A stretch of 52,787 bases of DNA, taken from NCBI GenBank assembly GCA_964412165.1, contig CAYPMW010000004.1:23091-75877 (forward strand), in the 5' to 3' direction. Shown here in pieces: positions 1 through 52,787 of the stretch. Each line of letters opens with the position of its first letter. Positions within the stretch are counted from its first letter, which is position 1. The notes beneath the pieces were generated by a model that saw only the letters and a program-made list of their open reading frames with translations, did not search any database and had not been told where the DNA came from. Source of the stretch: an uncultured Gammaproteobacteria bacterium (GTDB taxonomy: Bacteria; Patescibacteriota; Microgenomatia; UBA10105). The position numbers and the translations under genes are program-made.

Positions 1-30
1 TAACTAGTTTAGCAAGTTGATCGTCTAGTG

Positions 31-73
31 TACTTAGCGAATCAGCCAGCTGGGGGATTCGCTTCGCTAAGTA
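31..73. repeat. REP-like palindromic element
   Basis: Perfect 10-bp inverted repeat TACTTAGCGA (31-40) / TCGCTAAGTA (64-73) enclosing CCAGCTGG; GATTCGCTTC also occurs in the 46.5-kb element. Confidence 0.55.
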
Positions 74-131
74 ACCATCAAAAAAAATAAAGCCCCTGTT
101 GGCTTCAAAATGAATTGTAGCACACAAGCCT

Positions 132-785
132 TCAGGTTACAAGAAGGACTGATTGGTAATATTCTTGGGCAGCTTTTGCTATTGAAAATGCTTTAGAAAG
201 TCTATCCGGATCAGCTAGTCTTTGATACATCCAAGCTAAGGGGAAGTAACCATCATTAAAGAATGCTCGAGCTTCTTCGGCAGTGCGTCCATCAGCGCCC
301 ACTATGGTTGCATAAAAGTCTTGAAAATCTATTTTATTTGTTACAGAACCGTGGTTATGTGCGAATCTACCATATGCTAAATTACCATTTGCCATAAAAG
401 TAGCACTCAAAGTGGCTTGTCCTGTTTGTTCTAGGCGGTTCATTTCAACATCAATGAGAGTATAAGAAATTCGAGTATCAACCAATAAAGGAGGATTTTG
501 TGCGAATTGTAAAATATATACAGGCCTAGATTCATCTCGCTTATCGATATAAAAAGATGACCAGCGATTGCGATACATTTTTAAGACTTCGCCAAGTCCT
601 GGTAAAGTAGCCAATAAGTTTCTGACTCCGAATTGTATATAATTTTCTATTTCGGAGTCTAAAATACCCAAATCCTTCAGTTCAATCAATGTTGATAACT
701 CGTTATACAGTTTAAGCGTCCACAAGGATCTTTCGAATTGAGGTAGAGCAGGCGATGCGACTTTAGTTTCATGAGAGCGTACCAT
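132..785 (-). CDS. hypothetical protein (orphan)
   Basis: 217-aa ORF; TATAAT 7 nt upstream of ATG; no family motif recognised. Confidence 0.75.
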   Translation of the reverse strand: MVRSHETKVASPALPQFERSLWTLKLYNELSTLIELKDLGILDSEIENYIQFGVRNLLATLPGLGEVLKMYRNRWSSFYIDKRDESRPVYILQFAQNPPLLVDTRISYTLIDVEMNRLEQTGQATLSATFMANGNLAYGRFAHNHGSVTNKIDFQDFYATIVGADGRTAEEARAFFNDGYFPLAWMYQRLADPDRLSKAFSIAKAAQEYYQSVLLVT

Positions 786-826
786 AGAGGGAATTATAAC
801 AGGAGGATCAATAATTCTTAAATTTT

Positions 827-1927
827 TTAAAATTTTTGCTGAATGAACTCTTTAAACGCGATGCCGTTGGGTCGAAGCGTCCCGTCTGGATTAAACAGGC
901 TTCTTGATCCGCCAAAACCTTCGGTATCGTGACTGAACCAAACCGCAATTGGTAAATCTAGCTGCGTAATTTTTTTCATGGTATTTATTACCTGGAGAGG
1001 ATTTTCATTTTCCTGCTGTCCGACTTCATTTGTTAACGCTGGTAATCCTGTCGTTTCTTCAAGATAGTCGACTGCTTCGTTTAATGCATCGGTATCCTCG
1101 ATATACCAGTGGAAATTGACGAAGTCCGCATCAGCTTGGGCATAACCGGCGAGTAGCTCTTGGCCACGTCTGATTTGCAACTGAAGTCGTGGACTGTCGG
1201 GACTTTTTTCATAGCGAATAAATTCTTCAGGGTCGAGCGTACGTCTTAAATACTCGCGGGCTTTAAACGGTTCGCCTTGTTCGCGGTACTGTTCAGCTGT
1301 CAAATAGGCAACCAAGCTACTGACAAGCCCGCCGTTGGTGCATTTGGTGTTTTTTTCATGCGCTACTTCACAGGCGGCAGCGAGTTCGGCATGATACTCT
1401 TCGGGTGTTCCAGAATAAAACAGCGTGAGAGAATTTTCTTCGTTCTCAACGACCAGCACTTCAGGCTGGTAAGTCTCAAGTACTCTTGAAATAATTAGTT
1501 TAAAAGCAGGTATATTGGTAGGCGGGTAAGACGGCTCGCCGTTTCCGCCTCCGTTGCGGATCGTGAGAACTAGTTTTAGGCCTTCGTTTAAAGCTGCATC
1601 GCACTCACTGCATCGCCCGTTCCAGCGGTCAACGAACAGTGAAAGTGGTCGATAATAACGGACACCCAGATCTTTCGCCATTTGCATTTTTTCACGGTCG
1701 GAAAACGCTTGGGAGGGAATCATGACGCCGAAGGGATTGATTTGTGTAGGCAAACTAGGTATAACCTGAGGCGATGGTAGCGGCAGCTGAGGAAGAGTGA
1801 GATAATTTTCATTTAATTTTAACCGCGATACGTTTCCGAGAGCTGTAGAAAACGTAAATACTCCAAGATTAAGAATCATGAGTAGCATTACCACCAGGAG
1901 TGATATGTGAATCAGCCGGTGTGTCAT
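827..1927 (-). CDS. membrane-anchored clan GH-A glycoside hydrolase-like protein
   Basis: N-terminal TM helix; VVENEENS (acid/base-like), NFHWY, LTNEVG (nucleophile-like). Start moved to MTHRL (1927) because TATACT lies 6 nt upstream. Confidence 0.7.
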   Translation of the reverse strand: MTHRLIHISLLVVMLLMILNLGVFTFSTALGNVSRLKLNENYLTLPQLPLPSPQVIPSLPTQINPFGVMIPSQAFSDREKMQMAKDLGVRYYRPLSLFVDRWNGRCSECDAALNEGLKLVLTIRNGGGNGEPSYPPTNIPAFKLIISRVLETYQPEVLVVENEENSLTLFYSGTPEEYHAELAAACEVAHEKNTKCTNGGLVSSLVAYLTAEQYREQGEPFKAREYLRRTLDPEEFIRYEKSPDSPRLQLQIRRGQELLAGYAQADADFVNFHWYIEDTDALNEAVDYLEETTGLPALTNEVGQQENENPLQVINTMKKITQLDLPIAVWFSHDTEGFGGSRSLFNPDGTLRPNGIAFKEFIQQKF

Positions 1928-2036
1928 AGGATAAGTATATGTAAAAAACATAAGCGGAGCAATTATAGCAATTTAGGTAAATTGATTATTTTCGTGGATT
2001 TCGCTAGACTTAAATTAAAGCTAGCCCATATTCATC

Positions 2037-4919
2037 ATGAGACGAACATATCTGTTATTATTTTTTTTCCTAATCATCTTCGTACTTTCACTCCGCCCTA
2101 CATTTGCTCAAAAAAAATTTGGTAAAAACCAGATTGGGCCGAATATGTCTTCTGACATTCGATACGAACCGGTACGTGCGACTCTTAAAGCCAAAGGTGT
2201 AGCGTTTGCGACACTTATGGTTGATGTCGGAGCGTGCAACACGACTCCTGATTATTCGTTGTGTCTTGATGACACAATGAAAAACTGGCAAACCTGGGTG
2301 AATGAGACAGGCATTGGTGCTGCCATAATTCGTGTCTATAACGGGGGTTATGAGATTTCTTCGAGTAAAGCATTTACACTTGGCGATGCGTTTGCGCGAT
2401 ATTTTCCCGGAAGACGGGTAGTATTTGGCAATGAACCAAATAATATTGTACTTGAATGGAAGGGCGGGACACCAGCATCGTACGCAGAATCACTCAAACA
2501 GTTTGCAGACGGTGCCAAGGGACGGATAGAAGTGATTGCCGCGCCACTTGACCCATTTTTTGAAGATACGGTGAGTGGGTTTAAAGCTGAAGATTTCATC
2601 CGACAAGTATATGGTGGTGGTAATGCCCTAAAATTTATTAATGTCGATGGACTGGCGTTTAACGTCTATCATGAGGGAAGCGATATCGGCGACTGCCCGA
2701 TAGAAGTAACAGCACTTACGAGCGCTTTACGTAGAACGAAATGTTCCTGGCTTTGGCTGGTTGGTATATACGGTGGCAATGGCGTGAAGCAGAAAAAGTT
2801 CTATCTCACCGAATTTAGCCTGGCTCCTCATACAAGCGATGACGATCTAGGGTCGGTAATAAACTTTATTGACACGAATAAACAAGAGATGATTGACCGT
2901 GGTGCAGAACTCATCACACCGCTTATCCGAAACCCGTGCTTCGATCCGTCTGCTACTTCAGGATTTAAAAAATGGCCATGGCTTATGTTTTTAGACGGCA
3001 GTCCATCTCAAGCCGTCAATCCTGAAAATGGTGAAGCGGTGAGCGAGACGTGCGTAGAGGCAGACTTTGTCGAATGTCAAGAAGTTGAAGACTCCGAGCC
3101 ACAAAAAAGGGGAATATTTAACTTTCTCAAAAGTTTCTTTGGTGCGATTTATTCATCGATTCATGGACTATTTGCCCAAAAAACCGGAGAATGTACCAAT
3201 GCGTTTGACGTCATCGGTAGCGACGTTGAAGACGATCGTCGAACTGCCGCAGGTAAGCGCTTTTGCAATTATGATCCAAAAACTGTGGGCACCATCAGTT
3301 ATCCTTATAATGTGAGTGAGAACGTGACCATCTCCTTTAATCTGTTTAACGAAATATCGCGCTTATTTTCCTGGAATGTATCGACCAACGCCTGGCTACC
3401 GTTTTACAATACTTCAAAAAAATATTCACCTGGGCAGGTGCCATCAGAGAATACCGCAGTCGATTACTATGCCGGCTGCAGTGATACCGAATATTTGGAG
3501 GATTGGAATAAATACAAAAATGCTAAACCGGAAGACAAAGATAAAGAATTTTTGAAAAAAGCCCGTAAATGTGCAGGTGTGATAATAAAATCGTTGCCGT
3601 ATAAAACGAAAAATGCCAACAAAGAATACAAAAAAACCGATGATGCATTAAGAGATAAGACCCTTATGGCTATCGCCCACAATTACGTCTGTGATCATCC
3701 GAACTTTGGCGGCGTCTGCGGAGCTGTCGATCACTTCCGCGAATTTGATTATCGTCTTGGCTGGGTGACTCCGGTTGATCCGAATGCTGCCGATATAACT
3801 ACTACCGCTACTTTGTATAATTCTTCCGAACCGCCGACTAGCAAGAAACGCGAAATGTGGGTAAGTGAGCTCTTTTGTATCAACCCCAATTTCGTCACTC
3901 CGTTTGTCGGAAGAAATGAGATAAATACCGTATGTCAGGAGATCATGGGGCCAAACTATGCAAGTGGTGAGATCGCTGCCAATTCTATTATCGGTAAAGC
4001 TAATAACGGGAGAAATTTATTTAAAACTCCGGATGAAAGCCAGATATACAGTTGGTCAGTGGCCTGGGAAAAAGTACCCAATAAACCCCTTTATGATACC
4101 GAAGCTGCAGGAAGTCTGGATAGAATTTTTCCTGGTCAAGGTGATGACAATAAACATTCACCACCGCCTGACGCTAAGGATTATGATGCCGATGCCGGCT
4201 CATACATGATGCCGGGAGTCACGGGTGTAAATGAAATGGCTAAGATAGGTGCTAACCTCAAGCTTCCCAAAGACAACGGTAAAAACAGGGAAAAGTATGA
4301 ATTGCCCAAGATTGACTGTCCAGGTAATAGTGTCGGAGATGATAAAGTACTTGATGCAGTAGCTGGCATGGAGTACAACCGGTCTTTCCCGGCGTTTAAT
4401 ATTTTTAATCTTTTGGGGATATTTGGTATAGGAGACCAGAAAACTGATTCCCGGACAATGAGTCGGGATGGGACGATTGAACTGGCAATTTCCCAAAACC
4501 AGGCGGACAATGTCCTCTACGCCAGATCAATTGGTAATGCCCGACAACCTCTATCAACCGTAAAAAAGTTGAGAACGAAAGTAGGCGGGCCTGATGGTCC
4601 GACCATTGATGCGCTCGGTACACCGAGCGAATTCCGCTGTACCGGAGCTAATTGTCCAAACAAAGGCACCATTCCTTTGACCGGTGGTCCGGCAATCCTG
4701 GCCTATAATCCAGAGCCGTGTGGGTCGCTACTCCAAGAATCGCTCCGGCCGAGGAAGGCATGCAAAAAGTCGATCAGCGGCTGGGTACACGATGTCGCCA
4801 GTCAAGTTGAGGTAGATCGACTGAGTAAAAACGCCTGGGAAAGCTTGGTATCTCTCAACCCCCTCAAACGTACCAATGACAATTTAAGTACTCATGAAGT
4901 CGTATCTCCGGTCGACTGA
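2037..4919 (+). CDS. large secreted protein with N-terminal GH-A-like catalytic domain and Cys-rich C-terminal region
   Basis: Signal peptide MRRTYLLLFFFLIIFVLSLRPTFAQ; VFGNEPNN and FYLTEFS motifs; about 600 aa uncharacterised Cys-containing tail. Confidence 0.75.
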   Translation: MRRTYLLLFFFLIIFVLSLRPTFAQKKFGKNQIGPNMSSDIRYEPVRATLKAKGVAFATLMVDVGACNTTPDYSLCLDDTMKNWQTWVNETGIGAAIIRVYNGGYEISSSKAFTLGDAFARYFPGRRVVFGNEPNNIVLEWKGGTPASYAESLKQFADGAKGRIEVIAAPLDPFFEDTVSGFKAEDFIRQVYGGGNALKFINVDGLAFNVYHEGSDIGDCPIEVTALTSALRRTKCSWLWLVGIYGGNGVKQKKFYLTEFSLAPHTSDDDLGSVINFIDTNKQEMIDRGAELITPLIRNPCFDPSATSGFKKWPWLMFLDGSPSQAVNPENGEAVSETCVEADFVECQEVEDSEPQKRGIFNFLKSFFGAIYSSIHGLFAQKTGECTNAFDVIGSDVEDDRRTAAGKRFCNYDPKTVGTISYPYNVSENVTISFNLFNEISRLFSWNVSTNAWLPFYNTSKKYSPGQVPSENTAVDYYAGCSDTEYLEDWNKYKNAKPEDKDKEFLKKARKCAGVIIKSLPYKTKNANKEYKKTDDALRDKTLMAIAHNYVCDHPNFGGVCGAVDHFREFDYRLGWVTPVDPNAADITTTATLYNSSEPPTSKKREMWVSELFCINPNFVTPFVGRNEINTVCQEIMGPNYASGEIAANSIIGKANNGRNLFKTPDESQIYSWSVAWEKVPNKPLYDTEAAGSLDRIFPGQGDDNKHSPPPDAKDYDADAGSYMMPGVTGVNEMAKIGANLKLPKDNGKNREKYELPKIDCPGNSVGDDKVLDAVAGMEYNRSFPAFNIFNLLGIFGIGDQKTDSRTMSRDGTIELAISQNQADNVLYARSIGNARQPLSTVKKLRTKVGGPDGPTIDALGTPSEFRCTGANCPNKGTIPLTGGPAILAYNPEPCGSLLQESLRPRKACKKSISGWVHDVASQVEVDRLSKNAWESLVSLNPLKRTNDNLSTHEVVSPVD

Positions 4920-5036
4920 CCGGTATTAGATCCCGGCTACGACAACTGCTTCTTTCGTTATTCCCTCAATCTAAAGATAAAATCTCGCGTACTACTTTGG
5001 AGTCTTGCAGTTTTGGTAAATGGTGCGCTATGATGG

Positions 5037-6326
5037 ATGAGGAGAAAGATGCATGTTATGGAACCATTTTTAACCCGACGCTCAACGATTACCATTTTCA
5101 TCATTTTATTTCTCACTTTTATTCTGGCACTTTCTGTCTCGCTCGTTGAACGGGAAAGGCAAGATATTCGCCAACGGGCTCAGGTTGAGGATGTGACGCT
5201 TGAACTGACACCGGGGACTGTCGAAGTTCCGACAGATACCCCTTTTTCAATGAATGTGCTCTTGAACTCTCCGACTCAGGGAGTATCCCAAGTAGATCTA
5301 GTGGTAAATTACGATCCGACACTTGTCCATGCAGTAAACATTACTCCGGGAGTATTTTTGCCTACGATGTCGGGCAGTTCTATCACCGAGACAGATATTG
5401 GTACCATCTTGGCCACGTTTACAACTGATGGAGTGACTCAAACCGCGGACTATGAAACGCTCGCAACTATCACGTTTGAGTCGCTCGATACTCCTGGAAA
5501 AAATGAGGTTACTATAAATACTTCCTCAACTGTGACCGTCACTTCGGGAGTAGTGACGCCACAGGTTTCAAATGCTACTGTAGTGGTGATGAGTGTCCCT
5601 AGTCCATCAGCCAGTCCTTCTGAGGAACCAACTCCTCCCCCCACTCCTACACCATCACCCACACCATCACCTTCACCCACCCCCGATCCTACTCCTACAC
5701 CATCTTCTACACCTTCCGCAACTCCGGGCACAGGAGGTAGTGATCCAACTGCGTCGCCGTTTGTGGCGTGTACTAAATCCGCGCCTTCATCTCCTACCAA
5801 TTTGCGCGCGGTGGCCACTGGTGTGAAAACCGTGAATTTGTCATGGTCGGGAACTGCCAATACGACGCATTACGGTATCGTGTATGGTCAAGAATCAGGT
5901 AGATACACGTGGGGAGCTGCTGATGTGGGAAATGTGACCTCATTTACGGTCGGCAATTTATTACCCAGTACCCGCTATTATTTTGCGGTGTTTGCCGTCA
6001 ATGATTGTGCCTCAAGCGGAGTCTCAGACGAAGCTAACGCCAAGACCAATGCCTCATCTGGACAAACGGCCACACCCCTTCCTGATCCATCTCCCACAGG
6101 TGGTCGGGGAGTATTTGTGCCACTAGATCCGGATGAAGAACCTATCCCATTTCTGACAGGAAGAAGAAACAGACTGCTTGCAAGTCCCTTACCGCAAGTA
6201 TCAGTGCCTCCACGGGAAACAGGAGAGAAGGGCGGTACGAATGTGTCACCTCTCGGGATTTTCTTCCTCTTTTTGGCGACTCTGTTTTTAGGCATCTTTC
6301 TCTATAGAATTCATCGCGGGGACTAG
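5037..6326 (+). CDS. surface protein: TM - cohesin-like - Pro/Thr linker - fibronectin type III - C-terminal TM
   Basis: VDLVVNYDPTLV cohesin-like strand pattern; PTPTPSP linker; APSSPTNLRA...LSW...LLPSTRYYFAVFAVN Fn3 signature. True start may be 5058. Confidence 0.8.
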   Translation: MRRKMHVMEPFLTRRSTITIFIILFLTFILALSVSLVERERQDIRQRAQVEDVTLELTPGTVEVPTDTPFSMNVLLNSPTQGVSQVDLVVNYDPTLVHAVNITPGVFLPTMSGSSITETDIGTILATFTTDGVTQTADYETLATITFESLDTPGKNEVTINTSSTVTVTSGVVTPQVSNATVVVMSVPSPSASPSEEPTPPPTPTPSPTPSPSPTPDPTPTPSSTPSATPGTGGSDPTASPFVACTKSAPSSPTNLRAVATGVKTVNLSWSGTANTTHYGIVYGQESGRYTWGAADVGNVTSFTVGNLLPSTRYYFAVFAVNDCASSGVSDEANAKTNASSGQTATPLPDPSPTGGRGVFVPLDPDEEPIPFLTGRRNRLLASPLPQVSVPPRETGEKGGTNVSPLGIFFLFLATLFLGIFLYRIHRGD

Positions 6327-6411
6327 CCAGTTTGACAAACCAACCAATTCCTTGTTACCATTGGGAGCTGTTTGGTTTAGAAAGCGGATCTCTTGGCTAA
6401 TTAAAAAACAT

Positions 6412-7287
6412 ATGGCTCACAAAAAAATACGCAAAGCTGTCATTCCCGCTGCTGGCTTCGGGACGCGGTTTTTACCACAGACTAAAGCACTTCCCAAAGA
6501 GATGCTGCCTATCGTTGATAAGCCAATTATTCAATATGTGGTTGAGGAAGTGGTTGCATCAGGGATAGAGGATATTATCATTGTCACCGGCTGGCATAAG
6601 CGGGCAATTGAAGATCATTTTGATTACCCGTTTGAGCTTGAAATGCGGCTTAAGGAATGGGGTAAACATGAAATGCTTGAAGAAGTGCGCCGGATTGCTG
6701 ATATGGCCAATTTCATCTATGTCCGGCAAAAGGGCCCCTATGGCAACGGGACGCCGGTTTTATCAGCCCGAAGTGTCATCGGTGATGAACCATTCGTTGT
6801 TGTCTGGGGGGATGAGTTTATGTATGCGACGCCTCCGCGGGTACTCCAATGCGTCGGGGTGTTTGAAAAGTATGGCGATCCAGTGATTTCCGCTGTCAAA
6901 GTGCCTAAAAAAGATGTGGGTAGATATGGGATAGTGGATGTCAAAAATGTTGAGGGCAATATCTACCAGATTTTTGATCTCATCGAAAAACCAAAGCCAG
7001 AAGAAACGCCATCAATTTTGGCAGCTCACGGGTGCTATGTGTTAACACCTGATATTTTCGACATTCTTGCCAACCTCAAGCCCGGTAAAGGCGGAGAGAT
7101 TTGGCTCACTGATGCGATTAAAAAGCTCATGAAAAGTAGACCCATCTATGCGTGTGAGATCAAAAACAACAAGTACTACGATACAGGAAATAAACTCGAA
7201 TATTTAAAAACAGTGGTGGAATTCGCCCTAAACCACAAAGATTTAAACGGTGATTTCCGCGCCTACCTCAGAAGCCTCAAACTGTAA
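6412..7287 (+). CDS. galU: UTP-glucose-1-phosphate uridylyltransferase
   Basis: KAVIPAAGFGTRFLPQTKALPKEMLPIVDKP signature; EKP; YDTG; ATG at 6412 preferred over TTG 6352. Confidence 0.95.
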   Translation: MAHKKIRKAVIPAAGFGTRFLPQTKALPKEMLPIVDKPIIQYVVEEVVASGIEDIIIVTGWHKRAIEDHFDYPFELEMRLKEWGKHEMLEEVRRIADMANFIYVRQKGPYGNGTPVLSARSVIGDEPFVVVWGDEFMYATPPRVLQCVGVFEKYGDPVISAVKVPKKDVGRYGIVDVKNVEGNIYQIFDLIEKPKPEETPSILAAHGCYVLTPDIFDILANLKPGKGGEIWLTDAIKKLMKSRPIYACEIKNNKYYDTGNKLEYLKTVVEFALNHKDLNGDFRAYLRSLKL

Positions 7288-7404
7288 AAAATCAAAAGTT
7301 AAATCAAAAATACTCGGGATTTGCAAAAACTTCGCTGATTTGGTGTAATAACAATTACGATTGGTAATGATCGTATATATTCTTAATTCCGAATTCAAAA
7401 TAGC

Positions 7405-7977
7405 ATGCCATATATCCACAAAGTAAAACGATTTGGCTACTATCTCAAACACATCAAACATTCCTTTACCCACGTGCTGATTGGTTTGGTCTATGCATGG
7501 ATCTTGAGGGAGCTATGGCAGGAATTGTCGCTTTGGTACACGCTGCTTGCGGCAGTGGGGTCGCTTCTTATCGATGTTGATCACCTCTTGTATTTTTTCA
7601 CCTATGGTCGGCACGAGTGGTATGCTAAAGAGGTGCGCAAACTTTTAAAATTTGGCCAGTTCAAAAATTTCATTGTTTTTGCCAACACCAATCATAAATT
7701 AAACACCGGACTGGCTACCCACAATATTTATTTTCTTATATTCTTTATGGCTTTATCGGCAGTCTCCTTTCACTTTGATTCAAAGACCGGGGTAGTGATA
7801 TTCGGCTCTATAGTTTTACATTTACTTTTTGATATCTTTGATGATTTATGGGTACTCGGGCACCTCAACCAAAACTGGAAACGCCTGAGAAGGATCAAAA
7901 ACGGCGGAGGTTTAGAAAAAATAGTCTCAACTGCCTTTTCTTCCACTTTACGCACTTCCCGAAAACGCAAATCCTAA
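7405..7977 (+). CDS. inner-membrane putative metal-dependent hydrolase (YdjM-like)
   Basis: Several TM segments; His/Asp motifs HSFTH, SLLIDVDH, THN, HLLFD. Confidence 0.65.
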   Translation: MPYIHKVKRFGYYLKHIKHSFTHVLIGLVYAWILRELWQELSLWYTLLAAVGSLLIDVDHLLYFFTYGRHEWYAKEVRKLLKFGQFKNFIVFANTNHKLNTGLATHNIYFLIFFMALSAVSFHFDSKTGVVIFGSIVLHLLFDIFDDLWVLGHLNQNWKRLRRIKNGGGLEKIVSTAFSSTLRTSRKRKS

Positions 7978-8049
7978 TCTATCTCTCGTACGTGTACTAG
8001 CATAAATCGGATTTGCTATACCTATAGTTATGTACTAGAATGACAAATT

Positions 8050-9840
8050 ATGGCTATACGGAAGGAAAATTCCCCACATCAATGGTCACATATTGTAAAC
8101 TCAATAAAAGGATCTATAAGAAATTTTTTCAGTCACCGAAGTTTTGAGTATCCAAAAGAAGATTCACCATCCTTGGAAACGATTTATAAGTGGCGCGAGG
8201 ATGCAACCCATGTTTTTGAATTCATGCCATATGATCCATTACTGTCTCGACCGAGACAAATCGAGCTGGCCTTAGATGCGATTGTTTCAGGTTCACGGAA
8301 TGTTCAATTTCCCACACTTGAGAGCATGGTGGCTACTTATCAAATAAACGGAGACTCACTACCTGAGGGAGAAAGTCAACGGAGGATTTTTGAACTTTTT
8401 ACTGCTTACCGTTTACTAAGTTTTATCGAACGCGATGTGATACCAAGAGAAAGATTGGAACAATATCATAAAGATGTTGATCGGTATATCAGGTCGGTTT
8501 ACAAACATCTCAGCGGACGGCTACCAAATTTAGTCGCGATGACTGATTTACCAGGACAGTCAGCTATTAACGAACAGACCGGGGAGCTACTTTTTCCAGA
8601 TGAGCGAGCATTTTATACAGGAAAAGACAGAATGCCAGAATTGATGGTGTGGCGGATGGTTCTTGATAGTGTTTTGCACTGCCAAGATGATTTTGAACAG
8701 ATGGACTATATTACACTCCTTCGGCAGAAAGTTGGATCATGTCTCGCTAGTACACATCCAGATCTTGCCTCATTAAAACCCATTGCGAATGGTATAGCAT
8801 TTTTGGTAACCGAAAAGAGAGCATGCATGTTAGTTGATGCAAATCTAAATGCGGAAGTTGATACAATCACTCATTATGCATATATTTCAGAAGGCGAACA
8901 GGCGTATCATGTCATAGGCGTGGTTTCAGCTGATGATTCACTCATTCCGGGAAGTTTAATTCCCGAGACAAATATTTTGATTCTCGATTCAGAAACATTT
9001 AGGCGGTTTAGCGACATCAGATACTCGCTTCATAATATATTTATGTATTACCCAAAGTGTAGACATATATTGGATACACTTTGGGATGAAGAGGGTAATC
9101 GCTATCACCGCCTGAATCAGGATAAAAGATTATCCCGTCAAGACGCTGAACAGTTTCAGGCGATCGTTGAGGAATCGCTTACTCAACATATTGATAAAGT
9201 CAAAGAAATCATTCGCGCGCTTATGCAAAACCCGAGGGAACGTGAAGCCATAATGAGACAGTCACGCCGAGCATTTTGGGAGGAAAACGATATACGCGTT
9301 CCCATCACCATAGAGAGTGTAAACTATGAAATTGCTGCACGCAGCGTCATTCATATCCTAGCGCCAATTCTTCTTGATGTAATCTACACCCATCAACGAT
9401 TCAATCCTCACCCTGAAGAGATGGTTTTCATAAATCCAAGAGAATGGTTAGTGCGTACTGGGCCTGGTAATATTATGCTAGATCAGCTGAGGAACAATCA
9501 GTTAGGTATTCATGTCTTAAGTCCAGCCGGTCCGGAGCCGCTATCTCCACAGCGCGCGCTGGCGATGCAGCTTGATCACTTTTGTAATACGTATTATGGA
9601 CCACACAAAAAACCACCCTCAACGTGGGAAGAATTATTACAAATTATTGAACAAAGTACTATAGATTTTAATCACGGAATAGGTAAAGCGGAGGTGATCG
9701 CGCTGATTCATGATTTCATTCGCCAAAAAATCCCCATGCCTTACACGCATTACGCTTTCTTACCATTGGTTTTGAAATATTTCGCCACGATTGATCGAAT
9801 ACATGAGACAGAAGGAAACGGACATGAGCCAATTACGTAG
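8050..9840 (+). CDS. hypothetical protein (large orphan)
   Basis: 596-aa ORF; TAGAAT 8 nt upstream; no motif recognised. Confidence 0.75.
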   Translation: MAIRKENSPHQWSHIVNSIKGSIRNFFSHRSFEYPKEDSPSLETIYKWREDATHVFEFMPYDPLLSRPRQIELALDAIVSGSRNVQFPTLESMVATYQINGDSLPEGESQRRIFELFTAYRLLSFIERDVIPRERLEQYHKDVDRYIRSVYKHLSGRLPNLVAMTDLPGQSAINEQTGELLFPDERAFYTGKDRMPELMVWRMVLDSVLHCQDDFEQMDYITLLRQKVGSCLASTHPDLASLKPIANGIAFLVTEKRACMLVDANLNAEVDTITHYAYISEGEQAYHVIGVVSADDSLIPGSLIPETNILILDSETFRRFSDIRYSLHNIFMYYPKCRHILDTLWDEEGNRYHRLNQDKRLSRQDAEQFQAIVEESLTQHIDKVKEIIRALMQNPREREAIMRQSRRAFWEENDIRVPITIESVNYEIAARSVIHILAPILLDVIYTHQRFNPHPEEMVFINPREWLVRTGPGNIMLDQLRNNQLGIHVLSPAGPEPLSPQRALAMQLDHFCNTYYGPHKKPPSTWEELLQIIEQSTIDFNHGIGKAEVIALIHDFIRQKIPMPYTHYAFLPLVLKYFATIDRIHETEGNGHEPIT

Positions 9841-10027
9841 GTACTGAGTCGCAATGAGTTTTTATTAAAGATAGAAAAAAATCACGCTTCAATTCTGCGA
9901 ATAATTAAAGTATTAACTCGTCAGGGATATATTTTCCGATAGTGATATGCGGATGCATATTAGATATGAGTGTTGATGTTCACCAATTGACTTTTTGATC
10001 CGGTTACGGTTACAGTAATACCAGCTT

Positions 10028-10771
10028 ATGGATGAAGCTCACCACCAAAAAGATGGGATGTCTGAGGATGCCAAGACCATCATCACCGTCATTCTTCTGA
10101 TCTTTTTTTCTCCGATTGGAGTCATCCTCATGTTTGTTTGGACTAAGTGGCCGATGTGGGCTAAGCTTCTAATTACTTTTGTCACCCTCTGGTGGGTATT
10201 TGTGTTTATATTAGTATTTTTAGGACTTTTTGGACTTATTACTTTCGGAGTGTTTACCGGCATTGATCAATATAATAAATGCGAAAAGGTTTGTGTGAGT
10301 GCTCCCTACCGAGAAGAATGCGTCAAAAGCTGTAGGGATGATTTGACATTGGGTAATGATCCGAAAGCGAATACAACATTTACTTCTGATACTCTCCTTA
10401 TCGCATTAAATTTGTTCCGTTTAGACGACAGAAGTGGGTCTGAGAGAATCGTGAAGACGGATTCATTATGTCGTTACGCAGAGCATTTGGCAGAGGTTCA
10501 TGTTGAGACTGGAGAAGTTTCCAATGATATTTTCGAGCGGGACATCGCTGATCCTGAAATCGCAGATCAGTATTTTTCAGGATTTGACCGAATTTTTATC
10601 CAGTCTCTGTCAACTCAAAATTTCCTCACGTCTGATTTGCCGCTGGCGTTTCGAGAAAGTGACGCTACTGCCATGGATTCACGAATTACCCACGGGTGTT
10701 TCGCGATCGTTCCAACTAAGGAACCCAATAAGGTTGTCATCCAGCTTGTTGGAGGAAATTTAAAAAAGTAA
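10028..10771 (+). CDS. membrane protein with degenerate CAP-like extracellular domain
   Basis: N-terminal TM module LLIFFSPIG...WTKW.MWAK; LLIALNLFR...LCRYAEHLAE...THGCFA resembles the CAP/SCP fold. Confidence 0.6.
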   Translation: MDEAHHQKDGMSEDAKTIITVILLIFFSPIGVILMFVWTKWPMWAKLLITFVTLWWVFVFILVFLGLFGLITFGVFTGIDQYNKCEKVCVSAPYREECVKSCRDDLTLGNDPKANTTFTSDTLLIALNLFRLDDRSGSERIVKTDSLCRYAEHLAEVHVETGEVSNDIFERDIADPEIADQYFSGFDRIFIQSLSTQNFLTSDLPLAFRESDATAMDSRITHGCFAIVPTKEPNKVVIQLVGGNLKK

Positions 10772-10828
10772 TTTAATCCACGGTAATTTTCGAAAAATCA
10801 CTTTTGTATTTTGTAGTGGTTAATGCTT

Positions 10829-11422
10829 CTAAAATGTTTCGTTTCCGCGAGAAAAGTGCATTTCACGGTCGTACTGTGTTTTTCGATACAGGTTTCCTTC
10901 CTTCAGAGGGACAAGTTGTCCCGGGTCGTCAATGTTCACCATTTGACGCAGACTTTCGAGAGATAACGGACGGAATATATCAAGATGCAGACTTGTCATA
11001 AATTCCTTACCTCTATCTGACAATTTCCACCCATCGATTTCATCTAGCGGATGAGAAATGACCCAGTGTCCAGTATTATCTCTGAGAGACATTCCAGATA
11101 TGAGAAACTGAGTTTCCGGAAGACTGGCAAATCTAAGTAATGCCCGGGCAATTTCGCGCACTAAGGGTTGAGTAGTCCGATCCATTAAATCAGCTTCAAT
11201 TTGCGATGCACGCCATGAGAGTTCGCGTGTAGGGAATTCAAAATCTTCATCTATCAATGGACCATCATCTACCATCACGACTGCAAGGTGAGACTGGAGA
11301 AAAACTTCACGGGGATCGTCTCTAGTTGCAAATACCTTAATGATTTTTCCGCCGTGCTCAATTCCTTTTTGATCAAGCACAAAGGTAAACATAGAGTAGT
11401 CTTCAAAATAGAGATATTTCAT
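10829..11422 (-). CDS. hypothetical protein (orphan)
   Basis: 197-aa ORF; TATAAT 9 nt upstream of ATG. Confidence 0.7.
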   Translation of the reverse strand: MKYLYFEDYSMFTFVLDQKGIEHGGKIIKVFATRDDPREVFLQSHLAVVMVDDGPLIDEDFEFPTRELSWRASQIEADLMDRTTQPLVREIARALLRFASLPETQFLISGMSLRDNTGHWVISHPLDEIDGWKLSDRGKEFMTSLHLDIFRPLSLESLRQMVNIDDPGQLVPLKEGNLYRKTQYDREMHFSRGNETF

Positions 11423-11473
11423 AGAAGAAGCATTATAGCAGAGTCAATCAATGTCAGGTGTTACCCCAGTACA

Positions 11474-11506
11474 GAAAGCCCCGTCTTGTTAAGGCGGGGA
11501 TGAATT
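11474..11506. mobile_element. orphan IS200/IS605-family-like end hairpin
   Basis: GAAAGCCCCGTCTTGTTAAGGCGGGGATGAATT resembles the AAGCCCC..TT.A..GGGG end motif of that family; supplies the stop codon of the upstream ORF. Confidence 0.5.
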
Positions 11507-12472
11507 TCTGAAAATCTCTTCCCGGGTTCTGATTTTAACTCCCTTTAGTATTTCTCCCTCAATATCGGGATGGGGTATGCGAGTATCAATTTCCAATCGT
11601 TGGATGCCTTCTGTTTTAAAATCATTCGGTCCTTCTTTAAAGGCTTGGCGTACTGCGGCCATCATAAGAGACATCGGGCCACAGTTATGGATATCAAATT
11701 GAACTCTAGCAAGTTTAGCTTGAATAACCTTAGGACTATCTGCAAAATCAACATCTCCTTGGACCGTCAAGTCATAGGGTCCGTGATACGCTAATGGATT
11801 ACTTAAAAGCAAAACATTGGTTTTACGTGGATCAGCAAAAGCATATTTCATCGCCTCTTCAGGCAATTCTAACCAGCTCTCTCCACCTTCCATCGGATCA
11901 TAAATAAGCACTCTCCACTTTCCACTGGCATCCTGTTCAGGTTTTTTCAAGGCTAATGCATAATGACCAAATCTATAGTTGCCTAAACGAACTAAAATAA
12001 GAGGTAGCTGCCATCTTTCGGATAAATCCAATAGATCAGATGAAAAAAATTCTGTAGTTTCATCATACTTTGTTTTCGTTCCGGTTAATTGGTTTATGTT
12101 TTGACGCAGCCGGCTGCTAAATCCGGGTGCTACTTCCATATTTTCCTGCGCAGAGACTATAACTTTCGAAGCAAAATCCCCGTACCTTTGTTCAAGTTGA
12201 GCGATCTCTGCTTCATTAATTACCAAATCTGCAACACGTCTTATATCCTCTCGTAGCACTTGAACCATACGATCAAGATCACCTTGGGTATAGGTTTCAG
12301 CCTCGGAAACTTCTACATAGGTTGGTGTGGTAGGAGGTTTATCAGAAGTGAGTGTAACGCTTGGAGGAATGATACCTTTTTGAGCTGCTAAGATTCTTAA
12401 TCTTTTAATTAAGCCTCCTCCCTGAACACTGGATCGCATTGAAAACGGGGGTTCTCGTACTTCTTCACTCAT
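11489..12472 (-). CDS. putative clan CE (Ulp1/C48-like) cysteine peptidase
   Basis: Catalytic order H-D-Q-C: GHYALAL...LIYDPM...QFDIHNCGPM. Confidence 0.6.
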   Translation of the reverse strand: MSEEVREPPFSMRSSVQGGGLIKRLRILAAQKGIIPPSVTLTSDKPPTTPTYVEVSEAETYTQGDLDRMVQVLREDIRRVADLVINEAEIAQLEQRYGDFASKVIVSAQENMEVAPGFSSRLRQNINQLTGTKTKYDETTEFFSSDLLDLSERWQLPLILVRLGNYRFGHYALALKKPEQDASGKWRVLIYDPMEGGESWLELPEEAMKYAFADPRKTNVLLLSNPLAYHGPYDLTVQGDVDFADSPKVIQAKLARVQFDIHNCGPMSLMMAAVRQAFKEGPNDFKTEGIQRLEIDTRIPHPDIEGEILKGVKIRTREEIFRNSSPP

Positions 12473-12529
12473 AAGAATTATTATTCTAATGATTTAATTT
12501 CATCGCCAATTATACAATGTTCCCAAAAA

Positions 12530-13468
12530 TTATTTCACCAGTTCCAGTAAAACGAAGAGAAGATAAAGGGAGAGAAGCGATATGCCCTCCATCCTTGAGA
12601 TATTTCTATCTGAGCGGGAATAATAAAAGAAAAATCCCATTCCGAGAGTAATAAAAACAAACGTGGTAAGGAAATTATTGGCAGTAGTGATGCTTTGGGA
12701 GTTAAGAAGTGAAAACACGCCAAAAAGAAGCGTATTGGCTGCAGCTGATCCGAGATAGTCACCCAAAGCAATATCCTTTTTCCCGGAAAATATCGACCGT
12801 ACGGCAAGTGAGAGTTCCGGCATATTAGTGCCGAGAGAAAGTGCGATTAAGCTGACGATATACGGCGACACGCCAAATGCACCCGAGAAATACACTGTTT
12901 TGTCAACAATCACGTGACTTGACAGAAAGACGATGACTACTCCCAAAAGAAGCTTGAGCATATCCAGAAGCGAGTAAGATTTAAGAGTCATAAGCTGATG
13001 GTTTGACCGATCAAGAAGGCCCTTGTGGCGTTCGATGTAAAAAAATAGAAGTACATACAAGATAAGCATGATGATACTTTCAAGATTAGTAAACACCTGG
13101 TCGAGGGAAAAAAACGAAGGAAGCGCTGTCACCACAAACGCAAAAATGAGCGTATGTTTATCAAGATTTTTGGCGATGCGGATCTCTTTGCCAGCAATTG
13201 CCAGAATCGGGATGATAAATAAAAATATCACCGGAATTCCACCGAGCAAATTACCGATAAAAATTTCCGGGTTATTTTCCGATATTGACGTCAGGCCAAC
13301 AGCAAATTCGGGGATTGAGGTGAGGATTCCCAAGATAAAAAAGGATACGGAAAAACGCGAGATCCTAAGTCGCCTCGAAAAATGGTCGATGGATTTGATG
13401 ATCAGTCCTGCACCAAACCAGATAGCAACGAAGGCAATGAGGTAGATGAGGGCATCATCAAATACCAT
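12530..13468 (-). CDS. sodium/calcium exchanger family protein (YrbG-like)
   Basis: Alpha repeats GILTSIPE...IGNLLGG and LGTNMPEL...GDYLGS; about 10 TM helices. Confidence 0.9.
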   Translation of the reverse strand: MVFDDALIYLIAFVAIWFGAGLIIKSIDHFSRRLRISRFSVSFFILGILTSIPEFAVGLTSISENNPEIFIGNLLGGIPVIFLFIIPILAIAGKEIRIAKNLDKHTLIFAFVVTALPSFFSLDQVFTNLESIIMLILYVLLFFYIERHKGLLDRSNHQLMTLKSYSLLDMLKLLLGVVIVFLSSHVIVDKTVYFSGAFGVSPYIVSLIALSLGTNMPELSLAVRSIFSGKKDIALGDYLGSAAANTLLFGVFSLLNSQSITTANNFLTTFVFITLGMGFFFYYSRSDRNISRMEGISLLSLYLLFVLLELVK

Positions 13469-13547
13469 AGTCTAAGTATAGTTGATTTTAGAGCAGAGTG
13501 TAAAGATAAATACTTAAAAGTTGGGAAAATTTATGACTATAAAAAGC

Positions 13548-14189
13548 CTATGGGCCGCTTACGCTGTATGGAGCCGATGGTTGGGATAGATCCCGTTGAG
13601 TTGCATTCGGACGGATAATGATCCCCCCTTTATCATCTAATTCGAGTATCAGGGCTTGGGGGGCGGGTTTTATTTTGTCAGGATCGGAGGATATTACGCC
13701 AAACGGAAGAATATCCTGAGGAGACCTGCCAGTGATATAAATTCCTTTGTCATCCATATCGAGTTTGCGTATGCTGTAATACTGACCGTAATAGGTACGA
13801 TGTTTGGTAACTGTAGGCTCAAGCCAAGTTGACAGCATAATTCGCGGGCCAGTGTTAGCAGTGCCTATAATCAAGTGTATTGCCTCTCTGACATCAGCGG
13901 GTAAAACTGCAAAGTAGAAATTTAAATTGTCAGCTGAATTGGCTGATTCCAAAAGCAGTACGCGCAAATCATGCATAGAAACAATGATGAATTCGTTTGG
14001 GTTTACAGGTCCTGGTTCAGTCATATTTACATCGTTACCTACTGTAACCGCTGGTGTAGCGTCTGAAATATCTGTAAGTGAATATTCGGTACTAAAAACG
14101 TCCCACGCTCTTACTGCCGGGTGTTTCCGGAGGACGGAATATGGACTGAGCGTTTCGGTTGCCTCTTTTAATTCTAAGTAACTGGCCAT
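13548..14189 (-). CDS. hypothetical protein (orphan)
   Basis: 213-aa ORF; TATAAT 12 nt upstream. Confidence 0.7.
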   Translation of the reverse strand: MASYLELKEATETLSPYSVLRKHPAVRAWDVFSTEYSLTDISDATPAVTVGNDVNMTEPGPVNPNEFIIVSMHDLRVLLLESANSADNLNFYFAVLPADVREAIHLIIGTANTGPRIMLSTWLEPTVTKHRTYYGQYYSIRKLDMDDKGIYITGRSPQDILPFGVISSDPDKIKPAPQALILELDDKGGIIIRPNATQRDLSQPSAPYSVSGP

Positions 14190-14360
14190 ATTTAGGCTGA
14201 AATTATATACCCAGAACTTTAAAATTACAATTATCTTGATGAGACAATCTAGTTATTATTTCAATTAATCAAGCCACTTTGAAGAATTTGTGGAAAGCTT
14301 TTTAAGCTTCTCAAAGCCAAACTATTTCATCTGGTGGAGTTTTGGTTCCCATGATACCAT

Positions 14361-15119
14361 GTGTCTATGAATTCTCGGCAATTGGTAACTACCATTGTGA
14401 CACTGGCTATTGTTATACCACTTTTTCTTGTAGCAAGTGTCATCTTTCTTGTCAAGTTTCAGGGGACATCCACTTATGGAAAAGCATTGAAACTTTTTAT
14501 ACTGCGGTATCCAGAGATGATTGCCTTTGCAAATCTTAATGATCCAGGAGACAATCGTTTCCTCTACGCCGATCCTCGGTTTACCCCAATCAAAATCATC
14601 GTTTCAGCGAGTGAAAGTGTAACTCCCCATGAGGAGATTGAGACGTGGCTCCAAGAGATGACTGATGGGACGGTTGAAAAACAGGCGGAAATAATATTTC
14701 AGGATAATTTGGAGGAGGAAAAAGCAGCGTATGCAAATGGGGATTTAAACAGGGTGAGGAAAAAATTAAAATCTAGTCAGATTGGAAAGCCGGTTCTTAA
14801 TGTAGTTTACCTCACCTCATATGCAGAGAAACCATCGTACCTGGGTGTGGCACTCCATCGGGATACGATCTTTATCTTCAAATCTACCATGATAGAGCTT
14901 CAGGTAAACGAAACAACTCGAGCCAAACTTGAAAAATCAACTCTGATGCATGAATGGGGACATCTTTTGGGTCTTTCACACGTAGATTTACCTTCTTGCA
15001 TTATGTCTTCCTCGGTAGAAGTGATTGAAAACCGGGTCTATAGCGAAGCCTCTATACCGACACAGTACTGCTGGAATTCTGAGTATGAACTGGAACAACT
15101 GCGAAGTAGTGTACAATAA
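14361..15119 (+). CDS. membrane-anchored zinc metalloprotease (metzincin)
   Basis: HEWGHLLGLSH (HExxHxxGxxH) followed by Met-turn CIMS; N-terminal TM. Confidence 0.85.
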   Translation: MSMNSRQLVTTIVTLAIVIPLFLVASVIFLVKFQGTSTYGKALKLFILRYPEMIAFANLNDPGDNRFLYADPRFTPIKIIVSASESVTPHEEIETWLQEMTDGTVEKQAEIIFQDNLEEEKAAYANGDLNRVRKKLKSSQIGKPVLNVVYLTSYAEKPSYLGVALHRDTIFIFKSTMIELQVNETTRAKLEKSTLMHEWGHLLGLSHVDLPSCIMSSSVEVIENRVYSEASIPTQYCWNSEYELEQLRSSVQ

Positions 15120-15135
15120 AATGATTGAGAGTCTT

Positions 15136-15741
15136 TCAACGATTAACAGTGATAGAAGCACCGGGAGTTAATTCGCTTTCGGCTGAGAGGACTAATTCTC
15201 CACTAGAATTTTTGTAAATACTATACCTCGTATCTTCATTTGTTCCGGAGGCAGGATCTTTGGGAATTTCTCTTAAATATGTTGGTACCAAATACGGCGT
15301 CAAATCTACAAATCCTGGCTTGGTACCAATACGAGTGGAGGTAGTGGGAATACCAGGAGGAAATTCTCCGTTTGCTTCAGTAGCGTATTGGTAAACTGCT
15401 GAGGAAATAGCATTGAGATCAGCTCTCCGCTGTGTGTCACGAGCGGCGGTAAATTGCCTACCGGGGTTGACGCTTGACACAACCGCCAAACCCATAATGA
15501 AAATTATCAATGAAAAAAAAGTTACAAAAAACAATACCCCTGACACTACCAATTTCACCCACAGCTTCCAATTTGTCCCAAACCACATGAGTAAAAGACC
15601 CACAGGAAAGAAAAAGATCAGAAGCAGTATCGTGATTAAAGTTTTTTTATCACTCGTACCTGCGGGTTGGGTCGCCGGAGGGGGAACGGTTTGGGGGGCG
15701 GTTTGCGCTGTGGAACTTGGCATGGGTATAGTATCCGGCAT
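15136..15741 (-). CDS. type IV pilin-like globular domain fused to a non-prepilin membrane module
   Basis: SVNPGRQFTAARDTQRRADLNAISSAVYQY...FP and IPKDP pilin-body motifs; no GFxxxE cleavage site. Confidence 0.7.
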   Translation of the reverse strand: MPDTIPMPSSTAQTAPQTVPPPATQPAGTSDKKTLITILLLIFFFPVGLLLMWFGTNWKLWVKLVVSGVLFFVTFFSLIIFIMGLAVVSSVNPGRQFTAARDTQRRADLNAISSAVYQYATEANGEFPPGIPTTSTRIGTKPGFVDLTPYLVPTYLREIPKDPASGTNEDTRYSIYKNSSGELVLSAESELTPGASITVNR

Positions 15742-15780
15742 GTTTTTATGTTAGTCGAATTGCTGAATCGCTGTCAAGAA

Positions 15781-16254
15781 TTAGTTTGCGGAGAAATATT
15801 TGGTGAGAAGTTCTTTAATGCCACTGCGGCGGTAGTAATTTTTTTCAGTATCATTTATTTGCTTATCTTCTTGCGTTAATTCCTCAAAGGTGAGTTGTCC
15901 TATTGCGATCTCATTCGTCAGCTGGTTTAACTTCTGTTTTGACTCAGGTTTCATAATCCAATACCCCTGATACTCCTTGTGCTTGTAATTATGGTACGTG
16001 TAGTGGAAGTTATACTTGTTCATTATCGACATCACATCTTCGATCCAACTTAAACCATACAGATCTCTTGATGCATTAGCTCCGAATTCTCCAACATACA
16101 CGGGCATTCCTTTTAGATCGGGAAGGTTGAGTGCTTGGACAAAGATTTGTTCAATAGTTGGTTTTTGGTCGTTTAATTTAGTAGTAACTTGCTGTTTAAG
16201 ACCAGCTTCTTTTTGAGGTGATACATCTCCCGCGTTTTTTGATTGTGAATCCAT
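15781..16254 (-). pseudogene. N-terminally truncated GH5-like hydrolase (C-terminal part only)
   Basis: PVYVGEFGA...WIEDVMSIMNKYNFHYTYHNYK matches the GH5 C-terminus; the acid/base NEP half is absent. Confidence 0.5.
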
Positions 16255-16399
16255 ATATTCTTTATATAATAAAACATTCTTAAGTAATCAACCGGAATGA
16301 CGCTACTTATTTCTAGTTTAGTATTTATACGGTAATTGTAAATACTAACGCTGCGGGTAGTTGTGTGATACTCTTGACCTTATCTACTTATCGGTACAT

Positions 16400-17227
16400 A
16401 TGAACTTTACCTCAAAAATAGTCAATATTGATCATTTACATTTTCATTTAGTGACCGGAGGCACAGGCAAACCGGTAGTTTTGATACATGGTCTTACCAA
16501 CAACTGGGAAGGACACATACCCTTGGCAACTGCATTAGGGAAAACATTTAAAGTGTATATTCCCGATATGCCCGGATATGGTGATTCGGGCAGACTCAAA
16601 AGGTACAATATTGAACAAATGTCCAAAAGCTTATACGCGCTGGTACAAAAGCTTGGTATCAAGCCTCTAGCGGTGATGGGACTTTCCATGGGCGGGTTTA
16701 TCGCTGCCGACTTTGCAAAAAGTTATACCCAGGCTACGGAATCAGCAATCATCATGGGACCGGTACTGAGAGATAAACATAGAGGGGTTAATGCAGCCAA
16801 ATATTTTTTCAAATCAACTAAAATTGTTCCCGGAGGCAGGACGATTCTTAAAAAAATCGTGGAAACGAAATCTATTGCGTACCTTTTTGCCAAGTACGTC
16901 AATATGTACCGGTTTAACAAAGAACTGATAGATAAATACGGTATGAACGGCAAAAAGAAAATGACCAAAGATGCCTATGTGGAGATGGGGATTGCCGCAG
17001 CTGAATACGATTTTGATGCGACGCTTCGAACTATCCGGACACCGACGCTCCTGGTATACGGCCGGGAGGACAAAATGTCCAGTTTCACATATGCTCAAAA
17101 ATTCGTTTTACCGGGCAACCCTCATTTAGACCTTGCTGTCATCCTTGAAGCCGGGCATATCGTGAGCCTGGAGAAGCCCCGCGAAACTGCGAGAGCAATC
17201 ACATCATTTCTCAACCAATTAAAGTAA
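16400..17227 (+). CDS. alpha/beta fold hydrolase
   Basis: LIHGL, PDMPGYGDS, GLSMGG, GREDK, AGH motifs; ATG at 16400. Confidence 0.92.
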   Translation: MNFTSKIVNIDHLHFHLVTGGTGKPVVLIHGLTNNWEGHIPLATALGKTFKVYIPDMPGYGDSGRLKRYNIEQMSKSLYALVQKLGIKPLAVMGLSMGGFIAADFAKSYTQATESAIIMGPVLRDKHRGVNAAKYFFKSTKIVPGGRTILKKIVETKSIAYLFAKYVNMYRFNKELIDKYGMNGKKKMTKDAYVEMGIAAAEYDFDATLRTIRTPTLLVYGREDKMSSFTYAQKFVLPGNPHLDLAVILEAGHIVSLEKPRETARAITSFLNQLK

Positions 17228-17321
17228 AGTTATATTGTGGAGATGTGTACATTCATATCACCCGACGGGTGTGTTATAACAAAATGATCATGAGTGCAGT
17301 ACCGTTATAATGGATAGATAT

Positions 17322-17960
17322 ATGAAAAAATCTCTTATCCAAGTTGATCCCCGCGTTTATAGAACCCTAGATTATATCGATAAACCAAGATGGAATAGCT
17401 ACTGGCAACAAATGTATGAAGTAAACCGGACGAAACCAAAAAAAGTCCTGGAGATTGGTATCGGAAACAGTATTGTGGCAATGATTTTACATCAGCTGGG
17501 GTTTGATCTTACCACAGTAGACTTTGACAATAGATTACATCCGGATTTTGTTGCTGACATCCGACAACTGCCGTTTAGCGACAACACATTTGATACTGTT
17601 TTATGTGCGGAAGTATTGGAACACATCCCATTTTCTGATTTTTCAGCGGCTCTTAAAGAGCTGCACCGAGTAACTAAAAAGTATGTGATTATGACAGTAC
17701 CGCATGATTACTTAACGTATTTTTATATTTCTTTTAAGCTGATTCCCTATGTGCGTCCATTATCCTTATTCCTTACAGTTCCACGTGCCCAAAAACATGC
17801 TTTTGATGGACAACATTACTGGGAAATTGGGAAACGGGGATATTCTTTAAAAAGAATTAATCAAGCCATCAGTCATGCAGGATTGCTTATTGATAAAACC
17901 TATACTATGTTAGAAAATCCTAACCATAGATTTTTTATCCTAATGAAGGGGAATAGATGA
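17322..17960 (+). CDS. class I SAM-dependent methyltransferase
   Basis: VLEIGIG, ADIRQLPFSDNTFDTVLCAEVLEH; start 17322 preferred (TATAAT 17306-17311). Confidence 0.9.
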   Translation: MKKSLIQVDPRVYRTLDYIDKPRWNSYWQQMYEVNRTKPKKVLEIGIGNSIVAMILHQLGFDLTTVDFDNRLHPDFVADIRQLPFSDNTFDTVLCAEVLEHIPFSDFSAALKELHRVTKKYVIMTVPHDYLTYFYISFKLIPYVRPLSLFLTVPRAQKHAFDGQHYWEIGKRGYSLKRINQAISHAGLLIDKTYTMLENPNHRFFILMKGNR

Positions 17961-18670
17961 TTAAAGTATTACAGAGCTGGAGCGATATAGGGGAAGCGAT
18001 AGGATATTTACAGGAATCCGGCCAGAATAAGAATAATCGTGTGTTCCATACAACGCCAATTAAAAATTGGGATTTAGCCCAGATAGCACAATTATTAAGA
18101 AATTACAATAAGGATATTAAAATTTTAGATCTGGGTTGTGGAGGTAATAATGTATTACGTTTATGTTATAAACAGGGCTTTCGACATGTTTACGGAATTG
18201 ATTTAAATATAACATTGAACGATCGTTGGCAGCAGTTTACGCTTTTTAAAAGCAACAACTTCCGTTTGCCCTACCACATAAGTTCTCAAAGCATTACCAG
18301 GACTACATTTCAAAATTCTTTTTTTGATGTACTTATCTGCTTATCTGTAATTGAGCATCACGTAGACTTAAATAGTTTTTATCATGAATCGTCAAGGATT
18401 TTAAAAAAGGATGGATTACTCTATCTTTCTACGGATTATTGGGATAAAAAAATAAATACATCAGACGCACCGGTTAACTACGGCACAATCGCGGGAATTG
18501 AGTGGAACATATTTTCCAAAAAAGAAATATTCAAACTTATACAGTTAGCGAGAAAATATAAGTTTGTTTTATATAAATCTCAAAGTATACCAAATGTTAA
18601 CAAGCCAATTGTGAATTGGAACACAAAACAGTATACGTTCATATCATTAATTTTTAAAAAAATGATATAG
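17957..18670 (+). CDS. class I SAM-dependent methyltransferase
   Basis: ILDLGCG, FDVLICLSVIEH, LKKDG; ATGA overlap with upstream gene. Confidence 0.88.
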   Translation: MIKVLQSWSDIGEAIGYLQESGQNKNNRVFHTTPIKNWDLAQIAQLLRNYNKDIKILDLGCGGNNVLRLCYKQGFRHVYGIDLNITLNDRWQQFTLFKSNNFRLPYHISSQSITRTTFQNSFFDVLICLSVIEHHVDLNSFYHESSRILKKDGLLYLSTDYWDKKINTSDAPVNYGTIAGIEWNIFSKKEIFKLIQLARKYKFVLYKSQSIPNVNKPIVNWNTKQYTFISLIFKKMI

Positions 18671-18891
18671 GATAGTGATGTAGTGGATGGGGAGGGATCA
18701 GATTATACTGACATACTGTTTACGGTAATTTTTAATTGAGGACTGTGCTTAAGTTTCCGGATTGAGGCCGATATGATTGATTGAGGCGCTTTTGATTTTG
18801 CATGCCGAGTGGATAATTCGTGCTTGACAATTGTTTAGAAATATTAAATCTTTTTGCTTGAGAACACATTATTCGTCATAATCCATGTTTC

Positions 18892-19331
18892 ATGGCAGAC
18901 TATAAAATCGAATCCGGACGCTGGACTGAAGAAAATATTGCCCGGCTTGACCGAGCAAGAAACCTAATCAAGGAAATTGAGGCAAAAAATGTGAGAGAAA
19001 TTCTCGCTAATTAAAGCCCCGATCCGATTCATCCCACAGACAGTGTCACGGAACTGCATGCCGGAAGGGGATATTTAATGTTATGACCGGTGCCGAAACA
19101 GCACTTCAAGCAGGTCTACGAATCGATAAAGCACCATATTTCTGCACTTCCATGGATTTACCCGTAGCTATGGTGGGACTTTATGTTGGCCATGTCATGG
19201 ATCGGGAAAAAGGGCATGAAACGGTTTATGACTGCGGGATTGTCCGTACGGCAATACCGGAGGACGTACCTGAAGGGTATCACCGAATTACCAGTATGTG
19301 GAATGTGTTTGTCACTCGAAGAATAAGATAA
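18892..19331 (+). pseudogene. probable fragmented orphan gene
   Basis: 40-codon ORF MADYKIE... (18892) and 82-aa ORF (19083-19331) can be joined by two frame changes. Confidence 0.3.
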
Positions 19332-19399
19332 AGTTTGGTTGTGATGATTGTAAGATCTATTCGCTTGTCAGAGACCATAGACTCCGAACTTTATTAAAA

Positions 19400-20677
19400 T
19401 CAACATTGATCAGAGGTAATCTTTTTGACGATAGTGTTCACTGCATCCGAACGAAGTATCCCCGAATGGAGACCTGTAGGGAACGCCAATGTTTCTACTT
19501 TTGCATGGGGGAATAAGCCGTATGCAATAAATTGCAGCAGATTATCGAGATATTCCTCGCTTCGCATTGCGCGGGCTAAAGTTACGATACTTTTAAGACT
19601 AGCATGCGGATACTGTTTTCTAAGTGTTTTGGCTAAATTTAGTAAATATCCTAAGCGCCTGGTTTCATGAAATCCCCACAATGCATCAAGTATCTGAGGC
19701 GTAAATCCCAAATGGGAGATGAATAAATTTACCGCCTTGGCAAATACCGGTGAAACAAGTATTACCTGTGCTTTGAGAGCTTCTCGTGCTTCTTTGGTCG
19801 AATCGGTTTTCAGTAAGTGTGCAGCGGGTAAAGCTCCTCCGACGCTTTTTGGTAGTCCGAGTTCTTGTGCTAGCCCGTCAAGTCTTTGTTTCCCACGGTA
19901 TGCCATTTCGGAGATTGAATCCATGAGTGATTGAGGCGCGCCACCAGGCATAGTCATTGATGAAAGCATTTCATCGCGGGCTTCGCGGATCCGTTCCCAC
20001 CACTCGCGAATTGGAGCGCCTTCGCTGTCATGACGGCGCTGGCTATTTAACTGTGTGTGGAGGAGTATGTCCCTTGGCGTTCCGACTGCAAGTTCCTTTT
20101 CCAGGTTCGGATGGTCGCTCATGCCTGCAGGATCAATAATTACTAATGTGTATGGTATGTTTTGCTCTTCACAGATTCGTGCTGCCTCAATCATAATGGC
20201 GCCACCTGCGGACATGCCCCATAGGATGAGTCTTAAATCAGGAAGCGGAGTGATTGCCTGGGCGGTATGCATAACCAGTTCAGCTGATTGACGGAGGTTA
20301 TGGGTATCAATTTGAGCTTGTGTGCGGGCGGTTCCTGAAGGGTGGGAAACGAAAATCAACCTCTCGAGGCCAACCTGTGATGATGCAAAAGCTTTTTCCA
20401 GCCGGGTTAAAATGCCGGCATTTTCCTTGGCCCCCGATACTCCGCCGCCCATGCCGATGATGATAGAGCGGGGTTTATTATCTGATTCAGGTGAAAGTGG
20501 TGGTTGTCTGACGAGCGCTTGCATAAGGACGAGTTTTTCTTGTCTCGTCCTGACAGGAACGGTCCATAAATCGCCGTCAAAAACTCCCGGTGTCTGATCG
20601 TAGCGGTCTGTCGAAAACGTCAGACGTTGACGCTTAGGTTCTAATTCTGATACGTGAGATACTGATTCAATGGGCAT
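19400..20677 (-). CDS. divergent alpha/beta hydrolase-fold protein
   Basis: WGMSAGG nucleophile elbow, IIDPAG, C-terminal GLH; start MPIES (20677) is 7 nt after TATAAT. Confidence 0.65.
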   Translation of the reverse strand: MPIESVSHVSELEPKRQRLTFSTDRYDQTPGVFDGDLWTVPVRTRQEKLVLMQALVRQPPLSPESDNKPRSIIIGMGGGVSGAKENAGILTRLEKAFASSQVGLERLIFVSHPSGTARTQAQIDTHNLRQSAELVMHTAQAITPLPDLRLILWGMSAGGAIMIEAARICEEQNIPYTLVIIDPAGMSDHPNLEKELAVGTPRDILLHTQLNSQRRHDSEGAPIREWWERIREARDEMLSSMTMPGGAPQSLMDSISEMAYRGKQRLDGLAQELGLPKSVGGALPAAHLLKTDSTKEAREALKAQVILVSPVFAKAVNLFISHLGFTPQILDALWGFHETRRLGYLLNLAKTLRKQYPHASLKSIVTLARAMRSEEYLDNLLQFIAYGLFPHAKVETLAFPTGLHSGILRSDAVNTIVKKITSDQC

Positions 20678-20955
20678 GCGAGGAATTATATAATAAGACC
20701 TATAGTAAGTCAATTGATATTTCTATGGTTCGAATATGTAAATTTTTCTTACCTTTCCCGATGTATTAGAGCTTACTGTTTTTTTTGCCAGACAAGCACG
20801 GCAATTTCCGTGTCTTTCTCTCTTCGTCTGCCGTGGTCTAATTTATTATTTATTAGAAGAAGAGTTGAAATTGCGAAAATACTTACATGATCAACTGGTG
20901 ACTTTGGGAGTGATCGCAGGTAGTATCGTGATTTACTTCGGAATAGATAGTCATT

Positions 20956-22494
20956 TTATGGATTGCCAAAAATGATTTTTTGTGGCTCCTCTTCTTTCCA
21001 AAAACTGTTGACAACATCTCCGTAAGTCCTCCCCTTACCAGGTCCATACTGCCACATTTCATCATTTTGCGTCAGAGTATGATAGGAGACATTGCCGCCG
21101 GAAAATAACCAGTTTATATCTGGAGCTGATAATTCTTTGAGCATTTGTGATCTCACTAGTTCTAGTCCGATATTATTTGGGCCTGGTTTAGGATCGATGT
21201 TTAGGTGGACGAGTAAAGAGTGATCAATGCTGGAATTTTGGATCAAATGCGGTAGACATAAACCTTTACCATTACAGTTGGTTAAATAAGGGTGAAGTAT
21301 AGCCCCCAAGAAACAGCTACCCGGCGGCTCATTTTTATTTTTTTGCTCTTTTTCACAAGTAGTATTTATCACACTGCCAAAAAAATCATAAGCTTTTACC
21401 AAAACTTGACGACTAGTTTCATCTGATATACCTAGAGGATACTCCAAATTATTGAAGTCAGGAAAGAAACAACCATCAGATAAGAGTTTCAACCTGCCAT
21501 CTTTGGCTGCATTGGGAAAATAATTTATGGCCATTTCGGCGCCGATATTGGCTCCCATACAGCCTGCTGAACCGCCGGTCAATAATATTTTGGTATTTTT
21601 ATTATTATCATCAAGTCCATAAAGCTCCGTCAGACTCTCAAATATGGCTTTGATATTGAGTCTACCAGAAAAATACCATCCATTTGGATCTGCTGAAGTT
21701 TTGCGACGTAAAGAGGTATTGCCACTCCATAGATCAGAAGAACAATAAGATCCATGGACTTTATTGGCATGATAAAATAAGGGATTTATTTTTGGGTCAT
21801 GATTAAAAATTCCACTATTGGAAAACTGGGAAGATTTTTGACCATCAGTACCTGGAAAAGTGGTCGTCAACTTTGGAGCTGACGCTAGACGATCCTGACA
21901 GGATAACGCATTGTCATCGCACATTCCGCCACCCTGAAGATAAATGATCCAAGTATCTGAAGCTAGTTGTGGTTTTTCGACTCTGAAAGCAAAGGGAGTA
22001 CCGTCATTACAACGAGCATCACCCCAACGTGATGGATCTCGCAAGGCAGGTTTTACCAGTTCAGTATCATTTCCTGCGGAATCCTTTTCTCTATCTACAT
22101 CAACTCCATCTTTGTTTACAGTATTGATGCAGTCGCTGATGACTTTTAGGGTGTAGTCATCAGGCAAGTTTTTAGATCTTAACTCTTCCAGAACTTCCTG
22201 GGTTTTATCAGTCCCCATTTCAGCAATGACACAGCTTTTCAATTCTTTTTTTTGAGCAGTCGTGAAATTTCTGTATTCATTTTTCAGAGTATTTAAATTG
22301 ACTTTGGGAAAAAGAGGCGATTTTATTGGTGTCAGAAAGAGGTTTCTAATATTTTGAGAATTGTTCACCACGAATACTCCAATAAGAACTAGCAGAATAA
22401 TAAGTAAGATCCATAAGAATAGATGGTTATGAAAATATTTTTTACTTGAAGGTCTCGTTGATTCAGCGGAATTAGAGTTTTTTTCAGACGGCAT
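20956..22494 (-). CDS. membrane-anchored pectin acetylesterase/Notum-family esterase
   Basis: CNDGTP, WIIYLQGGGMC, YCSSDLWSG, GGSAG, LSDG are the characteristic blocks of the family. Confidence 0.85.
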   Translation of the reverse strand: MPSEKNSNSAESTRPSSKKYFHNHLFLWILLIILLVLIGVFVVNNSQNIRNLFLTPIKSPLFPKVNLNTLKNEYRNFTTAQKKELKSCVIAEMGTDKTQEVLEELRSKNLPDDYTLKVISDCINTVNKDGVDVDREKDSAGNDTELVKPALRDPSRWGDARCNDGTPFAFRVEKPQLASDTWIIYLQGGGMCDDNALSCQDRLASAPKLTTTFPGTDGQKSSQFSNSGIFNHDPKINPLFYHANKVHGSYCSSDLWSGNTSLRRKTSADPNGWYFSGRLNIKAIFESLTELYGLDDNNKNTKILLTGGSAGCMGANIGAEMAINYFPNAAKDGRLKLLSDGCFFPDFNNLEYPLGISDETSRQVLVKAYDFFGSVINTTCEKEQKNKNEPPGSCFLGAILHPYLTNCNGKGLCLPHLIQNSSIDHSLLVHLNIDPKPGPNNIGLELVRSQMLKELSAPDINWLFSGGNVSYHTLTQNDEMWQYGPGKGRTYGDVVNSFWKEEEPQKIIFGNP

Positions 22495-22798
22495 ATTTAG
22501 AAGAATTATATCATGACAAGTTTAATATTTACGATCGTACCTATTTAGAATTTCAGCCAAACTTTTCTTAGACCGGAGTTAATTTAATATAATGGTAACG
22601 AATAAATTTCTTAAACTAAAGACGTTAAAACATCATCATTTTCCTTTTTTGGTCGGAATAATGTATCCAGACGTTCATAAAAGCTGTGCATACGATTCGA
22701 TAATATCAAGAATCTGAAAACATAAACTTACATATATTGGTTCAGAGATTTTCATAGGTGATGTGGTCACTATCAGTGGTTTAATTCGTCTAACAATT

Positions 22799-24703
22799 TT
22801 ACTCTAATTTTTTTAAATACTTAGGCAAATCACGCCGATGGATCACGTCGATAAAGGTACAGCCCTCTTCAGACATTTCAAATAATATACGGTAATTACG
22901 TCCGGCGCGAAGAGTAAGTATCCGACTACCGTTACGGGTCTCCACATATGTCATAATTTTGATGATACCTCCTCCGTTCCGATACTGTACAAATGCCTTC
23001 GTAACTAGATCGGCTACGTGAGGAGAAAAACTACTGGCAATTTCTTCTGCCTTAGTATCAGGGAGTACAAGTCTTGGTCTATGCAATGGTTCATATATTC
23101 GTGATTCAAATCGTGCGCTGGGTGTACTTAAATGAGGTTTTTTGGGTCTTTTATCCTCACTCCGCGGAGTTTTGGCCAGCCCTCTGTCAGGAATTTTGAA
23201 TGAGAGAGAAAGTGGTGTTGGTTCTATTATCGGGGGAGGATTTGGTGTAGCTGCGTTAACATCTTGCGGGATGTGACGCAGGATATTAGCTAAAAACCGT
23301 GCAACAGCTATTCTGATAGTGTCAGATACAACTTCAGAATCAATGACTGAGAAAAACATATCTGCTAAAGGAGCGTCAAGATGATGTGAAACAATAAATT
23401 GTTTTCTTTTTCTGGTACTAATGTCTGAGATCTTTACTGTTACTCTAATATGTGCATCAGTTGGAAAGGAAAGCACTCTGAGTGACTGAATAGCATATGT
23501 AGGTGTAAATATGTAAGACAAGGTAACTAAATCAGCAGGCTCTATTTCAGTGAGCACAAACGGCATAGATTGAGCCGCATTCTCAAGTTCCGCAGGCAGC
23601 CGATCCATGTCTTCATGTGTTAATGGTGTAAAAATATCATTGAGATCTTGGGAGCGAAGCACCCATGGACTCTCTGTATGTGATAAAGCCTCTAACGTCA
23701 ACTCGTACAGTTTTCCAAACCAGGGATCTGCCGATTCTTCTTCCAGTGTTTTAACTCCTATCAACCATGACCGATCATATCCTTGAGGCAAAAAATATTT
23801 AAGTATCTTACCACCGTTGAGTGTTTGTTCTGCTGCTTTTAAAAATTGGACGGCTGCTTCATGATTTGGAAGGTCATCATCAGCAATTGCTTGTATAGTG
23901 TCATAGATAAACGTTTGGAGAATTTGGTGCATCTGTTGATATCTTTTTTTTCTCTTTTTTCTTTCAGTGGGAGTAAGCCCTTTATCAATAATCAGAGGTT
24001 GGCGTCGATTAAATTCATCCTCAACCACGCCTCCTGGAACAGCGCCCGTAAATATCAACATCGTATCAGTTAAAAGTTGATGAGTGTTGTCCTCAGCATC
24101 CAAAACGAGTTGTCTTTGTAACATCGCTGCCATAAGCGTGTATTCGGCTTCATCCAACGTCAGAATATCGTCTGATAACAGCGCGACTTTATGAGCTTTG
24201 TTTCCAAACGCGCGATTGTATATGCTGGTGAAGACATCATAAAGAGTGATCGGACGGGTATCGGAGTAATTGGGAAAGACACTTCGATAAAACTTTTGAG
24301 GAGCGGTAGAGGTAGAAGCAGGTAAAAGAGGTGCCAAGTCTGTAAAAAAAACATGCGGTCGCGTTAGCCAAGCTGGTAGTGAAGATAGCGCTTCAAAAGG
24401 GTAATTGCCAGGATCAGGTTTGATACCGGTAAAAAACGTATCTGCCCTTGCCCATGAATGCTGTAGCATATCCACAAGTTTAAAAGAACTTGTATAAGTG
24501 GGGTCGGAGGAACGAACTGAAGTCACTTGATGTAACACTTTGGCAGTCTCTGTAATTTTAATGTATGCAGTTTTCTGGCTGGGGGTAAGCAGCTTAAAGA
24601 ATGCGTCAAATTGAGCTTTGCGTACGTCAGATTCGTCTGTTGATCCACCGCCTCCGTCGTCGTCGTGGCTTCTCAGAAACCTTTCTTTATGTGGCCAGAG
24701 CAT
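22799..24703 (-). CDS. large hypothetical protein with C-terminal RelE/ParE-like domain
   Basis: C-terminus LTLRAGRNYRILFEMSEEGCTFIDVIHRRDL resembles the RelE LRxGxYRI...HR pattern; TATAAT 8 nt upstream. Confidence 0.65.
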   Translation of the reverse strand: MLWPHKERFLRSHDDDGGGGSTDESDVRKAQFDAFFKLLTPSQKTAYIKITETAKVLHQVTSVRSSDPTYTSSFKLVDMLQHSWARADTFFTGIKPDPGNYPFEALSSLPAWLTRPHVFFTDLAPLLPASTSTAPQKFYRSVFPNYSDTRPITLYDVFTSIYNRAFGNKAHKVALLSDDILTLDEAEYTLMAAMLQRQLVLDAEDNTHQLLTDTMLIFTGAVPGGVVEDEFNRRQPLIIDKGLTPTERKKRKKRYQQMHQILQTFIYDTIQAIADDDLPNHEAAVQFLKAAEQTLNGGKILKYFLPQGYDRSWLIGVKTLEEESADPWFGKLYELTLEALSHTESPWVLRSQDLNDIFTPLTHEDMDRLPAELENAAQSMPFVLTEIEPADLVTLSYIFTPTYAIQSLRVLSFPTDAHIRVTVKISDISTRKRKQFIVSHHLDAPLADMFFSVIDSEVVSDTIRIAVARFLANILRHIPQDVNAATPNPPPIIEPTPLSLSFKIPDRGLAKTPRSEDKRPKKPHLSTPSARFESRIYEPLHRPRLVLPDTKAEEIASSFSPHVADLVTKAFVQYRNGGGIIKIMTYVETRNGSRILTLRAGRNYRILFEMSEEGCTFIDVIHRRDLPKYLKKLE

Positions 24704-24811
24704 ATCGTATTATTATATCCACATAATCAAATTTGAGAGAGATTTACCAATTTTCTTATATTCAGAAGCATCGAGTTTCAGAATCCTACAGGATAGGGTG
24801 AAAATACTACC

Positions 24812-24839
24812 TTGACTTTAGCGTATAAAGACCTATAAT
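24812..24839 (+). promoter_or_regulatory. sigma70-type promoter
   Basis: TTGACT-N16-TATAAT, 8 nt before ATG 24848. Confidence 0.65.
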
Positions 24840-24847
24840 AATGGTAT

Positions 24848-25582
24848 ATGGCTACAACTGAAGCTCGAGCTGAACGAACTAAACCTCCTGAAGCACAGGC
24901 TGAAAACGCGTGGCAACAATTTGCCCAAGAATTATTAGTTTTGAACCACAATACTGCTGAAGCAGAACGAACTGACGCTGCCGCAACTCGGGTAAAATTG
25001 ATTCAAAGCGGCTGGGATATCTTGAAACCTCACGTGCTGCTGAGACGACTCGACACCAGGTGGCGTGGACGCGATGCCGGACCGATGGTAGACCGGACTG
25101 CCCGGATGTTTGCCGATCTGACCGTTGGGGCTGTTTTCACCGGAATTGATCTTTTAGATGCTGGATTTGAAACTGCTAACCTAACGCCTGTTACTGCTGC
25201 ACTTGCTGCTGGGTGGGAATATATGTCTGATACGGCTTTAGATGGATTTGCGAACTGGATGGGAAGAAAAGCCACCGGTATTGAAAATTTTGAATATGCG
25301 TCGCGATTTTCCAAGTGGTTAAGCAGGGGGATAAATCTTGTCCCGGTAGTACGGCAATTTGTTGATTCGGTAAATACTGAGTCAGTTTTTAGAGCTTTCG
25401 GTGAAGTGCCGATACTCGGAATCCCTGTAGAAAGGGCGTATGAGTGGGGCAATCAATACGTTGACAACTTATCCAAAGATGCCCAGGGGAAATGGTACGA
25501 AGGGCTTATCTTGGCCATGGGTGGAGGCTATGCGAAAAAGCGCTGGCAGACAAATCCGGCTCCAGCAGAAGCCGGAGCATAA
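24848..25582 (+). CDS. hypothetical protein
   Basis: 244-aa ORF with a clear promoter. Confidence 0.8.
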   Translation: MATTEARAERTKPPEAQAENAWQQFAQELLVLNHNTAEAERTDAAATRVKLIQSGWDILKPHVLLRRLDTRWRGRDAGPMVDRTARMFADLTVGAVFTGIDLLDAGFETANLTPVTAALAAGWEYMSDTALDGFANWMGRKATGIENFEYASRFSKWLSRGINLVPVVRQFVDSVNTESVFRAFGEVPILGIPVERAYEWGNQYVDNLSKDAQGKWYEGLILAMGGGYAKKRWQTNPAPAEAGA

Positions 25583-25591
25583 TCGCAAGAG

Positions 25592-25909
25592 ATGGATAAT
25601 ATCAACCGCTATAAACAAGCAGTCTTAAACAGTACTCTCCTTAATCAGTACGAAAAAGCAAGCATGCTTGACGGCGCACAAGAATTTCCCGAAGAGTTTC
25701 TATCCCAGATGATTGTTATGCTTCAGGCCTTTGACGCGCGCTCACTCGAACGTAGAAAAGAGTACTTGGCAAAAATTTCAGATGCATTTAAAACTTACCG
25801 GGAGACGATAAATAAAATTCAAGGATTATCTGAAGTCACACGCAAAAAGTATTTGGAAAAAGCCGATATCCTTGAGAAAGCAATTGTTGGTCAATTCACT
25901 CAAGCGTAA
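25592..25909 (+). CDS. hypothetical helical protein
   Basis: 105-aa ORF 9 nt downstream of the previous gene; probable operon. Confidence 0.75.
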   Translation: MDNINRYKQAVLNSTLLNQYEKASMLDGAQEFPEEFLSQMIVMLQAFDARSLERRKEYLAKISDAFKTYRETINKIQGLSEVTRKKYLEKADILEKAIVGQFTQA

Positions 25910-25950
25910 ATAAATACGTTTGTCACCAAGGCTGTAAAGTCTTCATCTTT

Positions 25951-26106
25951 AATTGGCTTGATGTGACTTATTCAGAACGGCCAGTATTATCATTAAATAT
26001 TTTACGTGGAGAAAACCACACGCCTGAGGAGTTAGCACCAAGAATTCAGTTAATGGTAGACCGTGTAAATGATGTACTTACTGTCCTGGTTACGAGTAGA
26101 CTTTAA
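25951..26106 (+). pseudogene. 3' remnant of a paralog of the 36138-36701 gene
   Basis: Reads NWLDVTYSERPVLSLNILRG...MVDRVNDVL versus AWLNVTNPDQPILSFNLLGG...MIDRVNEVL; no start. Confidence 0.7.
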
Positions 26107-26164
26107 AACTATAATTTCAACTACAGTAAATCACTTTTTTAACTTAAATTTCCACACTGCTTGG

Positions 26165-26872
26165 TCATGTAGGCGATGACTCTCCTACGTCATCCTTAAA
26201 CCTCACTTCGCCGCTTAAAGCATCAATGTAATACGTCCGTGTTTTCACCGGGCGGCCGGTCTTATTGAAAAAATGGTTTACAAACCACATGGGTTTCTGC
26301 CGCGATACAAAGATGATATTTGAAAGCATCGGCGATAGACCGTCACGGTTCCCTCTCGCTTCAGCTAGTTCCAGGGCTTTCTCAGCAGTGATTTTGACGG
26401 GTTTTAACGGTGTGATGACCCCAAATTCCTCTGGAACAGATTCGTACTGAGTGGTTGCAATATTGAATAAATAGGAATCGAAGTAACTGCTGTAATTTAT
26501 CGTGACACTAGCTTCAAGAAGCGAATGCCTGGCTACGAATGAAATGACAAATCCCTTTAACGGACCGTTTACTTCTTTAAGCGTTACGGCAAATTTGTAG
26601 AAACGGGGTTCTGGTATAACTTGGGCGGCAAGTGACAAAGCTTTTTCGTAAATTTCCTCAGGAAGTTTCTTAGTTAAGAAATGATATTTAGGGGTATCTG
26701 GTAAATCATCCTCACTTTTTTTTATGCGGGAGTACTTATTGGGAGTTTTATCAACCAAGTTAAATAAATCCTTAAATTCTTTATCCAGGGATTTGCCTTT
26801 TTTATGCCGTTGTATGATCAGAATTATCCAAACAATTACGATTATGAAAATCAGCAAATTAGAAATACTCAT
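26165..26872 (-). CDS. membrane-anchored protein with PepSY-like C-terminus
   Basis: N-terminal TM; ITAEKALELA...WFV...YYIDALSGEV. Confidence 0.7.
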   Translation of the reverse strand: MSISNLLIFIIVIVWIILIIQRHKKGKSLDKEFKDLFNLVDKTPNKYSRIKKSEDDLPDTPKYHFLTKKLPEEIYEKALSLAAQVIPEPRFYKFAVTLKEVNGPLKGFVISFVARHSLLEASVTINYSSYFDSYLFNIATTQYESVPEEFGVITPLKPVKITAEKALELAEARGNRDGLSPMLSNIIFVSRQKPMWFVNHFFNKTGRPVKTRTYYIDALSGEVRFKDDVGESSPT

Positions 26873-26996
26873 ACGATGAAATTAATTAATACACGATCTA
26901 GTTTATTTTAGCTTATATCATGCCATGAGTATAATCAAATGGTGACATTTTAATAAACTTTCTCTAAGGCGAGCGTATCTGATACAATGACGCCTA

Positions 26997-27554
26997 ATGG
27001 TTCTAGAACAAAGATTACCGAGTTCCGAAGCCGGTCGTTTTAGTGGCATAGTCAGAAGCCTACAGGAAACCGACTTGCCCCAACTGCGGCCAATTCTTGA
27101 AACGTGGATGAGAGATAGTAAAACTCACGAACTAGAAAGAGAAGAAGTTGAAGAAACGCTTAAACGCATGCAAGAAAGCCTTACCGGAGATAATGATCGG
27201 AAATATTTTGTAGCAGAAGAAACGGATGGAAGGATCATTGGAGTCATCGGTATGATTAGACCTGGTGAAGTGATGCAACAGTTTGCTACTACCAATAATC
27301 CGATTGAATTGGTGAATGCGTTTGTTGCCATGGACAAACGGCGTGGTCAAGGTGTAGGCAGGGCTCTCGTTGCAGCATTGGAGACTGAAGCTAAAAGGCG
27401 CGGGATTACAGAAATAGTTCTAAACAGCGGATCGCGATATGAGGAGTTCGGCTGGGGATTTTACGACCGGTTAGAAGGGTACTCACGAGTGGGTGTTGCG
27501 AAAAATCTTTACGGTCCGGGTTTTGATGCTCAAGTATGGAGGAAGATTTTATAA
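26997..27554 (+). CDS. GNAT family N-acetyltransferase
   Basis: FVAMDKRRGQGVGRALV acetyl-CoA motif A; GFYDRL. Confidence 0.9.
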   Translation: MVLEQRLPSSEAGRFSGIVRSLQETDLPQLRPILETWMRDSKTHELEREEVEETLKRMQESLTGDNDRKYFVAEETDGRIIGVIGMIRPGEVMQQFATTNNPIELVNAFVAMDKRRGQGVGRALVAALETEAKRRGITEIVLNSGSRYEEFGWGFYDRLEGYSRVGVAKNLYGPGFDAQVWRKIL

Positions 27555-27723
27555 CTTTCCGTACCTGGGTAGAACATTAAAATATGTAATATTAAGATGA
27601 TACAATACTCCGCCTCACTCCCGGGGTAAAAAGGATTAACTCTTATAAATAATTTTGGAGTCGAGAATTTATTGAGGGAATGATGCAGTTTAGAATAGGT
27701 TATTAATGAAGCATAATGTAAAC

Positions 27724-27752
27724 TTGACAATGAGACCTATAGTTCTTATAAT
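27724..27752 (+). promoter_or_regulatory. consensus sigma70 promoter
   Basis: TTGACA-N17-TATAAT upstream of ORF 27811. Confidence 0.8.
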
Positions 27753-27810
27753 GGTACGGTATTAATAGGTGTTCTACAAATTGGGTGGATACTGATATAA
27801 ATCCATATTT

Positions 27811-28680
27811 ATGACACAAAGTCCTAACCCTGAAATGGGCAACAATTTTCTTAGTCAAGCTTTACGAGAATCTCAGCTGTACAGAGCCCGCATACTTGGT
27901 GATATACGCAGTTTAAATAGTGATCCACATACGAACTTAGTAGCTTATAGAGATCTACTCGTTCCAGTCGCACCTACGGTTTTTGAAACTTATGGTCTTG
28001 AAATACGTCCTGAGGCTTTAGATGAAAATGGAAGGCAAAGGCTTATATTTCGTGACGACAGAACTGATCATGTTGTATTTTTTGCCGAAGTAAAGGTTGG
28101 TGATTTTATGGGACGTAGAAAAACAGAATATATTTCAGTGGTACCCTATAGACCAACAGGCGCGTCTGCGTACACAGTTCTTGATTCACGACAACATACC
28201 CCCGAAGAAATGGTCAAACAGATAATTAAGGAGAGTGGACTTGGATTAGTTGAAGGTGATGTAGCGGGTAATCAGCAAAAAATAGCCCAAATCGGAGATA
28301 GAGCCGATCAAGCTCTACAAATAGCGCTATTAAACGATAATCCTAGAGGTAATAGTGCGAAATATATAGATTTACTTGCTGAGGCAGTTACAATATACTT
28401 TGCTAGAAGATTTCGACCTGATGTAAATATTGAGAAAGAGGAAGCAGATAGATTTATAGTCATTAGCAAAGAAGGGATTGTGTTATTTGTGAAAGTTGTA
28501 ATTATAACAGGATTTACACCACGGCCATATATCGCTGTAAATCCTATTAAGCCTGATGGCGAATCAACTGGATTAGTCATTGATAGTCGAGATTATTCTT
28601 GGGACGAGATGATTACTCGTTGTATGGAGGAAGTATACAATCCGCATAGAATCTATTTTGAAACTGATGATGGAGTATGA
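27811..28680 (+). CDS. hypothetical protein with internal duplication
   Basis: YISVVPYRPTGASAYTVLDSRQHTPEEM versus YIAVNPIKPDGESTGLVIDSRDYSWDEM. Confidence 0.75.
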   Translation: MTQSPNPEMGNNFLSQALRESQLYRARILGDIRSLNSDPHTNLVAYRDLLVPVAPTVFETYGLEIRPEALDENGRQRLIFRDDRTDHVVFFAEVKVGDFMGRRKTEYISVVPYRPTGASAYTVLDSRQHTPEEMVKQIIKESGLGLVEGDVAGNQQKIAQIGDRADQALQIALLNDNPRGNSAKYIDLLAEAVTIYFARRFRPDVNIEKEEADRFIVISKEGIVLFVKVVIITGFTPRPYIAVNPIKPDGESTGLVIDSRDYSWDEMITRCMEEVYNPHRIYFETDDGV

Positions 28681-29106
28681 TTTCTTAAAGTTTACTTTAA
28701 TAAATCCCTTCAAGTCTTCGATCTTATAAAGTTTGAATATAAATTAATTAATTAAAATAATATTTCCCGCCAGGATCTAGTATCATTTATCAGTGATCCC
28801 GCCTGTTTTTTTAAGAAAAAGCACTGCCGTAATAATCCGCCTCAATCCCGGGGTGAATATTAACGAATCGGGGATAACGAATCGGGGACGGGGAGGGGTT
28901 GGATTGTATTTGCTTCCTAATTTAAGTAATTATTGTCGATGAATGATATATGAAGAGATATGAATTGATTTGTAAAAGCATTACTCATAAAAAAATAGGT
29001 GAAAATAGTTTATTGTGAAGCTCTATCCGCACCCCGTCCCCTTATACTTATACCGAAAAGACGAATTGATTTTTTATTGTTATGATGCTATTATTGATGA
29101 CCTTAT

Positions 29107-30555
29107 ATGAATAAATTAAAATTTCGGGCACACATATTGTGGCTGGTTTTTTTCACCTTCTGTGTTGTGGTAAGTAGTTTTCCAATATCCTTGCGTAGCT
29201 ATAGTTTGATTGAGAAAGCATGGGCCTCCGAATCATTGGACTCGAAAATACTAGTAAGCTCATTTGTCGGAGGAAAAAAGAATGATGTTGGAAGAGGAAT
29301 TGCAGTTGATGTAAACGGCAATGTTTACTCCTCTTTACTTGTCTGTTCTGCAAAGTATTGTGATACTCAAGTGAATAAATTTGATCCTATTCGAAAAAAA
29401 TACCTTTACAAACGCATCTTACACGGTAGTAAAACTGATGATCCACTGGCTATGACAGTTGATAACTTTGGCAACGCTTATATTGTCGGATCTACCAATT
29501 CGGTCGATTTCCCCGTTATTAACGCCTACCAACCTATTTACGGCGGAGGGCAAAAAGACGCGTTTATCACCAAATTAGACCAAAATGGCAATCTTCTCTT
29601 TAGCACTTTTTTGGGAGGCACTGGCACGGATGAGATAGTAGATGTTACCCTTGATGATAAGGGTAATATTTACCTTACCGGAAGCACAAATTCATCCAAC
29701 TTCCCAACCCGAAACCCTTTTCAGGCAATTTTTGCCGGTGGTCCTTACGACGGTTTCCTAACTACATTTAATGACGCTGGTTCTATTTTAATTTATAGTA
29801 CGTATTTGGGTGGGGAAGATTCAGATGTCAGTACCGGCGTAGCTTTGGATACAACCGGCCATATTTATCTTACGGGCAACACTTTTTCTCACGAATTTCC
29901 AACCCAAAATCCTTACCAAGCAAATCTGAAGGGTGACGAAGATGCATTTATTACTAAATTTTCGCCATCTGCCAGTTCACTTATATTTAGTACATATTTT
30001 GGCGGCTCCGACTATGACGCCACTTACAAAATAATTACCGATAATGAGGGTAACGCATATGTTTCAGGCACCGCATATTCACTGGACCTGCCCTTGGTAA
30101 ATCCTATCCAAGGAAGGGCAGGAAATTCTGTACTGAATCCGGATATTTTCATCAGCGAAATCTCTGCAGATGGACAAATGCTGGTTTTCAGTACTTATTT
30201 CGGAGGTTTAGACGACGATGCAGGTTCCCATATAGCTTTGGATTCTAAGAATAATATTTACGTTACCGGCAATACGAATGCGGTTGACTTTCCTCTCTTA
30301 AATCCCACCCAATCCAGCTTTGGAGGTTACATCGATGGCATTATATTAAAAATTTCTTCGGCAAAGGAATTAGTTTTTAGTACTTACGTTGGAGGTTCTT
30401 CCTGGGACGATACATTTGACATGGTAGTCCGCCCGAATTTAATAATTACAACAGGCCAAACACAGTCTCCTGATTTTCCATTGGTAAAACCTTTTGATTC
30501 TAAGTTCGAAGGAAATTCAGAAGGCCACCTGATTATGGTTACGTTGGAAAATTAA
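29107..30555 (+). CDS. SBBP beta-propeller repeat surface protein
   Basis: Repeated D..GN.Y.TG.T.S.DFP and D.FITK...L.FST.FGG units; N-terminal TM/signal. Confidence 0.9.
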   Translation: MNKLKFRAHILWLVFFTFCVVVSSFPISLRSYSLIEKAWASESLDSKILVSSFVGGKKNDVGRGIAVDVNGNVYSSLLVCSAKYCDTQVNKFDPIRKKYLYKRILHGSKTDDPLAMTVDNFGNAYIVGSTNSVDFPVINAYQPIYGGGQKDAFITKLDQNGNLLFSTFLGGTGTDEIVDVTLDDKGNIYLTGSTNSSNFPTRNPFQAIFAGGPYDGFLTTFNDAGSILIYSTYLGGEDSDVSTGVALDTTGHIYLTGNTFSHEFPTQNPYQANLKGDEDAFITKFSPSASSLIFSTYFGGSDYDATYKIITDNEGNAYVSGTAYSLDLPLVNPIQGRAGNSVLNPDIFISEISADGQMLVFSTYFGGLDDDAGSHIALDSKNNIYVTGNTNAVDFPLLNPTQSSFGGYIDGIILKISSAKELVFSTYVGGSSWDDTFDMVVRPNLIITTGQTQSPDFPLVKPFDSKFEGNSEGHLIMVTLEN

Positions 30556-30567
30556 TCTGAGCGACTT

Positions 30568-30597
30568 AAAGTTTCCACCTTTTAGGTGGAGTAGTTG
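30568..30597. mobile_element. orphan IS200/IS605-family-like end hairpin
   Basis: Minus strand CAACTACTCCACCTAAAAGGTGGAAACTTT; 7-bp stem TCCACCT/AGGTGGA. Confidence 0.5.
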
Positions 30598-30722
30598 TTT
30601 CCTCGTCTCAGATCCTATCTATTTCAATAGTTCGAACAATTGAACTAATAACGAATAATCTTCACTCAGAGAAAACATTAATAGTACATGTAAGAGAAGC
30701 GAAAAAATTCCGGTTGAGATAT

Positions 30723-30751
30723 TTGATTTCCAATATTTATGTCTTTATAAT
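30723..30751 (+). promoter_or_regulatory. sigma70-type promoter
   Basis: TTGATT-N17-TATAAT upstream of 30806. Confidence 0.6.
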
Positions 30752-30805
30752 CACATCCAAACGTGGGATGAAAGATTTTTGTTAACTGCCAAGTTAAAGG
30801 AATAA

Positions 30806-31519
30806 ATGCTAGAACGACATCGGGCTCATGAACAAACATTAGTGTTGCCTGAATTGACCCAAGCTCATTGGCAACTGATTTCTAGCGTGCGTTTCAAAGA
30901 TCCCAAAATCAATCACTATGCTTTGGCAAAAGCTGGTGGAGTGATTGATGAAGCACAAGGACCACATATTGGTAGACGCCATTGGCATAAAATTTGGTCT
31001 GCGGCACACCGGCGCACCTCAGGTATAAAAGGTATGATAGCTCAGAGGTTAAGACCAGATCATTTTTCTTTATTTCAAGAAGTTGCTCGCTTTGCTGAAT
31101 ATGCGGTAGAACACCATTACACCTTAAATGATTACCTGACCAAATTGAAACCAACTATTTCTCTGGAACATGATTGGGGTGAGCCAGAAGAACTGAGTTG
31201 GGATGCACAAGTTAACACCTGGCAACTGTATGGTGATGTGTATGGAAATTTTCAGGGAGGGCCTGAATTACGGGAATATGGTGGATACCTAGGCGATGCA
31301 GAAGCACGCTTTGTTACGGGGATGTGGCTTTTACCTGAAGACGAAGCAACCGATGTGGTACACACACCTCCTGAGATATTAATGGAAAAGCTCTGGGGAG
31401 AAATCAAATCAGACCCCGAAGCTGTTCGGGAAAGATTAAAAACTCAACTGCCAAACTTAGGTAATCTTCATAGTGATCCAATGTTTGGCGTCATCGAAAA
31501 AGACATTCCTTCTTTATAA
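30806..31519 (+). CDS. hypothetical protein (orphan)
   Basis: 237-aa ORF; N-terminus weakly HTH-like. Confidence 0.7.
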   Translation: MLERHRAHEQTLVLPELTQAHWQLISSVRFKDPKINHYALAKAGGVIDEAQGPHIGRRHWHKIWSAAHRRTSGIKGMIAQRLRPDHFSLFQEVARFAEYAVEHHYTLNDYLTKLKPTISLEHDWGEPEELSWDAQVNTWQLYGDVYGNFQGGPELREYGGYLGDAEARFVTGMWLLPEDEATDVVHTPPEILMEKLWGEIKSDPEAVRERLKTQLPNLGNLHSDPMFGVIEKDIPSL

Positions 31520-31550
31520 TTATAATTTCCCTTTATGACTTAGAGAATTT

Positions 31551-31742
31551 ATGATTGCCGAACAAACGAATCAGCTGATTGTGGAAAAGTTATTTGGCAA
31601 AAAGGACCTGTTTCAGGCGTATAGAGAAGCTCGCTGGCTGGGATGGAGGGGAAAATATTTAGGAGAAAACTACACTGACCTATATCTGTCAATACGAACT
31701 TTTTATGTAAGGGGTGGTAGGGATGTCGTATCAGGAATATAG
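31551..31742 (+). CDS. small hypothetical protein or remnant
   Basis: 63-aa ORF overlapping the pyrE start. Confidence 0.35.
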   Translation: MIAEQTNQLIVEKLFGKKDLFQAYREARWLGWRGKYLGENYTDLYLSIRTFYVRGGRDVVSGI

Positions 31743-32280
31743 AGAGCAGTTACGGTCTATTATTTCCGAGAGATCATTGCGTCTCGGAGATTATACGTTG
31801 CAAAGCGGTAGACAAACTTCCTTTTATTTTGATACTAAACAAACAACACTTACAGGCGAAGGCGCGTATCATATAGCAACTCTTGCTATTACACTGATAA
31901 AGAAGGAGTTTCCCCAGGTGACTACCATAGGCGGTCCGGCCATGGGAGCAAATTTTATCGTTCCTCCTCTACTTTGGTTAGATGCTCAAAGTAAATCACC
32001 TCAAATACGACATGGTTTTATTGTGTATAAAGAAGGAAATGAATTAAGAGTTGCAAACTCACCTCCTTCGGGAACTGAGTTTGTGGGCATAGAAGATGTT
32101 ATCACTACAGGTGAATCAGTAAGTAGAGCATGTCGATATATGATTGAAAGAGGTTGTATCTTGCGCGGATTACTTTGCTTGATTGATCGCAGTGAAGGAG
32201 GAGTCAAACGATTGGAAGATGAGTTCGGTGTGCCGGCAATACCCCTATTTACAGTACGAGATTTTTTTCCAAGAGTGTGA
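31723..32280 (+). CDS. pyrE: orotate phosphoribosyltransferase
   Basis: LQSGRQTSFYFDTK, IGGPAMG, IEDVITTGES PRPP loop, IDRSEGG. Confidence 0.85.
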   Translation: MSYQEYREQLRSIISERSLRLGDYTLQSGRQTSFYFDTKQTTLTGEGAYHIATLAITLIKKEFPQVTTIGGPAMGANFIVPPLLWLDAQSKSPQIRHGFIVYKEGNELRVANSPPSGTEFVGIEDVITTGESVSRACRYMIERGCILRGLLCLIDRSEGGVKRLEDEFGVPAIPLFTVRDFFPRV

Positions 32281-32303
32281 ATGCCTCGGTCTTTAATGCC
32301 GAG
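32280..32303. mobile_element. possible IS200/IS605-like end hairpin
   Basis: AATGCCTCGGTCTTTAATGCCGAG (CTCGG/CCGAG around CTTTAA). Confidence 0.3.
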
Positions 32304-32405
32304 ATATTCGTAGGCGTAGAATAAGATCTGTGCTGTGGTAGTTACGATAGTTACGAAGTATTCTATCTTGACTAAGTATTACTACTGATGATAGTATTAA
32401 CAAGT

Positions 32406-32636
32406 ATGTCAGTAATAACAACTGTAACTCAAAAAGGACAAGTGACATTACCAAAAGGTCTACGGGAAGGAGTGGGAATTAAGAAATTGGGGAGGGTACG
32501 AATAGAACAGGAAAAAAAGTTTCTTAAAATCATCCCGACACATGATATATTGGATATTGCCGGCACTTTTAAACCAAAAAGGGGAAAATCAGTAATGAAA
32601 GCGCGAAAAGCGCTCGAGAGTGACTTTACACCATAA
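32406..32636 (+). CDS. vapB: AbrB/MazE/SpoVT-family antitoxin
   Basis: VTQKGQVTLPK AbrB motif; abuts the PIN gene. Confidence 0.9.
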   Translation: MSVITTVTQKGQVTLPKGLREGVGIKKLGRVRIEQEKKFLKIIPTHDILDIAGTFKPKRGKSVMKARKALESDFTP

Positions 32637-33059
32637 ATGCTCAGAGTCTATTTTTTAGATGCTAACATCTTCTTGCGTCTTCTAATTAGAGAGGATGATA
32701 AAGTATACCAAAAGTGCTACAAGCTCATCGAAACAGTTAAATCGGGTAAAATCAAAGCTGTGACTTCACAACTGGTACTTGCTGAAATTGCCTGGACTTT
32801 GTCCTCTTACTATAAGTACCCTCGCGAAAAAGTGGCATTAGCTCTTGAGGGAATCGTGAATCTCAATAATCTAAGGTTGATAGATCGTTATCAAACGTCG
32901 TTGGGGATCAGATTATATCGCGAAAGATCTGTCAAATATATTGATGCAATACTGGCTTCACAAAAAAATTTACAGAATAGAGACTGGGTAGTGGTGTCCT
33001 ATGATAAAGATTTTGATACCTTAGGAGTCGAGCGTAAAGAACCGGATAAAATACATTAG
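32637..33059 (+). CDS. vapC: PIN-domain toxin
   Basis: FLDANIFLR, VLAEI, YIDA, SYDKDF acidic PIN motifs. Confidence 0.92.
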   Translation: MLRVYFLDANIFLRLLIREDDKVYQKCYKLIETVKSGKIKAVTSQLVLAEIAWTLSSYYKYPREKVALALEGIVNLNNLRLIDRYQTSLGIRLYRERSVKYIDAILASQKNLQNRDWVVVSYDKDFDTLGVERKEPDKIH

Positions 33060-33110
33060 GGATTTAAAAATTTTGCCATGGGAGCATTACTCGCTGCTGC
33101 TTCAACAGTT

Positions 33111-33148
33111 GTTATACCCGGAACAATTTCAATTGTGAAGGGTATACT
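33111..33148. repeat. 38-bp nested palindrome, copy 1
   Basis: GTTATACCCGGAACAATTTCAATTGTGAAGGGTATACT; 36/38 identical to 41025-41062. Confidence 0.85.
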
Positions 33149-33151
33149 ATG

Positions 33152-33423
33152 AAGACATCTACATTTGAAATAGCTTAAATACAATCAGCTTGGGGCAGGC
33201 AGATATTATTTACTCCATCCCAACAAGGGCAATCATCTTGAGGTAAATTCCTGACTTGTTTTCGTTCTGCCTCTGTAGGTGGAGGAGGGAAGCGAGGTTG
33301 TGGATATGAGTCTTTTTGAGGTTTTTTAAGATAAAAAACAATCGCAGTAATAACAAGCAAAGTCAGTGCAATTATAAGAATTTTTACCATATCTTCATCA
33401 TCGTATCAGATTAGGTATTTATA
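33152..33423. repeat. 272-bp direct repeat, copy 1
   Basis: Matches 35703-35974 except 2 substitutions upstream of the contained ORF. Confidence 0.95.
33175..33390 (-). CDS. small membrane-anchored Pro/Cys-rich protein, copy 1
   Basis: TM helix, PPPP, four C-terminal Cys; identical to 35726-35941. Confidence 0.75.
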   Translation of the reverse strand: MVKILIIALTLLVITAIVFYLKKPQKDSYPQPRFPPPPTEAERKQVRNLPQDDCPCWDGVNNICLPQADCI

Positions 33424-33486
33424 ATCCATGATGGACGATGTTCAGACCTATTTTATAACTTCAAAAGAGCCTGTTTTTATTCCTTG

Positions 33487-33918
33487 CTATGTGGATTGAG
33501 ATGGTAAGTCAGTAAATGTATAGGACATGAGATGGAGTTTTAAACACTCTTCCATCCTATCAGGTGGGGGTATCGAATCTTCATCGTTGGCTGGAATCTG
33601 CATTTCACCAAGCATTAAAGGGGGTAAATTTTCAACTATGAAGTCGGCTCTCAAACAACTCCTCTTTTTTATTTCTTTACCAGGATTAGGTACGTCTCTC
33701 TCATTAAAGTTGCTTATATTGTGAGCTCGTGCTGCTGAAAATAACATTTGTTGAGCTTCATAAGTTTTGGGCTCAATAAAGAATCTGCCTCCATTCGTTT
33801 GACCTTCAAGACCAGGTTTCCAATCCATTACCACTCTATAATTCGCAGTTTCTCTTACCACTACACCAGGTGAAAATACTGGTAATTTAAGTTCGTTTCC
33901 TGATTCTGGCTGGGACAT
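33487..33918 (-). CDS. hypothetical protein
   Basis: 143-aa ORF. Confidence 0.7.
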   Translation of the reverse strand: MSQPESGNELKLPVFSPGVVVRETANYRVVMDWKPGLEGQTNGGRFFIEPKTYEAQQMLFSAARAHNISNFNERDVPNPGKEIKKRSCLRADFIVENLPPLMLGEMQIPANDEDSIPPPDRMEECLKLHLMSYTFTDLPSQST

Positions 33919-34005
33919 ATTGTTTTACTCATGCAAGTATATACCTGTTTCTCTAATACAGATGTAGAATTCTAATGGATTAACTATCCGAATATCCCCA
34001 CTGCA

Positions 34006-34164
34006 TCACGGTTTCCTCTGGCCTCAACAAGTTCCCGGGCTTTCTCAGCCGTAATTTTTACGTGTTTCAGCGGGGTGATTATTTTGAATTCCTCGGGAAT
34101 TGATTCGTATTCCGTTGTTGAAACATTGAAACATTATAGAGATAGGTATCAAAGTAACTGCTGT
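34006..34164 (-). pseudogene. frameshifted remnant of a paralog of 26165-26872
   Basis: Aligns to 26343-26493; SSYFDTYLYNVS/TTEYESIPEEFKIITPLKHVKITAEKARELVEARGNRD; 8-bp duplication GAAACATT x2 at 34120-34135. Confidence 0.85.
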
Positions 34165-34264
34165 GTACAAAAATTCCAGAGCGTGGATTCATATCAATCC
34201 GTGAGTGCCAAAGATGTAAAGAGAAAAATTGTATATCTTATAGCATTATGATATATTACACTCT

Positions 34265-34858
34265 ATGTTATTAGAGCGTCCCAAGAGAAATGGCGAACCT
34301 TTTACAGAGAGTGAATATATGAGGTTATTCGCTACGTCGAAAACATTAATTTTTAACCCCCCGCGGCCGGGATTAGCATATCCAGCTCGTGAAAGAGACG
34401 AAATACGGGAAGCCGTAGCCTCAAAATATAAAGTGATGACAGCAAAGTATTTAATTCCGCCACCTTCATTTTCAGAAATGACATCCGGAAATCTAGTAGT
34501 GGACATTGAATATCCATGGGCAGATATAGGATTGTATACACCAATAAAATTTATTTTCAATCCTCAGGGACGATTAGCTAGCATTGAATATTCACAAAGA
34601 CATATTAATTTTATCTATAATGAACTAGGAAGACTTGTACAATATAGCGAATTAACAACATCGCCAGAAGGAGAAGTCAGGGAAGTATGGTGGTATACAT
34701 ATGAAGACACGAGTCTATCTTGGTATAGCAGGCAAGTAGGATTAATGCGGTTTTCTACCAATTATAGAGGGTCAGAGTTTCCTCAAGGACAAAGTTATAC
34801 ATTTGAAGAATCTATTCAACAGATCGGTTTTCCTCGACCACAGCTAGTTGCTACGTAA
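34265..34858 (+). CDS. hypothetical protein
   Basis: 197-aa ORF; two FxF/YNxxGRL segments weakly YD-repeat-like. Confidence 0.7.
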   Translation: MLLERPKRNGEPFTESEYMRLFATSKTLIFNPPRPGLAYPARERDEIREAVASKYKVMTAKYLIPPPSFSEMTSGNLVVDIEYPWADIGLYTPIKFIFNPQGRLASIEYSQRHINFIYNELGRLVQYSELTTSPEGEVREVWWYTYEDTSLSWYSRQVGLMRFSTNYRGSEFPQGQSYTFEESIQQIGFPRPQLVAT

Positions 34859-35034
34859 AATCATATTACTCCGGGAGTGACCTAATTGGACTAATTGACC
34901 TAATTGGGGACTGGGAGGGCTTAGATTGTAATTACCTTCTGATTAAAGTAATAATTAATATATGCCACGTAGCCTCATAACGATCCTGGATCGTTAATTC
35001 TACCATTTATGGATCCTCCCAGGGTGTAAATATG

Positions 35035-35626
35035 TTATTCGATTAAAAATCCAGAGATGGGAGATGTTTGACAGTATATCGAAAGATCATCTAAAGAACT
35101 AGCAATCACGTTTTCCTCTACTGCTTCCAGAAGATGACGCAATACTTCAGGAATTTGAGTCAAAAATATTGAACCGTCTTCAGGAAATACGCACGCATGC
35201 TCTGTCTTTTTTACGCGGGTTAAGATAGGTGTAATCATTCCTAAAAATTTTGGATCATGCCTCAAGGATATAAATAATTCGGTTAATTTATTAATAGTTA
35301 ATGCAACTCTGGGAGCATTAGTCATTGCAGCTTCAGTAATAGTTACCAATTGCATTAAGTTTTCTGGGCGATGGTAACCCAGCTTGACGGGCATTTTTCA
35401 GAGCACAGAATATAGAAAAACTTTCGCTATGGGTATCCCGCCAACTATCGTATTCCGGTTCGATTTGAAATCTATAAGTTTCATACTCACTCGACTTATA
35501 TAAACGAACCAATAACCGGTCGATATCAACTTGTGTTCCTACGTCCCAACCCCACACGTACATCTTCCGAGCTTCGGACACGAACTGAGTTTCTATGGGC
35601 GATGGCTAACGTAATTCAGCGCTCAT
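35035..35626 (-). pseudogene. disrupted orphan gene
   Basis: ATG 35626, in-frame TAG at codon 7, then ORF 35581-35333; removing one A from the A5 run at 35394-35398 fuses it to ORF 35394-35035. Confidence 0.55.
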
Positions 35627-35702
35627 GTGTGGATATAATAGGACAGAATCTTCGCGTCTTTATTATAAACTCTTCGTCAAAAGATGTGTAAGTTTTACTA
35701 TC

Positions 35703-35974
35703 AAGACATCTACATTTGAAATAGCTTAAATACAATCAGCTTGGGGCAGGCAGATATTATTTACTCCATCCCAACAAGGGCAATCATCTTGAGGTAAATT
35801 CCTGACTTGTTTTCGTTCTGCCTCTGTAGGTGGAGGAGGGAAGCGAGGTTGTGGATATGAGTCTTTTTGAGGTTTTTTAAGATAAAAAACAATCGCAGTA
35901 ATAACAAGCAAAGTCAGTGCAATTATAAGAATTTTTACCATATCTTCATTATCGTATCAAATTAGGTATTTATA
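35703..35974. repeat. 272-bp direct repeat, copy 2
   Basis: See 33152-33423; offset 2551 bp. Confidence 0.95.
35726..35941 (-). CDS. small membrane-anchored Pro/Cys-rich protein, copy 2
   Basis: Identical to 33175-33390. Confidence 0.75.
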   Translation of the reverse strand: MVKILIIALTLLVITAIVFYLKKPQKDSYPQPRFPPPPTEAERKQVRNLPQDDCPCWDGVNNICLPQADCI

Positions 35975-36137
35975 TTCTATGGTAGCGTCTTATTTTTACT
36001 AGAGAAATACTGGCTTATTTTCTTAATGTACAAGAAAGATATTTTAATCAATTACTAAGTGATATTCTTTGAGTTTTGTAAATATGAAAATATTTGGTAG
36101 AATAGAGCCTAATTAAACTGCCCCAGAGGTAGTTTTT

Positions 36138-36701
36138 ATGGGTCATACACCTGAAGCAGGATTTATCAGTCTTGAAGGAGATCCGCAATCAAAGATTAAA
36201 GTAGTACGTTACTTGTCTACTGGAGAGACTTCTCTTGGCAGGCCGGTTGGTCAACCAGAAGAGTATAAATTTTTTCCTTCATATGTTGATGCATTAGACT
36301 GGGTTGCGGAAGGAACTCATTACAACCATCATTTTGAAATCCGCCAACCATACAGAATATATGCCTATCTTACAGGCGTACCGCGTGTAAGTGATGAACA
36401 GCTGATTGTAAGACTTTTTCATAATTGGGGAATATCTCCCCGATCAGTTGCGGGTCACCACGCAGTGTCTACTGATTATGACACTTTTACTACGATAATT
36501 ATTGAGAATGTTGGAGATGAACAGCTTTTTGATCGCGGGTTGGCGTGGCTTAATGTAACAAATCCAGATCAACCAATCCTGTCATTTAACTTATTAGGTG
36601 GGGTAAGAAACTTACCTGGTGACTTGGTACAAGGATTTAATAAAATGATAGATCGGGTAAATGAAGTATTGGTAGATCTCGGCAGGGGTACGCGTAAGTA
36701 A
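36138..36701 (+). CDS. hypothetical protein
   Basis: 187-aa ORF; GAGGT upstream; paralog remnant at 25951. Confidence 0.8.
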   Translation: MGHTPEAGFISLEGDPQSKIKVVRYLSTGETSLGRPVGQPEEYKFFPSYVDALDWVAEGTHYNHHFEIRQPYRIYAYLTGVPRVSDEQLIVRLFHNWGISPRSVAGHHAVSTDYDTFTTIIIENVGDEQLFDRGLAWLNVTNPDQPILSFNLLGGVRNLPGDLVQGFNKMIDRVNEVLVDLGRGTRK

Positions 36702-36738
36702 TAATCGACTTATAATAATATCTTATAAAGTATTGGCA

Positions 36739-36891
36739 GGGGACGGTCCTGAGAAATGTTATTGAGACACTCTGGAGATGTAGATACTTAAAAAGCGAAT
36801 ATTTCACTCCTTCTAAGGTATAAACTATTTAGGTAATATTACATTTCATCATTTCTGGATTGTTGTGGCAATAAGTTTGAGGACCGTCCCC
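36739..36891. mobile_element. 153-bp MITE/REP-pair-like element
   Basis: Perfect 12-bp terminal inverted repeats GGGGACGGTCCT / AGGACCGTCCCC. Confidence 0.55.
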
Positions 36892-37002
36892 AACTCGTTT
36901 AAGTATTATACTTCCGGACGAACCTTCAGGAGTTCTATCTTTTTTTAAGGATAGTTGTGTGCCAGGTTGTCGGCCAATGTAAAATGAGTATATAATACGT
37001 GT

Positions 37003-37215
37003 ATGAGTTTGGTTTGGGATTATTCCAAAACAGTATTGGAAAAGAGTGAAAAAGGGAAAATATTGCTTCTGGAACGCGCGATAAATTATGGTCCCAATCA
37101 GGGTCAAAAATTGAAACGTCAGAATATTATCAAATATTGGGATAGACTCAAGTTGTTCCCGAAAAAAAAGAGATTGTTGGAGCTTCTGATATGGGGAAAA
37201 CAGTCCTCAATTTAA
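37003..37215 (+). CDS. small putative antitoxin partner of the AbiEii-like toxin
   Basis: WDY...LLERAINYG...IKYW; overlaps the downstream nucleotidyltransferase. Confidence 0.7.
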   Translation: MSLVWDYSKTVLEKSEKGKILLLERAINYGPNQGQKLKRQNIIKYWDRLKLFPKKKRLLELLIWGKQSSI

Positions 37216-37847
37216 AACAAACCTCCATTCTGGATGCGTTCACCGAAGAACCATTTTTGACTGGTAATTTTTATTTTACCGGCGGAACCGCATTAAGCGA
37301 AGTATATCTTCAACACAGAGAAAGCATCGACTTGGATTTTTTCAGTAGGTTGCAGTTTGATCCGCAAAAATTGTTAAATATTATTGAATCCTGGTCGCGT
37401 AAATATAAATTTATCATCAAGCAGCAATTTGTTGATCCCACTTATATTTATATCTGCAAATTTGCCGATAATGAGGAATTGAAAATTGATTTCGCAACGT
37501 ATCCTTACAAACAACTCTCAGAGAGAGTGGTATACCATGAGCGTCTACAAGTCGATAGTTTATTAGATATTAGTGTAAATAAACTTATTACTTTGACACA
37601 GCGGGCTGAAGCAAAAGATTATGTAGATCTTTTCTATATTTTACAGCATTTTTCTTTTTGGGAGTTAAAAGAAGGAGTAAGAAGTAAGTTTAACGTCGAG
37701 CTAGAACCATTTACGGCAGCTGCTGATTTTGCGGCGGTAGAGACTATTGAATTTTTGCCTAAAATGTTGACAACTTTAACTATTCAGGAATTGAAATCGT
37801 TTTTCTTAACTCTTGCAAAAAAACTGGGTGGAAACTTTATTGAATAA
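37191..37847 (+). CDS. AbiEii/AbiGii-family nucleotidyltransferase toxin
   Basis: FYFTGGTAL...HRESIDLDFF; NKL...R.EAKDYVDL. Confidence 0.9.
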   Translation: MGKTVLNLKQTSILDAFTEEPFLTGNFYFTGGTALSEVYLQHRESIDLDFFSRLQFDPQKLLNIIESWSRKYKFIIKQQFVDPTYIYICKFADNEELKIDFATYPYKQLSERVVYHERLQVDSLLDISVNKLITLTQRAEAKDYVDLFYILQHFSFWELKEGVRSKFNVELEPFTAAADFAAVETIEFLPKMLTTLTIQELKSFFLTLAKKLGGNFIE

Positions 37848-37972
37848 GGTTTTGTCGGTATAAGTAGTAGAACTTATAAACTTTGAGGTACAAAGCCAGC
37901 TCGTTTGATATCAGTACAAAACCACTCCATGTGTGAAATAGCTAGACACAACTGGATTTTGAGAGTTTATGT

Positions 37973-38010
37973 CAGGGACGATAGGAATCGGACCTCTACT
38001 GGAAGTTTTG
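37973..38010 (-). pseudogene. 3' half of a decayed tRNA-Trp-like gene
   Basis: CAAA-ACTTC-CAGT-AGAGG-TCCGATT-CCTAT-CGTCCCT-G; pairs with the 5' half at 38171-38201. Confidence 0.7.
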
Positions 38011-38024
38011 TTCCAGAATTCTTG

Positions 38025-38095
38025 CAGGTCCGCCCCGATTCGAACGGGGAATAGAGGTTTTGGAGACCTCTGTGATACCGTTTCACCACGGACCT
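38025..38095 (-). tRNA. trnW: tRNA-Trp (CCA)
   Basis: Acceptor AGGTCCG/CGGACCT, anticodon arm GAGGT-CTCCAAA-ACCTC, T-arm CCCCG-TTCGAAT-CGGGG, G73; CCA end not encoded. Confidence 0.95.
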
Positions 38096-38170
38096 AACAG
38101 AAAAGACCTGCTAGAACATCGGGATCCCGTACTGTAAGCTATTTCTCCGAACAACAACAGTAATGGGAGT

Positions 38171-38201
38171 GACTTCTGGTCTACCGTTAACTTACGGCCC
38201 T
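38171..38201 (-). pseudogene. 5' half of a decayed tRNA-Trp-like gene
   Basis: AGGGCCG-TA-AGTT-AACGGTA-GACC-A-GAAGT-C; starts 6 nt after TATAAT (38208-38213). Confidence 0.7.
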
Positions 38202-38320
38202 TTGGCTATTATATCAAATTCGCAGGCTGAATTTAGGAAAAAGATTTACATAGTTTCCCCTTGCTGAAACTGCATCAACCATTTATAATCCTTCTGATTT
38301 TTGAGCTAATTTTTAAAGGA

Positions 38321-39592
38321 ATGTCGAGAGAACGAGAACAATCACAATCCAATTATAAACCTGATATGCTTGTGCATTCATCTGCTTTAGGTTCTTCTGC
38401 ATCAAACAACCGAACCCATGTACCAACATTTGCCAAAGGCGCGAACAATGAAAGTGGAATTATAGGCGATTTTCATTCCCAATTTCTGGCATATTTAGTA
38501 GACGAACCGCTTATAAAGCCCGCGGCTAGAAGTTTGGCGGAGAGCGCTCCCGCTACAATACATCATGACACATATTATCGACAGCTGCCTATAGCATGGA
38601 CGCATGAACCACTTGATTTAGCTGTGAGGTCATGGCTATGGGAACAAAGAATTCGGGTTGATGGGGTAGCGCAGAAAGACGAGCGCGATATGTCTGATCT
38701 TTTCGGGATCTATACAGGTGATACGAGCGGCATCCCGGAGATGTTATTTATGGGGGAAGATTCATTTTTGGGTAAAGCCATTGCGGTGGGGAAACGGGCG
38801 CAGCACAAACTGGAAAAATTAATGCAGAAAAAAGTGAAATTTTCGCCTTCCACGAGGATGCTTTTTGAGGCGCAGGCTATGGTAGGAGAGGCAGCTAAAG
38901 GAAGGCTTGTTACCGCTTTTACCCATTATGCCCTGAAGCTTGCCGCTAAGGCCCATGGGTATTATGACAGCGTGCCGCTTTTGGATTTGGTGCAGGAGGC
39001 GAACAAAGCCTTGCTTCGCGCCGCAGACAGATATGATTACCAGCGAAGTATTAGGTTCTGGACGTATGCGACAGCGTGGATAAAGCGGGATCTTGGGATT
39101 TACATAGCCCGGAATGCAGCATCAATTGGGGAACCGCTCGATACTCACACGCTCATCAATTGGCTTCTCCGGCTTGAAGACCAGCTGCAAAAGGATAGCA
39201 TACCTCCGTCAGACGTAGAGCTAAGCGAAATAATGGGTATTTCCATACAGCGAGTACAAAAGTACCGGGAAATTGCGCATCGAAGGCCAGTATCTCTTGA
39301 CCGCCTGGCAGGTGAATCGGGAAAAGATACCGAATGGGAAGTCACACCTATCGACTCAATGGATATTGAGGATCTGGTCATTGAGCGAGAAACGGCAAGG
39401 GAGGCAGTCGAAGCGGTGAATGGATTGCCATTCAAACACCGCCGAGTGATTTATATGTATACAGGATTTGACGGTGAAACTATAGAGCTTGAAGAAATTG
39501 GTGTTAGGTTTGGATTTAGTAGGCAGCGTGCCCATGAGTTAAAAACAAACGGACTGAAAAAAGTCAGAAATACGTTATTAAAAAATGTCTAA
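38321..39592 (+). CDS. divergent sigma-70 family (RpoD-like) sigma factor
   Basis: DLVQEANKALLRAADRYDY...RFWTYATAWIK (region 2), PSDVELSEIMG...PVSLD (region 3), LEEIGVRFGFSRQRAHEL (region 4). Confidence 0.85.
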   Translation: MSREREQSQSNYKPDMLVHSSALGSSASNNRTHVPTFAKGANNESGIIGDFHSQFLAYLVDEPLIKPAARSLAESAPATIHHDTYYRQLPIAWTHEPLDLAVRSWLWEQRIRVDGVAQKDERDMSDLFGIYTGDTSGIPEMLFMGEDSFLGKAIAVGKRAQHKLEKLMQKKVKFSPSTRMLFEAQAMVGEAAKGRLVTAFTHYALKLAAKAHGYYDSVPLLDLVQEANKALLRAADRYDYQRSIRFWTYATAWIKRDLGIYIARNAASIGEPLDTHTLINWLLRLEDQLQKDSIPPSDVELSEIMGISIQRVQKYREIAHRRPVSLDRLAGESGKDTEWEVTPIDSMDIEDLVIERETAREAVEAVNGLPFKHRRVIYMYTGFDGETIELEEIGVRFGFSRQRAHELKTNGLKKVRNTLLKNV

Positions 39593-39614
39593 ACAAATAC
39601 TTCACTCGCAATTC

Positions 39615-40886
39615 TTAAACCGCGGTAAATTCAACTATATCAGCACTATATTCATTACCCAGCGCCAACCCTATGACTGGAATTCTCACTCCCGGACGGA
39701 TTCTACCTGATTTTACCATTTCAGTAAGCGCGACATTGGCTGTACCGGCAACTATATTGTTCATATCGGTTTGGTCCATGACCCAGGGGAAGGTGGGAAA
39801 TAGATCATTTGGAATATTTAGTTCTTGGAGTGTACGATTTCTAATATCTTCACGTTGTGCAAGAATATTTTTAGCGAAACCTCGCGGTATACCATATTTT
39901 TCGAGGGTGTGTAGATGAGTTGCTTTTGTGAATGCTCGAACTACGGGCAAACTTGGCTGATGCATCCATGCTTCACCTAAGGATCCAAGTGCTGATTCGT
40001 AATTTTCTCTGTAGAGATGAAGTATATCATAAACTACTTTGCCGCCATTTGTGGCAAATCGGCCTAAGACTCGGGCTCCACGCGAGCGTAATTTTCCATC
40101 AGTTGATAGGGGTAGATTGAGATAAAAACCGCTCTCAGTTCGGGCATAGATAGTCTCGCCGTCTCCCCAGAATTCGTAATTCGGAGGAGGGGGAAGCGTA
40201 CCTCTCGGAAATTCATTCATTGGCACGGTCTGTATCTCGTCTTTTGCCGGGTCGACCACGGTTTTGCCAAAGTAGTGGATGAGATCCCTGCCTATGGTAA
40301 TGGCAATGTAAGTGGCTCCGTTTCCAAATAAATTCCGGACAATCACATCCTCCGGATTTGGACTTTGATCAATGATAGTTCCGGATACAGTATCAACGGT
40401 AATCAACACCACTTCGCAACCGTTATAGCTTGGATCGCGTGAAAGTGACATGATTGGTTCGATGGCTCCGTTACACGCAAGTCCGGCATACAACGCGGTA
40501 TCGATCGTGAAGTTTCGTCGCCGAAGTGCTTCCTGAGTTTCAACTGCGATAGTATCATACGAGGTGGAGGAAGCGACTATCAAAATATCAGCGCCACTCC
40601 TTTCTCGCCGACTAAGGGCGCGCTCGGCCAATAAAGTAGCATACTGGACTCTTTCATCTTGTGCATGTGGTGTAAAAGGATTATATTCAGAATTAAACGC
40701 ATAGCCACCTCTAAAACCAAGATCCGGAACGTCAGTAGGAATAAATGTACCGATTCCTGCGTATCCCATAACTGTGTTGCCAATTTGTGATTCATGTTCT
40801 GGTACTAGATAAAGTTCCGGATGTGTGGGGCGAATATGATGTGTATCGAGAGCGTCAATTCTTCTGGTTAGTTCGTGATTTGTCAT
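39615..40886 (-). CDS. thiolase-fold condensing enzyme (FabH/type III PKS-like)
   Basis: GLACNG (Cys), LFGNGAT, WMHQPS (His), MNN (Asn), IGLALG. Confidence 0.7.
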   Translation of the reverse strand: MTNHELTRRIDALDTHHIRPTHPELYLVPEHESQIGNTVMGYAGIGTFIPTDVPDLGFRGGYAFNSEYNPFTPHAQDERVQYATLLAERALSRRERSGADILIVASSTSYDTIAVETQEALRRRNFTIDTALYAGLACNGAIEPIMSLSRDPSYNGCEVVLITVDTVSGTIIDQSPNPEDVIVRNLFGNGATYIAITIGRDLIHYFGKTVVDPAKDEIQTVPMNEFPRGTLPPPPNYEFWGDGETIYARTESGFYLNLPLSTDGKLRSRGARVLGRFATNGGKVVYDILHLYRENYESALGSLGEAWMHQPSLPVVRAFTKATHLHTLEKYGIPRGFAKNILAQREDIRNRTLQELNIPNDLFPTFPWVMDQTDMNNIVAGTANVALTEMVKSGRIRPGVRIPVIGLALGNEYSADIVEFTAV

Positions 40887-40957
40887 ATGATAATCACGCG
40901 CGCGCGATTAATTTGAACTGAATAGACTACAATTAAAAAATTGTGCTGCGTTATTTA

Positions 40958-40991
40958 TATACCCTTCTTACTTGAGTTTGCAACTTTTTCG
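40958..40991 (-). promoter_or_regulatory. duplicated promoter, copy 1
   Basis: Minus strand TTGCAA-N16-TATATA; 31/34 identical to 52738-52771. Confidence 0.6.
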
Positions 40992-41024
40992 AATGAAAAA
41001 TGTTGCTAACTCAGTCTAGAAGGA

Positions 41025-41062
41025 GTTATACTCGGAACAAATTCAATTGTGAAGGGTATACT
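41025..41062. repeat. 38-bp nested palindrome, copy 2
   Basis: GTTATACTCGGAACAAATTCAATTGTGAAGGGTATACT. Confidence 0.85.
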
Positions 41063-41087
41063 GACCATGTATTATACAATAATTTTT

Positions 41088-41594
41088 TCAGGGGCGAAGA
41101 ATTTGTAGAGACGTGATAATCTCGGAGAATATATTTCCATATCCAAACAAAGCCACTTCATGCTTGATAGTGGGATGGGTGAATATCACCACATCAAGCG
41201 GAACATTATTTTCAGCCGAGGCGTCATGGTAAATGGTGGCTTTTTGACCGGCGATCGTAGCCTCATCTATTTTCTCAGGTGGCAACGGTGGCTTGGGAAA
41301 ATCAAAGCCGCAGATAAGACTGATCTCATCTTTGGTTTGTGAGTTCGTCAGTTGTGCCGAATCGCTTGACTGGCGCACCTTGTACGTTGATGGATACGTT
41401 AACTCAATACCGCACTGTGGATGGGTAAGCGTATAAAGATCCGCAGAGGCTTTGGCCAGCGGAGACGGCAATAGAGTTGGCAACGGGCTGGCGGTTAAAG
41501 TTTGCGCATTAAAATTCGTGCCAATCCGGATGCCGATCAAAAGGAATACCACGCTTGCAAGAATGACTGTGATGAAAGCAGTGTTGCGGTGCAT
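41088..41594 (-). CDS. exported/membrane-anchored hypothetical protein (PsbP-like)
   Basis: N-terminal TM; IELTYPSTY; ATIAGQKATIY. Confidence 0.75.
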   Translation of the reverse strand: MHRNTAFITVILASVVFLLIGIRIGTNFNAQTLTASPLPTLLPSPLAKASADLYTLTHPQCGIELTYPSTYKVRQSSDSAQLTNSQTKDEISLICGFDFPKPPLPPEKIDEATIAGQKATIYHDASAENNVPLDVVIFTHPTIKHEVALFGYGNIFSEIITSLQILRP

Positions 41595-41618
41595 AAGCTT
41601 TGCAAGAAGCTTAGTAGC

Positions 41619-41984
41619 TTAACTACTATTTAATTTTATCCTTAAACCACTAAGCATTAAGGCAATTTCCTTCATTTCTTTCATATACATCAGTTTTTTG
41701 TCGTCAGTAATTAACTTTAATGAATGTGCAAGTTCTATTATCGGTATACATTCAAAAACAGAACCGCGAGCAATAATCAGCAAATGACAGAAATCTTTTT
41801 TGGTTTCACTGCTACCTTCAGCGATATTAAGAACTATAGATACTATCGCTTGACGTAATTGATCTGTTATTCCAAAGAGGTGTTCTTTTGGCCAAGTTTG
41901 TGTTAACTGATATATTTGCTTTGAAAGTGCTAATGAACGCTGATATACAGTAAGCGACTCAAAGTTAAATTGAGCAATATTCAT
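41619..41984 (-). CDS. four helix bundle protein (23S rRNA IVS-protein family)
   Basis: FESLTVYQRS...WPKEHLFGITDQLRQA..SIVLNIAEG...ARGS..E. Confidence 0.92.
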   Translation of the reverse strand: MNIAQFNFESLTVYQRSLALSKQIYQLTQTWPKEHLFGITDQLRQAIVSIVLNIAEGSSETKKDFCHLLIIARGSVFECIPIIELAHSLKLITDDKKLMYMKEMKEIALMLSGLRIKLNSS

Positions 41985-42065
41985 GCTCTTTGAAACTTCA
42001 ATGTGGCTTTAATACTAGTATACAAAATACTATGCTACTAAACTTCTAAGCCGCTAGGCTACTAC

Positions 42066-42118
42066 CTAGTCGAGTTTGTTAGTTTCCTTATGTAATGTAA
42101 CCTTCCGGCAGTGCTTGC
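42066..42118 (-). pseudogene. displaced second 3' end of rpmG
   Basis: Encodes KHCRKVTLHKETNKLD*; 13-bp identity CGGCAGTGCTTGC with 42259-42271. Confidence 0.85.
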
Positions 42119-42184
42119 CCGCCTGATCTTACTTCTCTCCTTAGCTACTATCCGTAGCACGGCGCAAAGATCGATCTTAGGCGG
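42119..42184. repeat. REP-like nested hairpin
   Basis: CCGCCT...AGGCGG with inner GATCTT/AAGATC and a CTCCTTAGCTA...CACGGCG unit resembling 46455-46478. Confidence 0.6.
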
Positions 42185-42218
42185 ACTGCGCACTACGGTT
42201 AGTTAAGTCCTTATTAAA

Positions 42219-42392
42219 TCAATCCAGTTTGTCCGTCTCTTTATGCTTAGTCACTTTTCGGCAGTGCTTGCACCATTTGTTGAACTCGAGTTTGTCTTTG
42301 GTATTGAGTTTATTTTTAGTTGTTAAATAATTATTGGTTTTACACACGTCACATTGTAGTGCCAGTGTCACCCGTTGTCCCTTTTTAGCCAT
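42219..42392 (-). CDS. rpmG: 50S ribosomal protein L33 (Zn-ribbon, C+ type)
   Basis: Hand translation MAKKGQRVTLALQCDVCKTNNYLTTKNKLNTKDKLEFNKWCKHCRKVTKHKETDKLD (57 aa); AAGGA SD; absent from the ORF track. Confidence 0.97.
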   Translation of the reverse strand: MAKKGQRVTLALQCDVCKTNNYLTTKNKLNTKDKLEFNKWCKHCRKVTKHKETDKLD

Positions 42393-42416
42393 AGGCATCC
42401 TTTCTTTAAACGCTTA

Positions 42417-42445
42417 ATTATACCGTAAGCATGATGGTGTGACAA
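42417..42445 (-). promoter_or_regulatory. rpmG promoter
   Basis: TTGTCA-N17-TATAAT on the minus strand. Confidence 0.8.
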
Positions 42446-42545
42446 CATTGTGGTTACCAGGCGATTGAGTTGGTAACCGATATTTACTTCGATTCTCTGG
42501 CGGAGGTAGACTAATAAGACCTGCTTTCGCCTCCACCCTAAGTCT

Positions 42546-43295
42546 TTACAAATGAATTGTGGGGTTATTGCGGGATTCAATTAAAGCCAGACTAATCAGC
42601 CGTTCTATAGTAGGTATGTATTCAGCCTCGGTTAGCCTATCATGTGTTATACCTTCGTGGTGTTCTCTGATGCGTAAAGCATCATAAAATCCGGACTTAA
42701 AATTTTGTGCCGATTCACTATTTGCGATTTGAAGATAGGTACTTCTAAACTGGTCAATGACTCTCGGATTATGCAGCAATTCATCAGAGTCATAAAGCAC
42801 TGTACTCATCGCTTCACCCATCGCTGCGCCAATAATGTAATGTAAATTTACGGTTGCTCCGCCAACTATGCGAGTTGCTCCCAGACGGGCCAGTCTCTCT
42901 TTGGTAAGTTGTGAAGCTACGTAGTAAGTTAACACAACCGCCACTTCGTAAGGAGCAATTCTTGGGTTGAGAGTATAACAAAAGTCAATTAGCAGACGAC
43001 CCATGATTTCCAACGGTGAATGCGGGAAATTTTTTATAGCGTGTTGTAGGAAAAGGTCTGTCAAACCAACTGTGAATAATTCTCTCAGAAACGAGGGAAA
43101 CGTATCTTCTGGGTGATGATCTTCGTAAATCTCGATTAAACTTTTGGCATCTAATGCTAATCCTCCTGGTCTGTCGGGGTTTCCGTGAAGTGCAGTAAGT
43201 TGGGATAACGCTTCAGGAAGTGGAGAACGAATTTCCCTATAGGCAAGTCCTGAAACAAGACCAGCTTGCATATGGAGCTCATTTTCAATATACAT
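42546..43295 (-). CDS. hypothetical helical protein (paralog of 43345-44013)
   Basis: 249 aa; HYIIGAAMGEAM...YLQIANSESAQNFKSGFYDALRI. Confidence 0.75.
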   Translation of the reverse strand: MYIENELHMQAGLVSGLAYREIRSPLPEALSQLTALHGNPDRPGGLALDAKSLIEIYEDHHPEDTFPSFLRELFTVGLTDLFLQHAIKNFPHSPLEIMGRLLIDFCYTLNPRIAPYEVAVVLTYYVASQLTKERLARLGATRIVGGATVNLHYIIGAAMGEAMSTVLYDSDELLHNPRVIDQFRSTYLQIANSESAQNFKSGFYDALRIREHHEGITHDRLTEAEYIPTIERLISLALIESRNNPTIHL

Positions 43296-43344
43296 TTTTT
43301 ATCGGAACAGTAGACCTTTTTTCTATTAAATAAAAAAACGTGCT

Positions 43345-44013
43345 TCACTGAACGTTAATTACTGAATCGGCATACTGAGACAAAGGTAACTCAGAAGGCC
43401 AAATTTCATTTCTAATATCATCCAAACGGTGTGCTTCCAAAATTCCCAAAAAGAATGAGTCTTGAGCATAGGACGTAGCGAGGAGTTGCAGATAATTATC
43501 AACAAATGCATGTAATTTATAAACCCACCAATGAGATATATCTCCTGCTTTCGCGTCAATCAGACACTGTCCGATACTTCGACCAATCATAAAATGTCGA
43601 TCAGACGAGATCCTTTCTTCATAAGTGTAAACAAATGGAGTAGATTGGGATGCCGCAGAGGACATCACATACGCCAGAAACATGAGATCTAAACTTAACG
43701 GTACATTTTTACCGAAAATGTCTTTGAAACTCCACATCCGACCAACAAATCTGGTCCAGTCGTGAGGATCGCGAGACATTAAATATTTCATACCTACCAC
43801 TGCCAGAAAACGCTCACCTGCAGTATGTATCGAAGCAGATGAGGGAATAGCATAGAGGCTTTCAATTTCTTCATCAGTCATGGGTTCACCTCTCGCACGT
43901 ATATAATCTGCATTAACCTGTAGAATTTGGAGAGCAACGGGATAAGAATGAGCGAGATCACGAAAACGACAACGTGATAGATCTATACATTGCGATAAAT
44001 TTTCGTGAGACAT
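43345..44013 (-). CDS. hypothetical helical protein (paralog of 42546-43295)
   Basis: 222 aa; HFMIGRSIGQCL...YLQLLATSYAQDSFFLGILEAHRL. Confidence 0.75.
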   Translation of the reverse strand: MSHENLSQCIDLSRCRFRDLAHSYPVALQILQVNADYIRARGEPMTDEEIESLYAIPSSASIHTAGERFLAVVGMKYLMSRDPHDWTRFVGRMWSFKDIFGKNVPLSLDLMFLAYVMSSAASQSTPFVYTYEERISSDRHFMIGRSIGQCLIDAKAGDISHWWVYKLHAFVDNYLQLLATSYAQDSFFLGILEAHRLDDIRNEIWPSELPLSQYADSVINVQ

Positions 44014-44092
44014 GATACGGACGGCAGTTTATGCATTATCCTATAATTATTATTAGGAGTCAAATTTTGGTCGATACGATATAATCGTATCA

Positions 44093-45394
44093 GTGAAATT
44101 TTATCGTAATGATTTCCTGTATCGTATCGCAATTGTAGTAATCTGTATAGTAGTATTTTTAATCTATGTGACTTTTTTAATTATCAAATTTCCCAACCTT
44201 ACTAAATTATCAATACCTACACAATTAAACCAACAACTCAAGACAAACACCCAGATACCCGCTACTACAAATTTGGTGTGGTCGTTAGTTATTACTGGTG
44301 ATGTCATACCCTCAAGAGTTACGAATTTGAAAATGGTTGAGAGAAATGATTTTTCCTGGCCGTTTGTGAATATCGCGGGAATACTCAAAGATGCTGACCT
44401 GACTCTTATCAACCTCGAATCCCCACTTCTGGCAAATTGCCCAGTAACAAACGAAGGTTTTACCTTTTGCACTGATGCGCGCTTTCGGGAGACGCTTAAA
44501 GATGCGGGAGTGGATGTAGCAAATCTTGCTAACAACCATACATTAAATTACGGATGGGAAGGGTTGGGTGAAACGGAGGAGCATTTGGATGCGGTTGGAA
44601 TTGAAACGACAGGATATACCGCTACCTCGTCATTTTGGGAATCCCGCCTTCCCAAGAATTCTCAAGATCGGCGGGTGACCCTAGAGTCAAATCCTGGATC
44701 AGACCAGGATGACGTTGATCCTGGGCAAACCAGGATGACAAAGGAAGGAGAATTTCAACCGAATAATACTAATGCATGTGAAAAAGATATCTACTGCAGC
44801 AAATTGGTGATAAAGCAGATTGACATATGCGAAATAAACCGCCTACGCAATCTAACACAAAATCGTGCTATAGCACAAAATTGTGATAATGACGGTATGA
44901 CAATAAAAGTTGGATTTCTGGGTTACAACGCGGTCGGGCAACGCATAGACCGGGTAACAGTACAAAAGCAGATTAAACAGGCGAATAAGCTGTCGGATAT
45001 CCTGATCGTGTCAGTTCATTGGGGTAAAGAATATGTCCGTGAACCGCAGGCAGACCTCTCACTTGCGCCCGATGATCCAAAAGAGTTGGGAAAACTATTG
45101 GTAGATTGGGGAGCGGATATCGTAGTGGGTAACCATCCACACTGGATCCAGGGAATGGAGTGGTATAAGGATAAACCTATATTTTATGCTTTGGGAAATA
45201 CAATCTTTGATCAGGAGTGGAGCGAAGAGACGAAACGGGGAGTATTGGTAAAATTATTTTTTAGAGGCAAAGAGTTGCTCAAAGAACAAACTAAATTCAT
45301 TTCAATTGGTATCCGCGATTACGGCCAAGCGTATGTATTGGAAGGCGAAGAAAAACAAATTATCGAAAACCTCATTTTGAATCAGACTCCCTAG
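44093..45394 (+). CDS. CapA/PGA_cap family metallophosphoesterase with in-frame insertions
   Basis: TGDV, NLESP, LANNHTLNYG, SVHWGKEY, GNHPHW, YALGN motifs. Confidence 0.92.
   Translation: MKFYRNDFLYRIAIVVICIVVFLIYVTFLIIKFPNLTKLSIPTQLNQQLKTNTQIPATTNLVWSLVITGDVIPSRVTNLKMVERNDFSWPFVNIAGILKDADLTLINLESPLLANCPVTNEGFTFCTDARFRETLKDAGVDVANLANNHTLNYGWEGLGETEEHLDAVGIETTGYTATSSFWESRLPKNSQDRRVTLESNPGSDQDDVDPGQTRMTKEGEFQPNNTNACEKDIYCSKLVIKQIDICEINRLRNLTQNRAIAQNCDNDGMTIKVGFLGYNAVGQRIDRVTVQKQIKQANKLSDILIVSVHWGKEYVREPQADLSLAPDDPKELGKLLVDWGADIVVGNHPHWIQGMEWYKDKPIFYALGNTIFDQEWSEETKRGVLVKLFFRGKELLKEQTKFISIGIRDYGQAYVLEGEEKQIIENLILNQTP
44629..44739. repeat. 111-bp in-frame palindromic (RPE/REP-like) insertion in CapA
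   Basis: GTCATT...GATGAC ends; CCCGCC/GGCGGG stem; two ATCCTGG..CCAGGATGAC hairpins; 37 codons. Confidence 0.7.
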
Positions 45395-45404
45395 GTGCCA
45401 AGCT

Positions 45405-45425
45405 ATTCCACCCCCTAGGTGGAAT
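45405..45425. repeat. REP-like hairpin after CapA
   Basis: ATTCCACC-CCCTA-GGTGGAAT; CCCTAGGTG also at the CapA stop. Confidence 0.5.
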
Positions 45426-45541
45426 TCTCATATTCTTGATTAGTAGTATTATAACAATCTTAATTAAATAATTCAAAATATTCCACTACCTACATTTTTA
45501 GGGATTGTAATATATACCATAATATAATATATTATAAGACT

Positions 45542-46387
45542 ATGAAAGTGGAATTTGGATCGCTTTGGAGATCACGCGACCAGTTACATGTCGTCAATAC
45601 TGCGAACTACATACGTTACGAAGAATGTATTACTCGTAAGAACAGAGAATTATGGCATACACACGTTGATCTTTTAAAACGAGCCGGAATTTTCAAAACC
45701 CACAACTTTCTTACCATTGCTCCCGTAGCCTCATTTACTGTAAGAGATAATCTGGCTCGTCACGACTTAATTGCAGAAGGAATAGAAATGCAGTTACTTT
45801 GGAAAGATTACCAGCCACCAAAAGGTAAAGTATCTCCCTTTGATCCACGGTTACGTTTAGGTAAATTTTTGGAAACGGAAGAGGTTGAAAAGACTAACAT
45901 TTGGAACTTGTACTGGGAATTTTTAATCGTGCATCGGACTCGGAGTATGAAAACTCGAGCGAAAATAGTTGGTCCGCACCACGTCGAGTGTGATCCGTTG
46001 GAGACTACGGTAACGACGCTAATTGCACTCCCGATGAGACATTTTCCCGTTGATGCGGCCTACGTCTTAGGCGAAATGGATCATACAGGAAATTTCCACG
46101 ATCTAAAAGCAAGTTTTATTTTTGGGAGTGTGCGGGTAAGACCTGACTTGACTCCGATTCCCTCAGGGTATTATTTATTTGTGATGATTCCTGATGCAAT
46201 GTCTCAACCTATTGGCGAAACGCATACTTCAACTGATCACAGAAAATTCCGTTTAGTTGGGTTGAGGAAATCAGATATAAACAGTGAGTCTCTACTATTT
46301 TACAGCGATTTCAAAGTGCCAGGATTTCCACCAACACGTGATAAATATTTTCAAATTCCTGTAAAATTTCGTGAACAGCAAAATTAA
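45542..46387 (+). CDS. hypothetical protein (orphan)
   Basis: 281-aa ORF. Confidence 0.75.
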   Translation: MKVEFGSLWRSRDQLHVVNTANYIRYEECITRKNRELWHTHVDLLKRAGIFKTHNFLTIAPVASFTVRDNLARHDLIAEGIEMQLLWKDYQPPKGKVSPFDPRLRLGKFLETEEVEKTNIWNLYWEFLIVHRTRSMKTRAKIVGPHHVECDPLETTVTTLIALPMRHFPVDAAYVLGEMDHTGNFHDLKASFIFGSVRVRPDLTPIPSGYYLFVMIPDAMSQPIGETHTSTDHRKFRLVGLRKSDINSESLLFYSDFKVPGFPPTRDKYFQIPVKFREQQN

Positions 46388-46440
46388 TCTTTTCATAAGC
46401 ATGTAAGCATTCACTCGTTGTAAGTAATCACTTTTCCACA

Positions 46441-46591
46441 GCGTGCGGGTTCCTCCTTCGCTAAAGCTACGGCGGACAGGTCTACCGCTCGCGTATCCCA
46501 AGATTCGCTTCAGACTACCCGCCAATTCTGGCGGGACTAGTTTCTGAAGCTCAGTTTGGTCCGCCAGCTAGCGGACCACTCGCGTCACCCA
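46441..46591. repeat. cluster of nested REP-like hairpins
   Basis: CCTTCGCTAAAGCTACGG; GCTTCAGA..[CCCGCCA-ATTC-TGGCGGG]..TCTGAAGC; GGTCCGC-CAGCTA-GCGGACC. Confidence 0.65.
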
Positions 46592-46643
46592 CATATTTTC
46601 TCTACTAACCTTGGGAAGAAATGAATGGTTACCACTCAATTAA

Positions 46644-46672
46644 TTGACTTCGGATTATGATGAGGCTATAAT
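46644..46672 (+). promoter_or_regulatory. sigma70-type promoter
   Basis: TTGACT-N17-TATAAT upstream of 46693. Confidence 0.75.
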
Positions 46673-46692
46673 TATAAACTACTGCAGATATT

Positions 46693-47451
46693 ATGCGCGA
46701 AGACCCTAAGACTTTAACAGAAATTGTTGGTGCGTCAGATCTCCCTCCGCGTGTTGACCAATTGCCTATATGGAAAGCTCCGTTCACAACTGATGGTTTA
46801 CCTAAACCATGGTCATTAACAATGTGTTTAGAATATGCAGCTGGTGAAAAAATTGACTTGAGGACACCAGTACCTGATATGAATAGGGTAACCTGGATGG
46901 ATGAACCGAGTCTTCGTTCTCCAATACCTCAGGCATGTATCATTTGGGATAGAAAAAAAGTGGGTGTTCCAACTGAAACCAGGGTCAAAATATATGATGA
47001 CACCGGTAAGAGACTTAGATACAGAGCCAATTTTGCTTGTCTTGCGGCAGAACCTCCAGTCATGATTTATGAAGAAGTGCATGAATATCCACAGGGATTA
47101 ACAGATCAACGTCTCTTTATTGTGTATGGAGAAACGGGTAGAGTAGACGTGATTAATAGATATGCAACCAATGAATTCGGAAGCATCGAAGAAAGAAGAG
47201 ATTTTAGACTAAATAGTCGTGGTTATGGGCTAACCGTAAGAACGTTTGTAGGATATGGATTAGCCATCAAAGCAAGAGATCCGCGAATCGTGTCACCTTC
47301 TCAACTGGACCAAATCATAGAAAAAGGAGTGCTTGAGAAAACACTTGAGTACAATGGCATTGACCCCCACACTATCACCGTATCGGATTTACATAGTGCT
47401 TCGTATGGACTCTTACAAAGAGAGTTCGAGATTAAAAGTGGAAAAGGCTAA
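46693..47451 (+). CDS. hypothetical protein (orphan)
   Basis: 252-aa ORF with promoter. Confidence 0.78.
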   Translation: MREDPKTLTEIVGASDLPPRVDQLPIWKAPFTTDGLPKPWSLTMCLEYAAGEKIDLRTPVPDMNRVTWMDEPSLRSPIPQACIIWDRKKVGVPTETRVKIYDDTGKRLRYRANFACLAAEPPVMIYEEVHEYPQGLTDQRLFIVYGETGRVDVINRYATNEFGSIEERRDFRLNSRGYGLTVRTFVGYGLAIKARDPRIVSPSQLDQIIEKGVLEKTLEYNGIDPHTITVSDLHSASYGLLQREFEIKSGKG

Positions 47452-47584
47452 ATTATCTAACTACTTTTTTAGTCCGATGCCTTTTATACGGTTAAATTCG
47501 GGATTAAAAGTCTAAGTTTTACCCTAACCTTTATTAAAGCATCAGAATGCGATTTATTATTATTGATGACATACTCGCTCTCTT

Positions 47585-48577
47585 ATGGCGACTGAACATT
47601 TAAATCAGGCTGAGATAAAAACCCATATTCAAGAAGCGCGGATTCACGAGATGCACGGTGAGCATGAACAGGTCATTCAACTTCTTTCTCCAGATATTGA
47701 TGGGCTGAAAAGCACGAAACTTCCAGGATTGATAGCAGAAATTCAATTTCAACATACGAGAGAAGATGATTCTAAATACTTAGGTATCAATGTCGAACCA
47801 TATCTTCGGGATCAGGAATTCGGTTTACTGCTTGTTGATGCCTTGCATCAACGTGGTGTGTCATATCGGATGCGTAATGAGTATGAGGAAGCTGAGGCTG
47901 ATTTTGGTTTAGCACTTGATCTATCAACAGTCTTTGATGATCGAGAACGAGAACTTACTGCATTAGGCGATCTGATTGATATATACCGGACGTGGGATAG
48001 AAAACATGGAGGTGGACAAAAACGGCTCGGTGATGCCAGAATGGTGCGTGATCAAGGATCAGTATTTATTGATACTCTACCAACACCAAGTATGGCGAAG
48101 GTGAACTTTTATATTAATGCCGCACTTCTTTCTTTGGATGAAGGCAATAACTTACAAGCGTTAAATTACATTGGAGATGGTGAGTCAGAAGTGGGGATGT
48201 TGGTACAGAAAAACGTCGCTCAAACTACTGACGGCCAGATCAGTGATCCCTATCTATTAAACAGACTAGCACGGGTATACAACATTTCCGGTGTGATTCA
48301 GTGTGCTCTTGGAGAATCAGAAGTAGCGATTACATACCAAAAAAGTGCGTACTTTCACTATGTAGTAATGGGTGATGTGCGGGGTATAGGAAATACAGCT
48401 ATTGCCATAGGAGATCTGCTAGATGAGGGAGGAGATAAACCAAGGGCATCGGATTGGTACGAGGTGGCTCTAAACAACGCCGTTATAGGTGAAAAAATCA
48501 TTGACCAGACAATTCACGACTTAGCGATAGGAAGACTGGCACAATTGGAAGAAGAGAGCGCTTCAAATAGCCAATAA
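47585..48577 (+). CDS. tetratricopeptide-repeat protein
   Basis: ALHQRGVSYRMRNEYEEAEADFGLAL, LARVYNISG...ALG...AI.YQK, NTAIAIGDLL. Confidence 0.75.
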   Translation: MATEHLNQAEIKTHIQEARIHEMHGEHEQVIQLLSPDIDGLKSTKLPGLIAEIQFQHTREDDSKYLGINVEPYLRDQEFGLLLVDALHQRGVSYRMRNEYEEAEADFGLALDLSTVFDDRERELTALGDLIDIYRTWDRKHGGGQKRLGDARMVRDQGSVFIDTLPTPSMAKVNFYINAALLSLDEGNNLQALNYIGDGESEVGMLVQKNVAQTTDGQISDPYLLNRLARVYNISGVIQCALGESEVAITYQKSAYFHYVVMGDVRGIGNTAIAIGDLLDEGGDKPRASDWYEVALNNAVIGEKIIDQTIHDLAIGRLAQLEEESASNSQ

Positions 48578-48725
48578 TATATAGTTCTTTGTTAAGAGAT
48601 TCTGGACGCGGCACTTTATTTTTACCGAATCTGATAGTATCTTAAGTTAGACTTCACCACTAAGCTTCGCTTTTTTCTGCACGTGTTTAGTTGGGGTAAA
48701 TTGGATTCTTATAAAAGACCTTTGT

Positions 48726-49619
48726 TCAGCTGAAGATTTGGTGACCGCCATATGCTTTTTCGTGTTCTGCGATGATGATATAGAGGGTACCGTTTTCGAT
48801 TGTCACCGGAAATCTTCCGTGTCTGCCTATATGGAGTACGTAATACCCTTTGTATTGACCACCCTTGACGCGGTGTTTCACCACTGCCGGTAAAAATTTA
48901 TGTTCTGGTAAAACTCGCAGTTGTTCAAGTTTCTGCAAAAGCTGCTGAATTTCGCGTGGTTTCAGATGAATATTTGCTTTAGCTAACCGTTGTAGAATTT
49001 GTTCTATGAACTTATCGGGAGCAATTGGAATGTTTTTTGTCTCTGACCGTAATGCCACTGGCCGGGGCGTTGGCTTTTCAGTATATCTAGTTTCAATTAC
49101 TTTCGCTCGTTCCGCAGATGGTTTAGGTCCATTTGATCTTACTTTTCTAACCGGGTGAGGTTTACTATCTTGTCTGTCAAGGCGTTCAAGTGTTAGCTTT
49201 AGTTGTCTCAAGGCAGTCCTCGGTGGTTTTTCTTGCACTATATCTAACAGTGGGGTGACAGTTTCAGGCTCGACTGGCTTTAATTGACTTAAAGCAGGGG
49301 TAAATTCGGGAGTCTCTCGCACAACGTCAAACAATGCAAAATCTCCGATAGTTTTCTTTATGGATTCTGCCCTAAGTCCTTGTCTTATATATACAGTCAG
49401 AATGCCTTGTAATTGTTGTGCGGCTTCAGATCTCCAGTCATTAACTCCATCCTGTACTGGCTCCTCTTTTTGAAATTGAGCGGTTGCTGGTAGAGGCCGT
49501 GATATTGGTTCTTGTACCTGCGGAATTACTTGCGTTTCTCCTCTAAATCTCTTAACCCATTCATTAAGAGTAATTCTTTTATGATGAATAAATTTGCCTA
49601 GACGAAGTCGTTCAGACAT
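48726..49619 (-). CDS. hypothetical protein with possible C-terminal RelE-like domain
   Basis: KHRVKGGQYKGYYVLHIGRHGRFPVTIENGTLYIII after a low-complexity basic linker. Confidence 0.6.
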   Translation of the reverse strand: MSERLRLGKFIHHKRITLNEWVKRFRGETQVIPQVQEPISRPLPATAQFQKEEPVQDGVNDWRSEAAQQLQGILTVYIRQGLRAESIKKTIGDFALFDVVRETPEFTPALSQLKPVEPETVTPLLDIVQEKPPRTALRQLKLTLERLDRQDSKPHPVRKVRSNGPKPSAERAKVIETRYTEKPTPRPVALRSETKNIPIAPDKFIEQILQRLAKANIHLKPREIQQLLQKLEQLRVLPEHKFLPAVVKHRVKGGQYKGYYVLHIGRHGRFPVTIENGTLYIIIAEHEKAYGGHQIFS

Positions 49620-49790
49620 ATGATTTTATATATTGTCAAGACGAGCTATTATAGCAATTGTTTCAAAAAAAGTGAATAGATACCAGATAATTGAAGATTC
49701 AAAGTATAAAATCAGAGAGTATGAGTGTCGGTTGTTTATTCATATACCTCTTGATATGCTTGTATAAACTAGTTGTGGGAATAGTTATTC

Positions 49791-51071
49791 ATGGCCATCT
49801 TTAACAAAAAAAATCTGTTTAAATTCTCAAGCCGGATATCTGCTTCCACCATTCGTCAATTAAGTCTACTGTCGATCGCAGTGATTCTTCTCAACGTCGT
49901 TATCATTACCTTTCTGATCAAGAAACTTCAAGATACAGCGCCGTCACCGACCTTTCAGGATACACCATCACGTGCCCAAACTCAGTGTTCTGATCAGATT
50001 GATCTAGTCAACATTGATGATGGATCAGGTAGCATCGTTGAACCAGATTTCGAGTTATCGAGACAATTTTCAATTGAAATGGTAAAAAATCTCGATATCA
50101 AAGCCAACGGTATCTACATGGCTCAATTTGAAATAGGCACTGCTCCTTTAAATAACTACCTCATACATGAATTGACAGATGACAAAAATATTCTCATCCA
50201 AAGTATTCAAGATATGCCAAAATTTGGTGGGTCAACTCCAATGCACGAGGTGATACAGGCAGCTCATGAGCATCTCAAGGCCAAAGGTAGATCAGATTCA
50301 CCCAAAGCGATGATTTTGAAAACCGACGGTGAACCAGAAAATGATGACTATACACTCAAAGCTGCTTATGCAGCAAAGATCGATAAAATTGTGATTATCG
50401 CGATTGCTATCGGTGGAGCAGATGAGGAGTTTTTAAAGCGGTTAGTGACAGAAGATAAGTATTTGCTTAGAGCAGCAAGCTATGGTAAGTTAAGTACCAT
50501 CTTATCCGAGCTTTTAAAAACCATCTGTGATGTGCCGCCTCCAGATGAAGTACCAACTCCACCACCGCCGGTATCGTCACCGTTTCTACAACCATCTCAC
50601 ACTCCAAAACCTACCTCCCAACCATCTCCCACTCCTTCTCTCTCTCCCTTGCCTTCTCCCTCCGTCATTCCCTCACCATCACCGTATGTTCCCCAGGAGT
50701 GTAGTATCTGCCGGTCAGTCCAGGGAGGGGACAGTGACTATACCGATCCAGGGACACTGCGGGGGAAGTGCTGTGCCTGTTACTTAAAAAACAACAGTGT
50801 CTGGACAGGGATTGGGTGTGTGCCTTCCCGTCCCCATGACTTCCTTCTTTCCCTAGTTAAGTTCTCGATCAGTATTGCCGGAGGGATTGCCTTTCTTCTC
50901 ATCCTCTATGCCGGCTTTATGCTTATGACTTCTCAAGGAAACCCAGAGAAGATCCAATCTGGCAAAGAACTTCTCTACGCAGCGATCACCGGGCTTCTCC
51001 TCATCGTCTTCTCAATCATTATTCTCAAAATCATTGGGGTTGATATCCTGGGGATTCCAGGGTTGGGGTGA
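49791..51071 (+). CDS. vWA domain - Pro linker - CPR-type (VirB2/TrbC-like) pilin fusion
   Basis: MIDAS DDGSGS, GSTP, LKTDG; C-terminal IAGGIAFLLILYAGFMLMTSQGNPEKIQSGKELLYAAITGLLL. Confidence 0.85.
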   Translation: MAIFNKKNLFKFSSRISASTIRQLSLLSIAVILLNVVIITFLIKKLQDTAPSPTFQDTPSRAQTQCSDQIDLVNIDDGSGSIVEPDFELSRQFSIEMVKNLDIKANGIYMAQFEIGTAPLNNYLIHELTDDKNILIQSIQDMPKFGGSTPMHEVIQAAHEHLKAKGRSDSPKAMILKTDGEPENDDYTLKAAYAAKIDKIVIIAIAIGGADEEFLKRLVTEDKYLLRAASYGKLSTILSELLKTICDVPPPDEVPTPPPPVSSPFLQPSHTPKPTSQPSPTPSLSPLPSPSVIPSPSPYVPQECSICRSVQGGDSDYTDPGTLRGKCCACYLKNNSVWTGIGCVPSRPHDFLLSLVKFSISIAGGIAFLLILYAGFMLMTSQGNPEKIQSGKELLYAAITGLLLIVFSIIILKIIGVDILGIPGLG

Positions 51072-51154
51072 GGGATCCCCCTACCTGCGTCACCAGTTAA
51101 ATTTTCCTTGATGGGGTTTGAAATGCATGTTTGGTTTAGAGGTATTAAATACTC

Positions 51155-52078
51155 CTAATGAATAACCCTAATAAGAGTTGTAGCCAGGATCTTGGCAAAA
51201 AAGTGGCGACCCTCTTCACTCGGATGGATATGATCTCCCTGGTTGATATAGCGGGGGTTGCCTTCTTGCTCGATTAAACTTGGATGGTAGACGTCAGCCA
51301 AGGGTAGGTTTTGGCTTTTGGCAAACTCTACGGCATTTTCGAGGTATTTTTTGACCGTCGCGCACTCCGACTGTTTGCGCTCAGGGGGGAGGTTGGCTGA
51401 ACCATCGGTATAGGTAGAGCAGTAGGGTGCAATTGTGGCAGCTATGACCACCGATGTTTGGGGAGACTCTGATTTGACCGTCTCAACCATTTTAGCAAGC
51501 GTCAACCATTGCCGGTCACGGTCAGCCGGGGTATTGCCCCAATGGTTATAAGCGAACGATTCAATGACTACAATATCAGGGTGTACGGATAAGACTGCGG
51601 ATTTTGCTTCTCCGAGATAGGTGTATCCTTGGGTGAGGCGTTTAAGCCCATTTTCGGCGTCTGTTGCGCCAGCGCCGTAATTAAGTATATGAAAAGACTT
51701 CGTAGGTAAAAGACGTGCAAGTTCTACTTTAAGATCAGGTATTTCCGGACCTAACGTATCAATCATCGAGTCACCGACCACAGCAATGGTGTATTCGTTT
51801 TTCGGCAAAAAGACGGAAAGGGTATCAGTGATCGTTTGGGTAGTAGAAAAGCTCGCTCTTTCTGTACCCGCTACCGTTTTGATAACTCCCAAAGGTAAAC
51901 TAGTCAGGAGGGTACCAAATGTACGCTTCGGCGTACTATTGGTATAGCCTTTGCTCGCAATATAGAGACTTGTATCTATGGGAAGTGATCGGCTAATCTG
52001 AGGTTTGTCGGGATAATAATAAATCGCCAGAGAAACAAGGCAGTCAATCACAAATACCAGAACGAGAAACCGTTTCAT
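51155..52078 (-). CDS. SGNH/GDSL hydrolase family protein, exported
   Basis: VGDSM, NYGAG, ESFAYN, DHIHP blocks; N-terminal TM. Confidence 0.9.
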   Translation of the reverse strand: MKRFLVLVFVIDCLVSLAIYYYPDKPQISRSLPIDTSLYIASKGYTNSTPKRTFGTLLTSLPLGVIKTVAGTERASFSTTQTITDTLSVFLPKNEYTIAVVGDSMIDTLGPEIPDLKVELARLLPTKSFHILNYGAGATDAENGLKRLTQGYTYLGEAKSAVLSVHPDIVVIESFAYNHWGNTPADRDRQWLTLAKMVETVKSESPQTSVVIAATIAPYCSTYTDGSANLPPERKQSECATVKKYLENAVEFAKSQNLPLADVYHPSLIEQEGNPRYINQGDHIHPSEEGRHFFAKILATTLIRVIH

Positions 52079-52274
52079 ATGTAGAGAATACTGAATCGGG
52101 TTTATCAGGTCAATCACACAAGCAAAAACATTCAGTAATTCCTCATAAGAGATGCTTTTCCTAATAAATATTTGGATAATTCAACAAGAGTACTTATGGA
52201 GGCCAGTCGTGAAACTGGCTCACAAAATGATCCACCCATGGAGAAAATGAGACAACAGTAAAAAAAGGTTCACA

Positions 52275-52724
52275 TCAACCAAGCCATGTAGGTCGACCAC
52301 CAATGTATTCGGTAAACATGGGGCGAGTGCTTAAAAAATCTGATAACCAGTTATCGGGATTTCGTTGACGGATTAGATACTCGTACGCTTTCCCGAAATC
52401 ACTCGCGAGACGCTGAACGACTAACGATGAGGGAACGCCGTATCTGGGCAGCAGAGCCAAAGTAGATACAGTTAGCTCTTGTTGCGCCTTTACCCCTTGC
52501 GCTCCTAGATCCTGTAGATGACCAGATGCATATTCTGGATATCCCATTTCTCCCATGTGCGCACTTAATTGCCGATACTGTCGGTATAACTGATCCATCT
52601 CGGATATTGAAACGATGGCGAGATCAAGTTGCCATGCATCTACAGGTCGCATCTCGGCGGGTAAAGACTCTTGGATGGCTATTTGTAAGATAATTCTGTT
52701 ACTTCCAAATTCTGGATATGCCAT
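52275..52724 (-). CDS. hypothetical protein (orphan)
   Basis: Start MAYPEF 11 nt after TATACT. Confidence 0.65.
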   Translation of the reverse strand: MAYPEFGSNRIILQIAIQESLPAEMRPVDAWQLDLAIVSISEMDQLYRQYRQLSAHMGEMGYPEYASGHLQDLGAQGVKAQQELTVSTLALLPRYGVPSSLVVQRLASDFGKAYEYLIRQRNPDNWLSDFLSTRPMFTEYIGGRPTWLG

Positions 52725-52737
52725 AATAGGTAAATAG

Positions 52738-52771
52738 TATACCCTTCTTACTGTAATTTGCAACTTTTTCG
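52738..52771 (-). promoter_or_regulatory. duplicated promoter, copy 2
   Basis: Minus strand TTGCAA-N16-TATACT. Confidence 0.65.
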
Positions 52772-52787
52772 GGAAGATTAATGTTGC

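Follow-up and report, generated by a model that had tools for sequence, protein, structure and literature searches.

The locus considered here raises the question of why an intact tRNA-Trp gene should reside inside the anticodon loop of a second, damaged tRNA-Trp gene. It is located on the minus strand of a stretch of 52,787 nucleotides, which is referred to as the window in the following. An intact tRNA-Trp(CCA) gene (38095-38025) lies within a 158-nt insert (38168-38011) that splits another tRNA-Trp gene (38201-38169 and 38010-37973) exactly between nucleotides 34 and 35. This nested architecture can be read directly from the DNA. A first-pass annotation had already proposed an intact tRNA-Trp(CCA) inside a decayed one, and the inner gene was borne out by ARAGORN as well as by a score of 58.6 bits against Rfam family RF00005 (gathering score 29). 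The position originally given for the 3' half was accurate, but the 5' half extends to 38169 instead of ending at 38171, and the junction, formerly placed after C32 with an insert of 160 nt, had to be moved to 34|35 with an insert of 158 nt. The locus is identical across five independent assemblies and thus not an assembly artefact. Its neighbors in the window include AbiEii and sigma-70 genes; the sigma-70 and L33 context characterizes the host as bacterial, with the L33 protein of the window clustering with Patescibacteria.

Read along the minus strand, the unit begins with an extended -10 promoter element, TGATATAAT (38208-38216), that is directly readable 6 nt ahead of the outer tRNA start; the TATAAT contained in it (38213-38208) had correctly been described as preceding the outer start at 38201 by this distance. 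The outer 5' exon (nt 1-34, AGGGCCGTAAGTTAACGGTAGACCAGAAGTCAC, 38169-38201) is a homologue of the 5' portion of the uninterrupted tRNA-Trp in L021 (loci from related genomes are designated by L numbers), comprises 33 nt ending in C32 A33 C34 and is decayed, with A10 facing C25 and U33 replaced by A33. The insert that follows consists of hairpin Pa (38125-38168) with a UCCC...GGGA base and a variable top, which folds as a hairpin in every locus, the conserved core together with the leader strand of a stalk, Pb (TCCCGATGTTCTAGCAGGTCT, 38104-38124), a variable linker from leader to inner tRNA that was delimited by alignment of the loci (38096-38103), the inner tRNA itself and a tail (CAAGAATTCTGGAA, 38011-38024). 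The tail forms the trailer strand of Pb and the end of the insert and is degraded relative to CAAGAWACTTCTGGGR in relatives. Leader and trailer pair over 18 bp (z = -5.6), and the pairing of the insert leader with the inner tRNA 3' end region that had been suggested earlier thus turned out to be both real and conserved. The outer 3' exon (nt 35-73, CAAAACTTCCAGTAGAGGTCCGATTCCTATCGTCCCTG, 37973-38010) carries C55, G50:A64 and U68 opposite C5; these marks of decay and A10:C25 had all been spotted before, and A33 is to be added. When the halves are joined, the loop reads CACCAAA, i.e., the anticodon is CCA, U33 is mutated to A and no loop nucleotide is missing. Pairing amounts to 3/4 in the D stem and, as first counted, to 6/7 in the acceptor, 5/5 in the anticodon and 4/5 in the T stem. 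With A33, C55 and three stem mismatches the outer tRNA of the window is dead, and the inner tRNA, which features A1:U72, G73 and fully paired stems, is the functional trnW of this genome.

Stem pairing alone does not prove that the outer halves ever formed a tRNA. Around 370 split cloverleaves per strand of the window pass the same stem thresholds, which places such pairing at chance level, so the case for the outer tRNA rests on homology and on relatives. Compared with the inner tRNA without gaps, the outer halves are identical in 21/31 and 23/38 positions. Among all non-self matches on both strands (105 kb), the former ranks first and the latter shares first place, with shuffle maxima of 18-20 and 20-25, respectively; both are found about 100 nt or less from the inner gene, in its orientation and in the correct order. 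Scoring of the joined halves, as recommended in the first-pass annotation, gave a divided result: ARAGORN called a tRNA-Trp(CCA) at the 90% threshold but not at default, and shuffled controls were called in 4/500 cases at the looser threshold of 80%. In its intron mode the program reported only the inner gene from the raw locus due to overlap removal, a problem that is solved by masking the inner gene. The window outer tRNA is identical to the uninterrupted tRNA-Trp of L021 in 57/71 positions and to inner-type (I-type) genes in only 43-48/71. Judged from sequence, homology to tRNA-Trp is clear and the outer gene is best described as a tRNA pseudogene.

Relatives were collected via inner-tRNA similarity or synteny, so cassettes without a tRNA cargo would have been missed. 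In agreement with the sister-genome comparison proposed at the outset, an uninterrupted outer-type (O-type) allele is observed at the syntenic locus, namely in L021-L027 (Gottesmanbacteria-like), where the gene order is GDSL lipase, L33, a gene for a protein of approximately 176 aa, trnW. Depending on the genome, this same locus harbors only O, only I, O split by I or an O/I chimera. No outer gene is present there in L009 and L029 Trp, only a 5' remnant remains in L014 and L015, and L028 exhibits an ordinary insertion of the island type at the 3' end of trnW. Nested tRNA genes with the identical junctions CUC|UCCCAG...CUGGGR|CAAA recur in at least ten other lineages; the arrangement ...CTC|TCCCA...CTGGGR|CAAAAC... 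is found in the window, L007, L008, L010, L011 and L016 despite different outer tRNAs. In L030, the same cassette splits tRNA-Thr(GGU) as well as tRNA-Thr(UGU), with the inner anticodon equalling the outer one each time, and a short-stalk variant shows the same arrangement in L029 (Thr) and L032 (Trp). The insertion site is 34|35 in tRNA-Trp and 35|36 in tRNA-Thr. Scans of viral contigs with two core patterns yielded zero matches. Using the sigma factor as synteny anchor, a contig scan returned one unrelated Bacteroidota locus only, and a protein search with it found no relative above 31% identity. The variable parts of the cassette (Pa top and linker) have diverged strongly even where the inner tRNA is identical, which indicates that its spread is not simply recent. 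Recombination blurs the history of the cassette.

The conserved insert is built from Pa, a GGGAUCCCGAAGUUCUA core and the leader-trailer stalk Pb around the inner tRNA; the core is CGGGAYCCCGAARTTC in all long-type cassettes. The base of Pa (UCCC/GGGA) is invariant and the next helix features U-A/C-G exchanges. MAFFT/RNAalifold gave a poor consensus for the variable top, and individual folds were therefore relied on. Pb is predicted to span 12-21 bp in nine cassettes (z = -3.4 to -7.8), and its sequence differences between Trp and Thr cassettes are compensated. In the predicted fold the acceptor, D and T arms of the outer tRNA are intact, and the insert rises from the anticodon stem, at which a conserved three-way structure brings both insert ends together, a feature known from true introns that weighs against a mere gene-killing insertion. 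The designation as an intron-like element with its own tRNA, originally offered as an alternative, is apt, since the cassette is conserved and structured, has precise boundaries resembling those of an intron and is found again in both tRNA-Trp and tRNA-Thr; splicing data are not available. A P1-like helix between exon GGUCUC and core GGGAUC is conceivable on paper, but it would compete with Pa and involves an exon sequence whose invariance leaves no covariation to judge it by.

With regard to mobile elements, the cassette is protein-less, with only about 90 nt of non-tRNA sequence. It has terminal inverted repeats (TCCCAG...CTGGGA in L008 and L011, G.U variants elsewhere) as expected for a MITE but lacks a target-site duplication: joining of the exons regenerates CUCCAAA precisely, no bases are repeated at the junctions, and the boundaries allow no shift. 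The hairpins and the missing duplication would fit IS200/IS605 or REP/RAYT elements, but the nucleotides 5' of the insertion points differ, being CTC (Trp), TGG or TTG (Thr), GG (D-loop) and TCG (T-loop). No transposase, integrase or endonuclease is encoded inside the cassette or near the nested gene in the window. An IS200-like Y1 transposase gene (Y1_Tnp, E 1.2e-10) is found in L007 only, approximately 370 nt away from the nested gene. In D- and T-loops, solo hairpins were noticed that belong to the same two motif families. An integrase-mediated island was rejected, as the junctions lack a direct repeat and no integrase is found among the neighbors in the window, and so was a serine or tyrosine recombinase with a shared TC overlap, for which the predicted junctions differ from those observed. 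The proposal that a GIY-YIG gene provides the homing endonuclease of the cassette is weakened by its position after an uninterrupted tRNA-Trp in L017 and its absence from the window.

The fate of the two genes differs. Stem mismatches are absent from all 17 distinct inner and stand-alone copies except the chimeric L028, the inner tRNAs of L007 and L008 are identical in 71/71 positions, and changes in the inner tRNA between lineages are compensatory. Conversely, only 5/15 outers are intact (L007, L011, L032, L030 Thr-GGU and L029 Thr), three of which (L007, L011 and L030 Thr-GGU) encode the 3' CCA. The other ten are mismatched, truncated (L014, L015, L031), devoid of an anticodon arm (L021 Thr) or layered (L031 Thr; layering also occurs in L007). 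L014 and L015 keep the core and have lost the tail and the 3' exon. In L021 tRNA-Thr, the acceptor, D and T arms of the outer are well paired, and a CCCG/CGGG stalk that bears the inner tRNA takes the place of the entire anticodon arm. When spliced in silico, the outers of L007, L008, L010, L011, L029, L030 and L032 were called as tRNA by ARAGORN. The outers differ from each other by two to six double, pair-preserving stem changes, implying that they diverged as working tRNAs, unlike descendants of a single ancient pseudogene. The closely related L031 and L032 differ in the presence of the outer 3' half, which shows that the outer is dispensable. Together with the O-type sister allele, the better-preserved split outers support the initial inference of an older trnW into whose anticodon loop DNA with a replacement trnW was inserted and which subsequently decayed.

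Based on these data, we favor, at a probability of somewhat less than 60%, a self-rescuing, tRNA-carrying insertion cassette that replaces the tRNA gene of its host. The outer gene would be the original trnW of the lineage, of the O-type that is kept uninterrupted in Gottesmanbacteria-like relatives, and the 158-nt cassette would have split it between C34 and C35, bringing along an I-type tRNA-Trp of a different lineage. Transcription would start at the outer gene's own promoter. The element TGATATAAT, which also precedes an uninterrupted outer-type gene (L021) and a stand-alone inner-type gene (L009), is presumed to serve the whole nested unit; it was not scored by a generic -35/-10 scan, which also found no promoter within the insert, and an internal promoter for the inner tRNA was dismissed in the absence of a consistent -10/-35 in the linker. 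The inner tRNA may then be cut from the precursor by ordinary tRNA-end-processing enzymes, with Pb acting as an rRNA-type processing stalk. It would take over decoding, and the split outer, no longer needed, would decay. More generally, the cassette family appears to insert precisely into tRNA-gene loops of CPR bacteria, each copy carrying a tRNA of the target's identity, which is what would make insertion into a single-copy essential tRNA gene survivable; the cassette tRNA would become the only copy in the cell. What the sequences show directly is the nested architecture, its homology to tRNA-Trp, the uninterrupted allele in relatives, the recurrence of the cassette and the difference in decay between outers and inners; the processing route, the lack of splicing and mobility are all inferred, and a mechanism of movement has not been demonstrated. 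The five flawless outers are compatible with very recent insertions and equally with outers that still work after splicing.

The latter possibility leads to a different view, in which the cassette is a genuine intron and represents a bacterial class of its own: cleavage at C34|U and R|C35 (35|36 in tRNA-Thr) would be followed by religation through an unknown ribozyme activity or through proteins. One transcript would yield two tRNAs of the same identity, and the window would represent a lineage whose redundant outer died. We regard this as unlikely but do not exclude it: boundaries are precise and invariant without target duplication, the termini 5'-UCCCAG...CUGGGR-3' are alike in Trp and Thr contexts, the predicted fold resembles archaeal and eukaryotic pre-tRNAs, five outers are flawless, including three with encoded CCA, and the core Y changes in concert with the final nucleotide of the insert (U-A, C-G or U.G). 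A 2',5'-RNA-ligase-family (LigT) gene is located two genes from the nested gene of L011, which may be coincidence. None of the established intron types fits, however. No Intron_gpI match was obtained in the window region (E up to 10) or in L007, L008 and L010 (E up to 5), and all other Rfam ribozyme and intron families, among them self-cleaving ones such as hammerhead, twister and HDV-like, were likewise without a match at E up to 5-10; two additional Rfam matches, a Flavivirus DB element (E 4.2) and a rimP leader (E 3.3), were dismissed as chance. Group I hallmarks are absent: no core was detected, nucleotide -1 is C34 (Trp) or G35 (Thr) and not U, the insert often terminates in A (window, L008, L011 and L030; G in L007, L010 and L016), and its non-tRNA part amounts to a mere 90 nt or so. 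A group II intron would demand 5' GUGYG, 3' AY and domain V, while the insert reads UCCCA...GGGR and has no Rfam match. By inspection of predicted folds, not by a dedicated search, no staggered 3-4-3 bulge-helix-bulge arrangement could be drawn; in these folds, a 3x4 internal loop or a three-way junction separates the two opposing insert boundaries. A tRNA splicing endonuclease was not noticed among the annotated ORFs, which cover only 52 kb of the genome, and to our knowledge none exists in bacteria. The damage, truncation or loss of the anticodon arm in 10/15 outers versus no inner is hard to square with maintained function; L014 and L015, which keep the core without tail and 3' exon, also speak against an intron. 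The more specific notion of a CPR tRNA intron that is neither group I/II nor bulge-helix-bulge, moves between tRNA genes and releases an embedded tRNA of the same identity, with its 5'-UCCCAG...CUGGGR-3' ends and the internal CGGGA|UCCCG junction as recognition elements that would serve a novel machinery for splicing or mobility, is rated as rather doubtful but is not excluded.

Alternatively, the outer halves could be kept as a tRNA-like scaffold, an acceptor/T-arm 'clamp' that together with the stalk guides RNase P and 3'-end processing or protects the precursor, such that selection acts on shape and not on decoding. The L021 tRNA-Thr outer, with its paired acceptor, D and T arms and missing anticodon arm, speaks in favor of this, compensatory changes maintain outer stem pairing in many loci, and in several loci the promoter immediately precedes the outer 5' end. 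Nevertheless, this idea appears improbable given lineages that do without an outer (L009, L029 Trp) or with a 5' remnant only (L014, L015), the loss of T-loop U55 and three stem pairs in the window and the hairpin insertions in outer D- and T-loops, which look like damage rather than design. Hardly any credence is left for the view that no specific element exists and that the halves are remnants of trnW tandem duplications and deletions or a chance resemblance. Chance-level stem pairing, a 3'-half identity (23/38) within whole-window shuffle maxima and clear recombination between inner and outer copies in L016, L028 and L015 speak in its favor, but nucleotide-identical junctions and a conserved non-tRNA cassette in at least ten lineages, in tRNA-Trp and tRNA-Thr (GGU, UGU), already contradict it, as does the closer relationship of the outer to its uninterrupted orthologue than to the inner tRNA. 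By chance, the core motif is expected 0.05 times in the window, and the five assemblies argue against chimeras.

If the preferred reading of a gene-replacing insertion cassette is correct, it suggests how an insertion can take over an essential single-copy gene in a simple way, namely by supplying a working copy on which the cell then depends. Such replacement by a selfish cassette would require only about 160 nt and no protein. If any of the intact outers is spliced, on the other hand, a new type of bacterial tRNA intron would have to be considered that bears on the origin of tRNA introns, split tRNAs and nested RNA genes. Cassette ends, stalk and solo D-/T-loop hairpins constitute a sequence family targeting tRNA-gene loops and point to an unknown enzyme that recognizes tRNA-gene structure, as DNA or as RNA. 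Outers, split genes and decay series form a hidden layer of tRNA genes in CPR genomes; they go unannotated because ARAGORN outputs just the inner gene, which scores higher, and only the best among overlapping matches survives the Rfam scan. The stalk-mounted tRNA is, moreover, a natural design for expressing one structured RNA within another.

We found no description of a nested tRNA gene layout in the literature, yet individual traits are shared with several known systems. According to a survey, anticodon-loop introns in bacterial tRNA genes are frequent in metagenomic assemblies of unnamed phyla. Like these introns, which are of the group I type, the cassette is inserted precisely in the anticodon loop without target duplication, and its Trp site 34|35 is the loop position of the classical tRNA-Leu intron ('position 3'); it differs by the complete tRNA of the same identity inside and by mostly decaying host exons. 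In archaea, a tRNA-Trp intron encodes a box C/D guide RNA, multi-intron, split and permuted tRNA genes use bulge-helix-bulge splicing, and tRNA introns have been proposed to be mobile (PMC4090602, PMC4390854). The archaeal tRNA-Trp intron is likewise an anticodon-loop insert that houses another functional small RNA, and archaeal tRNA genes likewise display additional D- and T-loop insertions and layered or fragmented organization. In contrast, the archaeal site is 37|38 instead of 34|35 or 35|36, and the cassette is set apart by its bacterial host, its passenger tRNA of the same identity and its mostly dead host exons.

Genomic islands and prophages that integrate at tRNA genes restore them by means of a tRNA segment they bring along. 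The logic is shared insofar as the incoming DNA supplies tRNA sequence that makes the insertion harmless, but the cassette measures approximately 160 nt and has neither an integrase nor attL/attR direct repeats. Furthermore, islands rebuild the interrupted gene, whereas the cassette supplies a separate, whole tRNA gene and leaves the old one split. It resembles REP/RAYT elements, IS200/IS605-derived PATEs and MITEs in being small, protein-less and hairpin-built with short inverted-repeat termini, and shares the lack of target duplication with IS200/IS605, but it has no common target tetranucleotide, is confined to tRNA loops and has a transposase nearby at one locus only. We know of no target-matched tRNA cargo in REP/RAYT, PATE or MITE elements. 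Finally, the predicted Pb duplex flanks a stable RNA just as the leader-trailer stalks of rRNA operons enclose 16S and 23S rRNA, with the difference that a tRNA is enclosed and another tRNA is the host (cleavage data, for RNase III or any other enzyme, are lacking). As with rRNA intervening sequences that are removed without religation, excision of the cassette would leave the host RNA in two pieces.

On the minus strand of the window, the promoter element TGATATAAT (38216-38208) is followed after six bases by the 5' half of an outer tRNA-Trp, AGGGCCGTAAGTTAACGGTAGACCAGAAGTCAC (38201-38169), a 158-nt insert (38168-38011) holding a complete inner tRNA-Trp(CCA) (38095-38025; ARAGORN and Rfam, 58.6 bits), and the outer 3' half, CAAAACTTCCAGTAGAGGTCCGATTCCTATCGTCCCTG (38010-37973). 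In agreement with the first-pass annotation, both halves and the inner gene are present, and its stem counts for the joined halves (acceptor 6/7, anticodon 5/5, T stem 4/5) were reproduced; the junction had been misplaced, however, as the 5' half includes C32, A33 and C34. The insert sits exactly between outer positions 34 and 35; joining the halves gives the loop CACCAAA. The pairing of the split halves is not unusual, with about 370 split cloverleaves per strand in the window at the same stem thresholds (gap up to 400 nt). The unusual feature of the flanks is instead their sequence resemblance to the halves of the inner tRNA, which they match, ungapped, at 21/31 and 23/38 positions. Across the whole window they rank as best and joint-best among non-self matches, and both flanks lie in the correct order, on the correct strand and ~100 nt or less from the inner gene. 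When the joined halves were scored, ARAGORN called a tRNA-Trp(CCA) at the 90% threshold but not at its default; 4/500 shuffled joined outers were called even at the 80% threshold. The nested locus is identical in five independent assemblies, and the window sequence was found as contig JACQJV010000011.1 of MAG GCA_016204895.1.

Related loci (handles L007 to L036) were collected by four routes. A metagenome scan with a degenerate 5'-half pattern yielded L007, L008 and L009; antisense "pseudo-proteins", i.e., spurious ORFs placed across the element by gene callers, led to L010, L011-13, L014, L015, L016, L017 and L018; members of the L33 protein cluster gave the syntenic loci L021-L036; finally, all tRNA calls in 265 kb of collected sequence had their flanks screened, together with ARAGORN intron mode after masking of inner genes. 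In total, about 11 lineages contributed about 15 nested loci, recovered via inner-tRNA similarity or synteny, and given these routes cargo-less cassettes or nesting in other tRNAs may have escaped detection.

An uninterrupted outer allele, as envisaged in the first-pass annotation, is present at the syntenic locus in L021-L027, contigs like Gottesmanbacteria GW2011_GWA2_47_9 (L025 is GCA_001003345.1), where the tRNA-Trp AGGGCCGTAGGTTAACGGTAGACCAGAGCTCTCCAAAAGCTCTAGTGGGGGTTCGATTCCCTCCGGCCCTG lies downstream of the TGATATAAT promoter. The joined outer of the window is identical to this gene at 57/71 positions, versus 43-48/71 for any inner-type gene. An L33 gene (window 42222-42359) and a gene for a protein of ~176 aa (window 41097-41594) precede trnW in the window, L009, L014, L015, L021, L028 and L029, with a GDSL-lipase gene farther upstream, and the trnW locus is orthologous across these genomes. 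The tRNA-Trp genes form two clades, O-type (L021 and the outers) and I-type (the inners and the stand-alone genes of L009 and L029), and the one locus occurs in four states: O-type only, O-type interrupted by I-type, an O/I chimera (L028) and I-type only.

The chimeric tRNA-Trp (L028:2969-3040(+)) combines an O-type body with an I-type 3' acceptor strand (G4:A69 mismatch) and an I-type 3' flank. L028 is otherwise 97-100% identical to L021, yet the downstream genes differ, which marks the 3' end of trnW as a recombination or island breakpoint.

The layout and junctions of the window, L007, L008, L010, L011 and L016 are alike to the nucleotide, with outer ...CUC abutting UCCCAG at the 5' junction and CUGGGR abutting CAAAAC... 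at the 3' junction. The insert consists of five parts, namely a 5' hairpin (Pa), a conserved core, a leader, the inner tRNA and a tail (CAAGAWACUUCUGGGR). Pa has a UCCC/GGGA closing base and a variable but compensated top, and the core CGGGAYCCCGAARUUC is found in every long-type cassette, occurring once in the window versus 0.05 times expected by chance. Leader and trailer pair into a stalk (Pb) of 12-21 bp (z = -3.4 to -7.8 versus shuffles), the upper part of which is built in Trp cassettes with the 3' acceptor strand of the inner tRNA; this pairing is what the first-pass annotation had recognized as a competing fold. RNAalifold and single-sequence folds concur in predicting that the outer tRNA retains its acceptor, D and T arms and that its anticodon stem opens to form a three-way junction together with Pa and Pb. 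The first nucleotide of the core YCCC covaries with the last tail nucleotide (U-A in L008 and L011, C-G in L010 and L016, U.G in L007), and the Pb stalks of Trp and Thr cassettes differ in sequence, with compensation. L010 carries an extra ~115 nt between inner tRNA and tail, starting with a hairpin that resembles one after stand-alone inner-type genes (L029), and its tail is still conserved. All cassette structures are thermodynamic predictions with few sequences for covariation, and co-evolution of inverted repeats at the DNA level is indistinguishable from RNA base-pair covariation.

In L030 (GCA_003545435.1), tRNA-Thr(GGU) and tRNA-Thr(UGU) are both interrupted by the same cassette, which lies between positions 35 and 36 and has a UCCCAG start, Pa, a GGGAUCCCGUAGUUCUA core, the stalk and a ...GGGA end; in both copies the inner tRNA-Thr has the anticodon of its outer. 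A short variant, consisting of a CCYGCCYGCC/GGCRGGCRGG stalk only, nests tRNA-Thr (L029) and tRNA-Trp (L032-35). Two hairpin families, short-stalk and Pa-like, also occur solo. Dead outer 5' halves carry hairpin insertions in their D-loop at L015:~4130-4165(-), L021:1085-1125(+), L031:~598-652(+) and L007:~1172-1195(-), between G19 and U20 in the first three and two nucleotides farther, after GGTA, in the L007 fragment. The motif in L015 and L021, CCCGCCTGC...GCGGGCAGG, is the short-type stalk found around inner tRNAs in L029 and L032; the hairpins of L031 and the L007 fragment are unrelated to it. What remains of the outer 3' half in L016 and L031 bears a Pa-like hairpin (CCCCAGTACC...GGTACGGGR) in its T-loop region (L016:~2292-2322(-), L031:848-878(+)), suggesting that Pa is an inserting unit in its own right. 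In 162 kb of non-redundant sequence, occurrences of both motifs are concentrated within about 80 nt of tRNA genes.

Stems are fully paired in all inner and stand-alone genes with the sole exception of the chimeric L028, and inner genes show compensatory differences between lineages, e.g., the acceptor AGGGGTA/TACCCCT in L011 and the T stem CCAGG/CCTGG in L010. The outers, on the other hand, are a decay series. It extends from flawless genes in L007, L011 and L032 (Trp), L030 Thr(GGU) and L029 Thr (CCA encoded in L007, L011 and L030 Thr(GGU)) over one mismatch in L030 Thr(UGU) and two or three in L008, L010 and the window, the latter also with A33 and C55, to mutually mismatched or hairpin-bearing halves (L016), a truncated or lost 3' half (L014, L015, L031 Trp), the stalk in place of the anticodon arm (L021 Thr) and layered remnants (three layers in L031 Thr; an inner-type 5' fragment upstream of the intact outer in L007). 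Outers differ from each other by 2-6 double, pair-keeping changes, which indicates that they diverged while they were working tRNAs. The close relatives L031 and L032 differ in the presence of the outer 3' half, which argues that the outer is dispensable. The fragment in L007 (L007:~1150-1219(-)) lies upstream of the complete nested gene and represents an inner-type tRNA-Trp 5' half that, leaving aside 24 nt inserted in its D-loop, agrees with the inner at 30/30 positions; it breaks off at the anticodon loop, and next to it comes TCCCGCGTACC, resembling the cassette start.

In the absence of RNA data, the best-supported reading, to which we assign a probability of roughly 0.58, is that the cassette is a self-rescuing insertion. 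It would land precisely in the loop of a tRNA gene, and a hit on a single-copy essential gene would be survivable because the cassette brings a tRNA of the same identity. The host promoter would drive the precursor, normal end-processing would release the inner tRNA with the stalk as putative processing helix, and the split outer would drift, be truncated and lie open to renewed invasion. Self-rescue would account for the match of cargo and target, since mismatched insertions would be lethal, as well as for the decay series and layering, the final state in which the locus holds I alone, and the dead outer of the window. Movement has not been shown; candidate movers are a Y1/HUH single-strand transposase acting on hairpin ends, homing by a trans-acting nuclease, and simple homologous recombination with DNA taken up by the cell.

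As the main rival, the insert could be a genuine intron belonging to a new class. In favor of an intron are the existence of five flawless outers, boundaries like those of introns and a junction structure that is conserved; we regard it as possible but doubtful. A scaffold role of the outer appears improbable. Coincidence or duplication debris, conceivable for stem pairing as such, is very hard to maintain next to junctions shared to the nucleotide.

Several genes accompany individual loci. A small GIY-YIG gene lies just downstream of trnW at L007:610-864(-), L014:108-359(-) and L017:~2790-2999(-) (Pfam E 1.7e-17 and 1.9e-12; about 73% identical between loci), with a conserved hairpin between tRNA-Trp and this gene and, in L014 and L017, a partial tRNA 3'-end copy (GYCTGCAT) ahead of its start codon. 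As the tRNA of L017 is uninterrupted, the GIY-YIG gene is associated with the 3' end of trnW rather than with the cassette. In L007 it is followed by an IS200-like Y1 (HUH) transposase gene (PF01797, E 1.2e-10; L007:1-591(-)), ~370 nt downstream of the nested tRNA-Trp; this transposase, seen at no other locus, is a candidate trans-acting enzyme for hairpin elements. The 2',5'-RNA-ligase/LigT family joins tRNA halves in vitro, and a gene of this family (2H phosphoesterase) is located at L011:5023-5667(-), two genes upstream of the nested tRNA-Trp with intact outer, and also in L012 and L013; its proximity may be coincidence. GIY-YIG, Y1 transposase and LigT-family genes are all absent from the window.

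The gene content of the window, i.e., a T4SS-pilin/VWA protein, many orphan proteins and a divergent sigma-70 factor, points to a CPR/Patescibacteria bacterium, and a syntenic relative has an L33 protein that falls in a cluster with entries labeled Candidatus Gottesmanbacteria and "Patescibacteria group". On either side of the nested tRNA are genes for an AbiEii toxin (type IV toxin-antitoxin, E 4e-16; window 37191-37847, plus strand) and a sigma-70-family protein of 423 aa (window 38321-39592, plus strand), the nearest relatives of which are only 28-31% identical in a search of 5.8 billion proteins. The ~176-aa gene is ~3 kb from trnW in the window and a few hundred nt or less in L009, L014 and L029. 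A "23S rRNA intervening sequence protein" gene (PF05635; window 41619-41984(-), L030 8208-8555(+)) lies between the L33 gene and the ~170-200-aa gene in the window and L030 and is absent from the other syntenic loci; it is an insertion common to both and may identify L030 as the nearest relative of the window at this locus.

Standard tRNA tools hide the outer genes. ARAGORN intron mode drops them at all loci because they overlap the higher-scoring inner call, and the Rfam scan leaves out lower-scoring overlapping matches there; masking the inner gene recovers the outers, ARAGORN then often misplacing the splice point and mislabeling the anticodon (Glu, Cys, Ser, Ile). Full-text searches covering nested or intron-encoded tRNAs, CPR/Patescibacteria tRNA introns and interrupted Microgenomates tRNAs turned up no account of a bacterial tRNA lying within the anticodon loop of a second tRNA. 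At the cassette junctions, neither a target-site duplication nor attL/attR repeats were found, an integrase is likewise lacking, and no bulge-helix-bulge motif could be drawn. Rfam matched no intron or ribozyme family at permissive thresholds. A group I intron was rejected, as the cassette has no such core, the -1 nucleotide is C or G, the terminal nucleotide is A in several copies and only ~90 nt lie outside the tRNA; the survey in which tRNA introns of bacteria have been published is limited to group I introns detected by such models (10.1101/2020.01.27.920355).

Follow-up and report, generated by a model that had tools for sequence, protein, structure and literature searches.

Two 3' ends for one ribosomal protein gene: a small RNA-bearing cassette as the probable source of a replacement rpmG tail in Microgenomates bacteria

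In the stretch of DNA analysed here (52.8 kb, hereafter called the window), the gene rpmG, which encodes ribosomal protein L33, ends twice: its working 3' end (tail A) is followed by a conserved structured RNA and then by a second version of the same gene end (tail B). We consider it fairly probable that the replacement tail and the RNA together form a protein-less cassette, which lies in the rpmG 3' end and has been spread by recombination within a conserved gene cluster. The same insert is present in some related bacteria and missing from others, and so behaves as a tiny mobile element without genes would.

The window stems from an uncultured groundwater bacterium (Microgenomates). Its rpmG is intact (Table 1), running on the minus strand from the ATG at 42392 to the TGA at 42221-42219; the product ends in KHCRKVTKHKETDKLD*, and the gene is also called on the NCBI contig, with homologues that are 54-79% identical. 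The second tail, KHCRKVTLHKETNKLD* with TAG as stop codon, follows on the same strand 153 nt downstream of the first. Both tails open with the 13-mer GCAAGCACTGCCG (42106-42118 and 42259-42271), which occurs nowhere else in the window. Over their 53 nt they match at 38 positions, compared to 27 of 53 for the next best ungapped match of tail A in the whole window on both strands. The 12 differing codons comprise nine synonymous changes, one exchange of stop codons and two residue changes (K/L and D/N). Tail B has no start codon of its own, an in-frame TAA being present four codons upstream of its first Lys codon (AAG) with no ATG, GTG or TTG between the two. The 3' arm of the intervening hairpin runs into the 13-mer of tail B. 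A first-pass annotation of this DNA had described two rpmG ends 153 bp apart, an identical 13-mer at their starts, mostly synonymous differences and a junction at the end of a palindrome, and all of these observations were borne out. The 153-nt insert itself contains no ORF, and searches of the neighbouring proteins against Pfam, NCBIfam and PHROGs revealed no integrase, transposase or reverse transcriptase in or beside it.

Table 1. Position of the rpmG gene, its two tails, the intervening RNA and flanking features in the window
Feature	Position	Strand	Evidence
Promoter-like site 5' of rpmG (TTGTCA, 17-nt spacer, TATAAT)	42417-42445	-	Consensus scan, 11/12 hexamer matches; pattern match only
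rpmG, ribosomal protein L33, 57 aa plus stop, intact	42219-42392	-	PF00471, E = 4e-16
Tail A: rpmG codons 41-57 plus stop	42219-42271	-	First 13 nt same as tail B
Linker from rpmG stop to RNA core; includes CCGUAGUGC (42190-42198)	42193-42218	-	MFE fold
Conserved structured RNA core, ~75 nt, helices P1-P5	42119-42192	-	Covariance model R1, covariation
Tail B: putative displaced original rpmG 3' end, codons 41-57 plus TAG	42066-42118	-	Sequence, synteny with L003
Gene for 23S-rRNA-IVS / Avd-like four-helix-bundle protein	41619-41984	-	PF05635, 1e-28; PHROG 'Avd protein of DGR', 6.5e-9

Between the tails, the spacer adopts the fold of a long hairpin (-47.7 kcal/mol, z = -4.1, with 0 of 200 shuffles as stable), and its core in the window has five helices and the apical loop GGAUA, most copies having GAAUA. 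Covariance model R1 scores this core at 66.4 bits (E = 2e-15), and a search with model R2 with filters off showed it to be the only copy in the window. Compensatory (double) changes affect 11 of the 18 base pairs, compared to 5.6 +/- 1.2 in shuffled alignments, none of 500 of which reached this number, and to at most 3 double-change pairs in slid controls. In the alignment 96.3% of the cells are paired, and G-U pairs point to the rpmG-sense strand as the RNA strand. Searches of Rfam 15 with the copies of the window, L030, L047 and L149 retrieved no family at the gathering score, nor at E <= 10. The RNA is a genuine structured family that is absent from Rfam and also occurs on its own. A twister-like cleavage loop was rejected, as the UAA that separates P1 from P2 varies in the 19-sequence alignment, and K-turn, sarcin-ricin, T-loop, SRP, group II domain V and attC all failed to fit, by eye as well as in Rfam searches. 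No terminator-like site is present on the minus strand between 42066 and 42219, and the hairpin was dismissed as an intrinsic terminator since it is followed by tail B and not by U residues. When viral contigs were scanned for the exact pattern of the core, no match resulted, on which ground a phage origin was discarded. The MFE fold allows CCGUAGUGC of the linker to base-pair with GCACUGCCGG, where tail B begins. A comparable extended pairing exists in L110 (UGCACAU/AUGUGCA) but not at the loci in general, so that an 'anti-tail' switch was rejected as a general property. The RNA is predicted to be co-transcribed with rpmG, and we guess that it helps to process or stabilise the short rpmG message, as a structure at its 3' end, within a transcript rich in tRNAs.

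To survey relatives, we used 170 rpmG loci from related Microgenomates with about 4 kb on either side of the gene. The order tail A, stop, RNA, tail B, stop was found at 19 of them, representing 12 distinct sequences, each time with a homologous core. The arrangement is accordingly patchy, and not fixed and ancestral across the clade, as would have been the alternative to the first-pass proposal. In total the RNA was matched 26 times in about 1 Mb of rpmG-centred loci, always within the tRNA-rpmG cluster; seven copies stand alone, on either strand, in this tRNA-Thr/Tyr/Thr - rpmG - tRNA-Trp cluster. The distance from stop to stop in the 11 other distinct double-tail loci is 152, 158, 140, 107, 107, 107, 108, 106, 109, 117 and 130 nt. 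That the offset of 153 bp is a multiple of 3, as had been remarked earlier, is arithmetically right, but with offsets of 106-158 nt in the relatives the shared register in the window is incidental. The repeats flanking the RNA are gene tails of 30-52 nt with a variable length, and the block of identity between tails A and B extends over 13 nt in the window, 30 nt in L144, 38 nt in L105 and 5 nt in L027, but is practically missing in L054. At most other double-tail loci tail B is followed by tRNA-Trp instead of the Avd-like gene. The junction ..GGAC|N-GAACAY is common to all Levybacteria-type loci and GGGC|AAG to all Gottesmanbacteria-type loci. A donor-type arrangement (rpmG, stop and RNA without tail B) was found at none of the 170 loci. 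Beside the stand-alone copies we detected neither mobile-element or recombinase proteins nor flanking repeats that were significant in a shuffle test, by which a repeated Shine-Dalgarno region at L030 and L050 was likewise rejected as a target duplication. In the runs of L145, element-less relatives coexist with carriers, but these are a different strain. A break of the L33 ORF at codon 39 in L002 was discarded as a further hotspot insertion: the contig measures 514 nt, has zero coverage and matches nothing in its distal half, so that it is probably chimeric.

Which of the two tails is the original one could be addressed by comparing filled with empty sites. In a clade with 93-95% identical rpmG genes, L027 and L028 are filled whereas L131, L132, L155 and L109 are empty, the difference being a clean indel of 107 nt. 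In the empty genomes the lone tail agrees with tail B at 28-30 of 30 nt and with tail A at only 21-25 of 30; for L028 against L132 these values are 30/30 and 23/30. A stand-alone copy of the RNA, in L050, likewise corresponds to a clean indel of about 117 nt relative to the empty L021. The cassette is thus present or absent among close relatives. Across the double-tail loci, the tail of the nearest empty relative is closer to tail B than to tail A in 11 of 12 distinct sequences, the window being the sole exception (tail A 21, tail B 20). Compared with these nearest empty relatives, tail B reaches 93-100% identity to their working tail, and the rpmG 5' parts reach 93-94%. With the lone tail of empty genomes agreeing with tail B, the alignments indicate that the host gene originally ended in tail B, which now lies displaced downstream, and that tail A came with the RNA. 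The earlier suggestion that a foreign element entered rpmG and supplied a new C-terminus, together with the comparison of related genomes that it called for, is in essence supported by the clean indel and the matching lone tails.

The relative closest to the window's own lineage has no more than 74-79% identity, and no close empty relative is present, so that the direction (A incoming, B original) is deduced from synteny and analogy. In the syntenic relative L003 the rpmG stop codon is separated by 87 nt from an Avd-like gene, compared to 81 nt between tail B and the Avd-like gene in the window; the two Avd-like genes are 50% identical, and L003 has Leu at the K/L position, as tail B has. The Avd-like gene is a marker of the ancestral downstream flank and lies outside the cassette. 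By analogy with L027 and L028, the part of tail A in the window beyond its first 13 nt probably arrived with the cassette.

The tails also carry traces of exchange. Of the eight distinct carrier proteins of the Levybacteria type, five have the residues His-Arg-Glu (with CGY for Arg) in tail A, whereas no element-less protein that ends in KLK has them; moreover, all seven aligned Levybacteria-type A tails end in TTA AAR TAR, while the B tails vary. The 5' parts of the carriers' rpmG genes are closest to element-less genomes, and by this 5' sequence the carriers are polyphyletic. As the His-Arg-Glu tail is common to carriers whose rpmG 5' parts resemble element-less genomes, tail A apparently travels with the cassette. 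In tail B, nine of ten third positions vary, compared to three of the 20 first and second ones (p = 1.3e-4). Its codon-type substitution pattern is as strong as that of tail A, and its stop codon is kept in 12 of 12 sequences. At the double-tail loci the codon differences between tails A and B comprise 49 synonymous and 12 non-synonymous ones. At strain level, L031 and L141 agree throughout 533 nt apart from codons 42-45 and the core, and the otherwise identical genomes L110, L125 and L135 contain nested divergent tracts that all end just 5' of the cassette; such mosaics at the cassette point to recent exchange.

We propose that the cassette would be created when donor DNA in which the RNA adjoins rpmG recombines into a recipient. 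The left join would use the long rpmG homology, and the right join the few bases that are common to the end of the outer stem of the RNA (GGGC-AAG) and rpmG codons 41-42 (TGC-AAG). Recombination, probably following the uptake of DNA, may then carry the block of tail A, RNA and start of tail B from one Microgenomates lineage to another; the highly conserved rpmG would serve as left arm, and the right arm would be either tail B or the tRNA-Trp gene that follows it. The extent of identity between tails A and B would be set by the position of the crossover inside the tail, and tail B would look coding because it is repeatedly re-sampled from working host tails, although selection on tail B where it sits could produce the same codon pattern. 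A point against this model is that it needs right-hand crossovers very near the start of tail B, which is unusually short for RecA-type exchange.

Several other explanations have to be weighed against this one. An assembly artefact that merges the rpmG alleles of two strains comes to mind because the window belongs to a metagenome-assembled genome and samples of this kind contain related strains side by side, and the first-pass annotation had named it as a possible refutation. Four separate groundwater metagenome runs, however, each yielded a contig that covers 41600-42600 without a single difference and without a deletion joint such as the suggested recombination at the 13-mers would leave, these being assembler contigs in which rare alleles are invisible. 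With the arrangement unchanged in four independent assemblies and the same architecture in 11 other distinct sequences from different studies, mis-assembly is ruled out for practical purposes and its probability is negligible. One ancient illegitimate recombination in an ancestor of the Microgenomates, followed by vertical descent and repeated precise deletions without ongoing transfer, would agree with the single junction per type (Levybacteria and Gottesmanbacteria), as few origins predict, and with the other replacement-plus-remnant scars at tRNA genes in the same cluster. A silent tail B should then decay, yet it matches the working tail of empty relatives at the level given above and varies almost only at third positions. 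Together with the polyphyly of the carriers that have the His-Arg-Glu tail A in common, and with the recent mosaics, this makes a single old scar unlikely. That an integrase-borne island (ICE, IME or prophage) entered the 3' end of rpmG and lost its interior is suggested by the identical topology of new gene end, insert and old end, and by the fact that tyrosine-integrase ICEs of streptococci are documented to use the rpmG 3' end as attachment site (PMC4701971). We regard such a decayed island as very improbable: the same covarying 75-nt RNA would not survive random decay in 12 lineages, filled and empty sites differ by exactly the small cassette, no integrase is present, the RNA also stands alone and the repeats seem to have no constant block of identity.

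Two further alternatives assign an active role to tail B or to the RNA. Tail B might function in place, as a second L33 ending reached by removal of tail A together with the RNA at RNA or DNA level, as a micro-peptide or as a required part of the RNA. Its coding-type substitutions and kept stop codon fit this idea, as do an in-frame ATG or GTG just upstream in six of the 12 distinct sequences, the perfect 15-codon mini-ORF of L110, where tail B is preceded by AAGGAGG, 5 nt and AUG, and the linker pairing in the window and L110. However, start codons are not conserved and L048 has an in-frame stop upstream, on which grounds the mini-ORF was rejected; no group I or II model or other intron or ribozyme family matches and the offsets between the tails are not multiples of 3, which speaks against an intron or alternative 3' exon. 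The linker pairing is not kept in L026, L105 or the Levybacteria type, and there is no evident reason for a switch between isoforms that would differ by 0-2 conservative residues; a functional tail B is therefore judged improbable. Active homing, in which the RNA is a guide scaffold or ribozyme, tail B the match to the target, a distant enzyme does the cutting and the recoded tail A escapes, would account for a structured scaffold directly before a sequence identical to the naive target, for the mainly synonymous recoding of tail A, for the nested, co-conversion-like tracts adjoining the cassette and for the polyphyletic distribution. No nuclease or recombinase gene is found near any copy, however, no known guide-RNA or ribozyme family matches, and carriers would target themselves because tails A and B are identical in L144 (30/30 nt), in L105 (38 nt) and over the first 13 nt in the window, so that homing too is quite improbable. 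The missing adjacent effector and the identical tails of L144 and L105 equally speak against the RNA as guide of an RNA-guided nuclease (omega-RNA or crRNA-like), although an effector may be encoded elsewhere.

The favoured reading, a protein-less cassette spread by recombination, places the insert between several known systems. Like ICEs, IMEs and prophages in the 3' ends of tRNA or housekeeping genes, the cassette sits within the last codons of its gene, supplies a substitute 3' end by which the gene stays intact while the old end becomes the far-side direct repeat, and is patchily carried among relatives; the duplicated gene end and the gene completed by the element that mark integrative elements are both present. 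Unlike these elements, it has no integrase or ORF, measures 106-158 nt instead of kilobases and has one structured RNA as payload; its repeats seem to have no constant crossover core in common, and it apparently spreads via general recombination of the host. A tyrosine or serine recombinase of its own was found neither among the neighbours nor at the stand-alone copies. Homology-facilitated illegitimate recombination after natural transformation leaves scars that are normally unique events with random junctions. The cassette resembles these in its long rpmG anchor combined with a short microhomology joint (GCAAG or GAACA), in the foreign tracts of variable length that adjoin the insert and in the other tRNA replacement-plus-remnant scars of the cluster, but its junction type is common to many lineages and the insert holds a conserved, functional-looking RNA.

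REP/BIME, MITEs and Rickettsia palindromic elements are short, non-coding, hairpin-forming and strain-variable sequences in or next to genes, and the cassette is likewise short, hairpin-forming, without coding capacity and present or absent between strains. In contrast to REP and MITE elements, it is found in a single copy in the window and is confined to the tRNA-rpmG cluster in the sampled DNA, it has the conserved loop nucleotides and compensatory stem changes that are typical of functional RNA, and it has no short target duplication of fixed length; the initial label 'REP-like' for the hairpin was thus mistaken. Homing elements, among them group I introns, homing-endonuclease genes and the TnpB-omega RNA systems of IS200/IS605, cause a variable co-conversion of the flanking gene. 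The cassette shares with them a fixed position in a highly conserved gene, neighbouring tracts of variable length and a target copy in the carrier that differs from the naive target mostly by silent changes, but it has no nuclease or known RNA family, and in some carriers tails A and B are identical; nor is it an intron, because the ORF ends before it. A repeat pair at a gene 3' end with an Avd-like gene directly downstream in the window recalls a diversity-generating retroelement. This was rejected, as the mismatches between the window's tails involve all four bases instead of being adenine-specific, and no reverse transcriptase is encoded by the neighbouring genes, nor in a contig stretch of 16.7 kb around rpmG (L001).

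Inserts of similar build were also observed in tRNA genes. Inserts of 107 nt that are bounded by a similar stem split the anticodon loop of tRNA-Trp between C34 and C35 in L110, L021, L050 and L031, each carrying a complete second tRNA-Trp, and in L156 a 106-nt module with tRNA-Thr adjoins a tRNA remnant. Tentatively, and with considerable doubt, the rpmG cassette may therewith be a member of an undescribed class of protein-free 'disrupt-and-replace' mini-elements of candidate-phyla-radiation bacteria, with a size of ~100-160 nt and bounded by the GC-rich stem CCCGCC...GGCGGG. Such modules would enter essential, highly conserved genes and bring along a working substitute for the part that they break, and would be hard to lose because this substitute is carried with them.

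The host group has tiny genomes and is thought to depend heavily on DNA uptake. If the rpmG and tRNA modules indeed have a common mechanism, either RNA-mediated or by a distant enzyme, they would represent a new kind of mobile element and a testable model for how selfish RNA modules persist in streamlined genomes. On the favoured reading of the rpmG cassette alone, the trick of integrative islands, to enter the end of an essential gene and bring a spare end along, also works at ~100 nt without an enzyme of its own. For the Microgenomates, a new conserved structured RNA family becomes available with a covariance model and 19 distinct examples, common in groundwater communities, and the tRNA-Thr/Tyr/Thr - rpmG - tRNA-Trp cluster emerges as a recombination hotspot that can mislead marker-gene phylogenies and strain tracking.

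In the window, the working 3' end of rpmG (tail A) is followed by a second L33-like ending (tail B), and the 13-mer GCAAGCACTGCCG opening both, reported in the first-pass annotation, indeed occurs only these two times in the whole window. The tails are identical at 38 of 53 nt, the next best match to tail A anywhere in the window reaching 27, and they differ mostly synonymously, as had been noted (9 silent codon differences, 1 stop-to-stop and 2 changing the residue). Tail B is without a start codon, with an in-frame TAA 4 codons ahead of its first Lys (AAG). The spacer between the tails, which together with tail A makes up what we call the cassette, is predicted to fold into a long hairpin (-47.7 kcal/mol, z = -4.1), of which the 3' arm takes in the start of tail B. 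In this genome of a groundwater Patescibacteria (Microgenomates; assembly GCA_016204895.1), the kilobase around rpmG is identical in four independently assembled metagenome runs (0 differences, 0 alternative joints), which establishes the double tail as real and excludes, for all practical purposes, mis-assembly, a danger named beforehand.

Among 170 rpmG loci of relatives (80 loci drawn from species-representative genomes, 80 from metagenomes and 10 from exact-protein look-ups), 19 possess an additional L33 tail that ends in a stop codon of its own, in all cases 106-158 nt past the real rpmG stop; the 19 represent 12 distinct sequences, one being that of the window's own contig. Stop-to-stop distances in the 12 distinct sequences are 153, 152, 158, 140, 107, 107, 107, 108, 106, 109, 117 and 130 nt, so that the 153-nt offset pointed out earlier, although exact in the window, keeps the reading frame by coincidence. 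The junction divides these loci into two types: in the Gottesmanbacteria-like type (the window, L026, L105 and the L110 group) tail B begins at Cys41/Lys42 (GGGC/AAG, the slash marking the junction), and in the Levybacteria-like type (L027, L028, L031, L141, L144, L149, L054 and L048) at about Thr48 (..GGAC/N-GAACAY). On a 514-nt zero-coverage contig (L002, 1-514), an L33 reading frame runs through codon 39 and then gives way to unrelated sequence, higher in GC and without a match among the 170 loci; this contig is probably chimeric, though its break falls at the cassette hotspot.

Comparison of rpmG and its flank across genomes points to tail B as the ancestral ending, and the arrangement is not fixed. 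Within a tight clade with 93-95% identical rpmG, L027 and L028 carry the cassette and L131, L132, L155 and L109 are empty; their alignment contains a clean 107-nt indel, and in the empty genomes the only tail, with the sequence downstream, is the counterpart of the carriers' tail B and what follows it. Tail B of L028 and the L132 tail are identical at 30/30 positions, tail A matching the empty-genome tails at only 21-25/30 and differing in serine codon family (TCA vs AGC). For all distinct sequences but one (11 of 12), the nearest element-less relative has a tail closer to tail B than to tail A; the exception is the window (A 21, B 20), whose best relative is only 74-79% identical. His-Arg-Glu is present in tail A of 5 of the 8 distinct Levybacteria-type carrier proteins, and His-Lys-Glu in tail B of those five and in every element-less L33 ending KLK; the rpmG 5' parts of the His-Arg-Glu carriers are each nearest to element-less genomes, not to one another. 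All 7 aligned Levybacteria-type A tails end TTA-AAR-TAR, where B tails and empty-site tails are variable. From the tails of empty relatives, the split between the two tripeptides and these common ends, it follows that tail A travels with the RNA and that tail B is the host's displaced ending, which supports the earlier proposal of a small foreign element integrated within rpmG and supplying a new C-terminus. For the window itself, synteny would support this direction: its tail B lies 81 nt before an Avd-like gene and a 168-aa gene, whose orthologues (50% and 44% identical) follow the rpmG stop at 87 nt in the syntenic relative L003, and L003 shares the Leu of this tail B.

The element between the tails, taken at first for a REP-like hairpin, proved instead to be a conserved structured RNA with covariation. 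A covariance model matches it at 66 bits and, even with filters off, finds no other copy in the window. The homologous core of ~75 nt is common to 12/12 distinct sequences; RNAalifold predicts five helices, with both-sided pair-keeping changes in 11 of 18 pairs and 96.3% paired cells in the alignment by explicit count. The 11 covarying pairs compare with 5.6 +/- 1.2 after column shuffling (0/500 shuffles reach 11), and sliding the pair partners by 1-3 columns reduces them to <=3. G-U pairs mark the rpmG-sense strand. As the most conserved nucleotides (GAGCCGUG, apical CGAAUAG, AAGGCGAA and AAGAU) are unpaired or flank helices, the core appears to be a functional RNA and not a generic palindrome. 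Searching Rfam 15 with four different copies under permissive filters returned no family at gathering score or E <= 10.

Seven further copies matched by the same model are away from any rpmG tail; they occupy the interval from tRNA-Thr to rpmG (in either orientation), the far side of tRNA-Trp or positions ahead of the tRNA genes, and five of them possess an extra 5' hairpin. A second model, built from 19 sequences, added nothing from the other 144 loci. Since the fused copy of the window has an apical variant (GCUAC...GUAGC-UAAGG) elsewhere seen in stand-alone copies, fused and free RNAs form one family. The conserved part of the core RNA has a contig depth several-fold to >10-fold above flanking rpmG (window 42115-42170 in groundwater runs X1-X4; locus L145 1556-1603 in metagenome runs X6-X10), so that many members of the groundwater communities carry the RNA, and loose ends in groundwater runs place it in other, non-rpmG contexts. 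In place of the apical loop, L054 (L054/L165/L167 4215-4235) has a tiny GC hairpin, CCCGCUGAGCGGG; this 13-mer is also found in the T-loop of the L061 tRNA remnant (2502-2514) and once in L070 (2738-2750), and the L048 core RNA has a different extra 22-nt GC hairpin (4226-4250). Such hairpins may be mobile mini-palindromes.

The neighbourhood of the rpmG cassette is recombinationally active. Over 533 nt, L031 and L141 differ only in codons 42-45 (4 changes) and in the core RNA (13). L110, L125 and L135, which otherwise agree completely over >6 kb, diverge in nested tracts (within rpmG positions -23 to 106) that all end just 5' of the cassette; these resemble recombination tracts of varying length with the insert as their anchor. 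The stand-alone RNA is polymorphic, being present in L050 and missing from its close relative L021 by a clean ~117-nt indel after an identical tRNA-Thr, and carriers and element-less relatives are found side by side in groundwater samples. The insert is a gene-free unit of replacement tail and structured RNA, gained or lost between close relatives.

How the unit arose is partly shown and partly proposed, the insertion being read from sequence comparison. Donor DNA with the core RNA beside rpmG would have recombined into a recipient, joined on the left via rpmG homology and on the right via microhomology between the outer-stem end (GGGC-AAG) and the target (TGC-AAG); RCAAR also comes next after the stem in stand-alone copies. 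Since then, the block would have moved by recombination with rpmG as left arm and tail B (or tRNA-Trp) as right arm. The left crossover position inside the tail would set the length of A/B identity, and its variation is our proposed reason why this length ranges from only 5 nt (L027) through 13 nt (window) and 30 nt (L144) to 38 nt (L105). Tail B would repeatedly have been inherited from tails functional until the moment of insertion, which could explain its codon-like character: 9/10 third positions are variable vs 3/20 first and second positions (p = 1.3e-4), A and B differ within genomes by 49 silent vs 12 replacement codons, and the stop codon is retained in 12/12 sequences. Weak points of the proposal are that it requires right-hand joints very near the start of tail B and that the donor-type arrangement, core RNA next to rpmG and no tail B, is not among the 170 loci.

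A single ancient scar followed by many losses would agree with the common junctions, but we consider it unlikely given the undecayed, host-matching tail B and the polyphyletic carriers. The codon pattern, together with a perfect SD-AUG mini-ORF in L110, would suit a tail B that functions as second tail by splicing, switching or as a micro-peptide; this idea fails on frame, start codons and purpose and is very improbable. Active homing, RNA-guided or ribozyme-driven, we also hold to be very improbable: a layout of scaffold plus target, a silently recoded tail A and tracts resembling co-conversion would suit it, but no enzyme gene lies near the copies and carriers with identical A and B tails contradict it. 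In streptococci the rpmG 3' end is used as attachment site (PMC4701971), which speaks for a decayed integrase island; the conserved covarying 75-nt payload and the exact small indel, however, make such an origin highly improbable.

The cassette resembles integrative elements in restoring the end of its target gene, but falls outside that family because it has no recombinase or cargo and apparently no constant core site, and it is unlike REP and MITE sequences in copy number and target duplication. Readings as a DGR, as a terminator and as an intron of known type were rejected. We file it as a protein-less, RNA-bearing mini-cassette replacing a gene end, plus a new RNA family absent from Rfam.

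In three separate lineages (window, L003 and L156; see table) the Avd-like gene lies directly 3' of rpmG, its flanks rich in GCAGT/GTAGT, and no reverse transcriptase is nearby. Small inserted genes seem to accumulate between rpmG and tRNA-Trp. The two orphan genes, missing from the equivalent position in L003, gave no Pfam or PHROG match and one far-sub-threshold NCBIfam match only. One GTTATACCCGGAACAATTTCAATTGTGAAGGGTATACT copy lies between the 168-aa and a 423-aa gene, downstream of the cassette. In the window's lineage tRNA-Trp is ~4 kb from rpmG, not adjacent.

Features of the window and of related loci (window positions unless a locus is named)
Feature	Position	Strand	Remarks
Promoter-like site upstream of rpmG	42445-42417	minus	11/12 consensus matches
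rpmG, 57 aa	42392-42219	minus	Pfam Ribosomal_L33, E = 4e-16; ends ...KWCKHCRKVTKHKETDKLD*
Core RNA, model match	42119-42192		
Tail B	42118-42066	minus	reads KHCRKVTLHKETNKLD*; exactly 153 nt downstream of tail A
23S-rRNA-intervening-sequence / Avd-like four-helix-bundle gene	41619-41984; L003 5262-5612; L156 from ~4230	minus (window)	
Orphan genes, 249 and 222 aa	42546-43295 and 43345-44013	minus	between rpmG and divergent PGA_cap gene
Direct repeat, 297 nt	33134-33430 and 35685-35981		97% identical, 2.5 kb apart, intergenic
Motif GTTATACCCGGAACAATTTCAATTGTGAAGGGTATACT, ~38 nt	33111-33148, 41025-41062, 52723-52760 (inverted)		intergenic
Repeat, 34 nt	40958-40991 and 52738-52771		adjoins ~38-nt motif
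AbiEii-type nucleotidyltransferase toxin gene	37191-37847	plus	adjoins tRNA-Trp
tRNA-Trp	38024-38095	minus	only tRNA in window
Split tRNA-Trp loci	L110 4752-4960; L021 ~1425-1580; L050 ~660-810; L031 395-620		
tRNA-Thr module and flanks	L156 3750-3995		
Foreign-type and native tRNA-Trp	L061 2380-2560; L027 430-620		

Other inserts that break a gene and bring a replacement are found at tRNA genes of the same loci. Modules of 107-108 nt bounded by CCCGCCUGCA...UGCGGGCAGG lie between C34 and C35 of tRNA-Trp (GUCUC/.../CAAAAC, anticodon loop) and hold a complete second tRNA-Trp; in the four sequence-distinct loci, across Levybacteria-like and Gottesmanbacteria-like genomes, the module ends are nearly identical. 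The inner tRNA-Trp is the gene called by ARAGORN, and the outer, split one looks dead. In L156 a 26-nt 5' tRNA remnant precedes a 106-nt module bounded by GCCCGCC...GGCGGGC, made up of GCCCGCC-UAA-AUUUGC, a complete tRNA-Thr and ..AAAUUUUGGCGGGC; a core RNA copy comes after it, rpmG starts 35 nt past this RNA, and the RNA's 3' end runs into what appears to be the outer, broken tRNA's 3' end (T-arm and acceptor). In L061 a foreign-type tRNA-Trp comes first and then the 3' part of the native one, and in L027 the 5' half of a foreign-type tRNA-Trp and then a native-type gene; the foreign allele is present in L027 and L028, though tail B and the preceding 60-nt spacer are host-like. If the tRNA inserts and the rpmG cassette shared one mechanism, they would constitute a new class of mobile element.
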